64,000 nucleotides of DNA from Basidiobolus ranarum. Taxonomy: Eukaryota. Under the pieces are notes generated by a model. It saw only the letters and a list, made by a program, of their open reading frames with translations, was not told where the DNA came from and searched no databases. The translations under genes were made by a program, and so were the position numbers. How positions within the stretch are numbered: position 1 is the stretch's first letter; every line of letters starts with the position of its first letter. Shown piece by piece: positions 1-64,000 of the stretch. The DNA lies in contig JASJQH010006879.1 in the NCBI GenBank assembly GCA_040143965.1, positions 1-64,000 on the forward strand, read 5' to 3'.

Positions 1-91
1 TCCTATTTAGAATATAGGGGCTATAGATACGTTGCTTTCTGTTTCTGATATATGTATCATAACTAAAGTTAACTATGATGTTGAATAAAGA

Positions 92-409
92 TTAATTATC
101 CAACAGAAACTTGTCTGACAGGCTATACAGGACTATGACTATGATATCTGGATCAGTATTAGGCACTCCAATGCATTCCATTTCATCCACTAAAATAGTG
201 ACTCTATTAATCAGTAATTTAATGTTTTCCATTCTAATTTTCCAAACTTGAAAATTGGTTCCATCCAATTGTGCAGTGAAGGGAAAAGTTCTAGAAATTT
301 GAGAAGTAAGCATTACAGAGAATGCAAGCTTGGGGCTCATAACCTGTTGAAGCATTTTGGGTGCCTGTTGGAAGTGGTTTGGAGAATTAGAGAAATTGGT
401 GGTTTTCAC
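92..409 (-). mobile_element. Degenerate Ty1/copia-type gag remnant
   Basis: The ORF contains LDGTNFQVWKIRM, resembling the copia gag N-terminus (DUF4219-like), joined directly to LVDEMECIGVPNTDPDIIVIVLYSLSDKF, resembling Retrotran_gag_2. It has no ATG start and looks internally deleted. No pol or LTR was recognised. Confidence 0.55.
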
Positions 410-1125
410 TTTTTGATTTATTGAATTGAAAGTTGACTTTTATACTTTTGTCAAGATGTAAGCAAACCAACATGTTAAATGTGTTAATAAAGGTCCCAGG
501 AGCATGTGTGCAAATTTTGGGGCTTCTAGCACTAGTTTGAAACATCTATATATCTGAGAACTTTCAAGTATATTGAGAATAAAGGGTGATTTCTTAGTTC
601 AATATGGAATAGCTAAATACTAAACTATATATAACTCTTTGGATGTTTAGGCTATGCTTATTTCAACAGGAACTTGTATTCCAGTGTAGCTCACTGAGCG
701 CAAGTACATATTGCTATGTTTCGCAAAAAAGAATTAAAGTCACCATATGTATCGGGCCTAGATGACATAGCATAAATTAAGCCACCTACAAATGATATAG
801 GAATAACTAGATAGCTCATTTATATACTTTTAGTATCGGAACCGAGCCATTCGCTGGTTTGAGAAGTTAAATTAGATTAGATAAATATGAGGTGAATATA
901 TGGCAACGATTGAGTACTTATTATAGAATGCAAATGTCATTTATCCCATGAAAACTCCAGCAATACCTTTCAAGCATTTATAACAAATGATATGACCATA
1001 ATTTCGATTGCTACTGATAGAAAGAATAGGGGGAAGTTACTATTTATAGAAATGGAGGAGCATATGGTGGTTCTATCCAAATAAGTGGCATTGCAGTGAA
1101 CTCCAGCTGGTGACTCTCATGAGGT

Positions 1126-2075
1126 TTAATGAGATGTGGAGGCTTCGGCAGAGGAGTAATTAAACTGGGTGGTAGCAAAATCAGTGGTCTTATTCTTCCC
1201 ATAAGGCAAGTCTGATGGCCCTTTGATGATAACATTTCTAGAACGAGCTTTTTCGGCATTACGAAATTGCTCCACCGTGAACTTGGAAGATACTGCCCCT
1301 AGTAAATGGGTTAATGAGGTGAAATATGGATAGATTGGGTGAGTGATGGTTTACATGAGGCGGCGAAGAGTGTGGAGGATCTGGTTCCAAGCACATTGGT
1401 CACGGTAAGGGTAACTATGATCACGCTAGAGGCAGACGTTACCAAAGAATACAACGTTCCATCCCGTAGAAGGGTAGCAAATAGATTGGATCGGTTGAAC
1501 TTGTATGAGTGATAAATATTGGTTAAGAAGCATATGGTGAGATAGAAATTGAGTAGATTATCGGCAATGATCAGTGCAATGATGGCTATACTTTCCACAT
1601 GCACACTACATGACCTCAAAGCAGGCGCACCCTCGTACAAATGAAACTCGGCCATATCCGATACCTGGATGGTGGAAAGGTTCCAAAGTGAGCAACCGAA
1701 ACAAATTGTAAGTAGACCACAGCCAGGGAATAGAACAGATTTAGCCCGGTTATTGCAGTAGTATGCTTTCATCAATAAAATTAACTCAATACATATAAAT
1801 GAGATCATGTACAAGCAGGCACTGGAGTACACGCGAAAATGACAAAGAAAGTTGAGTGTGAAATCCATGAATACGTTGACTATCATACAGAAACAGCCAA
1901 TAGCTGATTGAACCAAACACAACGTATAGATAGGTTGCCGGTTTCGTCGATGGAGTTGGTAGGAATGGTAGAAGTTGCTGATAAAGACCACCATCGACAT
2001 GGCCACCAAAGCAATGCTTATTTTTTGGAACAGTATCTCTGCGCGTTCCTCCGCATTCATGGCAGGAGAAGCCAT
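1126..2075 (-). CDS. Multi-pass (about 7TM) GPCR-like membrane protein, 2 exons
   Basis: Long hydrophobic ORF with TATATAAA at ~2118-2125 on the minus strand. A GT-AG intron at ~1354-1299 joins the last exon WAVSSKFTVEQF...STSH*. Confidence 0.7.
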
Positions 2076-2708
2076 ATGGACGTGAGAGCTGGCAACAACT
2101 GGGTGTATCTCGATGGCTTTATATAGTTTACGAGAAACCCTCACTCCAATAACACATCAACCATTAATTTAAGACAAGTGACACCTGGAAGTTACAAATC
2201 ATGCTTAGAATTAGGGGTTGCGGATATAGATGCGGATGTGGATGGTGACAACACAAACCATATTCCTGATAAGCTTTTACCATCCAGCATGCAACTGCAT
2301 TAGCGTCTCATATATGCGGTTATAAATGGCATCATTAAAAGCGTGTGGAGAGTAGGGAATATTCCAATATTTAGAATCCAACACTCATGCTTGTAGAACC
2401 CCTATTTCACTTCCTATCTCAACGTTATTAGATGCACAGATTTCGAACAGCTAAAGGGTGACTTTATTGTTACTATTTAAGAACTCCTACGGCTGCTCAG
2501 AAGCAGTACCTTTTAGTTTAAGATTAAGTACAAGTCGTTAGGATCGTTATATGGGTCGTTCGTAGCACAACGATGGATAAACCAGAGTGGACTTTATATG
2601 ATTAATGTAATGAAACAATATAATACAAGCTATAGAAAATCTTAAAGCCAAGTAGAATGTGTGAGAGATTCTACTGGATACGAAGAAAGGGCACAAAACA
2701 TTTGCTAA

Positions 2709-3733
2709 TCAATAGATAGTGCGAGTTAGTGGGCGATGTTGAGCTGTACCTTCCTCTAACCTATCTTGTGAGATACTCTCTCTATCTTTTTCGAGTGGCC
2801 CATCTTCATCATCATCTAATAAAAATTCAGAGGCGTCCATCTCCATAATCTCACGGTCATCATCCAAGGCAGGGGTAACATGTTTCTCTTTTAAAAGCTG
2901 ATCAATTAACCAAAATTGAATTATATTCATGACCAGTGGGAAAATCAACATAACGAACACCACTTCGATCTTCGGTGATGGTCTGAAGGGTGCTAGCAAG
3001 GCACGAACCACGGGAAGTACAAACGGAATCGAATAGATAATAAGTAAAAGAATCTTATTAATCAAAGACATCCCAATAAACCATCCCAGTTGTCTTAACC
3101 AAGTGGAAACGTTAGGTGGATGGCCATATTCTCCTGTTCGCAAATCATGCCATTTGTAGCGATGAATAAGCTTGTTGGAAAACTTAATAAGAAAATACAT
3201 GGTCGCTACACCGAACGTAGTATCGATGAAGACATTCAGAAAATACCTAAAGCAAAAGAAAACGCATAGTTTAGGTTGGATCATTATTGGTCATAGATTA
3301 AGCAACAAAGGATTACCAGTCACAAGGATTAGACTGCTCATCGGTAACTAGACTTGCATAACTCAAAAAAACGTTGACAAAATGTATGAATCCAGCAGCG
3401 AAACCTTGCTTCGAGGTATCAAAAAACCTATACAAAAATTAGAAAAAGCAGAAAAGGGCGTCAAATAGATATCGAGCTCACCAGATGAGTAGTGGTCTCC
3501 TGGGATTCTCCTTCTGTCTTTTAACTACATGATTTTAAGTATATTTAGTTACATACATCCAATAAAAACACCTTGGATAACCTACTCAGTAAGGTTGAGA
3601 AAGCAGCGAATGCGAGAAAAGCTTGAACACTAAGTGCAAAGTTATCGGTGAGAGAGCATTGTGCCATACGCTCTCTATAAGGTGGAGGAGTATTATTGAA
3701 AGGTGGACTCAGATCGGGTAAGAGTGGATCCAT
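2709..3733 (-). CDS. STIMATE/TMEM110-family (YPL162C-like) membrane protein, 4 exons
   Basis: Spliced motifs KRQKENPRRPLLIWFFDTSKQ, NPCDWYFLNVFIDTTFG, GEYGHPP..W..Q and FPLVMNIIQFWLIDQLLK. Confidence 0.85.
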
Positions 3734-4003
3734 TGTTACAGACAGAATATAATCTCACCAGCGGTCACTTCAATCAAGTGAGCAAACAGCTTTTCTAGAG
3801 ATTGACAAGAGAAAGTGAATCTATTAAAATTAGAATTTTATTGCCAAATATGAATCATGGACTGGGACTAGGACAACATCAGGAACCATGGGTAAAATGA
3901 TAAATCATCCATCTCGATTTGTTCTTTCTTATTAGCCACTCTTCTATTTGCCATAATTAGATCAAAGTTAATTTATTTGATTACTCGGAAGTTTCCATAA
4001 CGC

Positions 4004-4062
4004 TAGTGTGAGGAATATATTAGAGTCTAGTGTGAAGAATATATTAGAGTATAGTGTAAAGC
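4004..4062. repeat. 24-bp tandem repeat, about 2.5 copies (TAGTGTGARGAATATATTAGAGT[C/A])
   Basis: Units start at 4004, 4028 and 4052. Confidence 0.85.
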
Positions 4063-4638
4063 AATAATCAATAGTATAGTATGATACGGTAATAAAGAGA
4101 AAAGTATTAGTTATGGGAAAGTTAAATTTATCTATTTAAGATTAGCCAATGCTCACGAATCAGAGTAGTCAACGTCAAGCTCTGATTACTGCTCAATTTG
4201 GATGCTAGCTAGGTCTTGATAACTAAGCTTTGGCTTTAACATAGAAATAGCTTATCTCTGCAATAGGTATCTGAAATGAATTTCTCCAATTTTCTTCATT
4301 CCTCTTCACTCCACTAATTACTATAACTTGACCGTAACTCTAGCAAACATCCTTTCACACCAGCCCTTTCGCTCTGGCTTCTATGGTTATTCTTTTAGCT
4401 CCGACTTCCTTGACTTGCTGAATGTGTATGCCTGGATTATATATTGTTGATAGATCCTGTGCGAATCAACATCGACTGAGCTAAGCTTTCGGAGTTACGT
4501 GTCGATTTGCTCATCTCCATGAATTTACCAGTTTTGAGTTCATTAAAATGTGATGTCATACAATAGCAAGAGTAAATATAAGAACCAGATGTGAGCTAGA
4601 TGAGAGCCAGAAGATAAACAATTATCACGCATCAAAAA

Positions 4639-4908
4639 ATGGCCTATGTTCCACTAACCGACATTGACCAACTAGAATCTATGAATCCCTCCAGTGCTCC
4701 AGTGATGACTCAAGGAAGTCCTCTGAAAGCCTCCCGTACCTCCGCGTTTACTCACATTGTTGCTGGCAAAGTCCAGGGGACATACGGAAATATCACTGGT
4801 GATGAGAATGCCATTGCACTGGGAAAAGAGTTGGAACAACAAGGTGAAGAGGAGTTGGATCTCTCATATAAAAAGCATTACTACAAAAAATCACAGTTCT
4901 CGAGCTGA
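4639..4908 (+). CDS. Small protein with a CsbD-like stress-protein motif
   Basis: ATG in AAAAAATGG context with a TATA-like TAAATATAAG at ~4573. GKVQGTYGNITGDENAIALGKELEQQG resembles the CsbD core. Confidence 0.5.
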   Translation: MAYVPLTDIDQLESMNPSSAPVMTQGSPLKASRTSAFTHIVAGKVQGTYGNITGDENAIALGKELEQQGEEELDLSYKKHYYKKSQFSS

Positions 4909-5912
4909 AACATTGCTGTATATAATGCACCCCCATCCTCCAAATAAAGGCCCATAAGAACAGAACTAATGCACAGTATAAAGCATAAGAACAGGACCGA
5001 TATAATATGAGAGCAGAACTGCTATCATTACCAAGGAAAGCAAGTATCCATATATATATTCATCAGAGTAAATTAATTAAATGCAGATCGAAACTACTCT
5101 GCACTACCTGCTCAACCACTAGTTGTCCAACGCTCACCCACTCAACACCGACAATATTCTCCTAGCCAATTAATATTACGTCCACCTGACCTGAACCAAG
5201 CTTATTATTGATTGTATTCTAGCTCCAAACTCAATGTGTTTGATCTCAACTCAACCCTAACCCTAGCATTTCTCACATCACGATCAAAGTAAATCCAACC
5301 AAAAGCCTCAATGTGATGATGAAAAGATAAACCTTGCAGCAATGATGGATTGATAAACCCAACCTCAGCTTGAGTGCACTTGGCAACATATTATTACTGA
5401 AACTAATTTAAGGATTCGAGCCGGAACTATAGATTCTATGTGCATATACGCCTGTAACGCCTCATTTCAAATCATTGCTATTCTCACATAAGAGTAAACA
5501 AAAAACTGAATCAAACACAGATCTTGTTATTATGGGGTATTCCAACCCTCCCCTCCCCTCCCCTGAGCCGTAAGTGTATTCAAATTAGGGTAGAGACGTT
5601 GCAAAGTTTGAGTTTGGGGTCCATTTTTACTATTTGCTTCACTTGCCATTTCTTGATTCACACAAAGAGCAGCTAACTATAGACGCTATTACTCTACCCT
5701 TTTTCCCAACCCAAACCAAACCAAAAAGCCTTCCCGACTTTTTGCGAGACGTGTGCATACACGCTTCTTTCTCTTTCCTTTAAGAACTAGTTCTCGATTA
5801 AACTAACTTTACTACAGAATCTTTGCCAGAGTTGTATTATATACTCGAAAGCTTCGTATCAATTAGATCTTCTCTTACGTAAGTGTATTTTTCTGTTTCT
5901 TAACCAAGAAAT

Positions 5913-8403
5913 ATGCCAACAACTACCATGAGTTGTTTGCCTACGCAAAATCATTTTCCTCAAAAAAGTTGCTCAAAGCAAAAACTTGAGCGCAATTTTG
6001 GAAGAGGAAATACTCAGAGCCCTGATCGGTCGTTATCCTCCACTTCACTGTTATCTTCTTCTATTCCTTCCCCCTCGTTACCACAGTCTCATAAACAGGC
6101 TTTTCCTCACAATTCGCCGACTATCAGTAGTGATGTTGCCACTGAGAATCTAAAGCCTGTGGACTGTGTTCAACATAGTGAATCTTCAGAATCACAAGGA
6201 CATATAACGCCACACTCTGTTCCTGCCTCACCGAATCACCCAGTGCAAGACTCACAACCTTCTCATTTTTATCCTTGGGGGGTACAAGGATTTTCTGGCT
6301 CTCCTATTCCTCCTCCACAGAATTGGGGTCTCTTACCCCCACATTATCCTGCTAATGGTTCCCCTGTACCAATGATGTCTATGATGTGGACTAAAGTAGA
6401 TGCAAACGATTCAAAAGGTTCTCCCACCTTTGCTAATGGACATATTCCAACTTCACCAAGTTATGCAACTCAGGGAAGTAACCAAAACAGTCCCTCTCAA
6501 CCACCACAGGTAGCACCTATCATGTATTACCCTATCCCCTTTGGCTGGAATACTGGAGGCCAACCTCCAGAATGGCCTCACTATGGGGGATACATGCCAT
6601 ACCCTCCCGTTCCTATATTGATTGGACCCAATGGCTACCCAGTATCCATGGTTCCACCACCGTCAGAAGGTTTTGGCTGGCCCGCCCCTGGCACCAACTT
6701 GGAATCCTCTCGACAAAGCCCGATGTCTAATCATAGACAACCAGAAAATCTTGAACAAGCCTCTAACGAAAAGGTTAAGCATCCCCCGAGTACAACCGAA
6801 GAGACGAACTCCGCCTCACATCCACAAGAAAAGGCTGAAACAATTAATCAGTCGCGAGTTAATGATATTCCACAAGAGACTGAGCGGATGATGGCCGACT
6901 TCAATGATCTAAGTGTTTCTCATCATACAAAAGGGACTGATCAAGTAAGCCAAGAGCCTCAACATCCATCTGCCGAAGATCCACAAAAGCATACTAGATC
7001 TTATCAGCCCAGAAGTGAGAACGGACATCATCAAGGTAACCGTTACAATAAAAAAACATTTCACCGTGGTAATACTTTTGGAGAACAAGCAAAGCCTGAA
7101 CGTTCTTATACAAATCGAACAAATCAACCAAGTAGAGGAGCTGGCCAATATGAAGGAAAACGAGTATTAGATAAGACTGACCCTCGTTACCTTAAGGCAA
7201 GATCTAGATTTTTGTCGATTCTCACTGACCACGCTTCAGAACTCTTTTTACAGTTGACTCCATCTGTTGAAGAAGTAAGTCGCAGGGAACAACTTTACTT
7301 TCGTATTCATAGTATCTGTGAAGAGCTTTTCCCAGATGCACAATTGTTTCAGTTCGGTTCTACTGCGAATGGGTTCGGGTTGAAAAATGCTGATGTGGAT
7401 TTCTGTTTGTGTACTGCTGAGAATTCTTCGCTAACCGCTGTGGCATTTGTCGAGAAACTTGGAAGTGTACTGATAGAAAGGGGCATGGAGAATGTGATGC
7501 TTCTTACACGTACACGCATACCGATCATCAAGCTTAAAGACCCCATCAGCTCGTTGAATTGTGATATTGGTTTCAACAATCGATTGGCCGTTTACAACAC
7601 ACGATTACTGAGGATGTATGCTGAGGTTGACCCCCGAGTAAAACAAATTGTTGCTGTGGTTAAACACTGGGCCAAGAGTAGACAAATCAATGAACCATAC
7701 TTGGGTACCCTCAGCTCATACGCATATGTTTTGATGATTATCTTTGTGTTGCAGCAAAGAGGAGTTCTCCCTTGTTTGCAAGAAATATACGAAGGAGAGA
7801 AGAAGGAAGTTATGGTTGATGGTTATGATGCATATTTCTTCGACAATATCACAGACCTGCCGAAACACTGGCAAAGTCAAAATAATGAAACTCTAGGGGA
7901 GTTGTTGTATGAATTCTTCCGTTATTACGCTAGCGATTTTTCGTACTATGGTTCTGTTCTTAGGTAAGAGCAATTCTAAGTGACAATCTATGGCCTTAAT
8001 ACTAACCAATGTTGAATCGATAATTTACAGTGTAAGAACTGGCCAAGTTATAAACAAGGAAGAGAAAGGATGGACGTCAGAGGTAATTGATTCAAGTTGT
8101 GATTTCTGGACTTAGAGAGTCTTAAACTAACCTAATGATTAGGCTACTCGAGAATCTGGACCCTCTGCTCACGTCCAAGACCGTTACTGGGTATGCATTG
8201 AGGACCCTTTTGAGATTACACATAATTTGGGACGTCCTGTTAGTAAGAACAGTCTATATACTATTCGAGGGGAGTTCATGAGAGCAGCCAATATACTCGG
8301 CGGCACTCGAACCAGCACCATCCTCGAACGTCTATGTCAGGTTTATATTCCTGAAGAAGAGCCACCAAGAGGACCTCCAGGGGTACATGAGCGCACTAAC
8401 TAA
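5913..8403 (+). CDS. cid1: Cid1-family terminal uridylyltransferase with a long low-complexity N-terminus, 3 exons
   Basis: FGSTANGFGLKNADVDFC (GS plus DxD), RIPIIKL, CDIGFNN, GTLSSYAY. After introns at ~7964-8030 and ~8083-8142 comes the PAP-associated motif IEDPFEITHNLGR. Stop TAA at 8401-8403. Confidence 0.9.
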
Positions 8404-8818
8404 GTAGTCACATACGTTGATCGTTATTTCCAAGCACTCACGCTAAAGAAGCATTTACAGTTCAAAAGACCATCGTAAGCTCCAAGGATCATACACATGA
8501 ATACTGGTCTTTTAGTTTGGATAGATTTTCCTCTAATTTTATATTATCCATTCAGTGACTTTCATCCTGATACTCTATTTTTGTTTATTTGAAAAGATTT
8601 ATAGCTTTAATCATTCGTCGGTGTGGCCAAATTTCATACAGATTCTTTTTGAACCTCCACCTTCATTCTCCATGTAATTTTACCAATTCCTTGATCCTTC
8701 CCCCTCCCCTCTCCTCCCGTTCCCCACTCCTCTCCCATTCATCTCAAAAAGCACTTTTAATTTTCTAGTATTTTCCTATGTTTGAATATTTGTAATTTTT
8801 ACCTGTTAAAAAAATGAA

Positions 8819-8903
8819 AAAAAATAAAAAGATGTATTATAGGGAATCGAGAGGTTGCTTAAAAAAATAAAAAGATGTATTATAGGGAATCGAGAGGTTG
8901 CTT
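8819..8903. repeat. About 42-bp perfect direct tandem duplication (AAAAAAATAAAAAGATGTATTATAGGGAATCGAGAGGTTGCTT x2)
   Basis: Two adjacent identical copies. Each includes an AATAAA downstream of the TUTase gene. Confidence 0.9.
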
Positions 8904-9134
8904 ATATCCAAGCAACGTGACAATCAAATAGGGAATATATTTATATATATCCAATCGAGATGTGCCATTGAAATTCAAAAGATGTAATGTTAGGCGATCG
9001 GTTAATAGGCATAGATTATTGTGGGACACATCTTCATAGGTTAGAAAAATTTGAATTCCCTTCCTAGAAATAAGCCTTGTGCATACACTCAACGCTAATT
9101 CTTACTTTAGAAGTATTAGGACTGTAATTTAATT

Positions 9135-10559
9135 ATGTATCGTATCAGTTCACATATTCCTTCAAGGCCACTCTCCTTGAGTACCTATGCTGCTACACAA
9201 CTCTTGTAAGTATTTCTCTTAATAAGAGGTGATATTGTATACCGTTCACTCCCTATATGTAGCAAAAGAGGTAGCACACTTTCGTAAACAACCAACTAAT
9301 TGCCAAATTTCCTCTCCTTTAGAATTCCTTCGAAAAGAGTATTGGTTTGTAATACTAGGTAGGAGAAGATAAATTTTGTTACTTCATTTTCTTGTTACAT
9401 ATGGCTGAACGTTAAGTTATCTAGCATATATCGTTTCAAACATTCCGCCACTTCTACTCTTGATGCAGCAACAGGAAAGTCTACTCAAGTTTCTAAGCCG
9501 GTTAACTCTTCTATCAGTGTTGCCAATTCGTTTGACTTTACCATAGGTGGTAAGGCGAATGTCACCACTTTAGAACGTTTCAAAGAGTTACTTGTATTCT
9601 ACAAGAACGGGATAAAGAAGACCTTTTCAAATAAGAAGGCAGCCAAGGTATTAAAGGCAAAACAAGCAGCTGGACAAGAGTTAACCAGAAAAGAGTTTCA
9701 ACTGGTAAATAGGAACCAACTGACTATCCTTTCAACTGTGTTATCTAACCAATTGGTCATCTTTATTTTGAAATTGTATTTATCCAGGTTTCTGGTGCTT
9801 TTTCTGACTCTAGAAAACTTGTCCCTTTCGCGTTCTTATTGATCTTATTCCCAGAGGCTATACCATTTGTTTTGGTGTTCGCACCTAGTGTTGTTCCTTC
9901 TACATGTATCACTGAGACCCAAATGGTACCTAAAGGAATACATTACAAATTATAATCATGAGTAATATACTAACCAATTTACGTCCTTGATCAGCAAAAC
10001 AAAATCAAGAAGGTTAATGAAAAACGTGGAGTGATTGTCGAAAGTGTATTAGAAAGTCTTGAGAACGGAGTTCATGCGGTAAGATAGCCAGGATATCTAG
10101 AGTCCATTGGTAGAATAACTCAGTAAAATTGAATTCATCTCCATGTAGTTGACCAAAGAAGATTTCCAGTCCACTAATGGAATCATGCAATTAAGTCGTC
10201 GCTTTCAAAATGATTTCCAATTGAACGCTATTCAACAGATTCAATTGTCTGCTTATTGTCGTTTCATGGGATTAGCCGACTTTGGACCTAAATTTATGTT
10301 GGAACGTCGTTTATCAAAACATCTTGATTATCTTCGTGAGGATGATGGTTATCTCTCCAGAGAAGGTATCAACACACTCTCTCGAGATGAATTACGTTCA
10401 GCTAACGAAGAACGTGGTATGAAGTCTATTGATATTGAAGACAAACAATTGGCTCAAAATCTCCAGAAGTGGGTGGATTTACACTTGTCTACTGATCCTG
10501 TAGTGCCTAAAGGCCTGATGGTATTTAGTAGAATCTTGCAAAACTTACCTTCAAAATAA
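9135..10559 (+). CDS. LETM1-like (LETMD1-type) mitochondrial inner-membrane protein, multi-exon
   Basis: Presequence-like start MYRISSHIPSRPLSLST, then ELLVFYKNGIK, LTRKEFQL, DSRKLVPFAFLLILFPEAIPF, PSTC and HLDYLREDDGYLSREG..LSRDELRSANEERGM. The start codon is inferred from splice phase. Confidence 0.75.
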
Positions 10560-10829
10560 CTTTAGCAAAATATGCACTTCATAATTTAGATGATAAGCTA
10601 GCTTTTACCAAAAGTGTACCCTTTGCATGTCCACTCTCTTGAGTGCTTAATAAAATTTCTTTGTCAATCAAGCGTTTAAGGAGATCTGATGGATCACGTG
10701 GATGATAACCAACTCTTGTATTTAGCCAGTGAGACACGCGACTTTTATAATGCATATATATATATGTATATATGTATATATTTCTAGTTTCGTCGAACAT
10801 AGTTTTCTTGACCCACTAATATCTACCAA

Positions 10830-24010: not shown

Positions 24011-25928
24011 ATGCCTCGTGAAATCATCACCCTCCAGGCCGGTCAATGCGGCAACCAAAGTATGAGTTTCTATTCGAATATTTATCTGAAATTTATGCTC
24101 ATCCATTTGTATAAAAGTTGGAGTAGAATTTTGGTCTCAACTTTGTGCTGAACACGGTATAAACAAAGACGGGATACTCGAGGATTTTGCCGTAGAAGGA
24201 GTTGACAGAAAAGACGTTTTTTTCTACCAGGTTTCTATCTACAAATCTTATTTCAATTCTCGATCGGTCGTTATAACGAAGATTCTTATGAAAACAGGCT
24301 GATGACGAACATTACATCCCCAGAGCTATATTGGTTGATTTAGAGCCAAGAGTTAGTGAATAATATTCATTTTTTATACCCAGAATTGTACTGAGCTTTG
24401 TTATCGGTCATAGGTTATCAACAATATTACTTCTTCTGAATATGCAAATCTTTACAACCCTGAGAATATATTTGTATCTAAGGATGGTGGTGGAGCTGGT
24501 AACAATTGGGCGCACGGTTACGGTCAAGGAGAAAAGATATACGAGGAAGTGTTTGATATGCTGGATAGAGAAGCCGAAGGTAGTGAGTCATTGGAGGTAG
24601 GAGCTTAGTGTAAGCTTTAAGGTTGCATCAGTCACTGAATATCTTCCACTCAACTAGGGATTCATGCTTCTCCACTCAATTGCTGGAGGAACCGGCTCTG
24701 GGCTTGGTTCTTTTCTTTTAGAAAAATTAAATGATCGTTTTCCCAAGAAGTTGATCCAAACATATTCGGTTTTCCCCAATAACGAGGAGGTTTCTGATGT
24801 TGTTGTTCAGCCCTATAACAGTATCTTGAGTTTGAAGAGATTGACTCAAAATGCTGATAGTGTGGTATGATCTCAAAGAACAGTCTAGTTATATATCAAA
24901 TCAAGACTAATTAGATCAACCCTTCTAGGTTGTGTTGGATAATGCTGCTCTTACTAGAATCGCTGTGGACAAATTACACATTGAGACACCCACTTTCGTT
25001 CAAACGAATCAACTTGTACGCTCCTTATCATTTATCATCGTGGCATCAATGATAAGCTCAATCTCACTTCGAATTATGATTACTTTAGGTATCCACTGTT
25101 ATGTCTGCTAGTACTACCACTCTCAGATATCCCGGGTATATGAATAACGACCTTGTTGGATTGATAGCCTCTCTTATACCAACACCCAAATGTCATTACT
25201 TGATGACTTCGTACACCCCTTTCACTAGTGACGCTGGAGACATGGTATGTTTATTGATTATTACTATAGAGTTAATGTTTGTTCTAACACCCATGACCTA
25301 GTCCAAATCGGTGAGAAAAACGACTGTTCTCGATGTTATGCGTCGTCTTCTTCAGCCTAAGAACAAGATGGTCTCTACCAATCCCAGTAAGAAAAGTTGC
25401 TATATCTCCGCACTCAATATTATTCAAGGTGAGGCTGATCCCACAGAGGTCCATAAATCTCTGCTCAGAATCCGTGAAAGACGTCTTGCCCAATTCATTC
25501 CTTGGGGACCTGCTAGTATTCAGGTTGCACTCACTCGTAAATCACCATATATTCAGACTCAACATCGTGTGAGTGGGTTAATGTTGGCTAACCACACTAG
25601 TATTGCTTCGGTAAGTAAAGGCATAGTTTCAGAGTCACTCATCTAATTGCGTATTAACGAACTTTTCTATCATAAGCTCTTTAAGCGTGTTTGTGATCAG
25701 TATGATCGCCTTAGAAAGCGAAATGCCTTCGTCGATCGTTACAAGCAGGAGGCAATATTTGCTGGTGGACTAGAGGAGTTCGATGACTCTAGAGAAGTGG
25801 TTCAAGACTTAATTGATGAATATCGCGCTTGTGAAAGACCTGACTATATCAGTCATGTATGTATAATGTTCTTTATTACTCGCTAATTATTATTTCTAAC
25901 GTTACTTCCTTTCTAGGCTCAGAATTGA
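24011..25928 (+). CDS. TUB4: Gamma-tubulin, multi-exon
   Basis: [67 protein letters not shown] and [13 protein letters not shown]. Confidence 0.97.
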
Positions 25929-26649
25929 GAAGTATGTTGATTAGAATTTATGCTACTTTTCATTAGAGTTAAATTTGATATTGTAAAATACCGTAGCTCA
26001 TTCTTCACTTATTCTCATCTCCTTCCACGTACATCCACCTTCGTCTTAGAGAACAATAAATATTTCCTGTGATATTTATCTACATGTTCAGTATCTTTTA
26101 ATGCATATATGTGAAGAATCCTCATTTGAAGTTAATGAGGTTCATTTAATTTGCTTCCATCAAAAGAAGTTTGACGAGTATCACTTTGCGCCTATCAAGA
26201 GGCAAATCTAGAATATGCGGTTAGACAAGAGGGAGATCATTTATCCTTGCATGAACAAGGTAAACCGTAAAAGGAGATTTCGAGTGAGCTGAACTATTCA
26301 CCATGTTGCTGATGCTCTACTAGTGCAAAGGCTACTAAAAAACCTTTAAAAACAGTCACACAAAACTAAGGGAATACGTCCCTGAATACGCAATGCCTAG
26401 TGGTATATTATACGTTTGTGATTAATGCTACGAATAGTTGCTTCGAATATTATCCTATAAATTCGCAAGATAGACAATGGCATGATATCGTCACCGAAAA
26501 CTCTATTCTATATATAACACTTAGTTACACTTAGTCACACTAAAGCTATAAAGCAATATACGTTCGAGACCAAGTCACATTACTTAACAGTCAGATGATA
26601 AAAAATATTTAAAATGTGGTGGTGGTGCTATTTGGCAGTATCGTCTAAC

Positions 26650-28289
26650 ATGTCGAATACTTTCCATCTTATACTACCGTTAATATTCTTATTAACTTTC
26701 TTTGGACCTGGTTTTCAAAGTATTTCAATATTTCCTTATTTTAGTCTTACACTCGCACTTCACTATGTCACTCATACTCAGATTTTGCACGTTCTCTTTT
26801 TGAGTTTAACCTTAAGCCTTGGATCTTCCTTTGCCTACCTAGGGATATTACAAAACCATGAATGGTCTTTGAGTGAAACTTTAATCACAGTTGGATGCTG
26901 TTTTCTTATAGGCAGTGTATTGACACTACCTTTCGTTGCCTATAAAGTCTTCATAAATCGTTGGAGCAATCTTCATTTATCAGTACTTTCCTTTCCCGTA
27001 TCCTGGACAGGAGTTTGGATAGTCTATTACTATATTAGTCCAATTGGGAGTTGGGGAAGTTATGCTTATTCCCAGGTTGGTATAGAGCCTATTATACAAC
27101 TTTCTTCGCTTGCTGGCATCTCGGGAATCGATTTTATACTGTCTTGGTCTGCTTCGGTACTTAATCTCTTGCTAAATTGGGACTATTTTCATTCTTCTCA
27201 AACGACTATTGGAGAAGAGCAACCTCTATTATCTTCCCAGAATAGAACTAATTCTACACCGACAACTCATAAAATTTCATGGAAAAAGTTATGCACACCA
27301 ATTGGAATATATCTTACAGTCATGAGTATTTTACTCTCTTATGGAGCTGCCCGACACAATATTCTCCCCGGTTCGTTCTATATGAAATTCATTGACCAAA
27401 CCATTCCATCAACTGTAACATTGGGATGTGTCATTGGAAACAATATAGATTCTAAGCATTCGGAATATTTTGAGCAAACTCGGGATTTAGCATCCAAAGG
27501 TGGAGAGATCATTATTTGGTCAGAATCTGCCGTTTCCGTGGAAAACCCTAAAAGCTATGAAAGCTTAGTAAATCAAGCTCGAAACATTTCCATAACTTAT
27601 GGAATTTATCTAGGTATCACTTATAACAAACGGTATCCGGGTGAAGAATATGGACAGAATATGGTTACACTATTGGATCCTAAAGGTCAAATCGCTTACA
27701 CGTATCAAAAGTCACATCCTGTTGTTATGGTCGAGACTGATCTTGCTCCTGGGCCCAAAGTAATTCCTTATGTTGATACTCCTAAATACGGTCGTCTAGC
27801 AAGTGCCATCTGCTTCGATTTAGACTTCAATTCTTTTATGCGTCAAGCCGGGGAAAACGAGGTCGATATCCTTCTACAGCCTTCTTGGACATGGGGTAAT
27901 TGTTGCTTATATTTCATCTGTGTTATGTTTGCTAGCCTGTATTTATCTTGTTTTCATCAGGTCCAATCGGAAAATATCACTCTGAAATTCAGTCTTTTCG
28001 TGCGGTTGAAAATGGAATGACCATACTCCGTTGTAGTTCATGGTCTCCTAGTACGGTCTATGATTCTACCCATCACCTTTATGCATATAAACAGAATCTT
28101 GGAGTTGGATCAATGCTAGCAGAGGTTCCTTTACGTCGCCATACCACAACATTGTATACTATATTTGGTGATCTATTTGCTTGGTGTTGTTTTGCTACAA
28201 TGCTTTTATATATTACCGTTTCGTGGGTTCCTATGGACAGGATTAGCAAATGGCCTGCACTTGCACAACTCCTTCAAACACGAGAGTAA
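26650..28289 (+). CDS. Apolipoprotein N-acyltransferase (Lnt)-like membrane carbon-nitrogen hydrolase, 2 exons
   Basis: N-terminal TM bundle, WGSYAYSQ..PIIQLSSLAGISGIDF, nitrilase triad WSESA / QKSHPV / AICFD, then RAVENG and TLYTIFGDLFAW. Intron at ~27896-27960. Alternative start at 26614. Confidence 0.85.
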
Positions 28290-28642
28290 TATTTGTATAT
28301 TGGATAGCTCTATCCATATTTTTTTTGTGTTTCACATCTTGCAAAGTCGATATTATGAGAAAATGAGGGTTATCATATGTTTTCAATTTCTAAATTGTGT
28401 GCGATATGCTGCTTTACTTCATTAAAGAGTGTTCAGAATTCTTGCTGATCATTACAAGAATTCCTTACATTTCTAATCAGATGTGCATATATTCTTCGAG
28501 AGTGATTAAATGCATTCATTTGTATTATATATAGTTCAATAATCTCAACCCCAAAGAATACAGGCATACATTCACTGTTAGAGAATTGACTTTTATTGAA
28601 CCCAGAGAGTTGATAATTAATTTTCTGTTGTAAATATTAACA

Positions 28643-31304
28643 ATGCAAGCTCAGGCTCAAGTAAATCCTTTCTAGTATTGTATTAATTCAGCCATCATTT
28701 TCATCTAAAAATTCCTTTTGCTTGTTAGCAATCATCCAAACAGTTGGTAGAGACTCAACTACCAACGGAGCAACAAAGTTCTACTTTGGTGAAGAAACTT
28801 CTGCAGAGCTCACTTGGTTGTATCACTTATCTTCGGTGAGTAATTTATTTGTTAGTACATATAATGGAGAAGATATGACCAAGCTCAATCGTTTTCATAG
28901 TGCTCTTTTCCCCGAGGAAAACTACTTTACAGAGAATATAGGCAGTAATTCATGTTAGAGTATTTTCATTGTTTTGAATTTTTCATTACTAAGAGGCTTC
29001 AGAATTATCAATAAAGCAAATCAAACGAGGATTTTCAGCTGAAGGAGATACGCTCATTGACTGGATGGTAAAAGTATTTACATATCAATCTAATGTTGTA
29101 AGATGATTAACCTAAACCTTAGGAAAAAGGATGTTATCACGCACTGGAGAAGAAATATGTATGTATACTCACTTCAGTATTAAGAGACTATCAATTAATT
29201 TAACAACTTACAGTTGCGCTCCGTAATTTTGGGAATCTACCTTGATCCCAACGAGCCCACAAATCTTGCTGAAACCTATACTTTTGATATAACATATCCC
29301 GAAGAAGGAGAGACTAACATTACAATCACTAAGGATAATGAGGAGATAATGAGATTCAAATCCAAAGGAGAAATTAAGAAGGCCTCACAACAACTACTCA
29401 GGCGTTTGATTTTGCTCACGCAAACACTCAAAGTACTGATTGATATTGATATTTATTATTTTCCTATGTATTCGTTTTATTAATATCCATTGTCAGCCCC
29501 TTCCAGGTACTTTAAATCACATTAAATAAGCACTTTTAATGGGTTTGCCTTGAATTTGACGCTGTTATAGATAACCGATTTATCACTATGAAACTTCTAT
29601 ATTACGATGTTGCCCCTTCGGATTATGAGCCACCTCTCTTTAGACCAGAGGATCCAGATAAACGATTTGTATTTGAGGTTGAGCCAGAAAGAATTGATAT
29701 TGGTGAAGTGGAGACACCATACCATAGGTAAACTGGTTACTAGATATAACTTTTCTTTAGTCTAATTAATCATGAATTGTGACAGTCTCAATATCAAAGT
29801 TGCCACTATCTCCGACCATTTTGACGATCCGGAAGAAACTGACGAGAATTCCGAGATTCCGACTCAAGTGTTGGAAACGTCTATTCAGGATACCCAAGAA
29901 ATAACCAAACTGATAGCCGCATCATCACCAGATGAGCGTATATTGAGTTTGTCAGAAATAGAAGCTCAGACATATGAGAAAGTAGTATATGATGCAGAAA
30001 ATGAAGAGTGCACTCGGGATAGCTCCGAAGTATGTATAAATTAGAGAATGATATCAAGATTATAATTCATCAATTACTTTTTTTCCAAGGAAATATCTTT
30101 TACTCAGGCTACTGTGCCGATCGTACATAGTCAGGAATTAATTGCTACACAAGATTATTCGACATTTATTTCTGAGGTAAGAGTATAAAGTGTCTTAACC
30201 CTAATGATAGTCATTCTAATTAAATATTCAGTACTCTCTTACACCAAACAATACTAATACGACGATGACTTCCGAGAATCTAGATACTAATAGAGACTAT
30301 AGACATTATCCAACAGAACTAGATCCTATAGAATACTTGGAAAATCTCGCTCATAGCAAATTGCTGAAGTTGAGAATTGACAATGATGAACTCCCATCAC
30401 AAGTGACCTCATACCAAATGCAAGATGAGAAAAAAATGATCGTTCAATGTGTATGTGGATTGAATGAGAGTGATGGTGATATGGTAAAGAAACTAAGAAG
30501 ATGGTCATAAATTCATGCTATTTATGAATATGAATTATCTAGATATTCTGTGATTACTGTGGCACTTGGGGTCACATTGTTTGTTTCGGGTTCAAGTCGA
30601 AGGACGATTCAAGAATTCCAGATGTTCATATATGTTATGCCTGCAAATTTTCCAAGGATCCAGAGCTTAACCTACGGTATAATTCGAGAAGAATCGAGTC
30701 ATTAGCGATATGGAGACATTGTCTATCTATAATTTGGGATGAAGGTCTTGATTCGTGCCCTTTACTTGCGTGGAGATTAGGTTGAGTCATATTTATAATT
30801 ATACCCGAATATGCTTAGTCCCTTAATCAACCATATATTTAGGAATCAATACTCCAACAGCACGAAAGTTAATAAATCGTCTGTGCCGTGAGGGATTCCT
30901 GATTAAGACTAAGAAGGCTGGTGAACAAAAAATGCGAGGGAAGTATAGCTACCTGGTAGTAAAAAACCCGGAAATGGAAGAGATACTGGACCGCTATTTT
31001 AGTCAAGACCTTGATGTAGCTCTATTTCATTATGAAACAAAAAAAGTGAGTATTTTACTGCACAAAAATATAACATTGGTCTCACATTAATGAACTTTAA
31101 ATTGAAGCGGACAAACAGAGCCAGGACACTAACTAGGAAAAGATTATCCACCGAATGTGCCCCAAAGTTAACCGACAAGGTTAGTATTACCGAGATTGTT
31201 TATAAAGTACTAGTCAGTCTAATTGGTTACTATAGCTAGTTGAGAAAGACTCAAGAAAAAAGAGAAAGGTCTCAATTGCCCAAGACTCAATATCGGTGCT
31301 TTGA
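28643..31304 (+). CDS. HOP1: Meiotic HORMA-domain protein Hop1 with PHD/winged-helix region and C-terminal closure motif
   Basis: HORMA motifs CITYLRALFPEENY, LIDWMEKG, ETYTF, RRLILLTQTL and DYEPPLF. PHD motifs CVCG..DGDMIFCDYCGTWGHIVCFG..HICYAC. C-terminus RKKRKVSIAQDSISVL*. Confidence 0.88.
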
Positions 31305-31756
31305 ATGTAACTTCGAAAGTATGATATATATTTTTGTAACGATTGAAAAGAATTTCTTATTTTTAATAACACTTCTGTGATTGCTTTGGCACAAGCTGCT
31401 GTACATGAAATAAAGTCACCAATTTGCATCTTAGCAGACTGCTTGTATTCGTTAAACTAACCACTGATGTCTCAGTAGTTCATAAAGATGTTTGATTGCT
31501 ACGGCAGGAGCTTGGATTTTATGGTCCAAGCGAGTTGAAACGAAATCGAAGCACTTCAAAGCTAAACGAAAAATCATTGAAACAGAAGTGTTTCCTTAAG
31601 GATTGCTATAGATACAAAAATATATTATCTAACAGGGGCAAACATAAGTTTTAAATTAGTATTTGATGAAGACGAAAGAGAAGATCAGAAAGTATTTAAA
31701 GGATAGTTTACTTTCGGCAGGTTAGTACTATCTAAGATTGAGTCGATTGATGAATA

Positions 31757-32653
31757 ATGGTGTGTAAAGCTATTGCTATCTCGCTACTTCTTTGTCTTGC
31801 TTCATTTTCAGGTAATATATCTTTATATATGTGATATCTTTATCTTCCAATCCTGATCAATAATTTTGGTAGTACTTGTCTCAACACAGCAGTCGAAGGT
31901 CGTGAATTCGTTAGGGATATCACCTGGATGCAGATACTGTCCAAGGATTCGAATAGGTTGCTTCAATGGATGCAAATCTAATCAAACATGTAAGATATAT
32001 CCCAGAACCTGTGGTAGCTGTGCAAGAGCGGAATGCGTTGAAGAAGAGGCACATCCCACTCCCCCACCACAGCCTCAATGTGTGAAATGTCCACCGCTAT
32101 ATCCTGCTTGTAATATTCGTTGTAGAGGAGGATATACCTGTGGAGTTCAGAAACAGACGTGCTCAACTTGTGCTCATTACACTTGCGTGCCATATGGTGA
32201 TTGAAACAGCTTAATATATTGGTATCATGAGCTTATAGGCTAATTATTTTGTCGCTATTAGAAAGTACAACGTATACATCTACACCTACACCCACTCCTG
32301 AACCATCAGAACCCTCGTGCCTTATTTGCCCACAATTCATCGCACCTTGCAACTTGGCTTGCAAAAAAGGATATAAATGTGAAACTCAGAGACAAACCTG
32401 CACCTCTTGTCCTCGGAATGCTTGTGTACCAGACAATGGTATGTTGGCTTTCTAAATATTATCGGATGAGTAGTGTTTGACCTATACTTTATCTTTAGAC
32501 CCAACCCACACAACTCCAGATGATCCAAAATATGAAACCATTGAAATCCCGGAAAAAGTGGAATACGTTCCTGGTGCACTTGAAATTCATAATGATATAG
32601 AGATAGTTAGAGATTTTCCTATTGATGATCCTACAAATCCAGCTCTTTATTAG
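31757..32653 (+). CDS. Secreted protein with three 8-Cys repeats (Opy2 cysteine-rich-domain-like), 4 exons
   Basis: Signal peptide MVCKAIAISLLLCLASFS, three C-x2-C-x6-C-x3-C-x5-C-x6-C-x2-C-x4-C units with P/T linkers, and an acidic tail. No TM segment. Confidence 0.75.
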
Positions 32654-33010
32654 TGAGAAGTTAAACGAGGTTTGCTAGGTTGACCATCCTCTATAATAAA
32701 TCAATTCAAAAAACCTAACCCTAACCCTGTTACCCACCGTTTCATTTTAATGGTTCAAATCACACGCTCGGCATATATACGGGTATTTTCCAACTAATTT
32801 GAATTATGTCATATGAGACTTTTAGTGATACGAGACTGCGTTTATTGAATGCTCTTTGTCAGCAGTTATTTAACTCAAGCATTGTCTTGTCAGGGTATCG
32901 CTTTGTCACGTGCACTTATGTAGCCCTTCGTCATGTTCGTAAATTGAACTATATATATATTATAGGCGACCAATATACTGATTTATTATCTTCAGGACGT
33001 ACTATACAGC

Positions 33011-34320
33011 ATGGACATTCAAACTCTTTTTGGTGTTAAGGACAAAGTTGTTCTTGTAACTGGAGGAGGACGTGGGTAAGAATTAGACCTACTTTATCAA
33101 TGTTGTATAGACCTTTTTGTCACAAATTAACCCCTACTATTATAGTATTGGTTTGATGATAGCTCAGGTACGTATCAAGGTGTGAGTTATTTGAACGAAT
33201 TATTCTTTACGAAAAAAACTACTCTTTAGGCTTATGTTGCCAATGGAGCCAAAGTATATATCTCTTCTCGTTCCAAGGATGTCTGTGATAAAGTAGCTAG
33301 TCAACTTAACAAAGAAGGACCTGGACAATGCCTTAGTGTTCCTGCAGATTTACAACATTTGGAGGAAGTTAAAAAGCTTGCCAAAGAAATAGAGAAACGT
33401 GAAGGAAGTAAGTTGCCACCTTGATACGAGCCTTTAAGTAAATATTTTGCTAACATATCTTATAGAACTACATATCCTTGTTAATAATGCTGGAGCAAAT
33501 GTAAAGAATACTTTAGTACTGGCCATTGTTCTCTTTATATGCTTATAGTTTTTTGAATTATTTAGTGGGGAGCACCATTGGATTCATATCCTGACGAAGC
33601 TTTTGAGGTTAATACTTTAACTACTGATTATTTTCAAGTCGTATAAGAAGCTAAATTTTCAAAAACAATTATAGAAAGTCATGAATCTTAACTTGAAGCG
33701 TGTATTCAGTCTTACACAAGCGTATGTGTGATCGGTATCAATTTGGAGATGGTATTAAGAGCTAAACTCTTTATTTTATCTCAGAGTTATTCCTTTACTT
33801 GAAAAGACAGCGTCTCAAGATGATCCCGCCAGAGTTATTAATATTGGTTCGGTTGATGGTAATTTACTAATACTTTAATCAACTGTCATATAAAATTATA
33901 TCCTAATTAGAGTGGAATATTAGGAATTCGTGTTCCTGCATTGGAAACCTTTGCATACTCAGCTAGTAAGGCTGCTTTACATCATATGACTCAGGTATTG
34001 GCCAGTCATCTTGGTTCACGATTCATTACAGTCAATGCTATTGCTCCCGGGCCTTTTGAAAGCAAAATGATGAAAGCCACTTTAAGCAAGCACAGAGATG
34101 CCATTGAAGGTAGCAACCCATTGAAGAGAATCGGAAGACCATCTGACATTGGAGGTAACTATAGCTTTTTGCATTCCATCCAACAATGGTGAAAGAGATT
34201 TTGATATTCTTAACACGAATAATAGGAACTTGTATCTACCTATCCTCTCGTGCTGGAGCCTACACCAACGGCGCTATTATTACCAATGATGGAGGTGCTG
34301 TTGTGAGTGCAAAATTGTAA
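33011..34320 (+). CDS. Short-chain dehydrogenase/reductase (RhlG-like) with a PTS1 (-AKL)
   Basis: VTGGGRGIG, LVNNAG, YSASK and VNAIAPG. The gene ends GCA AAA TTG TAA. Confidence 0.9.
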
Positions 34321-34724
34321 TTTACTGGAGTTCATTAAAAGACTCACTGTCCTCACTTCTGTTGAATAAAATTATTTGTTCTTTGACTTCAATTATATCA
34401 GTGGCCAAGAGTATAGATTCAACAGATAGTGTACAGTGTATAGCAGTGTATACGATAGCTATCGAGTCTTTAGCATTGTGACCATCGAATGATTTAAATC
34501 AAGCTGCATCTATAGATTAACTTTAATATATTTTCTTAATTGGGAAATGCTTGTTGTGTTCAGGGTTGGGAGGATACGACCATTCACCATTTATAGTAAA
34601 ATCCATCTTGGAATAGAAATGAGTCAAGATTACGAGGATTCAAAGTCGAAGTAGTTATTTCTACGGTGACGGTGACTTTTTCTACAACATTCACTCCTTT
34701 CTTTGCTCCTTAACATCAAGAAAA

Positions 34725-36597
34725 ATGACCATAACTCAATTATTGAAGCGTCAGCTAAGTAAGTCTAGTCACCATAATATTGCTCACTAAAAATTATTAA
34801 AGTGAACTTTTCCTTCGGTTGACAAAGGTACGGGAAAAATAAAGCCTCTTCAAGGTATTCGAGTACTGGAAATGGGTCAGGTAAGAACTACTATGGTTCC
34901 TATACGAATATTTATTTGAATGGTCATTCTTTGACTGGATTTTAGTAATGACAGGAATATTAACCGCTCTTTACTAGCTAATTGCTGGACCCTTTACTGG
35001 TACTATCCTAGGATATTATGGCGCAGGTAAGTTCAGAAAGATTCCAAGATATTTATTTATATATATTCACTAGTTTGACCTTTGGAGTTAGAAGTGGTAA
35101 AATCAAGAATATCTCTCAACTCCCTACCTTACTCTACTTAACCTTGTTAAATCATCAAGATTAAAGTAGAGCCCATTCGAGGCGGTGATCCAATCAGAAT
35201 ATGGAGAGATTTGGATAAAGATGGCGTGTCTCCATGGTTTCGTTCACTTGGAAGAAATAAGAAATCATGCACTATTGATCTGAAGACATCTCAAGGACAA
35301 GAGTAAGTGAACACATGAGCCTATCGTTACTGGTTAAATATTCATATTTTGTTTAAGATTAGTCAAACAATTGGCTCAGAAGTCAGATGTATTAATTGAG
35401 AACTTTCGACCTAATACAATGGAGAAATGGGGCTTAGGTCCAGGTAAAGGATCTCACCAACCCTTCGATGATATTCTTCTTTTAATCCATTTTACTTTCT
35501 ATTGGAAACAGATGAGATTTACAAACTTAACCCAGATTTGGTTTATACAAGAGTTTCAGGGTATGGACAAACTGGCCCTTATTCCAGCCGTCCAGGATTT
35601 GCGTCTGTGTGTGAGGTAGGGTCTTGGAATCAAGCACATCCAAGCCGATAGAAAACTCACCTCAATTTCTATTGCAGGGAATGGGTGGATTCAGATACGT
35701 CAACGGATTTCCAGGTGAAGCACCAGTTCGACCTAATATGAGTTTAGGTGATTCTTTGGCTGGGCTTCATGCAGCCCTTGGCGTTTTACTAGGATTGATA
35801 GCAAGGGACAAGTTGAAAAAAGAACAGTTTCTCAATCCAAGTAGTGGAACCAGCAAAACTGGACAAGTAGTAGATGTAGCAATTTATGAAAGTGTATTCA
35901 ATATGATGGAATCTATTGTACCCGACTATGACAGATTTGGAAAGGTCAATCATACGAAATAATAATATGCTATCGACTCTTCATTAATTCTGTGATATTA
36001 GGTTAGAGAAGCTTCTGGAACTACCTTGACTGGAATTGTACCTACCAATGTGTATCAGTGCAAAGATGAGAAATTCGTCATCATCGGTGGAAATGGTGAC
36101 TCTATTTACAAGAGATTGATGACCACTGCGGGAAGACCCGACCTGGTAAGTCAAAGCCCTCGTTAACACAGGATATCTCTTAATGATGAACTTTCTTCTC
36201 CCAGACAACAAAAGATTATGAAAATAATGCGGATAGAGTTAAACACCAGTCTGTAATTGATGGAGCTATTTCCGATTGGACAAGAAGTCTCACCTCCTCT
36301 CAAGTACTTGAACATCTAGACATCGCTAACGTACCAGCTGGTAGAATTTATAATGCTGAAGATATTGTTACAGACGAGCAATACAAATCACGAAACATGA
36401 TAGAAACAGTCGATGTAAATGGATCCCCTTTGAAAATCCCTGCTATAACTCCTAAGCTTTCCGAAACTCCGGGATCAACCGAATGGGCTGGCCCTGATTT
36501 GGGTCAACATAATCGAGAGGTTTTCCTAGAACTGCTCGGCATCCCAGAGGAGAAGGTGAACCAGTTGGTAAAGGAAAATGTCATCGGTAAATTATAA
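34725..36597 (+). CDS. Family III (CaiB/BaiF) CoA-transferase, SUGCT-like, multi-exon
   Basis: PLQGIRVLEMGQLIAGP, GAEVIKVEP, GRNKKS, DVLIENFRP, VSGYGQTGP, LGDSLAG and GPDLGQHN. Confidence 0.9.
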
Positions 36598-37152
36598 CAG
36601 AGTGGTCACTGATCAGCATTTTGGCATTGCATAATAAAAGGTTTTGAAAGATATATACACTTAGCATTCAATTCAATACTTGCATGATTTATTATCTATC
36701 CATTCACTTTTGACCTGCCATATTGCCTCTGATTCGTGTACACGTCAACTAGGATTTGTTTACAGTTATGCAATTAACGAATGGAAAAATGAAAATGTTC
36801 CAATTTACTGCCAAGATTCCATTCTCTTAGATTCCTATTACTAAATATAAGCTGCAGTGTTGATGTCATAGCTGGTAACGATGTTGATAATGTTCAACTA
36901 GGTTGTGTCAAATGTCTTTCCACTAGTGGCTTACACTTTGATGCAAAATCTTTCAAGTATTGAGTCAGCATTTCACTGCGCACATATACTATGCTGAGTT
37001 CGAAATAGAGTTCTATGGCATCATACGCTTTTCAGTGTAATATCTATATAAGCCCATAGTGTTGCGAAAATCATGAATATTCAATTAACCATTTAACTGA
37101 TATACCCCTCAAAGGGCTTCTTTAGCTACACTTCATCTTCCTTCCTCTAGAA

Positions 37153-38517
37153 ATGTTTAAACCAAGTGCAGCGCTTCTTTTTTTGTTTACTCTTAACCTA
37201 CTACACAGAGAAATCATTGCAGCCAACAATGACGGTAATGTTCCTTGATATGATCTATAATTCAGTCTAGTTTCTAATTGGATTTAAATCTGTAGCATGC
37301 AATGCCCAATGTATTGGATCCTCTGACACAAACTGTATCAATAATTGCCAAGGTTATTATATTTACTATGCCTTAATTTCCCAGGTAATTTAGACTAACA
37401 ATGAAATATACAATCTTTAGCTCAAACTTCACTAAACTGTGCGAAAGAATGTAACGACCCTGTTCCAAGTGTTCAAGCTACCTGTATTAAGCGTTGCTTT
37501 GAAGACAACTCTCAAGATCAGAATCCAAATACTGTTTCATCCGCCCCAGAATCTTACATAACTGTGGTATTAACATCCAATATTCCTGTGGAAGCAACAA
37601 AAACACTTGGTCCTTTAAGTATCCTTCCAGCTGTAAGTGGAGAGGTATCCATTCAAACCATCAACCCTGCAAGTGTGCCATCAGCAACGAGTTATGCCAG
37701 CACCCAAACAATAACCCAGAGCATCTCCTCTGCTTCTTACGATGCAACAGTTACAGCAACCCAAACAGTTGCTCCTAGTATTAGTGGGAACGGTGGCGGT
37801 AATGGCTCCATTAATACCAATACGAATACGAATACTGAAGAATCGTCAACAACGGCTTTAGTAGCACCAATACCCACGAACAATAATCCTCCAGATCAAG
37901 GTCAAAATCCATTTGGAACTGGAGTATTTAGTACATTTATATTTCCAAGTGGAAACGGTGGTGGTGCGGGAATCGCACCCACTCCTGTGCCAATAATTAC
38001 TGATCAGCCACAAATACCTACCATTGACGCTACAAATATTCCAACTGATCCTCTTCCACCTAACCAACCAAACCCCACAAATGCGCCAGCCAATCCACCG
38101 ACTAACCAACCCTCAAATATCCCAAATAATCAGCCTAACCCAGTAACAAACGTTCCGACGAACTCTCCTAACCCCAACGCTAACGCACCTAGCAATATAC
38201 CAACTCCTGATCAAACTGTTCCTCCACAGTCGCCTATACAATCAACAGTGGATCGAGCCCCAAGTCAAATTAACACTCCAGTAAATACACCTACTGGTCA
38301 GAATAACAACTCTGGGGAAGGAAATACTCCATCACCTACAGAAATTCATACAAGTGATACGCCACAAACTTCATTCCTTAACCCAGCTTCAGCGTCAACT
38401 GCAGGAAATATCCGACCATCAGTAGCAATGAATTCAGCTGCCACCAATACCAGAATCACAATTCTAACCATTTGTGTTAGTCTCTTATGGATGTATACCA
38501 CACTTCATTATCAGTAA
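37153..38517 (+). CDS. Secreted, probably GPI-anchored mucin-like protein with an N-terminal Cys-rich helical module
   Basis: Signal peptide, CxxxC repeats (CNAQC..CINNC..CAKEC..CIKRC), a long S/T/P/N-rich stalk and a hydrophobic C-terminus. Two 5' introns. Confidence 0.75.
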
Positions 38518-38578
38518 TAATAGAATGTGTCTTTATTTAAAATTCCAATGTGGTCAACTAAGTTATTTATCATCATGA

Positions 38579-39070
38579 TTATATCAACAATATCGTAACA
38601 AATAAAAAACATACAGAAACAATACTCCTTTCGAAGGTGATACTTGCATCAGAGCTACTTAAACCTACGCTTGGTCGTAGGTCTCCCGCCGTACTGACTG
38701 TCACAGTTAGCGAAGGAACATCCGTAACTACGGTCCCAGCCAGAGAAGAAGTTGCTCTTCCAATCGTAGAGGTGCCATCACCAGTTGTGGAATCTGGGAT
38801 GGTAGTAGTTTCCCGACCGGCAGGGGCATTTGTGGTGGTAGATATATCAGAGGCCTGGGTTTTAGTAACTTCTTGGGTATGAGTTTTGCTTCCTTTTCCT
38901 TTGCCCTTCGTAGTTTTGGGTTTCTCTGAGAACAATGTTGCCATTTGTGCCACGGGAAGGGTCGATGTAAAGACAATGGTAGTCAGACCAGAGACTTGAG
39001 ATGTTACTGGATCATTTTGCGCACTGATGAAGGATATTCCTAACAATGTAAGAAGAAGAGAGAGCTTCAT
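38579..39070 (-). CDS. Small S/T-rich, probably GPI-anchored protein
   Basis: Signal peptide MKLSLLLTLLGISFISA, a T-rich body, small residues SSSD, then a hydrophobic tail. Confidence 0.8.
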   Translation of the reverse strand: MKLSLLLTLLGISFISAQNDPVTSQVSGLTTIVFTSTLPVAQMATLFSEKPKTTKGKGKGSKTHTQEVTKTQASDISTTTNAPAGRETTTIPDSTTGDGTSTIGRATSSLAGTVVTDVPSLTVTVSTAGDLRPSVGLSSSDASITFERSIVSVCFLFVTILLI

Positions 39071-39725
39071 TATTCAGCAACAGTGAATCAATAGTAACGC
39101 GTTAGAGTAGGAACCAAAACATATTTAAGTATTGTGTTCACAGTGACGATTCAGCATTTGTTACGAATCGATGGCAAAAATAGCATTCTATTCTGCCAAT
39201 AATGAGATCGGAAGACAAGGTAGAAAGAGGAGACATTGAAATAGACGAAAGTGTGGGTCACTTCAAGCCTATATTGGCAACGTTTAAAACGGTCTATTTT
39301 TCGATCACGCCTGTCGATATAGGCCAATCGTTGCCAGTTACTCAGGGATATTCCCACACTTTGGTCATAATAATAGATTGTTGTATCGGTTTCTATTTCA
39401 GATTTTTATTAACGCTGGGGGAAATCGTCGGAGAAATTGACATTACATTCTTAACCAGGCTAGTTGCATTATTAACATTTTATCCAGAATTAGCTTCCAT
39501 CGAAATGAGGGCCTGAGTTTCATGGCCATTTAGCCTTTTGGAGTACAAATGAATTCTGTCTGTACTCTTTTTTTTTGTACAAACAAATCGGACCCATTTG
39601 TGCGATCAAATATTTGGAAAATTGGTGCCTTATTGAGTTCGAATATTCTGGGTCCAAATTTTTCTATTACTTGGAAGCCTTTTTAACCTATTATCAGTCA
39701 TTCGAAGTCTGAGAATTCCTACGTT

Positions 39726-41123
39726 ATGTGGAATTCACAAAACAACCTTTGGGCATCGCAGGCATGTGGTTATGCTTCCATATGTTTTTGGGTGGTGGTA
39801 TTTACACCGTAAGTTTCAAGGTTCCCATTAGCTTTATGAGATATAAACTGAACATTTGTGTCATTCAAACAGTCAATTATATGAAAATTGGAAACGTAAG
39901 AATAGTAACTCCTTATCGCTGACATTCGTTGCCATTTGGATAGCTGGTGATGTATTTAACTTAATCGGCGCTTACCTTCAACAGTTATTACCTACTATGG
40001 TATTTTATTAGTTTATTTAAATGTTTTTACCATTTTTTCCCAAACTCATTATTTGAAAGCTTTTCTTGGCTTTTTATTACTCTTTAGCCGACGTAATCCA
40101 TTTTCTATATTTAACCACTTGGATGAAGTGTTGGCTTTATTTCTAACCTCTCTATAGGTCATCCTTCTTTTTCAAGTTATATATTACCGGCGCTTTGGAT
40201 TCTACGAAGATGAGGAGCAATCTGCTCTAATTCATAGTAGACGTAATTCATATGATACCATTACAAGTAGTGTAGAAGACACCGTTAGGAGAAGAAACAA
40301 TAGTTGGCTATATGTGATATTGCCGATTATATGCCTAGCGACCTTGGGAATTATAGGCTTTAGCTTGAGGCACACATTTAGTATAGAAGATCAAAATCTA
40401 GACCCAAATTTCATTACATTTGACTCGTTCTTGGCCAGTGTAGGATTTTGTTTTAGTGCTCTCGATTATCGCATATATATTTACTTCGAGGCTGACTAGA
40501 GCTTGATGATTTTCTTTTTAGGGAGCCGTAAATCTTCCGAGTGATGCGGAAATTTCACTTGTTCCCCAGATATTTGGTTGGATTTCAGCTATACTTTATG
40601 GTAGGAAGTCTAGACTCCACTCTCTTAGTATGTTCAATATACTCATCTCTAGTACCTTAGTTGGGGCACGCATTCCGCAAATATGGAAAAATTACCAAGA
40701 TAAATCTTGTGATGGTCTCTCTTGGATCATGTTTGCACTCTGTTTGCTCGGGAACGTGACATATGTTGGGGTAGGTAGATGCTAGACTGGCTATGTTGAC
40801 TCGGTACTAAACTCTTTTCAAGTCCATTCTCTTCTATTCAACAGAAAATCAATACATACTAAAAAACTTGGCTTGGCTCGTTGGAAGGTATGGACAGCCA
40901 ATACTGTTATTGTCCAGAGTTGATTCTAACTATATACTTTAATAGCGGAGGGACGTTGTTCTTTGACTTCACGGTAAGTAGAGATATCTTGATTCGACTT
41001 GTGAGATGCATGAACTAAGCGAGTGTCTAGATTTTTTATCAATTTTGGATTTATCGAGGAATCAAGCGCAACGCCGATGGATACAGCATATATTCCACTA
41101 CTGAAAGTGTTCTTACAGTATAA
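39726..41123 (+). CDS. PQ-loop vacuolar cationic amino acid transporter (Ypq/PQLC2-like), multi-exon
   Basis: FTPQLYENWKRK..LSLTFVAIWIAGDVFNLIG, a second repeat ARIPQIWKNYQDKSCDGLS, and WLVGSGGTLFFDF. Confidence 0.88.
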
Positions 41124-42194
41124 TTTTCACCGTACTCGTAGTCCATAATAGCATATAATATTTATTTCTAATGTTTACCCAAACCCTAATTCGCTCAACA
41201 ATGCATTAATCTTGTGTGGTTCGTGTAAATAGCATACCCGTCCTTTATTTATTTCTTGCTATTAAACCTCACAGATGCCACTTTGGTACTATATTACTAC
41301 ACTTCCTGACTCACGTTAAAAATACCAAGCAATGCAATTTGACCATGTAACATGATCTCAATACTTATTCACCTTTTGTGGGCTATTTTTACAACGTTGA
41401 TATAATTAACTAACATTCCCCTTATTTGCTTAGCCTGAACTAACCAAGCGACAGTGCGACTGAAACACAGGCTAATCAGCATCATAACTTTGTTGCCAAC
41501 GAGAAGTGCTTACGAAAGGATTGTTTCATTCTGGAATTCACTATAGTGCCTGCCATCACTATGATATATAGCGTGTTTACTCTCTTTGCTCTGTTAACGT
41601 CACATTGTCAGTGTCTTATTTTTAACAGTTAGTCCAGAAATAGATTCAATGCAACCTTTCAAGTAAAACAAGACATTATTTACAATCAACCCCACAGTTG
41701 ATCGTTCAGCTCTAGGTACGTTCAGGAGATACACTGCTTCCATAAATCCCATTACAACTCTCCAATCCTTTCGCAAACCTAATATTAAACGTTGGCGTTT
41801 CGCAGTCATAGAGTATTCTCTCTCCACTTGAAAATGAATGAACCAAGACCCTACTCTTATCTGATTGAATGCGTAGTTATCAAAAATTTCCATCATCTTA
41901 CGTTTCACTGGCTATATTATGTTCGCAAATACTGGCCATTCGTTAATTTTACACTTCACCAATGATTGTGTTTATTACATTGATCTACAAGGGTAAAAAT
42001 CGCGACGTATTAAGTAAAGCTAGACCGGGTTCGTGTTGTTTAGAGGTGGAGTTGGGAAATGGTCATTTATAAAGCACTTGGGGCTATGGCAAGACGATCA
42101 TTTTGTCATTTCATTTCATTCTTTTCTTTACAATTTTGCCTTGTCTCCTTTGCGCCGCAAGATATCCCATTAGATTTCAAGAAATCATGCAAGC

Positions 42195-43978
42195 ATGGCT
42201 GCATCATATTCCCCATTTCAAATTAGCCTAAAAACCATCATTTTTGTATTACTATTACTTTTATCTCATACCAGTAATCTGAGCGAGGCTGCATTAACTT
42301 TATACCGGCCTGATTTCACACCGAGTCTTACCGTGGAGAACACAGATATGATATATTCGAACAGCACCGGATATAATCGCATTACAGGCCCTATTTACAT
42401 GGCTCAATTCACACCAGAAAAGAGATGTTTTCTCGAAGATTATCCAGTGAACAGTTCGATCTTTCTCGTACCCTTTTCGACTGCTCAACAGTTTGGTTGC
42501 GAAACATATGCAGATGTTATTCATATGAATAGGTGGACAAATCAAAGTGAATACACCAATCATATTCCCCGAGTGGTTGTTTTCACTTCTATGAATGGTG
42601 GAACTCCAGGGATTGGTGAGTATCTCGCAGGTTCTATCCAAGTGTTGTCCAGTGCATTACCCAGTCTCACACTCGTCACGCCGGAAAGCATGGATATGTT
42701 AGTAAGGGAGCTCCAACCTGGATGCTATGCACAGATCACTGAAGGTAATGCGAATTACATTACATATCGTCCTCATACCTTTTGCTAATAGCCCCTTAAA
42801 GATCCTGGACCATGGGCCAGACTTAAAGACTCTAAGCAACTCTTGTGTTACACCATCATAGTCAACCTATTATTTGGGATCCTTATTCTTGTTTCAGCCA
42901 GAGGGTTATTCAGAGTATTTACTACGCTCTCAGATCGTTGGATGACAGGGAACGCGAGGTTTTATGTATATCCGGGAATTATGTGGATTTCCTTGTGTAA
43001 GTTGTAGCATATTGATTGTAAATGACCCATGTGATTTATCTAACATGAAAGACTTCAAGTTAACATCATCATGATGGATATAGACCCTTTTGAATTGAAA
43101 GAAAGCTCCTTTTCTACTCCGATCCGTTCCCTGCTAGTCCTAGGTGGATATTTTGGCATGTGCTGTACTTATGCAGTAATTCTTAATTCATGGTAAATAA
43201 GTATATGCATACACTGTCATCGATACATTAGATTACTGATGGATCTCGTGTAGGATCAAACTTTGTGGGCAGTTGAACCTTCGAATCCATAAAGGAGGTC
43301 GATTCTTGAAATCACTTTCTATTCCATTTAGAGGGATCGCAATACTGAGTTTACCATTATACTTGATCAACATTGTGGGGGCGGTGCTTCGGGTTGTTCC
43401 TGGTATGCCCAATTGGATTCGAGAATTCAATCAAATCATGACTCTGATATTGATTGTTGTAAGCGTGCTTGAGGGAATCGGGTTTATGGTATTTGGTTAT
43501 TTGATGGTGTTCACTTTATTCCAATTCCATAATGAACAACATGCTGAGCTCCGTCTATCCAGACTTAAAACTGCAAAGAAGGTAATTGAATGTCATACTA
43601 TTGATATGCAGTGCATTATTTTAATATTAAATTGTGTAGCTAATCATGATGACAACTGCACTGACTACCGGATTATACTTATGGGGAGTGGTACTAATTC
43701 TGGTGTTTACACAGCAACCATCTATTGGGAATTTTTGGATCACACGAACTATACAAGACTTCGGAACCATCCTCTCCTCATCCGCACTCCTCCATGTATT
43801 ACATCAAAAGTCATTTACATCTGAGATTGAAGCGCTTGAAGAAGAGGATTTTAAAGTGAGTTCTGGTAGCGTCACTTCAAAGCGAGAATCCAAACTTTGT
43901 ACGGTAGACGTGAAATGGGATTCTTGGAGTATAGATTCACTGAGTAGTGAAGAACTCACAGATATAGCATGTACATAA
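42195..43978 (+). CDS. Signal peptide plus extracellular (PA-like) domain plus about 7TM receptor-like protein, 5 exons
   Basis: Hydrophobic N-terminus, a ~170-aa ectodomain ending DPGPW, and multiple TM segments across spliced exons. TATAAA at ~42068. Confidence 0.65.
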
Positions 43979-45142
43979 TATTGCCTACTACTGCTTAATA
44001 CATATGGCTCCTATTATCACCACTTGAATAAAGTTATTCCACTTAAATTACAAGGATAAGGTCAGTCTGGGACTATCTTAATTCGTTTGTTAAATAGGTT
44101 CTGTCTGTTGTACAGTGAATGCCAAGTTGTGAGTATGCACTTGTTCTCGAAATTCGTGCTACACTCGGCACAGTCCCAGAACCATTTACTGCTGGATTAG
44201 GAATGTTCTGGTAGAGCACGTGGACTAAGAAATTGCCTTCACACCTATACCTATAGTGCTTTCGATGGTGACTGCCATCCAAAATAGTAAAAGGTCACGG
44301 CCACATGTACATACTACGTTATGCACCCATTTTTCCGTCAATTCTAGAGAGAAACTCTTCAACCTCCGTAAATATCAATAATCTAGCAATTTAAGAACCG
44401 ATATGAAGGCAGATATGAATTCTATTAAATATCGAAATCATTCAGTGAATGTGATGAATCACCCCATACGCATAGTGTTTCACCTCTCCATCAATTTCAC
44501 CTCTTTCAAACATGTTGACATATTATAGATTATCCCGACTTGATGCTAGTTCACTTGAAACAATCCCCAATCACTGAGCTATAGAAAATATGGTCTTCAT
44601 TTTCTGCATATTTTCCAATGATCATTGGCGTCAATAAACTTTATATTTCTATATATCTTATTAATACACCATATATGGAAAATATCTGATTATTTTTCAT
44701 CATGGACCAATGATGTGGCGATTATGTAAGTATTAGTTCAGGATATAGCCAGAAATATGTCCAATGGGGTGGTGGTAAAGGCCCAGGTCCAAGTCACATG
44801 AATGGTCACGCCGATATTTTAGATATTGAACTTAACAAGGATATAAGCCTCATAATTGTATCGAAAGTCATCAGATTTTTCAGCACTCAACACTCCTGTT
44901 CTCGCAACCTTCTCGACAACTGTTTCAACGCTTTGCTTAGGACTTCTTGTTCCAAAACTGCTTATTTGATTACACCAATCTCTTATTCGCCTTTCGGGAT
45001 TAATTCAGAAACATAAACATCCTTAAATAAGCTTGATTCTTCGTTAAAACTACCTATTCGCATTCTTAGGCTTTTAAAAACTTCTCTTCTATTGAAAAAC
45101 CTCCCATATTCTATACTTTCCTCAGACAATAACTACTTCATA

Positions 45143-45794
45143 ATGGTGGTCCTAAATAACAACTCCGAAATGGTGATACCAATGCAAACTCTAAGTAGTA
45201 TACCTAGGGATTTTAATACTCAAAACGAATCCTCTTGTCTCGCTGTCTGCTCCGTTCTTCGTACTAGCACGTGTCACAAAGAAAACTATTATTATAGCCT
45301 GGGTAACCGGGCATCGTGGTGTTTTTGATGTTCCTTCCGTTACTTCGTCTGATGGTGACGGAAGGAAAGTAGAGATCGGACTTGCTTCCAAGGCTACTGG
45401 TGGATTAGTTGCAGCAACGAATTTCGCCCATAAATTACTACATTTGCCTTCAAGCTCGTTTCGTAAAATTGACGCGGTATTAGCCATCTCTTCACGTGGA
45501 GTAGAGAATACCAATACTAATGAATGGCTGGGATTTATCACTGAGAATACTTTATTTTTAAGTCCACCAAATTCAGCTGGCTGGGCGGAAAATGGATTTC
45601 GTGAATCGTTAATGTCAATTTTAGAATTAGCTGATACTATATTCAATTGTGAAAAGTTGATCATATGCATGCCAAAGAGGAATTTGGATACTCCATCTCT
45701 ATTACGCGCCTTCATGTATATAGGGTTCGAATTAATCAACCCATCGGTGTATAATCAACAACCCGAATACCTTCTTCTAGGTTACGAGCTTTAG
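45143..45794 (+). CDS. OAZ1: Ornithine decarboxylase antizyme, decoded via +1 programmed ribosomal frameshift
   Basis: ORF1 runs from ATG 45143 to TGG TGT TTT TGA (stop 45326-45328). The +1 frame starting GAT at 45327 is open to 45794 and encodes FRESLMSILELA..CEKLIICM..LLRAFMYIGFELINP..LLLGYEL. Confidence 0.95.
45331..45381 (+). promoter_or_regulatory. Predicted H-type RNA pseudoknot acting as 3' frameshift stimulator
   Basis: Stem 1: 45331-45343 TTCCTTCCGTTAC pairs with 45355-45367 GTGACGGAAGGAA. Stem 2: 45347-45353 GTCTGAT pairs with 45375-45381 ATCGGAC. Confidence 0.7.
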
Positions 45795-46257
45795 ACGGTC
45801 ATATGATTGGCAAGAAGGCTTGGATTTATTTCTATCTCATAGTATTGTATCTATCTCCAGTTTGAACAGAAACCAGTGCCTAAAAAGCGAATAAAAACCT
45901 TTGTAATAAACCATCTCTTCGTTTGATAATAATATAATATTTATGTAAGTGTGTATGTGTGATTCTAATAGCATTCATATCGTTTTCCATGTGACAAGAA
46001 CAGTGCAAAGAAATGAATAGAAATATCATTTTAATAGTTAATTCAAACTTGCTGTAGTTTGTAAACATATGTGAGATATACATATAGAACGTCTGGGGAT
46101 TTATGAGGATGTGACAAGGAGGGAGAGAATGAACTCCATCAATTTTAACTAGGTATATGTCTCAGAAGGGGAATTATTTCCTAAAGAAAGTAAAGAATCA
46201 AGCCAACTCGAAACAAATTTAACTAGCGAGTAATTGGATAAAAGAAGAAATAACTGA

Positions 46258-49200
46258 TTATAGATCACTCATGTCAGTTAATTCATTTTGAATCTGTCGA
46301 TGGATGAAGCACAAGTAATCTACATAGGACATATTATCGTTATTCTTATCTTCCACCATAAGGTTAGAGAATTCCAACTCCGCTTGATCCATTTGATGTC
46401 GTACTATTTGTAAGTTTGGATAACGTACTTTCTCTTGTTGTAATACTTTCATTAATGTACGTATTTGATGAGAGGTTGGGTTATCGAGTTCCGGCAATTC
46501 CCCTACTTTAGGGTTGATTTCTTGTAATGTACTGACTCCGAAGACTTGTTCTAAAAATTCTTGCGAGATTTGATTGCCCACCCAAAGCATCAAGGTTAAA
46601 CTATTATCGACCAAGTAGGCTCCAGTAAGATCTAGTCGTGCATAAGAGTCTCGAATCATAGGTGGCATACATATAATATCATGCTCATTTGGAACGCATG
46701 TGTTTTCGGGAAGGGTATGAAGTGGAATAAGTCGAGGATATAGAAGTGGGATCGACTGCGAGACACCAACACTATTTAAAAAGCTCATGAAAGCTCTACG
46801 TGAATCGATGGAAATGTCTACCCCATTTCTTAACGCTCTAGATTTGAGTATCGTAAGGGCATAAAGTGGAAATAGTTTAAGCGCTTCTGGTAATATCAAT
46901 TGTCCTGGGGAGGTAGAGGAAGCACAGTGTTTACGATAAGCTGCTAATATGTGAACACATTTTTCGGTCAGCTTTTCCTTGATAACTCTTAATGGAGACG
47001 ATAGACTTTGAGCGATTGCTTGTTTGGATAATAGATTGATTGTAGCATCCATTTCAGCATATCTGAACATGTTACCCATTAGTGTAGTGACGGGTACACT
47101 TAGATTGTGCAAACGAATTCTTCTTTGTCCAGTAGACGTAGTGTACAATAAAGCACATTGGAATGTGGCATCCGTTTTTTCATCAACTTTAGAGTCGTGC
47201 TTGAGTAAAACTGCAATCCCTTTGTCACTATCCAATCCGCCAAATTCAACATCCGTGGCATTTCTCATATAGAAATTACCAAAATGATCGTCCAAACTAA
47301 ATCCATTAGAACAACGAACTCTCATAATACCATTAAATCCAAACTTTCGAGTCACATTATGTTGAAGCTCACGAGTAAATTTCATTCCTTCCTTCTGTGG
47401 GTCGAAATTCGAATAGAAATGAATGTCACCACCCGTTAAACTAGCTAAGGTTCCAATCGTTGCAACATCTACGTAGGAATTTGGAAACAAGAACATGTCA
47501 ACGCTGATACCAGACTCGACCATATCTGTAGCGAGGGTTTTGTAGAAGGTTTCTTGAGGAGAATAAAGGGCATTTTCCTTATCAGTTCCAATAATTTTAA
47601 CATCATCTCTATTCTTAAGAGAACCAGGTCCAAATATTGGTAAGGTCGTGTGGAATACAAATACTTTTCCACCAGCGTCTTTCTATCAATTTAGTATTAA
47701 ATTACGTTAAATTATGTCAAGAGACCAAAAGTGAATTCTAGCAACACTAACCAATGCCATATAAGCAGATTGCATCGCCGCGCCAAGCACTGGTTCTACT
47801 ATACGGTTGTTAGCAAACATAGTAGGTAAACTCTCTAGCAAACTTTCGATAATATCTCTATAGAAATCATTTGTTCAAACAGATACATATTAGTCCATGA
47901 AAAGCACACAAATATACAGAGTAAATAAACTCGTCCACTGACCTAGACTCAAGGGGATCAACAAAGAATCCTTCATTTAAAGGTACAAACATATCAAACA
48001 CATCAGGAACGACCATCATCTGAGCTTGCTCTAAATTCGACTGAAAAATAGTTTAAAAGCCAAATTCTTATGCTAATATTAACAGATCAAAGTTTCTTAC
48101 CGAAAGGTTGTAAAAATGAACGCTTCTATCATAGGTCATGATACCCACTCTAATCCCTGGCTCTATTCCTTTGTCTGAGTAGATAGCTTCACGAACTGCT
48201 TGAATACACGAGTGCAACATTCCGCTTTGAATAGAATTCCACGATACGTCAATTGCAAATATAAACGAGGCGGGAACAGGTGGACGATTACAATAATCCT
48301 ATTGTATGCCACGAATAAGTTAATATAACATGTTTGCCTCAATCCAGGATTCACTGATAACTTTATATTAGATACCTTGGTCGCAACAAATTCAACACTT
48401 CCAAACCTCAACTCTGGCCTCGTCTCAATATCCAAACGACGGCCATTCATATCCAAATTACAAAAGTATTCTTCAGGAACTAATAAAATATCAGAATCAA
48501 TAAAAGACAGACCAAAAACCTTTTAAGGTGAACTATTTCCACTTAATCTTACCTTCATTTGCAAATTGACAGAGATTACAAACGAACTTTCTACCACCAT
48601 CGACAAATGTAACAAAGGGATTAATATAAGCTTGACAACGATTGCAACGAATAGGTCCACTCTCTCCGAAATCGACCAATTCAAGTGGTGCCTAGATTGA
48701 TGTACGACAGATAATGGATCAGTTTAAAGTACTCGTTAATAAAAGCAGATACAACATACCTCATCATTACGTAGCTCTGCCAAAGGCTGTACAATCATAC
48801 CTAAAGGAAGATGGGAGTTTTGCAACAAGTCTGTCGTCGCTGGAACATTGTACATGGTCATACGCATGAATCTTGGATTAGAACAACCTATATCAGCAAA
48901 ATTTCAAAGGATTAGTCAATGGAGATGTCGAAATAAAAATGCAACCTTTTTCAAACCTTCATCAATGGCTTTGAAATTACTGCTTGCCAGAGGAATACTT
49001 GTTCTCGAATAAGTCATAAATGGAGCGTCAACAAAATTCTTCTGATTTTGCTCTTGCACCGTAATTGGAGATGGAATTTGATCAGGGTCGATACGATTTC
49101 TAGGAGGATTTTCCATAGCAGGTCTACCAACAGAAGCTAGGGGCGGTTGGTTAGGAGGTCGCATCATAGATTGTGGTTGTTGCTGTGGTTGTAAGGGCAT

Positions 49201-50178
49201 GGTCTGTTGGTTTGTTGTGGGCCGGAAGCCAGGCATCATTGGATTTGGCTGTTGTGGTTGACCTCCCATAGGACTATACAATGATGGAGCCTGTTGCGAA
49301 TTCAACGAGTTGGGGGCTGCATTTTGAGGGGGTTGAGTCGCAGGAAATCCAGCAGGATTAACTGGGTTACCATCAGGACCTAAGAACACACGCTTAGGTC
49401 TAGCAGCGGGTCTACCTGCACTGTGTTGCTTTAATCGTGTAAATTAGACATGGTCAGTAAATATATAACAATGACATTTTAGTATATAAATAATAAATAT
49501 CTCACTTCAAAATACTGATTTTGTTGCAAGTTTAGATTACCCATTTGGTTAGATAATTGATCACCAGGATTCGATGGTCTAGGAAGGCCTTGGCCTGGGA
49601 AAGGTTGATTACCATGTGGTTGGGGAGCATGTTGAGACGGCGGCACTCCGGAAGAACCAACTGCTGGCCTTCCTGGTTGATTCATTCCATTGGAGTGGTG
49701 AGCGGGACGTGGCAAGGAATTGATACCATCGTGAGGTAAAGTTGGAATGGCGCCAGGCTGAGGGCGCTGTAGGCTACCTAAAGTACAGTGTACAACATTA
49801 GAAACTGAAAATTCAAAGAATATACTTAATATAGTAACTGATACCTGGTGGAGGAATACCGTTTCCTGGAGGACGTTGAACATTTGAAGCATTGGGATGA
49901 GGAGCCATCATAGGTCGTTGACCAGGAGGTAAATGTCCCAAGTTACCAGGCACTGGAGGCCTATTGCCAGGTGGGCGCATTCCAGGAGCTAAAGAGTGTG
50001 GGCGTTGATCAACGTGGTGAGCAGACGGTCTCATAGCGTTAGCTCCAGGGTTAGAAGCAGGATTGTAATTTTGAGGTCTAGGCGGATTTGAGTGCACTGG
50101 ACGGCCTTGGTTTGAATGAGAATCTCCATGAGGATACGGGTGATTGTATGGTTGCTGTTGTGGATCCATACTGGACAT
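46258..50178 (-). CDS. SEC24: COPII coat subunit Sec24 (SEC24C/D-, Sfb3-like), multi-exon
   Basis: P/Q-rich N-terminus, RIDPDQIPSP, zinc finger RCNRCQAYINPF..CNLC, RPELRFGSVEF, MRVRCSNG, GQRRIRLHNL, GQLILPE and SYVDYLCFIHRQI. Confidence 0.93.
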
Positions 50179-51255
50179 TCAAAATTGAATTTGTATGCGA
50201 GATGAAGTTTACTACTTTGTGGATATATTTATATGTTGGGTAAATATTTGGTAGGTTCTTACAAAGATTTAAATATTCAATAGAGTTTAATAGCAAGTTA
50301 AGATGCACTGGATTCTCCTAAGATTGAGGTTCTCTCTGTTATCTTACTGTTCGAGTTGAAGGAGTTTGGATTTGACTTTCATATCTACGTATCATGAATA
50401 CGCAGCTTAGAAATGCAATCATGAGTGACTGGAAAGATCAGTGAGTGATGATAAATCAAACTTAATCACATTCCTTCCAAGTTGTATTAATTAAGCTCGA
50501 TCGTAAGTACATTGACAACAGAATAATAATCAGCAATTTTTGATGGCATTTATTTACTTGTAAATGTCGTGTTGTTAAAAAGTAGCGAATTAGTTTTATA
50601 TCTACCAATAACTTCTCGCCACCTTCTAACAATCATTATATTATATATTGATAGGCCTGCCCTCACCCGCACACAAGCAATTCTCCAAAAACAATCAAGG
50701 TTATCAAATAAAGTGTTCTCGCTTGGAGGGCCTTTCCCCGCAGTATCTTATGCAGCCTTCATTTAGCAAGCGACACTAAGTTCGGCAAATAGCAGTCTCA
50801 GTTCCCATTTATTGCAATGGAAGTGTCAGTTCCCACATACCCAGGGTTTTACGTAAGAGAGTAAACAGAGTGGTAGTTATTCACATCGCTTTTGATTAGA
50901 TTTAAATCAGGTACGCTATTCTCACACTAGAAATGCCACAGAACGTACCAGATCAAAAGCTAACAATAGGCCAAGTAACATTATACGAACCAAGGTAAAA
51001 GGGCCAAGCTATCAAGCCACTATGGAAATGTGAGCGATGAGAGCATTGTTTTCTAAAATAGGTATGTTGAACGTTGTTTCAAATTGAGGTCTCACGAACG
51101 TCAAACAACCCGACAGTTATAGTAAGCATACTGATTGTCATACCGACGAGTCTTTTTTTCTTCTCACCGGGTAGAAGGACGTAGGCTTCAGTCAAGTATA
51201 AAAGATACGTCTCATCCTAACAACACTAACATCATCAAGTCGAAAATACGAAACA

Positions 51256-52755
51256 ATGGGAGTCAGCAACGATACAACCACTCAAACTCTTCAATTATCC
51301 AATGGCAAGTCCATTCAAATGAACACTAATTTGTTCATTAATGGTGAATTCGTCGCTTCCCAAAGTGGCAAGACTTTTGAAACCATAAATCCTGTTACTG
51401 AGAAGGCCATCTGCGAAGTTGCTGAAGCCGATGATAAGGACATTGACATCGCTGTTAAAGCCGCTAGTACTGCCTTCTTCGATGTATGGGCAAAAACCAC
51501 TGGCCCTGAGCGTGGACGTTTACTCTACAAGCTTGCCGAGTTAATGGAGCAAAACGTCGAAGAGTTAGCCGCTCTTGAATCTCTTGATAACGGTAAAACT
51601 GTTGCTGACGCCAAAGCATCTGATATCCGTCTTGCAGTTGAATGTTATCGCTACTACGCCGGTTGGGCTGATAAGATTCACGGCAAAGTTATTCAAACTG
51701 CTAACCCTGAACAATTTTGCTACACCCGTCATGAACCAATCGGTGTCGTCGGATGTATTATTCCTTGGAACTTCCCACTTTTAATGCAATCTTGGAAGCT
51801 TGGTCCCGCTCTTGCCACTGGTAACACTGTGGTTATGAAGCTCGCTGAGCAAACCCCTCTATCGGGTTTATACGTTGCCCAACTAATCAAGGAAGCTGGG
51901 TTCCCTGCTGGTGTTGTTAATATTGTTAACGGTTTTGGTAAAGTTGCTGGTGCCGCTTTGGCTTCTCACAAGGACGTTCATAAGGTTGCATTCACCGGTT
52001 CTACTATTACCGGACGTGCCATCATGAAGGCAGCCGCTGATAGTAACATCAAGAAGATCTCCTTGGAATTGGGTGGCAAGAGTCCTAACATTATCTTCGC
52101 TGATGCTGATATTGACAAAGCTGTCCAATGGGCTAGTACCGGTATCTTCTTTAACCATGGACAAACCTGTTGTGCCGGTTCCAGAATCTACGTTCAAGAA
52201 GATGCCTATGAAGAATTCTTAGAGAAGTTCAAGAAGAAGGCCTCTTCTATCAAGCTTGGTGATCCATTCCATCCTGAAACCACTCAAGGACCTTTGGTAT
52301 CTAAACTTCAATTTGACCGTGTTATGAGCTACATTGAGGACGGTAAAAAGGAGGGAGCTACTTGTGAATTAGGAGGTAGCAGATGGGGTAAAGTTGGTTA
52401 TTTCGTTGAACCTACAATCTTCACTGATGTCCGTGAAGATATGAAGATCATGAAGGAAGAGATCTTCGGTCCTGTGGTTGCTATCACTACATTCAAGGAC
52501 GAGAAGGAAGTAATTGAAAAAGCTCATTGTACCGAATATGGTCTAGCTGCAGCTGTCTTCACCAAGGATGTCTCTAAGGCCATTAGAGTTTCCAATGACC
52601 TCCAAGCTGGTACCGTATGGGTCAATTGCTACAACTCTCTTGATGCCAGTACACCATTTGGTGGCTATAAGGAATCCGGTATTGGTCGTGAATTGGGCAA
52701 ATACGCTTTAAGCTTGTACACTCAAGTAAAATCTGTCAAGATCAATCTTGCATAG
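51256..52755 (+). CDS. NAD(P)+-dependent aldehyde dehydrogenase (ALDH1/2 class), intronless
   Basis: IIPWNFP, FTGST, LELGGKSP, FNHGQTCCAG and EEIFGPV. Confidence 0.96.
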   Translation: MGVSNDTTTQTLQLSNGKSIQMNTNLFINGEFVASQSGKTFETINPVTEKAICEVAEADDKDIDIAVKAASTAFFDVWAKTTGPERGRLLYKLAELMEQNVEELAALESLDNGKTVADAKASDIRLAVECYRYYAGWADKIHGKVIQTANPEQFCYTRHEPIGVVGCIIPWNFPLLMQSWKLGPALATGNTVVMKLAEQTPLSGLYVAQLIKEAGFPAGVVNIVNGFGKVAGAALASHKDVHKVAFTGSTITGRAIMKAAADSNIKKISLELGGKSPNIIFADADIDKAVQWASTGIFFNHGQTCCAGSRIYVQEDAYEEFLEKFKKKASSIKLGDPFHPETTQGPLVSKLQFDRVMSYIEDGKKEGATCELGGSRWGKVGYFVEPTIFTDVREDMKIMKEEIFGPVVAITTFKDEKEVIEKAHCTEYGLAAAVFTKDVSKAIRVSNDLQAGTVWVNCYNSLDASTPFGGYKESGIGRELGKYALSLYTQVKSVKINLA

Positions 52756-53255
52756 ATAGCATCAATTTGCCGCATTGTTTAATGAATATCTCTGAAGATT
52801 ACCTAGTCAGGCGTAATCAATTGTGAATAAATATGGTTTTGTTACAAATCTGTCTTGTCAAATCTTTAGCTGGTGATACGTGCGGTAATACAGCATGGAT
52901 TCAACGTTGTACAAAAACTGAGTTTAACCTGTCACCATCGTTCATCATTTCAACATGCGCTAATGTTCTTGGATATATATCTACAAGTCAATCTATTACC
53001 AAATAGTGAGGTGTTCAAGACATAATAGAATCTCCCTATTGGTGTAGACCTGGATATTTTGTGCATATCTGCTTTCTAATAATGATATTGGTGGTCAAGG
53101 GGTTGATTGGCTTGTTTCGAGATGAATATTGATTTTGTTGGTTTGATATTAGTAAGATTTTAACGAGGTTCAATCCATTTCGAAGATCATTGTGTGTCGA
53201 AGAAAAATGGGACAGAATCGAAATATTTCCTAAAGGTTTTTTCGCTTTCTGTAAG

Positions 53256-54524
53256 ATGAATCTAGTCACAACAAAAAGATGGACTACATTAAGATGCCGT
53301 TTTAACTTGACAGATATTCCAACTTCTTCCAACCGCTCTAAACGCTTTACTTTTCCAACTTATTTTTCCACCACCACCGGTAAAATCCAAACTAATATTG
53401 CTTTAAAAGTTAGTTATTTGGGTTGGGATTATCATGGATTTGCAAGACACGATCCTCTTCCTACTATCGAGGGGAGTTTGTTTACTGCCTTGAAGAAAAC
53501 TGGCTTAATCGAATCCGTCGAACAATCCAAGTATTCTCGCTGTGGTCGCACTGATGCAGGTGTCAGTGCATTTAGTCAAGTAATTGGTCTTGAAGTCAAA
53601 CTGAAATCACATGAAGAGACAGGTCCGAAAATTGTCAGCATGCTCAATTCGAACCTTCCTAAAGATATTCAGGTGATTAGCTGGGCTTACACCAAGCCTA
53701 ATTTCGATGCAAGACACGATTGTATTTCTCGAACCTACAAATATTACTTTCCACGACAAAAATTGAACCTCGACTTGATGAAAGAAGCTGGTCATAAATT
53801 CCTGGGTACCAAAGACTTTAGAAATTTTTGTAAAGTTCGTGGTGCCAAACAATTGACTCAATTTAAACGGACTATATTTCAAGTTTCAGTTGAAGCTTCA
53901 AAAACTTTGGCTCATTTACAGATGCCTGAACGTCAGATTTGCGAACTTACCATATGTGGACGTTCCTTTCTTTGGCATCAGGTACGATGTATGACTGCGA
54001 TATTGTTTCTGGTTGGTCAGGGTTTAGAAGCTCCTAGCATTGTAGATACTTTATTGAATATTGAAGAAACCCCCTCTAAGCCACATTATGAGATGGCTTC
54101 TGAACTTCCTCTGGTGTTATACGATTCAGAGTATCAAAATTTAAACTGGAACACCTCTACCACCCCTGATTTGGTTGCTATGTACTGGTTGCAGCGTCAC
54201 CTGGAGCGTGAGTGGCAACGAAAAATGAATGAGGCCATAATATTAGAAAATCTTATAGATGCACTAGGTCAAACACCGGTCACACCGCCCTCGCTTCAGA
54301 ATACACTTTCTTGGAGTGAATACTGGAACCAAGGAGAAGTCCAAGCGAGAGGTGCGGGAGTTGATGTCATATTGGGAGGTGGAAGTGAGAGTAGAGTTAG
54401 GAAGTATACTCCTCTTACGGAGCGTCAACATGGAATACCTGTTGGTGAGCTCAATAAACAATATTTAGATCGGAAAAAGTTTAAATTAAGTCAAGTATTG
54501 ACCAAATCAAATGAGAACCAATAG
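53256..54524 (+). CDS. PUS3: tRNA pseudouridine 38/39 synthase (TruA family)
   Basis: YLGWDYHGF, SRCGRTDAGVSA, FDARHDC..RTYKY, DFRNFCK and FLWHQVRCM. The first ATG at 53256 gives a basic, presequence-like N-terminus. Confidence 0.88.
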   Translation: MNLVTTKRWTTLRCRFNLTDIPTSSNRSKRFTFPTYFSTTTGKIQTNIALKVSYLGWDYHGFARHDPLPTIEGSLFTALKKTGLIESVEQSKYSRCGRTDAGVSAFSQVIGLEVKLKSHEETGPKIVSMLNSNLPKDIQVISWAYTKPNFDARHDCISRTYKYYFPRQKLNLDLMKEAGHKFLGTKDFRNFCKVRGAKQLTQFKRTIFQVSVEASKTLAHLQMPERQICELTICGRSFLWHQVRCMTAILFLVGQGLEAPSIVDTLLNIEETPSKPHYEMASELPLVLYDSEYQNLNWNTSTTPDLVAMYWLQRHLEREWQRKMNEAIILENLIDALGQTPVTPPSLQNTLSWSEYWNQGEVQARGAGVDVILGGGSESRVRKYTPLTERQHGIPVGELNKQYLDRKKFKLSQVLTKSNENQ

Positions 54525-54994
54525 ACTAACAAATATTTGTTTATAGAAAATATGTTATCTAGAGTTTTATTATTTTAGAACAATGTAGAATATATGTAAT
54601 GCCACTTGATACGATGTTAATCAATAATAAATCCTATTAACAACAATAGCTTCTGGCAGGCGTCTACTTAATATAGATTTGGAATATTACTAACTAATGC
54701 CATATTAGTAACCAGTATTTGCGTTGAGACTCTGTTTCTACAAACGCACTGTTAGAAATTCTGCACCATGGTTGGACTGTTACTATGGCACATCAACCCA
54801 ATCATTACACTATATGGATTCATTATCGGAAGGTAAACTATTCCTTGTTAGTCGGTAAATGACATACAAAATGTTTGATTTATTTACGTTCTAAATAACG
54901 GAAAATACATAGTAGTAATAGTAAGACAGGTGTCGGGGAAGGCAGTAAAGGGCATGCAGGTAGGTGATGACGTGAGAATTAGTAGGATTAGAAT

Positions 54995-55737
54995 TTAGGC
55001 CATCACATCGTCATATTGAACTCCATTGATTGCACTACCACGCATACTACGACGTACATTTCCTTCGAAATGGCGGCGGTCAGTTCTCAAATCCTGTGCA
55101 GCTTCTATAAATAAATAGCAAATATGTTGATATGTTAACGAACATACATAAGAAGTGAAATAGAAATGAGGTAACCTTTATTCAACGGATCTTCAGCGTT
55201 GGGTTCAAGGAATAGGTATTGAAGTCCAACCACGACTGAATTGATGTTCAATACAGGCTTCCAATCTTCACGCAAGATGTTTAGGCAAATGTTTCCGTCC
55301 AGGTCAATGTTAGGGTGATATATCTGAGAGAAACAAAAGATCCAAGTTTAGTGAGAAGACTTGGGTGTAAGTAGTTCCAATATTTTTTCAATACCTTTTG
55401 AGTACAGTGAACTTTTGGTGGTTCATGAGGGTAGCTGCTGTTGATTTTGAAAGTGAACTTAAATTCCCCTCCTTTGTAGAAACCTTCGTCTGGTTTGATA
55501 CTTAAATTGAAGTTTAATAGATCTTCAGGGGAAGGAAACGACATTTCCATAGTTTTAGGTAATTCAAGTTCCGAGAGATCTACAAAAAAAGTCAAAAAGT
55601 ACATAAGAAAGGGGTCAAACTCAGTTACAAGTTCCAAAATATTTACCCTTTTGAACTCGAATTTGAGCAGCACTGACTTTGGGCTTCTTTTTTTCAGCAG
55701 AAGCGGCGTCTTTTTTCATACTGAATAGTTTGATCAT
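54995..55737 (-). CDS. UBC12: NEDD8-conjugating enzyme Ubc12, 4 exons
   Basis: [54 protein letters not shown] and [16 protein letters not shown]. Confidence 0.95.
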
Positions 55738-56210
55738 CGTGGTATTCCTTACGAAGGTAGATGTGGATGGATAAAGTAATGTCTGCAAAGGTACAAATTA
55801 ATATTTCGTAAGGAAACTTAAATATATCCTCAACCGCAGTTGAAAGCGCTCTTTTATTTGCAATTACATCACTCCCTCAAGAATTCGATCACAAATAAGC
55901 AAAACATCATGGTTAAAGTATAAGCGTAAGCCAAACAAAAAGGGTTATTTACCTCGCAAAAGGGCTAGTTTTAAGCAGATTACGTTGATTAGATGATTCG
56001 GATATTTAGGGTTAATGTCTAGCATTTATAATGAGCATCGATATTTCTAATGACTTTTTATTTCATTTTAGTTCAGTGATGTTATAACATGTGTACAAGT
56101 AATTGAAGTATGGAGGATTAGGATTAAATTATATGCGATAACCGTTGAAAACATCACACTATCAGAAATCGATACGTAAACCAATTTTGATACGATTAAA
56201 ATGTGCTCTC

Positions 56211-56684
56211 CTATTGTCTGGGAAGGGCATTACGAATGGTGTTGTATAAGTTTTGGGCAGAGGCGGCAACTTTGCTAACGTAAGGCTCAACAGTTGAGCG
56301 ACAAGTCTCAACGACCTCATTGGTAGGCTTCTTGATCAGAGGGAACTTGCCCTCCAAGTAATCCAGTGATTGACACCCTAAGGCATCGACTTGCTGGATT
56401 TGGCGCTGGAAGTAGTTTTGAACTGGCTTAATCACTTTAACCGCAGTGGTGAAAGCAGAATTAGCAGTATCAGCTACGAAATGGACATAGCGGGAGTTGG
56501 AGTCATTGACATAACTTTTGACTGCGTTGACACCATCTTGGATGACAGGGATTTCGTAGATACGAGAGACAATGTGGAGTTCGTCAGTGGAGCCGTTAGT
56601 GGCACCATTCTCTGAGTTACCGTTTTGGTTGGTAGGTTTCTCCTTTTGAACCGATTGGTTGTTGGTGTTAGATTCTTTGCTCAT
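56211..56684 (-). CDS. Perilipin PAT-domain protein A (intronless)
   Basis: IVSRIYEIPVIQDGV and DALGCQSLDYLEGKFPLIKKPTNEV match the perilipin PAT signature. TATAAAA at ~56770. Confidence 0.8.
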   Translation of the reverse strand: MSKESNTNNQSVQKEKPTNQNGNSENGATNGSTDELHIVSRIYEIPVIQDGVNAVKSYVNDSNSRYVHFVADTANSAFTTAVKVIKPVQNYFQRQIQQVDALGCQSLDYLEGKFPLIKKPTNEVVETCRSTVEPYVSKVAASAQNLYNTIRNALPRQ

Positions 56685-57223
56685 GATTATACTGAGAAGG
56701 TTAAACTCTAGAAGAGATAAATTAAGGAAGGATACGAAGATGTTGTTGACCAGTGGGGAATGGCCAGTTTTATAGAATATGAAAAGCAAAATCATGTGAT
56801 AGCGTATGCTAGTGGCAATTGCATATGAAAAGTAAATGGTCGGAATTTAGTTACTAGCTATCAGCTACTAAAAGGAGCCAAGTAAGAATTTTCTAGGCAT
56901 ATGAAGATCAAAAAAGATGATTTGAGACGATTATCACATGCAAATGATGCTTTCGATATTGTCTATTTCCAGAGAAATCGATTTCTACATGACTGAAATG
57001 GGGTTACAGTACTGGTTTGATAATAACACCATTTCAATTCATTTTCAATGAAGCACTCAGCAACATGTAGGGCAAGGATTCTATGACGGCCAGGATGGTC
57101 TCTTAATTTAGTAAGCCTACTTCTCTTTCCCGAAGTGTATAAACAAGATTTAAACATAAACGTGCTACTCTAGAGTCCACATTGAGTGCGTATTAGCAAA
57201 TCTTCCCCAAAGTTAGGCGAAGC

Positions 57224-57293
57224 TAGTTCTCATCAGTACGGATTAAATGAACATTACATAGTTCTCATCAGTACGGATTGAATGGATATTACC
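57224..57293. repeat. 35-bp imperfect direct tandem repeat x2 (TAGTTCTCATCAGTACGGATTRAATGRAYATTAC)
   Basis: Copies start at 57224 and 57259. Confidence 0.85.
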
Positions 57294-57571
57294 AGAGTCT
57301 GTGATCCTGGTGATAATGTTTTAGTCATCCCTTTCCATGTTTTAAAGCTGCAACATAATGTGTATGTTCCGAAGCCTTAATGGGGCTCAATCAATGTGTG
57401 ATATACGAGATAAGGTGCTCATGAGACATCAAGTAGACTTGGATGATGAAATATTTTAATTTATTACTGCTGGTTATTAATGATGAATGTAAATTGCGTA
57501 CAGTGTATAGGAGTGATGTTATTCTGGTAAGGATTCAAAAACCAAATATTTTGGAGGTACAGGGAGCAAGC

Positions 57572-58135
57572 TTATTTTCCTTGGACAATGCTGCGAACAT
57601 TCTGAACCAAGTTCTGTGCTGATGAGGTGACTCCTTCAATGTAGGGTTCTACGGTAGTGCGGCAGGTTTGAACCAATTCGTTAGTAGGACGCTTGATAAT
57701 GGGAACTTTGTTCTCAATATAATCTAAGGAGCGGCAGCCGAGCTGATCAGCCTGCTCAATTTGAGAGTGGAAGCGAGTTTGAACAGGTTGAATCAAACCG
57801 GCAACAGTGTGCATAGCAGAACCTGCTGTATCCGCAACAAGGTGGACATAACGAGATTCTGAGCCTTCAACAAAGGATTTAACAGCGTTGATGCTATCTT
57901 GGACTAATGGGATACCACAGATGCGAGAAACAACCTCCAAACTAGCAGTGTTGGATTCTTCCTCAGGAGTAGGCTGCTCCTCTGTTTTTTCTTCTACTTT
58001 CTCGGCTTCTTGTACCTGGGGTTCCTGTTTTTCGACCTCTTCAGCAGTGTCTATGGTTTCAACTGTCTGAACAGTTTGGTCAGGTGCGTCGGTATTTTCG
58101 GATAGAACGCTAAATTGGTTAGATTCTTGAGACAT
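57572..58135 (-). CDS. Perilipin PAT-domain protein B (acidic N-terminus)
   Basis: VVSRICGIPLVQDSI and ADQLGCRSLDYIENKVPIIKRPTNEL. TATA at ~58190. Confidence 0.85.
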   Translation of the reverse strand: MSQESNQFSVLSENTDAPDQTVQTVETIDTAEEVEKQEPQVQEAEKVEEKTEEQPTPEEESNTASLEVVSRICGIPLVQDSINAVKSFVEGSESRYVHLVADTAGSAMHTVAGLIQPVQTRFHSQIEQADQLGCRSLDYIENKVPIIKRPTNELVQTCRTTVEPYIEGVTSSAQNLVQNVRSIVQGK

Positions 58136-58891
58136 ATTAGAAGGTAATTGGAGATTTGCTGATGTTTCCTTGAGGTGTTCTTACGCTTATATATATGTGA
58201 AAAAAGCAAGCTTACTATATTCGGATATAACGGTAGAGATAGCATTGCCAAGTACAATCACCTATGAATTATCATATGAAAATAAGCTTGGCTTGATCAT
58301 TGGTCGATGGGTGGAGATTCGATCACCAATACTTACCGGTAGCGCAGTCACTTAGATTGCGTCAGTATCCATGGAGGAAGTAGTAGGTATGATAAGGTCA
58401 TCATGTCATTTTCACGTGTCGGCATATCTCGGCTTTCACATGGGATTTAGTGGTCTACGTAAATCCGCGAGAATCTGCGCACAGAAAAGGGAATTTATTC
58501 CACAATGGTTGATAGGGTGGCCTGGATGGAAAACGACATTAAACTTTGGGTTAAGGCTATCTGGAAATAGAAGTTGTTGACAGCGGAAAGCAATTTAATT
58601 CGAAGGTTATTTTGACGAGAACTTTATTTTATCAACAACAAAGATAAAGACAATGTGCCACAGAATGCTCAAAATAATGCACGTCCCTTATGAAGTGAGT
58701 GCACTATAAAGCTCTAAATTTGGCTTTGTTACTGAGTTCCTTGCCATATAAAAAAGACAGGAGTGATCACCCAAATAACGAAGAATGCTGATTAATATCA
58801 AAAACAGATGGCTATTCTCATATGATAATCCTGGTTGCTACACAACAACATGAGATGGGCAATGATGTTACAATAAAGCCACCCTGCCATT

Positions 58892-59359
58892 TTATATGAA
58901 CTTAATGTAACCTAATACACTACGACCTATGGCAACTACTGGTTCTATGGTGGATTGACAAGCTGCCACCACTTCATCAGTGGGCCTGTTGATTATAGGG
59001 AATCTCTCCTCTAAATAGTTCAAAGATTGGCAACCATAGTGATCCAAGAACTTGAGCTGTGATGTAAATGGTGATTGTTGGACGAGCCTTGCCGAGGATT
59101 CATGAAGAGTTCCAGCCATATTAGCTATGGGCCGGACGAACTGGACGAATCGTGAGTTGGGGTTCTGAGTATAAGTTTTGACTGTATTGAGCCCATCGTG
59201 TACTATGGGAATTTGGCCAATCCGAGACATCACTTGAGAATCGGACGAGGGTGGAAGAGTCAGATTGGCAGATTCATCAAGTTTATGCTGAACTTTAGAT
59301 TTCTTGATGGTTCTGGTCTTTCGGGAGGTTCCACTTTGACTGTTATTGATTGTATTCAT
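58892..59359 (-). CDS. Perilipin PAT-domain protein C (basic N-terminus)
   Basis: VMSRIGQIPIVHDGL and DHYGCQSLNYLEERFPIINRPTDEV. TATA at ~59395. Confidence 0.8.
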   Translation of the reverse strand: MNTINNSQSGTSRKTRTIKKSKVQHKLDESANLTLPPSSDSQVMSRIGQIPIVHDGLNTVKTYTQNPNSRFVQFVRPIANMAGTLHESSARLVQQSPFTSQLKFLDHYGCQSLNYLEERFPIINRPTDEVVAACQSTIEPVVAIGRSVLGYIKFI

Positions 59360-59914
59360 GATTGTTGAGATAACTTGTGTTGGAACCTTTGCTTATATAT
59401 GGTAGCTGTCCTAGCTCAATCATACTTAGAGACGTCACCTGTATGGCATAATCACCTCTGGGCACCGCAGTATCGCTAGAGATGATCGTGACTAGACGAG
59501 TAATGCAAAGTGAAGGGAGCAGAGAGACCATGATTCAACAAATATGGAGCAGAGGCTGATTGAGCAAATATGATGTTTGTCTTTGCGTCGCCAAAGCGCC
59601 CTCGATACAAAGCACCCTCAATAAAAACTGAACAGGTAATTCAATATAAGCTTATAAATTCTGATCCACAAATTCGGTCAGAGGCTATATCGGCATGAAA
59701 TTAGCATTATTTTGGGGGCTAGGGTTAGGGTGAATAAATTTGTAAATTAACTCAGGTTATACAAAAAATGCTGGTTCTAACCCATTTATTAGGTCAAGTC
59801 AAGCACTGCATAGATGAGTGATTGTTACAAATGTTAGTGGATCTATAGTACACAGTACGGGAGTAAAGATAACAATACAAAATAAATGAAAAGGGTAAAT
59901 TAAAGGGAGAGAAA

Positions 59915-60997
59915 TTACATCAGATGTTCTATTTTCCAATATTTGATGGTTCTTCTCAAGTCGACATATTGAGGCCCTTCAATAGATTCTAAATTTTCAA
60001 GGGTTTAGAACAAAGCATGGTTTAAAATGAAATTAGAGATATTGTACCTTCATTTAGCGCCGGTCCACCACCGTAGGCCTGTAAGAATTGTTTCCATGCC
60101 TCTTGAGAGATCATGAAGAAGTCTTCCCATAATACCAAGTCAGGATCAAACCCGCCTTGTGCCGTACACAGTCTACTGTTGGTAATGGGGCCTGGTGCTG
60201 GGTTATTTCCAAGTACAAACCCCTGCCATTCAGACATCCAACTCTGCTCGATAAAGTGACCTATCTCAAATCCTTCATACATAGAGATATTCCGCTCCTT
60301 ACGTCTACGTACGATCTCTTCTGAATTGTACAAACTGGGAACGTTGGTTGCCATCAGTGTCATAATTTCATTAGCTCTATGTGTTTCTATATCGGAGCAA
60401 TTGGTGCCTATCCATCTGTTGCAATGATAGCACCACAACTCCATCGTATTTAGCTTAAGACTAATAGAGTGGCCAGTCGATTTGAAATGGTCGTAGGCAT
60501 GAGCACCTCTCCAGCGTCCACATCCTGTAAATAAGAGGTGGTAAGGTTTTGATACATTTTCAGAAATAGACTGAGTGAAGTTTACCTAAGAATTGACAAT
60601 TGTCGTTTGCACATAGCCATAAATCTGGCACCCCTTCCGTACATTCATCAGAGGAACAGGAAAGTTGTGAATATATATCTACCAGAGATACATACTGCAA
60701 GATTTTCTTCTCCAAGCACTTTCGGTTGAACAGGCTCAAATGTGTACAAATATCGTTAAGCTCAGTAACAAACAATTCTTTCCAAGTCATCTGAGGAAGT
60801 TTGAAGTTTATATTTTTTTGCAGGAAACACAAGCGGAACCAGATAGAATCCTCGGTAGACACTTGATATAAGTTTTTACATACTAATGTGCAATTGAGTA
60901 GATCAGAAAGAGTAAGGTTAGACAATATGTTGACCAGAACCTCATATGGAAGACTGAGCAAAGGGAAAGAACTCATGTTGCTCAAACGCATAACCAT
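59915..60997 (-). CDS. F-box / ZnF-UBP / DUSP fusion protein, 3 exons
   Basis: F-box LLSLPYEVLVNILSNL..VCK; ZnF-UBP CTHL..LWLC..CGRWRGAHAYDHF..GHSISL..LWCYHC; DUSP FIEQSWMSEW..PGPITN..ISQEAWKQFLQAYGGGP. Confidence 0.85.
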
Positions 60998-61608
60998 CTT
61001 GTTTAGTCAAAGAAATAAGAAGGTTATGGTTGGTGAAAGAATTAACAAGGTACGAACAAGCACAAGTCCCTAGCTCAACAAATGAAGAGAACGTCTTGTA
61101 GTTCCCCCAATGGTTTCAATTTCTATAAAAAGCACAGATGTATATTGAGCATTTCCCTTTTCTAGTGAATTTTATATATATAGCAAGTACATAGCGTACA
61201 GTCAACTTAATCACTACCAACATCTTCAACAATCAACTCATTATCCCCAAAACACATAAAATACACTTTTAAAAGCTTGGTTCCGTGGCCAATGAATGAT
61301 CTCCAGAATCAAGGTCATAGAATTAATGACCTCCTTGGTGTAGCAATAGTACGAAATAGGCAACACGCATATTAAGAATCAGGAGGGAATTCCCATGTTA
61401 GGGATAAGATGTAGGTTGTGTAGTGATGGATAGATACAAACTAGTTGTATGGGGTATCTCGATTAAGAAATCACCTCAAGCACACTCTCAGTATGAGCAG
61501 GCGTTCATGTTAAAAATCAAATGAGTTTATTGTGCTTGCTAGATGCTCTATTTATTCAAGTCGACCAGGCTACAGTATAATAAATACAATGCAATGGTTA
61601 TGAAAGTA

Positions 61609-62850
61609 TTAATTTTTCTTCGATAAGACATCTTGGACTGCCTTCAAAACTTCGGGATGAATAGAGGCAATAGAAGCAACAACTCCTTTGTTGGCTTTCA
61701 AAGTTCTTCCAATGGAGAAGTCAAGAGGCTTCCCAGTAATGTCTGTTACTTCACCACCTGCTTCCTTCACTAACAAATCGCCTGAAGCATGATCCCAAAT
61801 TTTTTCTTCATAATCAGCACGGGTGGGAAGTCTAAGATAAATATCAGCATCACCACGGGAGATAGAGCAATACTTGCATTGACTATCCATACGAACAGGT
61901 GACCTGGTGATATTAAGCAGTTTAGCTATTTGAGCGGCATCGCTGTGAGATGAATGCTCAGCTTCCACAGATTCACAGAATGATGACTCGGAAGTAGAGC
62001 TCACTGCACTCATCTTGATAGGTTTCAAATCGTTGCTTTCGAATGATCTCTATAAATGTTCGGATTCAGTATGTCAAACTCAAGAAGTAGATTATATTGC
62101 TGGTAATTACGAACCTGGAAGGCGCCCTCTCCCTCAACAGCAACAAAGAGGCAACCTTTCTCACCTTCAGGATTTTTGGCATCAACTGGAAGATTAGGGC
62201 AACCCATTACTCCAAGACGGACCTTCCCGTCCACAATTAAAGCTAAGCATACAGCAAATTGCTCTCCGCGAAGAAATCCCTTGGTACCGTCAATGGGATC
62301 CAAAGTCCAATGACGACCCTTAGAACCACCTGAATAGCAACCACGATCAATTGCATCTAACAACTGAAGGTTACAGTTAAAAAAATGAAGCCTTGACCAA
62401 GCACTACTCTACTTACTTCTTTGATAGTTTGAGATTCTTCGAGAACTGAATTAGCCAAATCATAGATTTTCTCTCTCATGTTTGCAGCGTCCTCTCCATG
62501 AAGATCTTTGGAATCTTCTTCACCAACAATTGGATCGTTGGGAAAAGACTTGGCAAGAATAGTATTTACAACAGCTTGAGCACTGTAATCGGCAACTGTT
62601 ATGGGTTACTTTTACTCAGTTTTTATTCAACAGTAAAACAATAAATATAAAACTTACTTGTCACTGGAGATTTATCTTTCTTTGTAATAGTTTCATTAGA
62701 GACGAGCTTTTGGAAGACATTTTGACAGACACGACTAGCTCTCAAGACAGCGTCAATTGCAACAGTTTTTTCCTGAGCGTAACTAGACATGGTTCTAAAG
62801 AAAGAGCAACGGAAATTGTTGTATGCGCGGGAAGCCAATATTCGATTCAT
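61609..62850 (-). CDS. MET22: 3'(2'),5'-bisphosphate nucleotidase (Hal2/Met22), 4 exons
   Basis: DKSPVTIADYSAQA, IVGEEDS, WTLDPIDGTKGFLRGEQFAV, DSQCKY and EKIWDHA. Confidence 0.93.
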
Positions 62851-63330
62851 ATTTATAAATAAAAAGACAATATTTGTATGTTAAATCTTAGAGCCAGAAT
62901 GATTCATCAATTATGAGCATTGATTATATGACGTGCTTTTCCGCAACCTTACGCTAGTAGACTGCTCGATGATTTGCTACAATGAATTCAAGTTTAATCA
63001 AGATGTAACTTCCCTAAAGTAGGTGGGATAATTTTCGTATCATGTATTACGTACAACCATTGTCCATGAAAAGTGGTATGTACAGTGTGGCATGTACAGT
63101 ACAAAGGTAACTGTTGATTCTGTCTGTAGTATTAATGTTTTATTAACAAATAAATAAGGGAAAATTCTGACGATCTCACGTAAACGGGTCAAGTAGTCAA
63201 ATAGGTTGCTTGGACATGTCTAGCAAACTCATTGCAATAGCCGTGGGTTGGAATTAGAAGAAGTAATATTTTAAAGGGAAATTCTTTCGAACAATAGCAA
63301 CAGAATCCAGCCTAGTGTTGGAACTCTTTG

Positions 63331-64000: not shown

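Follow-up and report, generated by a model that had tools for sequence, protein, structure and literature searches.

A split antizyme gene of Basidiobolus with a UUU-UGA frameshift site and a likely compact pseudoknot behind its stop codon

Antizyme inhibits ornithine decarboxylase (ODC) in a feedback loop, and the plus-strand locus at 45143..45794 raises the question of how ribosomes pass from a short first reading frame into the +1 frame carrying the antizyme domain, and whether the RNA directly behind the stop codon folds into a pseudoknot that promotes this shift. The locus lies in a window of 64,000 nucleotides of Basidiobolus ranarum DNA (contig JASJQH010006879.1), the window being the whole stretch that was analyzed. 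Judged by its sequence, the region encodes ornithine decarboxylase antizyme in two separate frames, and the host is a Basidiobolus fungus. ORF2 matches the Pfam family ODC_AZ (PF02100) with an E-value of 3.8e-14 and 53 bits, the curated cut-off being 24.2; it features no early AUG of its own, and its first Met lies inside the ODC_AZ domain. Translation across the +1 shift predicts a transframe antizyme of 216 aa. In a protein comparison, the nearest three proteins are labeled Basidiobolus, with identities of 79, 74, and 56%, and the next matches, at 31–45% identity, belong to Dimargaris, Mortierella, chytrids, Mucorales, Glomeromycota, and Harpellales. The domain match and these nearest proteins bear out an earlier note on this DNA, which had read the locus as an antizyme gene of fungal origin. 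ORF1 has the short form of +1-frameshift antizymes—about 60 codons, then the shift codon followed by UGA—and the typical size of an antizyme ORF1 is 60 codons (PMC1874602). The public gene models P0001, P0002, P0003, and P0113 carry no ORF1 and begin either in the +1 frame or at a Met farther downstream; they are misplaced in frame or start, and the regulation is hence hidden in the annotation. The coordinates of all features are given in Table 1.

Table 1. Coordinates of the features of the antizyme locus, counted from the first letter of the window
Feature	Positions	Strand	Remarks
Antizyme ORF1	45143..45328	+	61 codons and UGA; ATG at 45143, TGA at 45326-45328; C-terminal end ...KENYYYSLGNRASWCF before the stop
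Ala-Val dipeptide (LAVC) in ORF1	45242..45247	+	AV in 3/4 paralogs, AI in D
Tyr-Tyr-Tyr-Ser codons (-13 to -10)	45287..45298	+	candidate nascent-peptide stimulator
Shift site UGG UGU UUU UGA U	45317..45329	+	codons TGG 45317, TGT 45320, TTT 45323, TGA 45326, then T
Antizyme ORF2 (+1 frame)	45327..45794	+	155 codons after the shift; open to TAG 45794
Stem 1, 5' arm	45331..45343	+	from the third base after the stop onward; UUCCU here, UCCCU in animals (PMC1874602)
Loop 1 (3 nt)	45344..45346	+	one position differs in paralog B
Stem 2, 5' strand	45347..45353	+	within the stem 1 loop; invariant in B, X11, X12
Hinge (1 nt, G)	45354..45354	+	can pair with U45344
Stem 1, 3' arm	45355..45367	+	each of the four changes in paralog C has a complementary counterpart in the 5' arm
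Loop 3 (7 nt)	45368..45374	+	45369-45371 vary; last three bases GAG kept
Stem 2, 3' strand (predicted)	45375..45381	+	invariant in B, X11, X12; paralog C cannot form the in-register pairing
ODC_AZ domain in ORF2	~45540-45788	+	PF02100 match

The surroundings of the gene hold several further frames. A 187-codon stop-free antisense frame on the minus strand (45191-45754) overlaps ORF2 and is probably incidental. A convergent Sec24 exon (Pfam) lies at 46258-47682 on the minus strand, and, by eye only, an aldehyde dehydrogenase (51202-52755, plus strand), a TruA-like pseudouridine synthase (53133-54524, plus strand), and two Ser/Thr/Pro-rich secreted-looking proteins (37405-39073) can be recognized.

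The end of ORF1 reads letter for letter as the earlier note had given it, and its claim of a +1 shift site holds: the antizyme domain lies in the +1 frame, and UUU-UGA is kept in four of the four antizyme paralogs of the genome. The ortholog contigs of runs X7, X11, and X12 carry no indel at the shift site, which, together with the four paralogs, argues against an assembly error. The site had also been called a variant; it is present, but it is no oddity, since UUU-UGA is reported for mushrooms, some nematodes, a flatworm, and protists (PMC1874602, Ivanov and Atkins 2007). Both the gene and its UUU-UGA shift site are of kinds already known. The P-site codon in the +1 frame is again UUU, so that tRNA-Phe could re-pair perfectly, whereas a −2 step offers GUU instead.

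The genome contains four antizyme loci: A, in the window (C6879); B (C8934, L004, 77%); C (C8718, L005, 53%); and D (C7110, L007). Their ORF1s comprise 61–62 codons. Most fungi have one antizyme gene (PMC1874602), and four copies in one fungal genome are unusual. In the protein tree, the clades A/B and C/D are weakly supported (92/93 and 86/79). The 3' element is full in A, full with one mismatch in B, and consists of stem 1 only in C; in D it is decayed. Paralog D (L006/L007) bears a one-base break of the ORF2 frame at a run of eight G (~2813-2815 of C7110), and a GGT repeat expansion spoils its stem 1; it is a pseudogene or the product of a homopolymer assembly error. Paralog B was recovered again by protein search. 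Beyond this genome, the search for distant DNA homologues in metagenomes yielded 70 pattern matches, none of which was confirmed, and scans with the shift-site pattern gave 12 viral, at least 117 metagenome, and 55 prokaryote loci; the antizyme profile matched 0 of these 184 loci. When the peptide spanning the shift site was used as a query, P0001 was the sole match. Among 171 proteins, a peptide pattern matched 23, and FD-VPS followed by a Gly-rich stretch occurred solely in the Basidiobolus ones and in P0006 of Dimargaris cristalligena, a likeness of peptides that cannot show RNA pairing. FD-VPS is also present in P0113, the gene model of paralog D, which the length filter of the script had excluded. 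The +1-frame peptide of P0006, GGAFDVPSVSRAGGGG, implies UUU-UGA and, as far as a protein can tell, is compatible with a similar stem 1 and a shorter loop.

Upstream of the stop, the C-terminal end of ORF1, YYYSLGNRASWCF, features the pattern YYYS...W.F. The Tyr-Tyr-Tyr part occurs in four of four paralogs, its codons differing synonymously in C and D. The mushroom peptide YYYSTTFSGGP(G/E)WRF shares YYYS/T and W.F with it (PMC1874602) and acts as a polyamine-responsive nascent peptide (PMC4505036). Its middle differs: the spacer measures eight residues in Agaricomycetes and six here, two fewer, and TTFSGGP does not occur here (PMC4505036, PMC1874602). The Ala-Val dipeptide of ORF1 recalls the invariant Ala-Val of the Agaricomycete ORF1 (PMC4505036), a likeness by sequence for which homology is only a candidate explanation. 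Aromatic motifs derived from ORF1 (KYFY, YVY, YCY) were also seen in the antizyme gene models P0004, P0005, P0030, P0032, and P0126, including those of Dimargaris and Mortierella, and the tyrosine-rich ORF1 motif may be far older than mushrooms. Neither the four paralogs nor the mushroom-like peptide featured in the earlier note.

Behind the stop, the 13-bp stem 1 that had been proposed from the window is present as described: 13 of 13 pairs form, one of them G-U (45341/45357), after a spacer of 2 nt, and one U-G pair (45344/45354) could extend it. The stability of the hairpin corresponds to z = −5.6 and was reached by 0 of 200 shuffles, and all 13 pairs arise in 0.02–0.04% of 200,000 random synonymous recodings of the same peptide. 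In an alignment of paralogs A, B, and C, 36 of 39 cells are paired; seven pairs never vary, four are changed on both sides in C, and two mismatch only in C, the distant paralog thus keeping 11 of 13. One pair reads U-A in A, passes through an intermediate U-G in B, and is C-G in C; another is G-C in A, an A-C mismatch in B, and A-U in C. All four changes in the 3' arm of C face a changed partner (p=0.021), and several stem 1 changes in C alter the protein with pairing kept. Third codon positions in stem 1 are variable in 0 of 8 cases, compared with 25 of 34 downstream (B or X11; Fisher p=0.0002). The ortholog of paralog C in X7/X11 matches C in 29 of 30 bases of the hairpin stretch, the one change lying in the loop (by eye). 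The compensatory changes at four pairs in paralog C are what the earlier note had proposed to look for in this stem. Stem 1 is very probably a real RNA helix and appears to be older than the split between A/B and C/D.

Stem 2 would form by pairing of the stem 1 loop with the stretch behind loop 3. It comprises seven of seven pairs with one G-U (45350/45378), and with helices of 13 and 7 bp and loops of 3, 1, and 7 nt, the element of 51 nt has an H-type geometry, all as first described. At thresholds that were set after seeing the element, no second arrangement of two such helices occurs on the plus or the minus strand of the 64-kb window. For comparison, the X11 contig spans 45232-45506 with 38 differing letters, of which 31 are listed, and the X12 contig spans 45219-45443 with 30, of which 20 are listed, the rest presumably lying near the contig ends. 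X7 repeats the letters of X11 in two pieces, the coverage of run X6 ends at 45315, before the stems, and among the runs listed for this sequence none is recorded as RNA, X12 being RNA as a guess. Between 45315 and 45390, X11 and X12 differ from the window, among the listed differences, only at 45369-45371, all in loop 3, and no indels or joints occur. Paralog B differs from A at 45329, 45339, 45346 (loop 1), 45367, 45369-45370 (loop 3), and from 45383 onward: stem 2 is unchanged, and divergence sets in at the first third position after it. Synonymous changes between A and B affect 0 of 13 codons inside the element and 53 of 99 outside. Within the element, 2 of 40 paired and 4 of 11 unpaired sites are variable (p=0.015), and for stem 2, no third codon position varies (0/5 vs 25/34 downstream in B or X11; Fisher p=0.0035). 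The Basidiobolus meristosporus protein P0001 differs from A over the 19 residues of the element solely at the loop-3 codon. Since the stem coordinates had been set by the earlier note before any comparison, this conservation is an out-of-sample test of the predicted stems, and the invariance of stem 2 in B, X11, and X12 supports the helix within this close clade.

The stimulator could also be the stem 1 hairpin alone, with stem 2 a complementarity that arose by chance and persisted through constraint on the protein and the general conservation around the site. Covariation is found in stem 1, and no compensatory change was seen in stem 2 among A, B, X11, and X12, four related sequences; two changes in paralog C that had been counted as compensatory were rejected as an artefact of the gapped alignment. 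Paralog C, whose X7/X11 ortholog has nearly the same hairpin, keeps stem 1, and stem 2 is not present there in register; paralog D has lost most of the structure. Stem-1-only offshoots have been proposed for Priapulus and Rhodnius (PMC1874602), a state that paralog C resembles. A crossing helix at least as strong as stem 2 arises in 1.5% (native loop, random downstream) or 3.6% (shuffled) of 4,000 draws each, one of at least seven pairs in 8–15% of draws, and all seven stem 2 pairs in 1.3–2.8% of synonymous recodings; the support against chance is much weaker for stem 2 than for stem 1. The 3' arm of stem 2 taken alone has 0 of 2 variable third positions (vs 25/34; p=0.09, not significant), and three of the five conserved third positions of stem 2 belong to the hairpin loop, where some other constraint could have preserved them. 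Invariance is also seen in neighboring stretches, for example 45287-45304. The contigs of X11 and X12 were found via words in common with the window, a procedure biased toward contigs having one conserved stretch; it favors the 54-nt identical stretch and not the separate 19-nt one with the 3' arm of stem 2. A loop 3 of 7 nt is short for a stem of 13 bp. In crude energies without coaxial stacking, the pseudoknot, at −23.9 kcal/mol, ties with the hairpin; over a longer stretch, the best nested fold beats it by about 4.6 kcal/mol. The competing nested helix of that region (45368-45372 with 45394-45398) is built on positions found to differ in B, X11, and X12. The idea that stem 2 stabilizes the half-unwound structure over the hairpin is unsupported by these energies. 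What speaks against a lone hairpin is that conservation tracks the predicted stems: loops 1 and 3 vary, B diverges right after stem 2, and the loops are variable at 4 of 11 positions and stem 2 at 0 of 14 (p=0.026). A hairpin acting alone is judged rather unlikely, and folding of the element as a pseudoknot is considered fairly probable. Of the test that the earlier note had suggested for its fungal pseudoknot, covariation in both stems, stem 1 shows the covariation, and stem 2 shows conservation in the close clade; because stem 2 has no covarying pairs and cannot form in register in C, the pseudoknot is called likely here. Paralog C itself (L005, minus strand) offers another possible crossing helix of seven pairs, located some 16-22 and 70-76 nt downstream of the stop (−11.3 kcal/mol), which is predicted to span a loop 3 of 30 nt and is not kept in D.

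Two further readings concern the function of the element and the frameshift itself. The structure could be real and not raise frameshifting at all, instead dampening it, pacing ribosomes, or protecting the mRNA, with the shift arising from the 5' peptide and the weak stop. The 3' structure of Coprinopsis has a weaker effect than the 5' peptide (PMC4505036), and the YYYS...W.F peptide is present here; however, the element begins at the third base after the stop, just as a tested mammalian stimulator does (PMC1874602), and paralog C changes amino acids where pairing is kept, which makes such another role improbable. A 70-nt intron from GT 45303 to AG 45372 would join ORF1 to ORF2 in frame and need no frameshift. 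Its donor, a branch-like CUGAU (CTGAT) in the stem 2 strand, and its acceptor are present in the window and in paralog B. The A of the acceptor, at 45371, is nevertheless C in the X7, X11, and X12 contigs, with no joints among the listed differences; paralogs C and D lack this intron, C showing three unrelated chance candidates; and the supposed intron contains the conserved WCF-stop site and the conserved stem 1, so that splicing is a very improbable account of the locus.

The favored reading is a +1 slip at UUU-UGA whose rate is raised by the 51-nt H-type pseudoknot, probably in a polyamine-dependent manner, and it is given a probability of roughly 55%. Ribosomes would pause on UGA and slip by +1, both steps being likely. 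By inference from the antizyme family, slow termination at UGA-U would allow peptidyl-tRNA-Phe to leave UUU and pair anew with the overlapping UUU of the +1 frame, upon which GAU would enter the A site (PMC1874602, PMC5009743). Polyamines would favor the slip, and the 216-aa antizyme would inhibit ODC as polyamines rise, again as in the family. Stimulation by the 3' structure is predicted by analogy with vertebrate antizyme 1: it may act as an obstacle or as a set-up signal, its lower part probably being unwound at the shift site. With a structure this close to the stop, the lower part has to be unwound before decoding of the site (Atkins et al. 2016), and such nearness hence leaves several modes of action. 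The YYYS...W.F nascent peptide is a plausible second, polyamine-sensing input, by analogy with mushrooms.

Among known systems, the vertebrate class I pseudoknot of antizyme 1 and 2 (RF00381) is similar in that the +1 shift occurs at the last ORF1 codon before UGA and that the structure begins about 3 nt after the stop with a pyrimidine-rich start, fits within 60 nt (51 nt here), and has a 1-nt hinge (PMC1874602). The differences are the shift codon, UCC there and UUU here, the fungal host, and the predicted nature of the present element. The Rfam model Antizyme_FSE (RF00381) gave no match to the element at E<=10 and 0 matches in the genome, with 67 of 6503 candidates scored. In position, size, and hinge, the element would work like class I, but the Rfam model does not assign it to the family. 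Invertebrate classes IIa and IIb likewise carry a long stem 1 near the stop—13 bp in Priapulus—but can exceed 90 nt with a loop 1 of >35 nt, compared with 51 nt and 3 nt here (PMC1874602), a likeness judged by description. The Agaricomycete cassette (Coprinopsis cinerea) has UUU-UGA, YYYS...W.F, and the upstream Ala-Val in common with this locus, whereas the 3' element of Basidiomycota consists of two stacked stem-loops that lie behind AAAU and start 17 nt after the stop, an arrangement that differs from the one found here (PMC4505036, PMC1874602). Cryptococcus neoformans, of a different phylum from Basidiobolus, is a further fungus with a proposed 3' pseudoknot in its antizyme mRNA; this one follows a GUU-UGA site, spans a 101-nt region, and is called ambiguous by its authors (PMC1874602).

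In the text of the 2007 survey drawn on here, fungal 3' elements appear as stem-loops, an undefined region in S. pombe, and the ambiguous Cryptococcus pseudoknot (PMC1874602). The alignment figures of this survey may show zygomycete 3' elements as well. A literature search, with subscription literature and book chapters outside its scope, found no paper on antizyme in Basidiobolus or on antizyme frameshifting in Zoopagomycota, and, judged by titles and the opening lines of abstracts, none on the present element. The locus represents a known recoding device whose fungal 3' structure is probably new, and lineage-specific 3' stimulators are already expected in the field. A more far-reaching and tentative view, somewhat short of an even chance, is that the element represents a third class of +1-stimulating pseudoknot, distinguished by its very compact form and the first in fungi to be well defined, joined to a YYYS sensor, with the four paralogs tuning the output. 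If this is true, one cassette would unite animal-style and mushroom-style stimulators, and the paralogs would form a natural series of pseudoknot, pseudoknot, hairpin only, and decayed element. A fungal pseudoknot of 51 nt with hairpin-only and decayed paralogs would, in addition, be a small test system for stem 2. For the antizyme family, it would mean either repeated invention of the proximal-pseudoknot design or its deep ancestry beyond animals.
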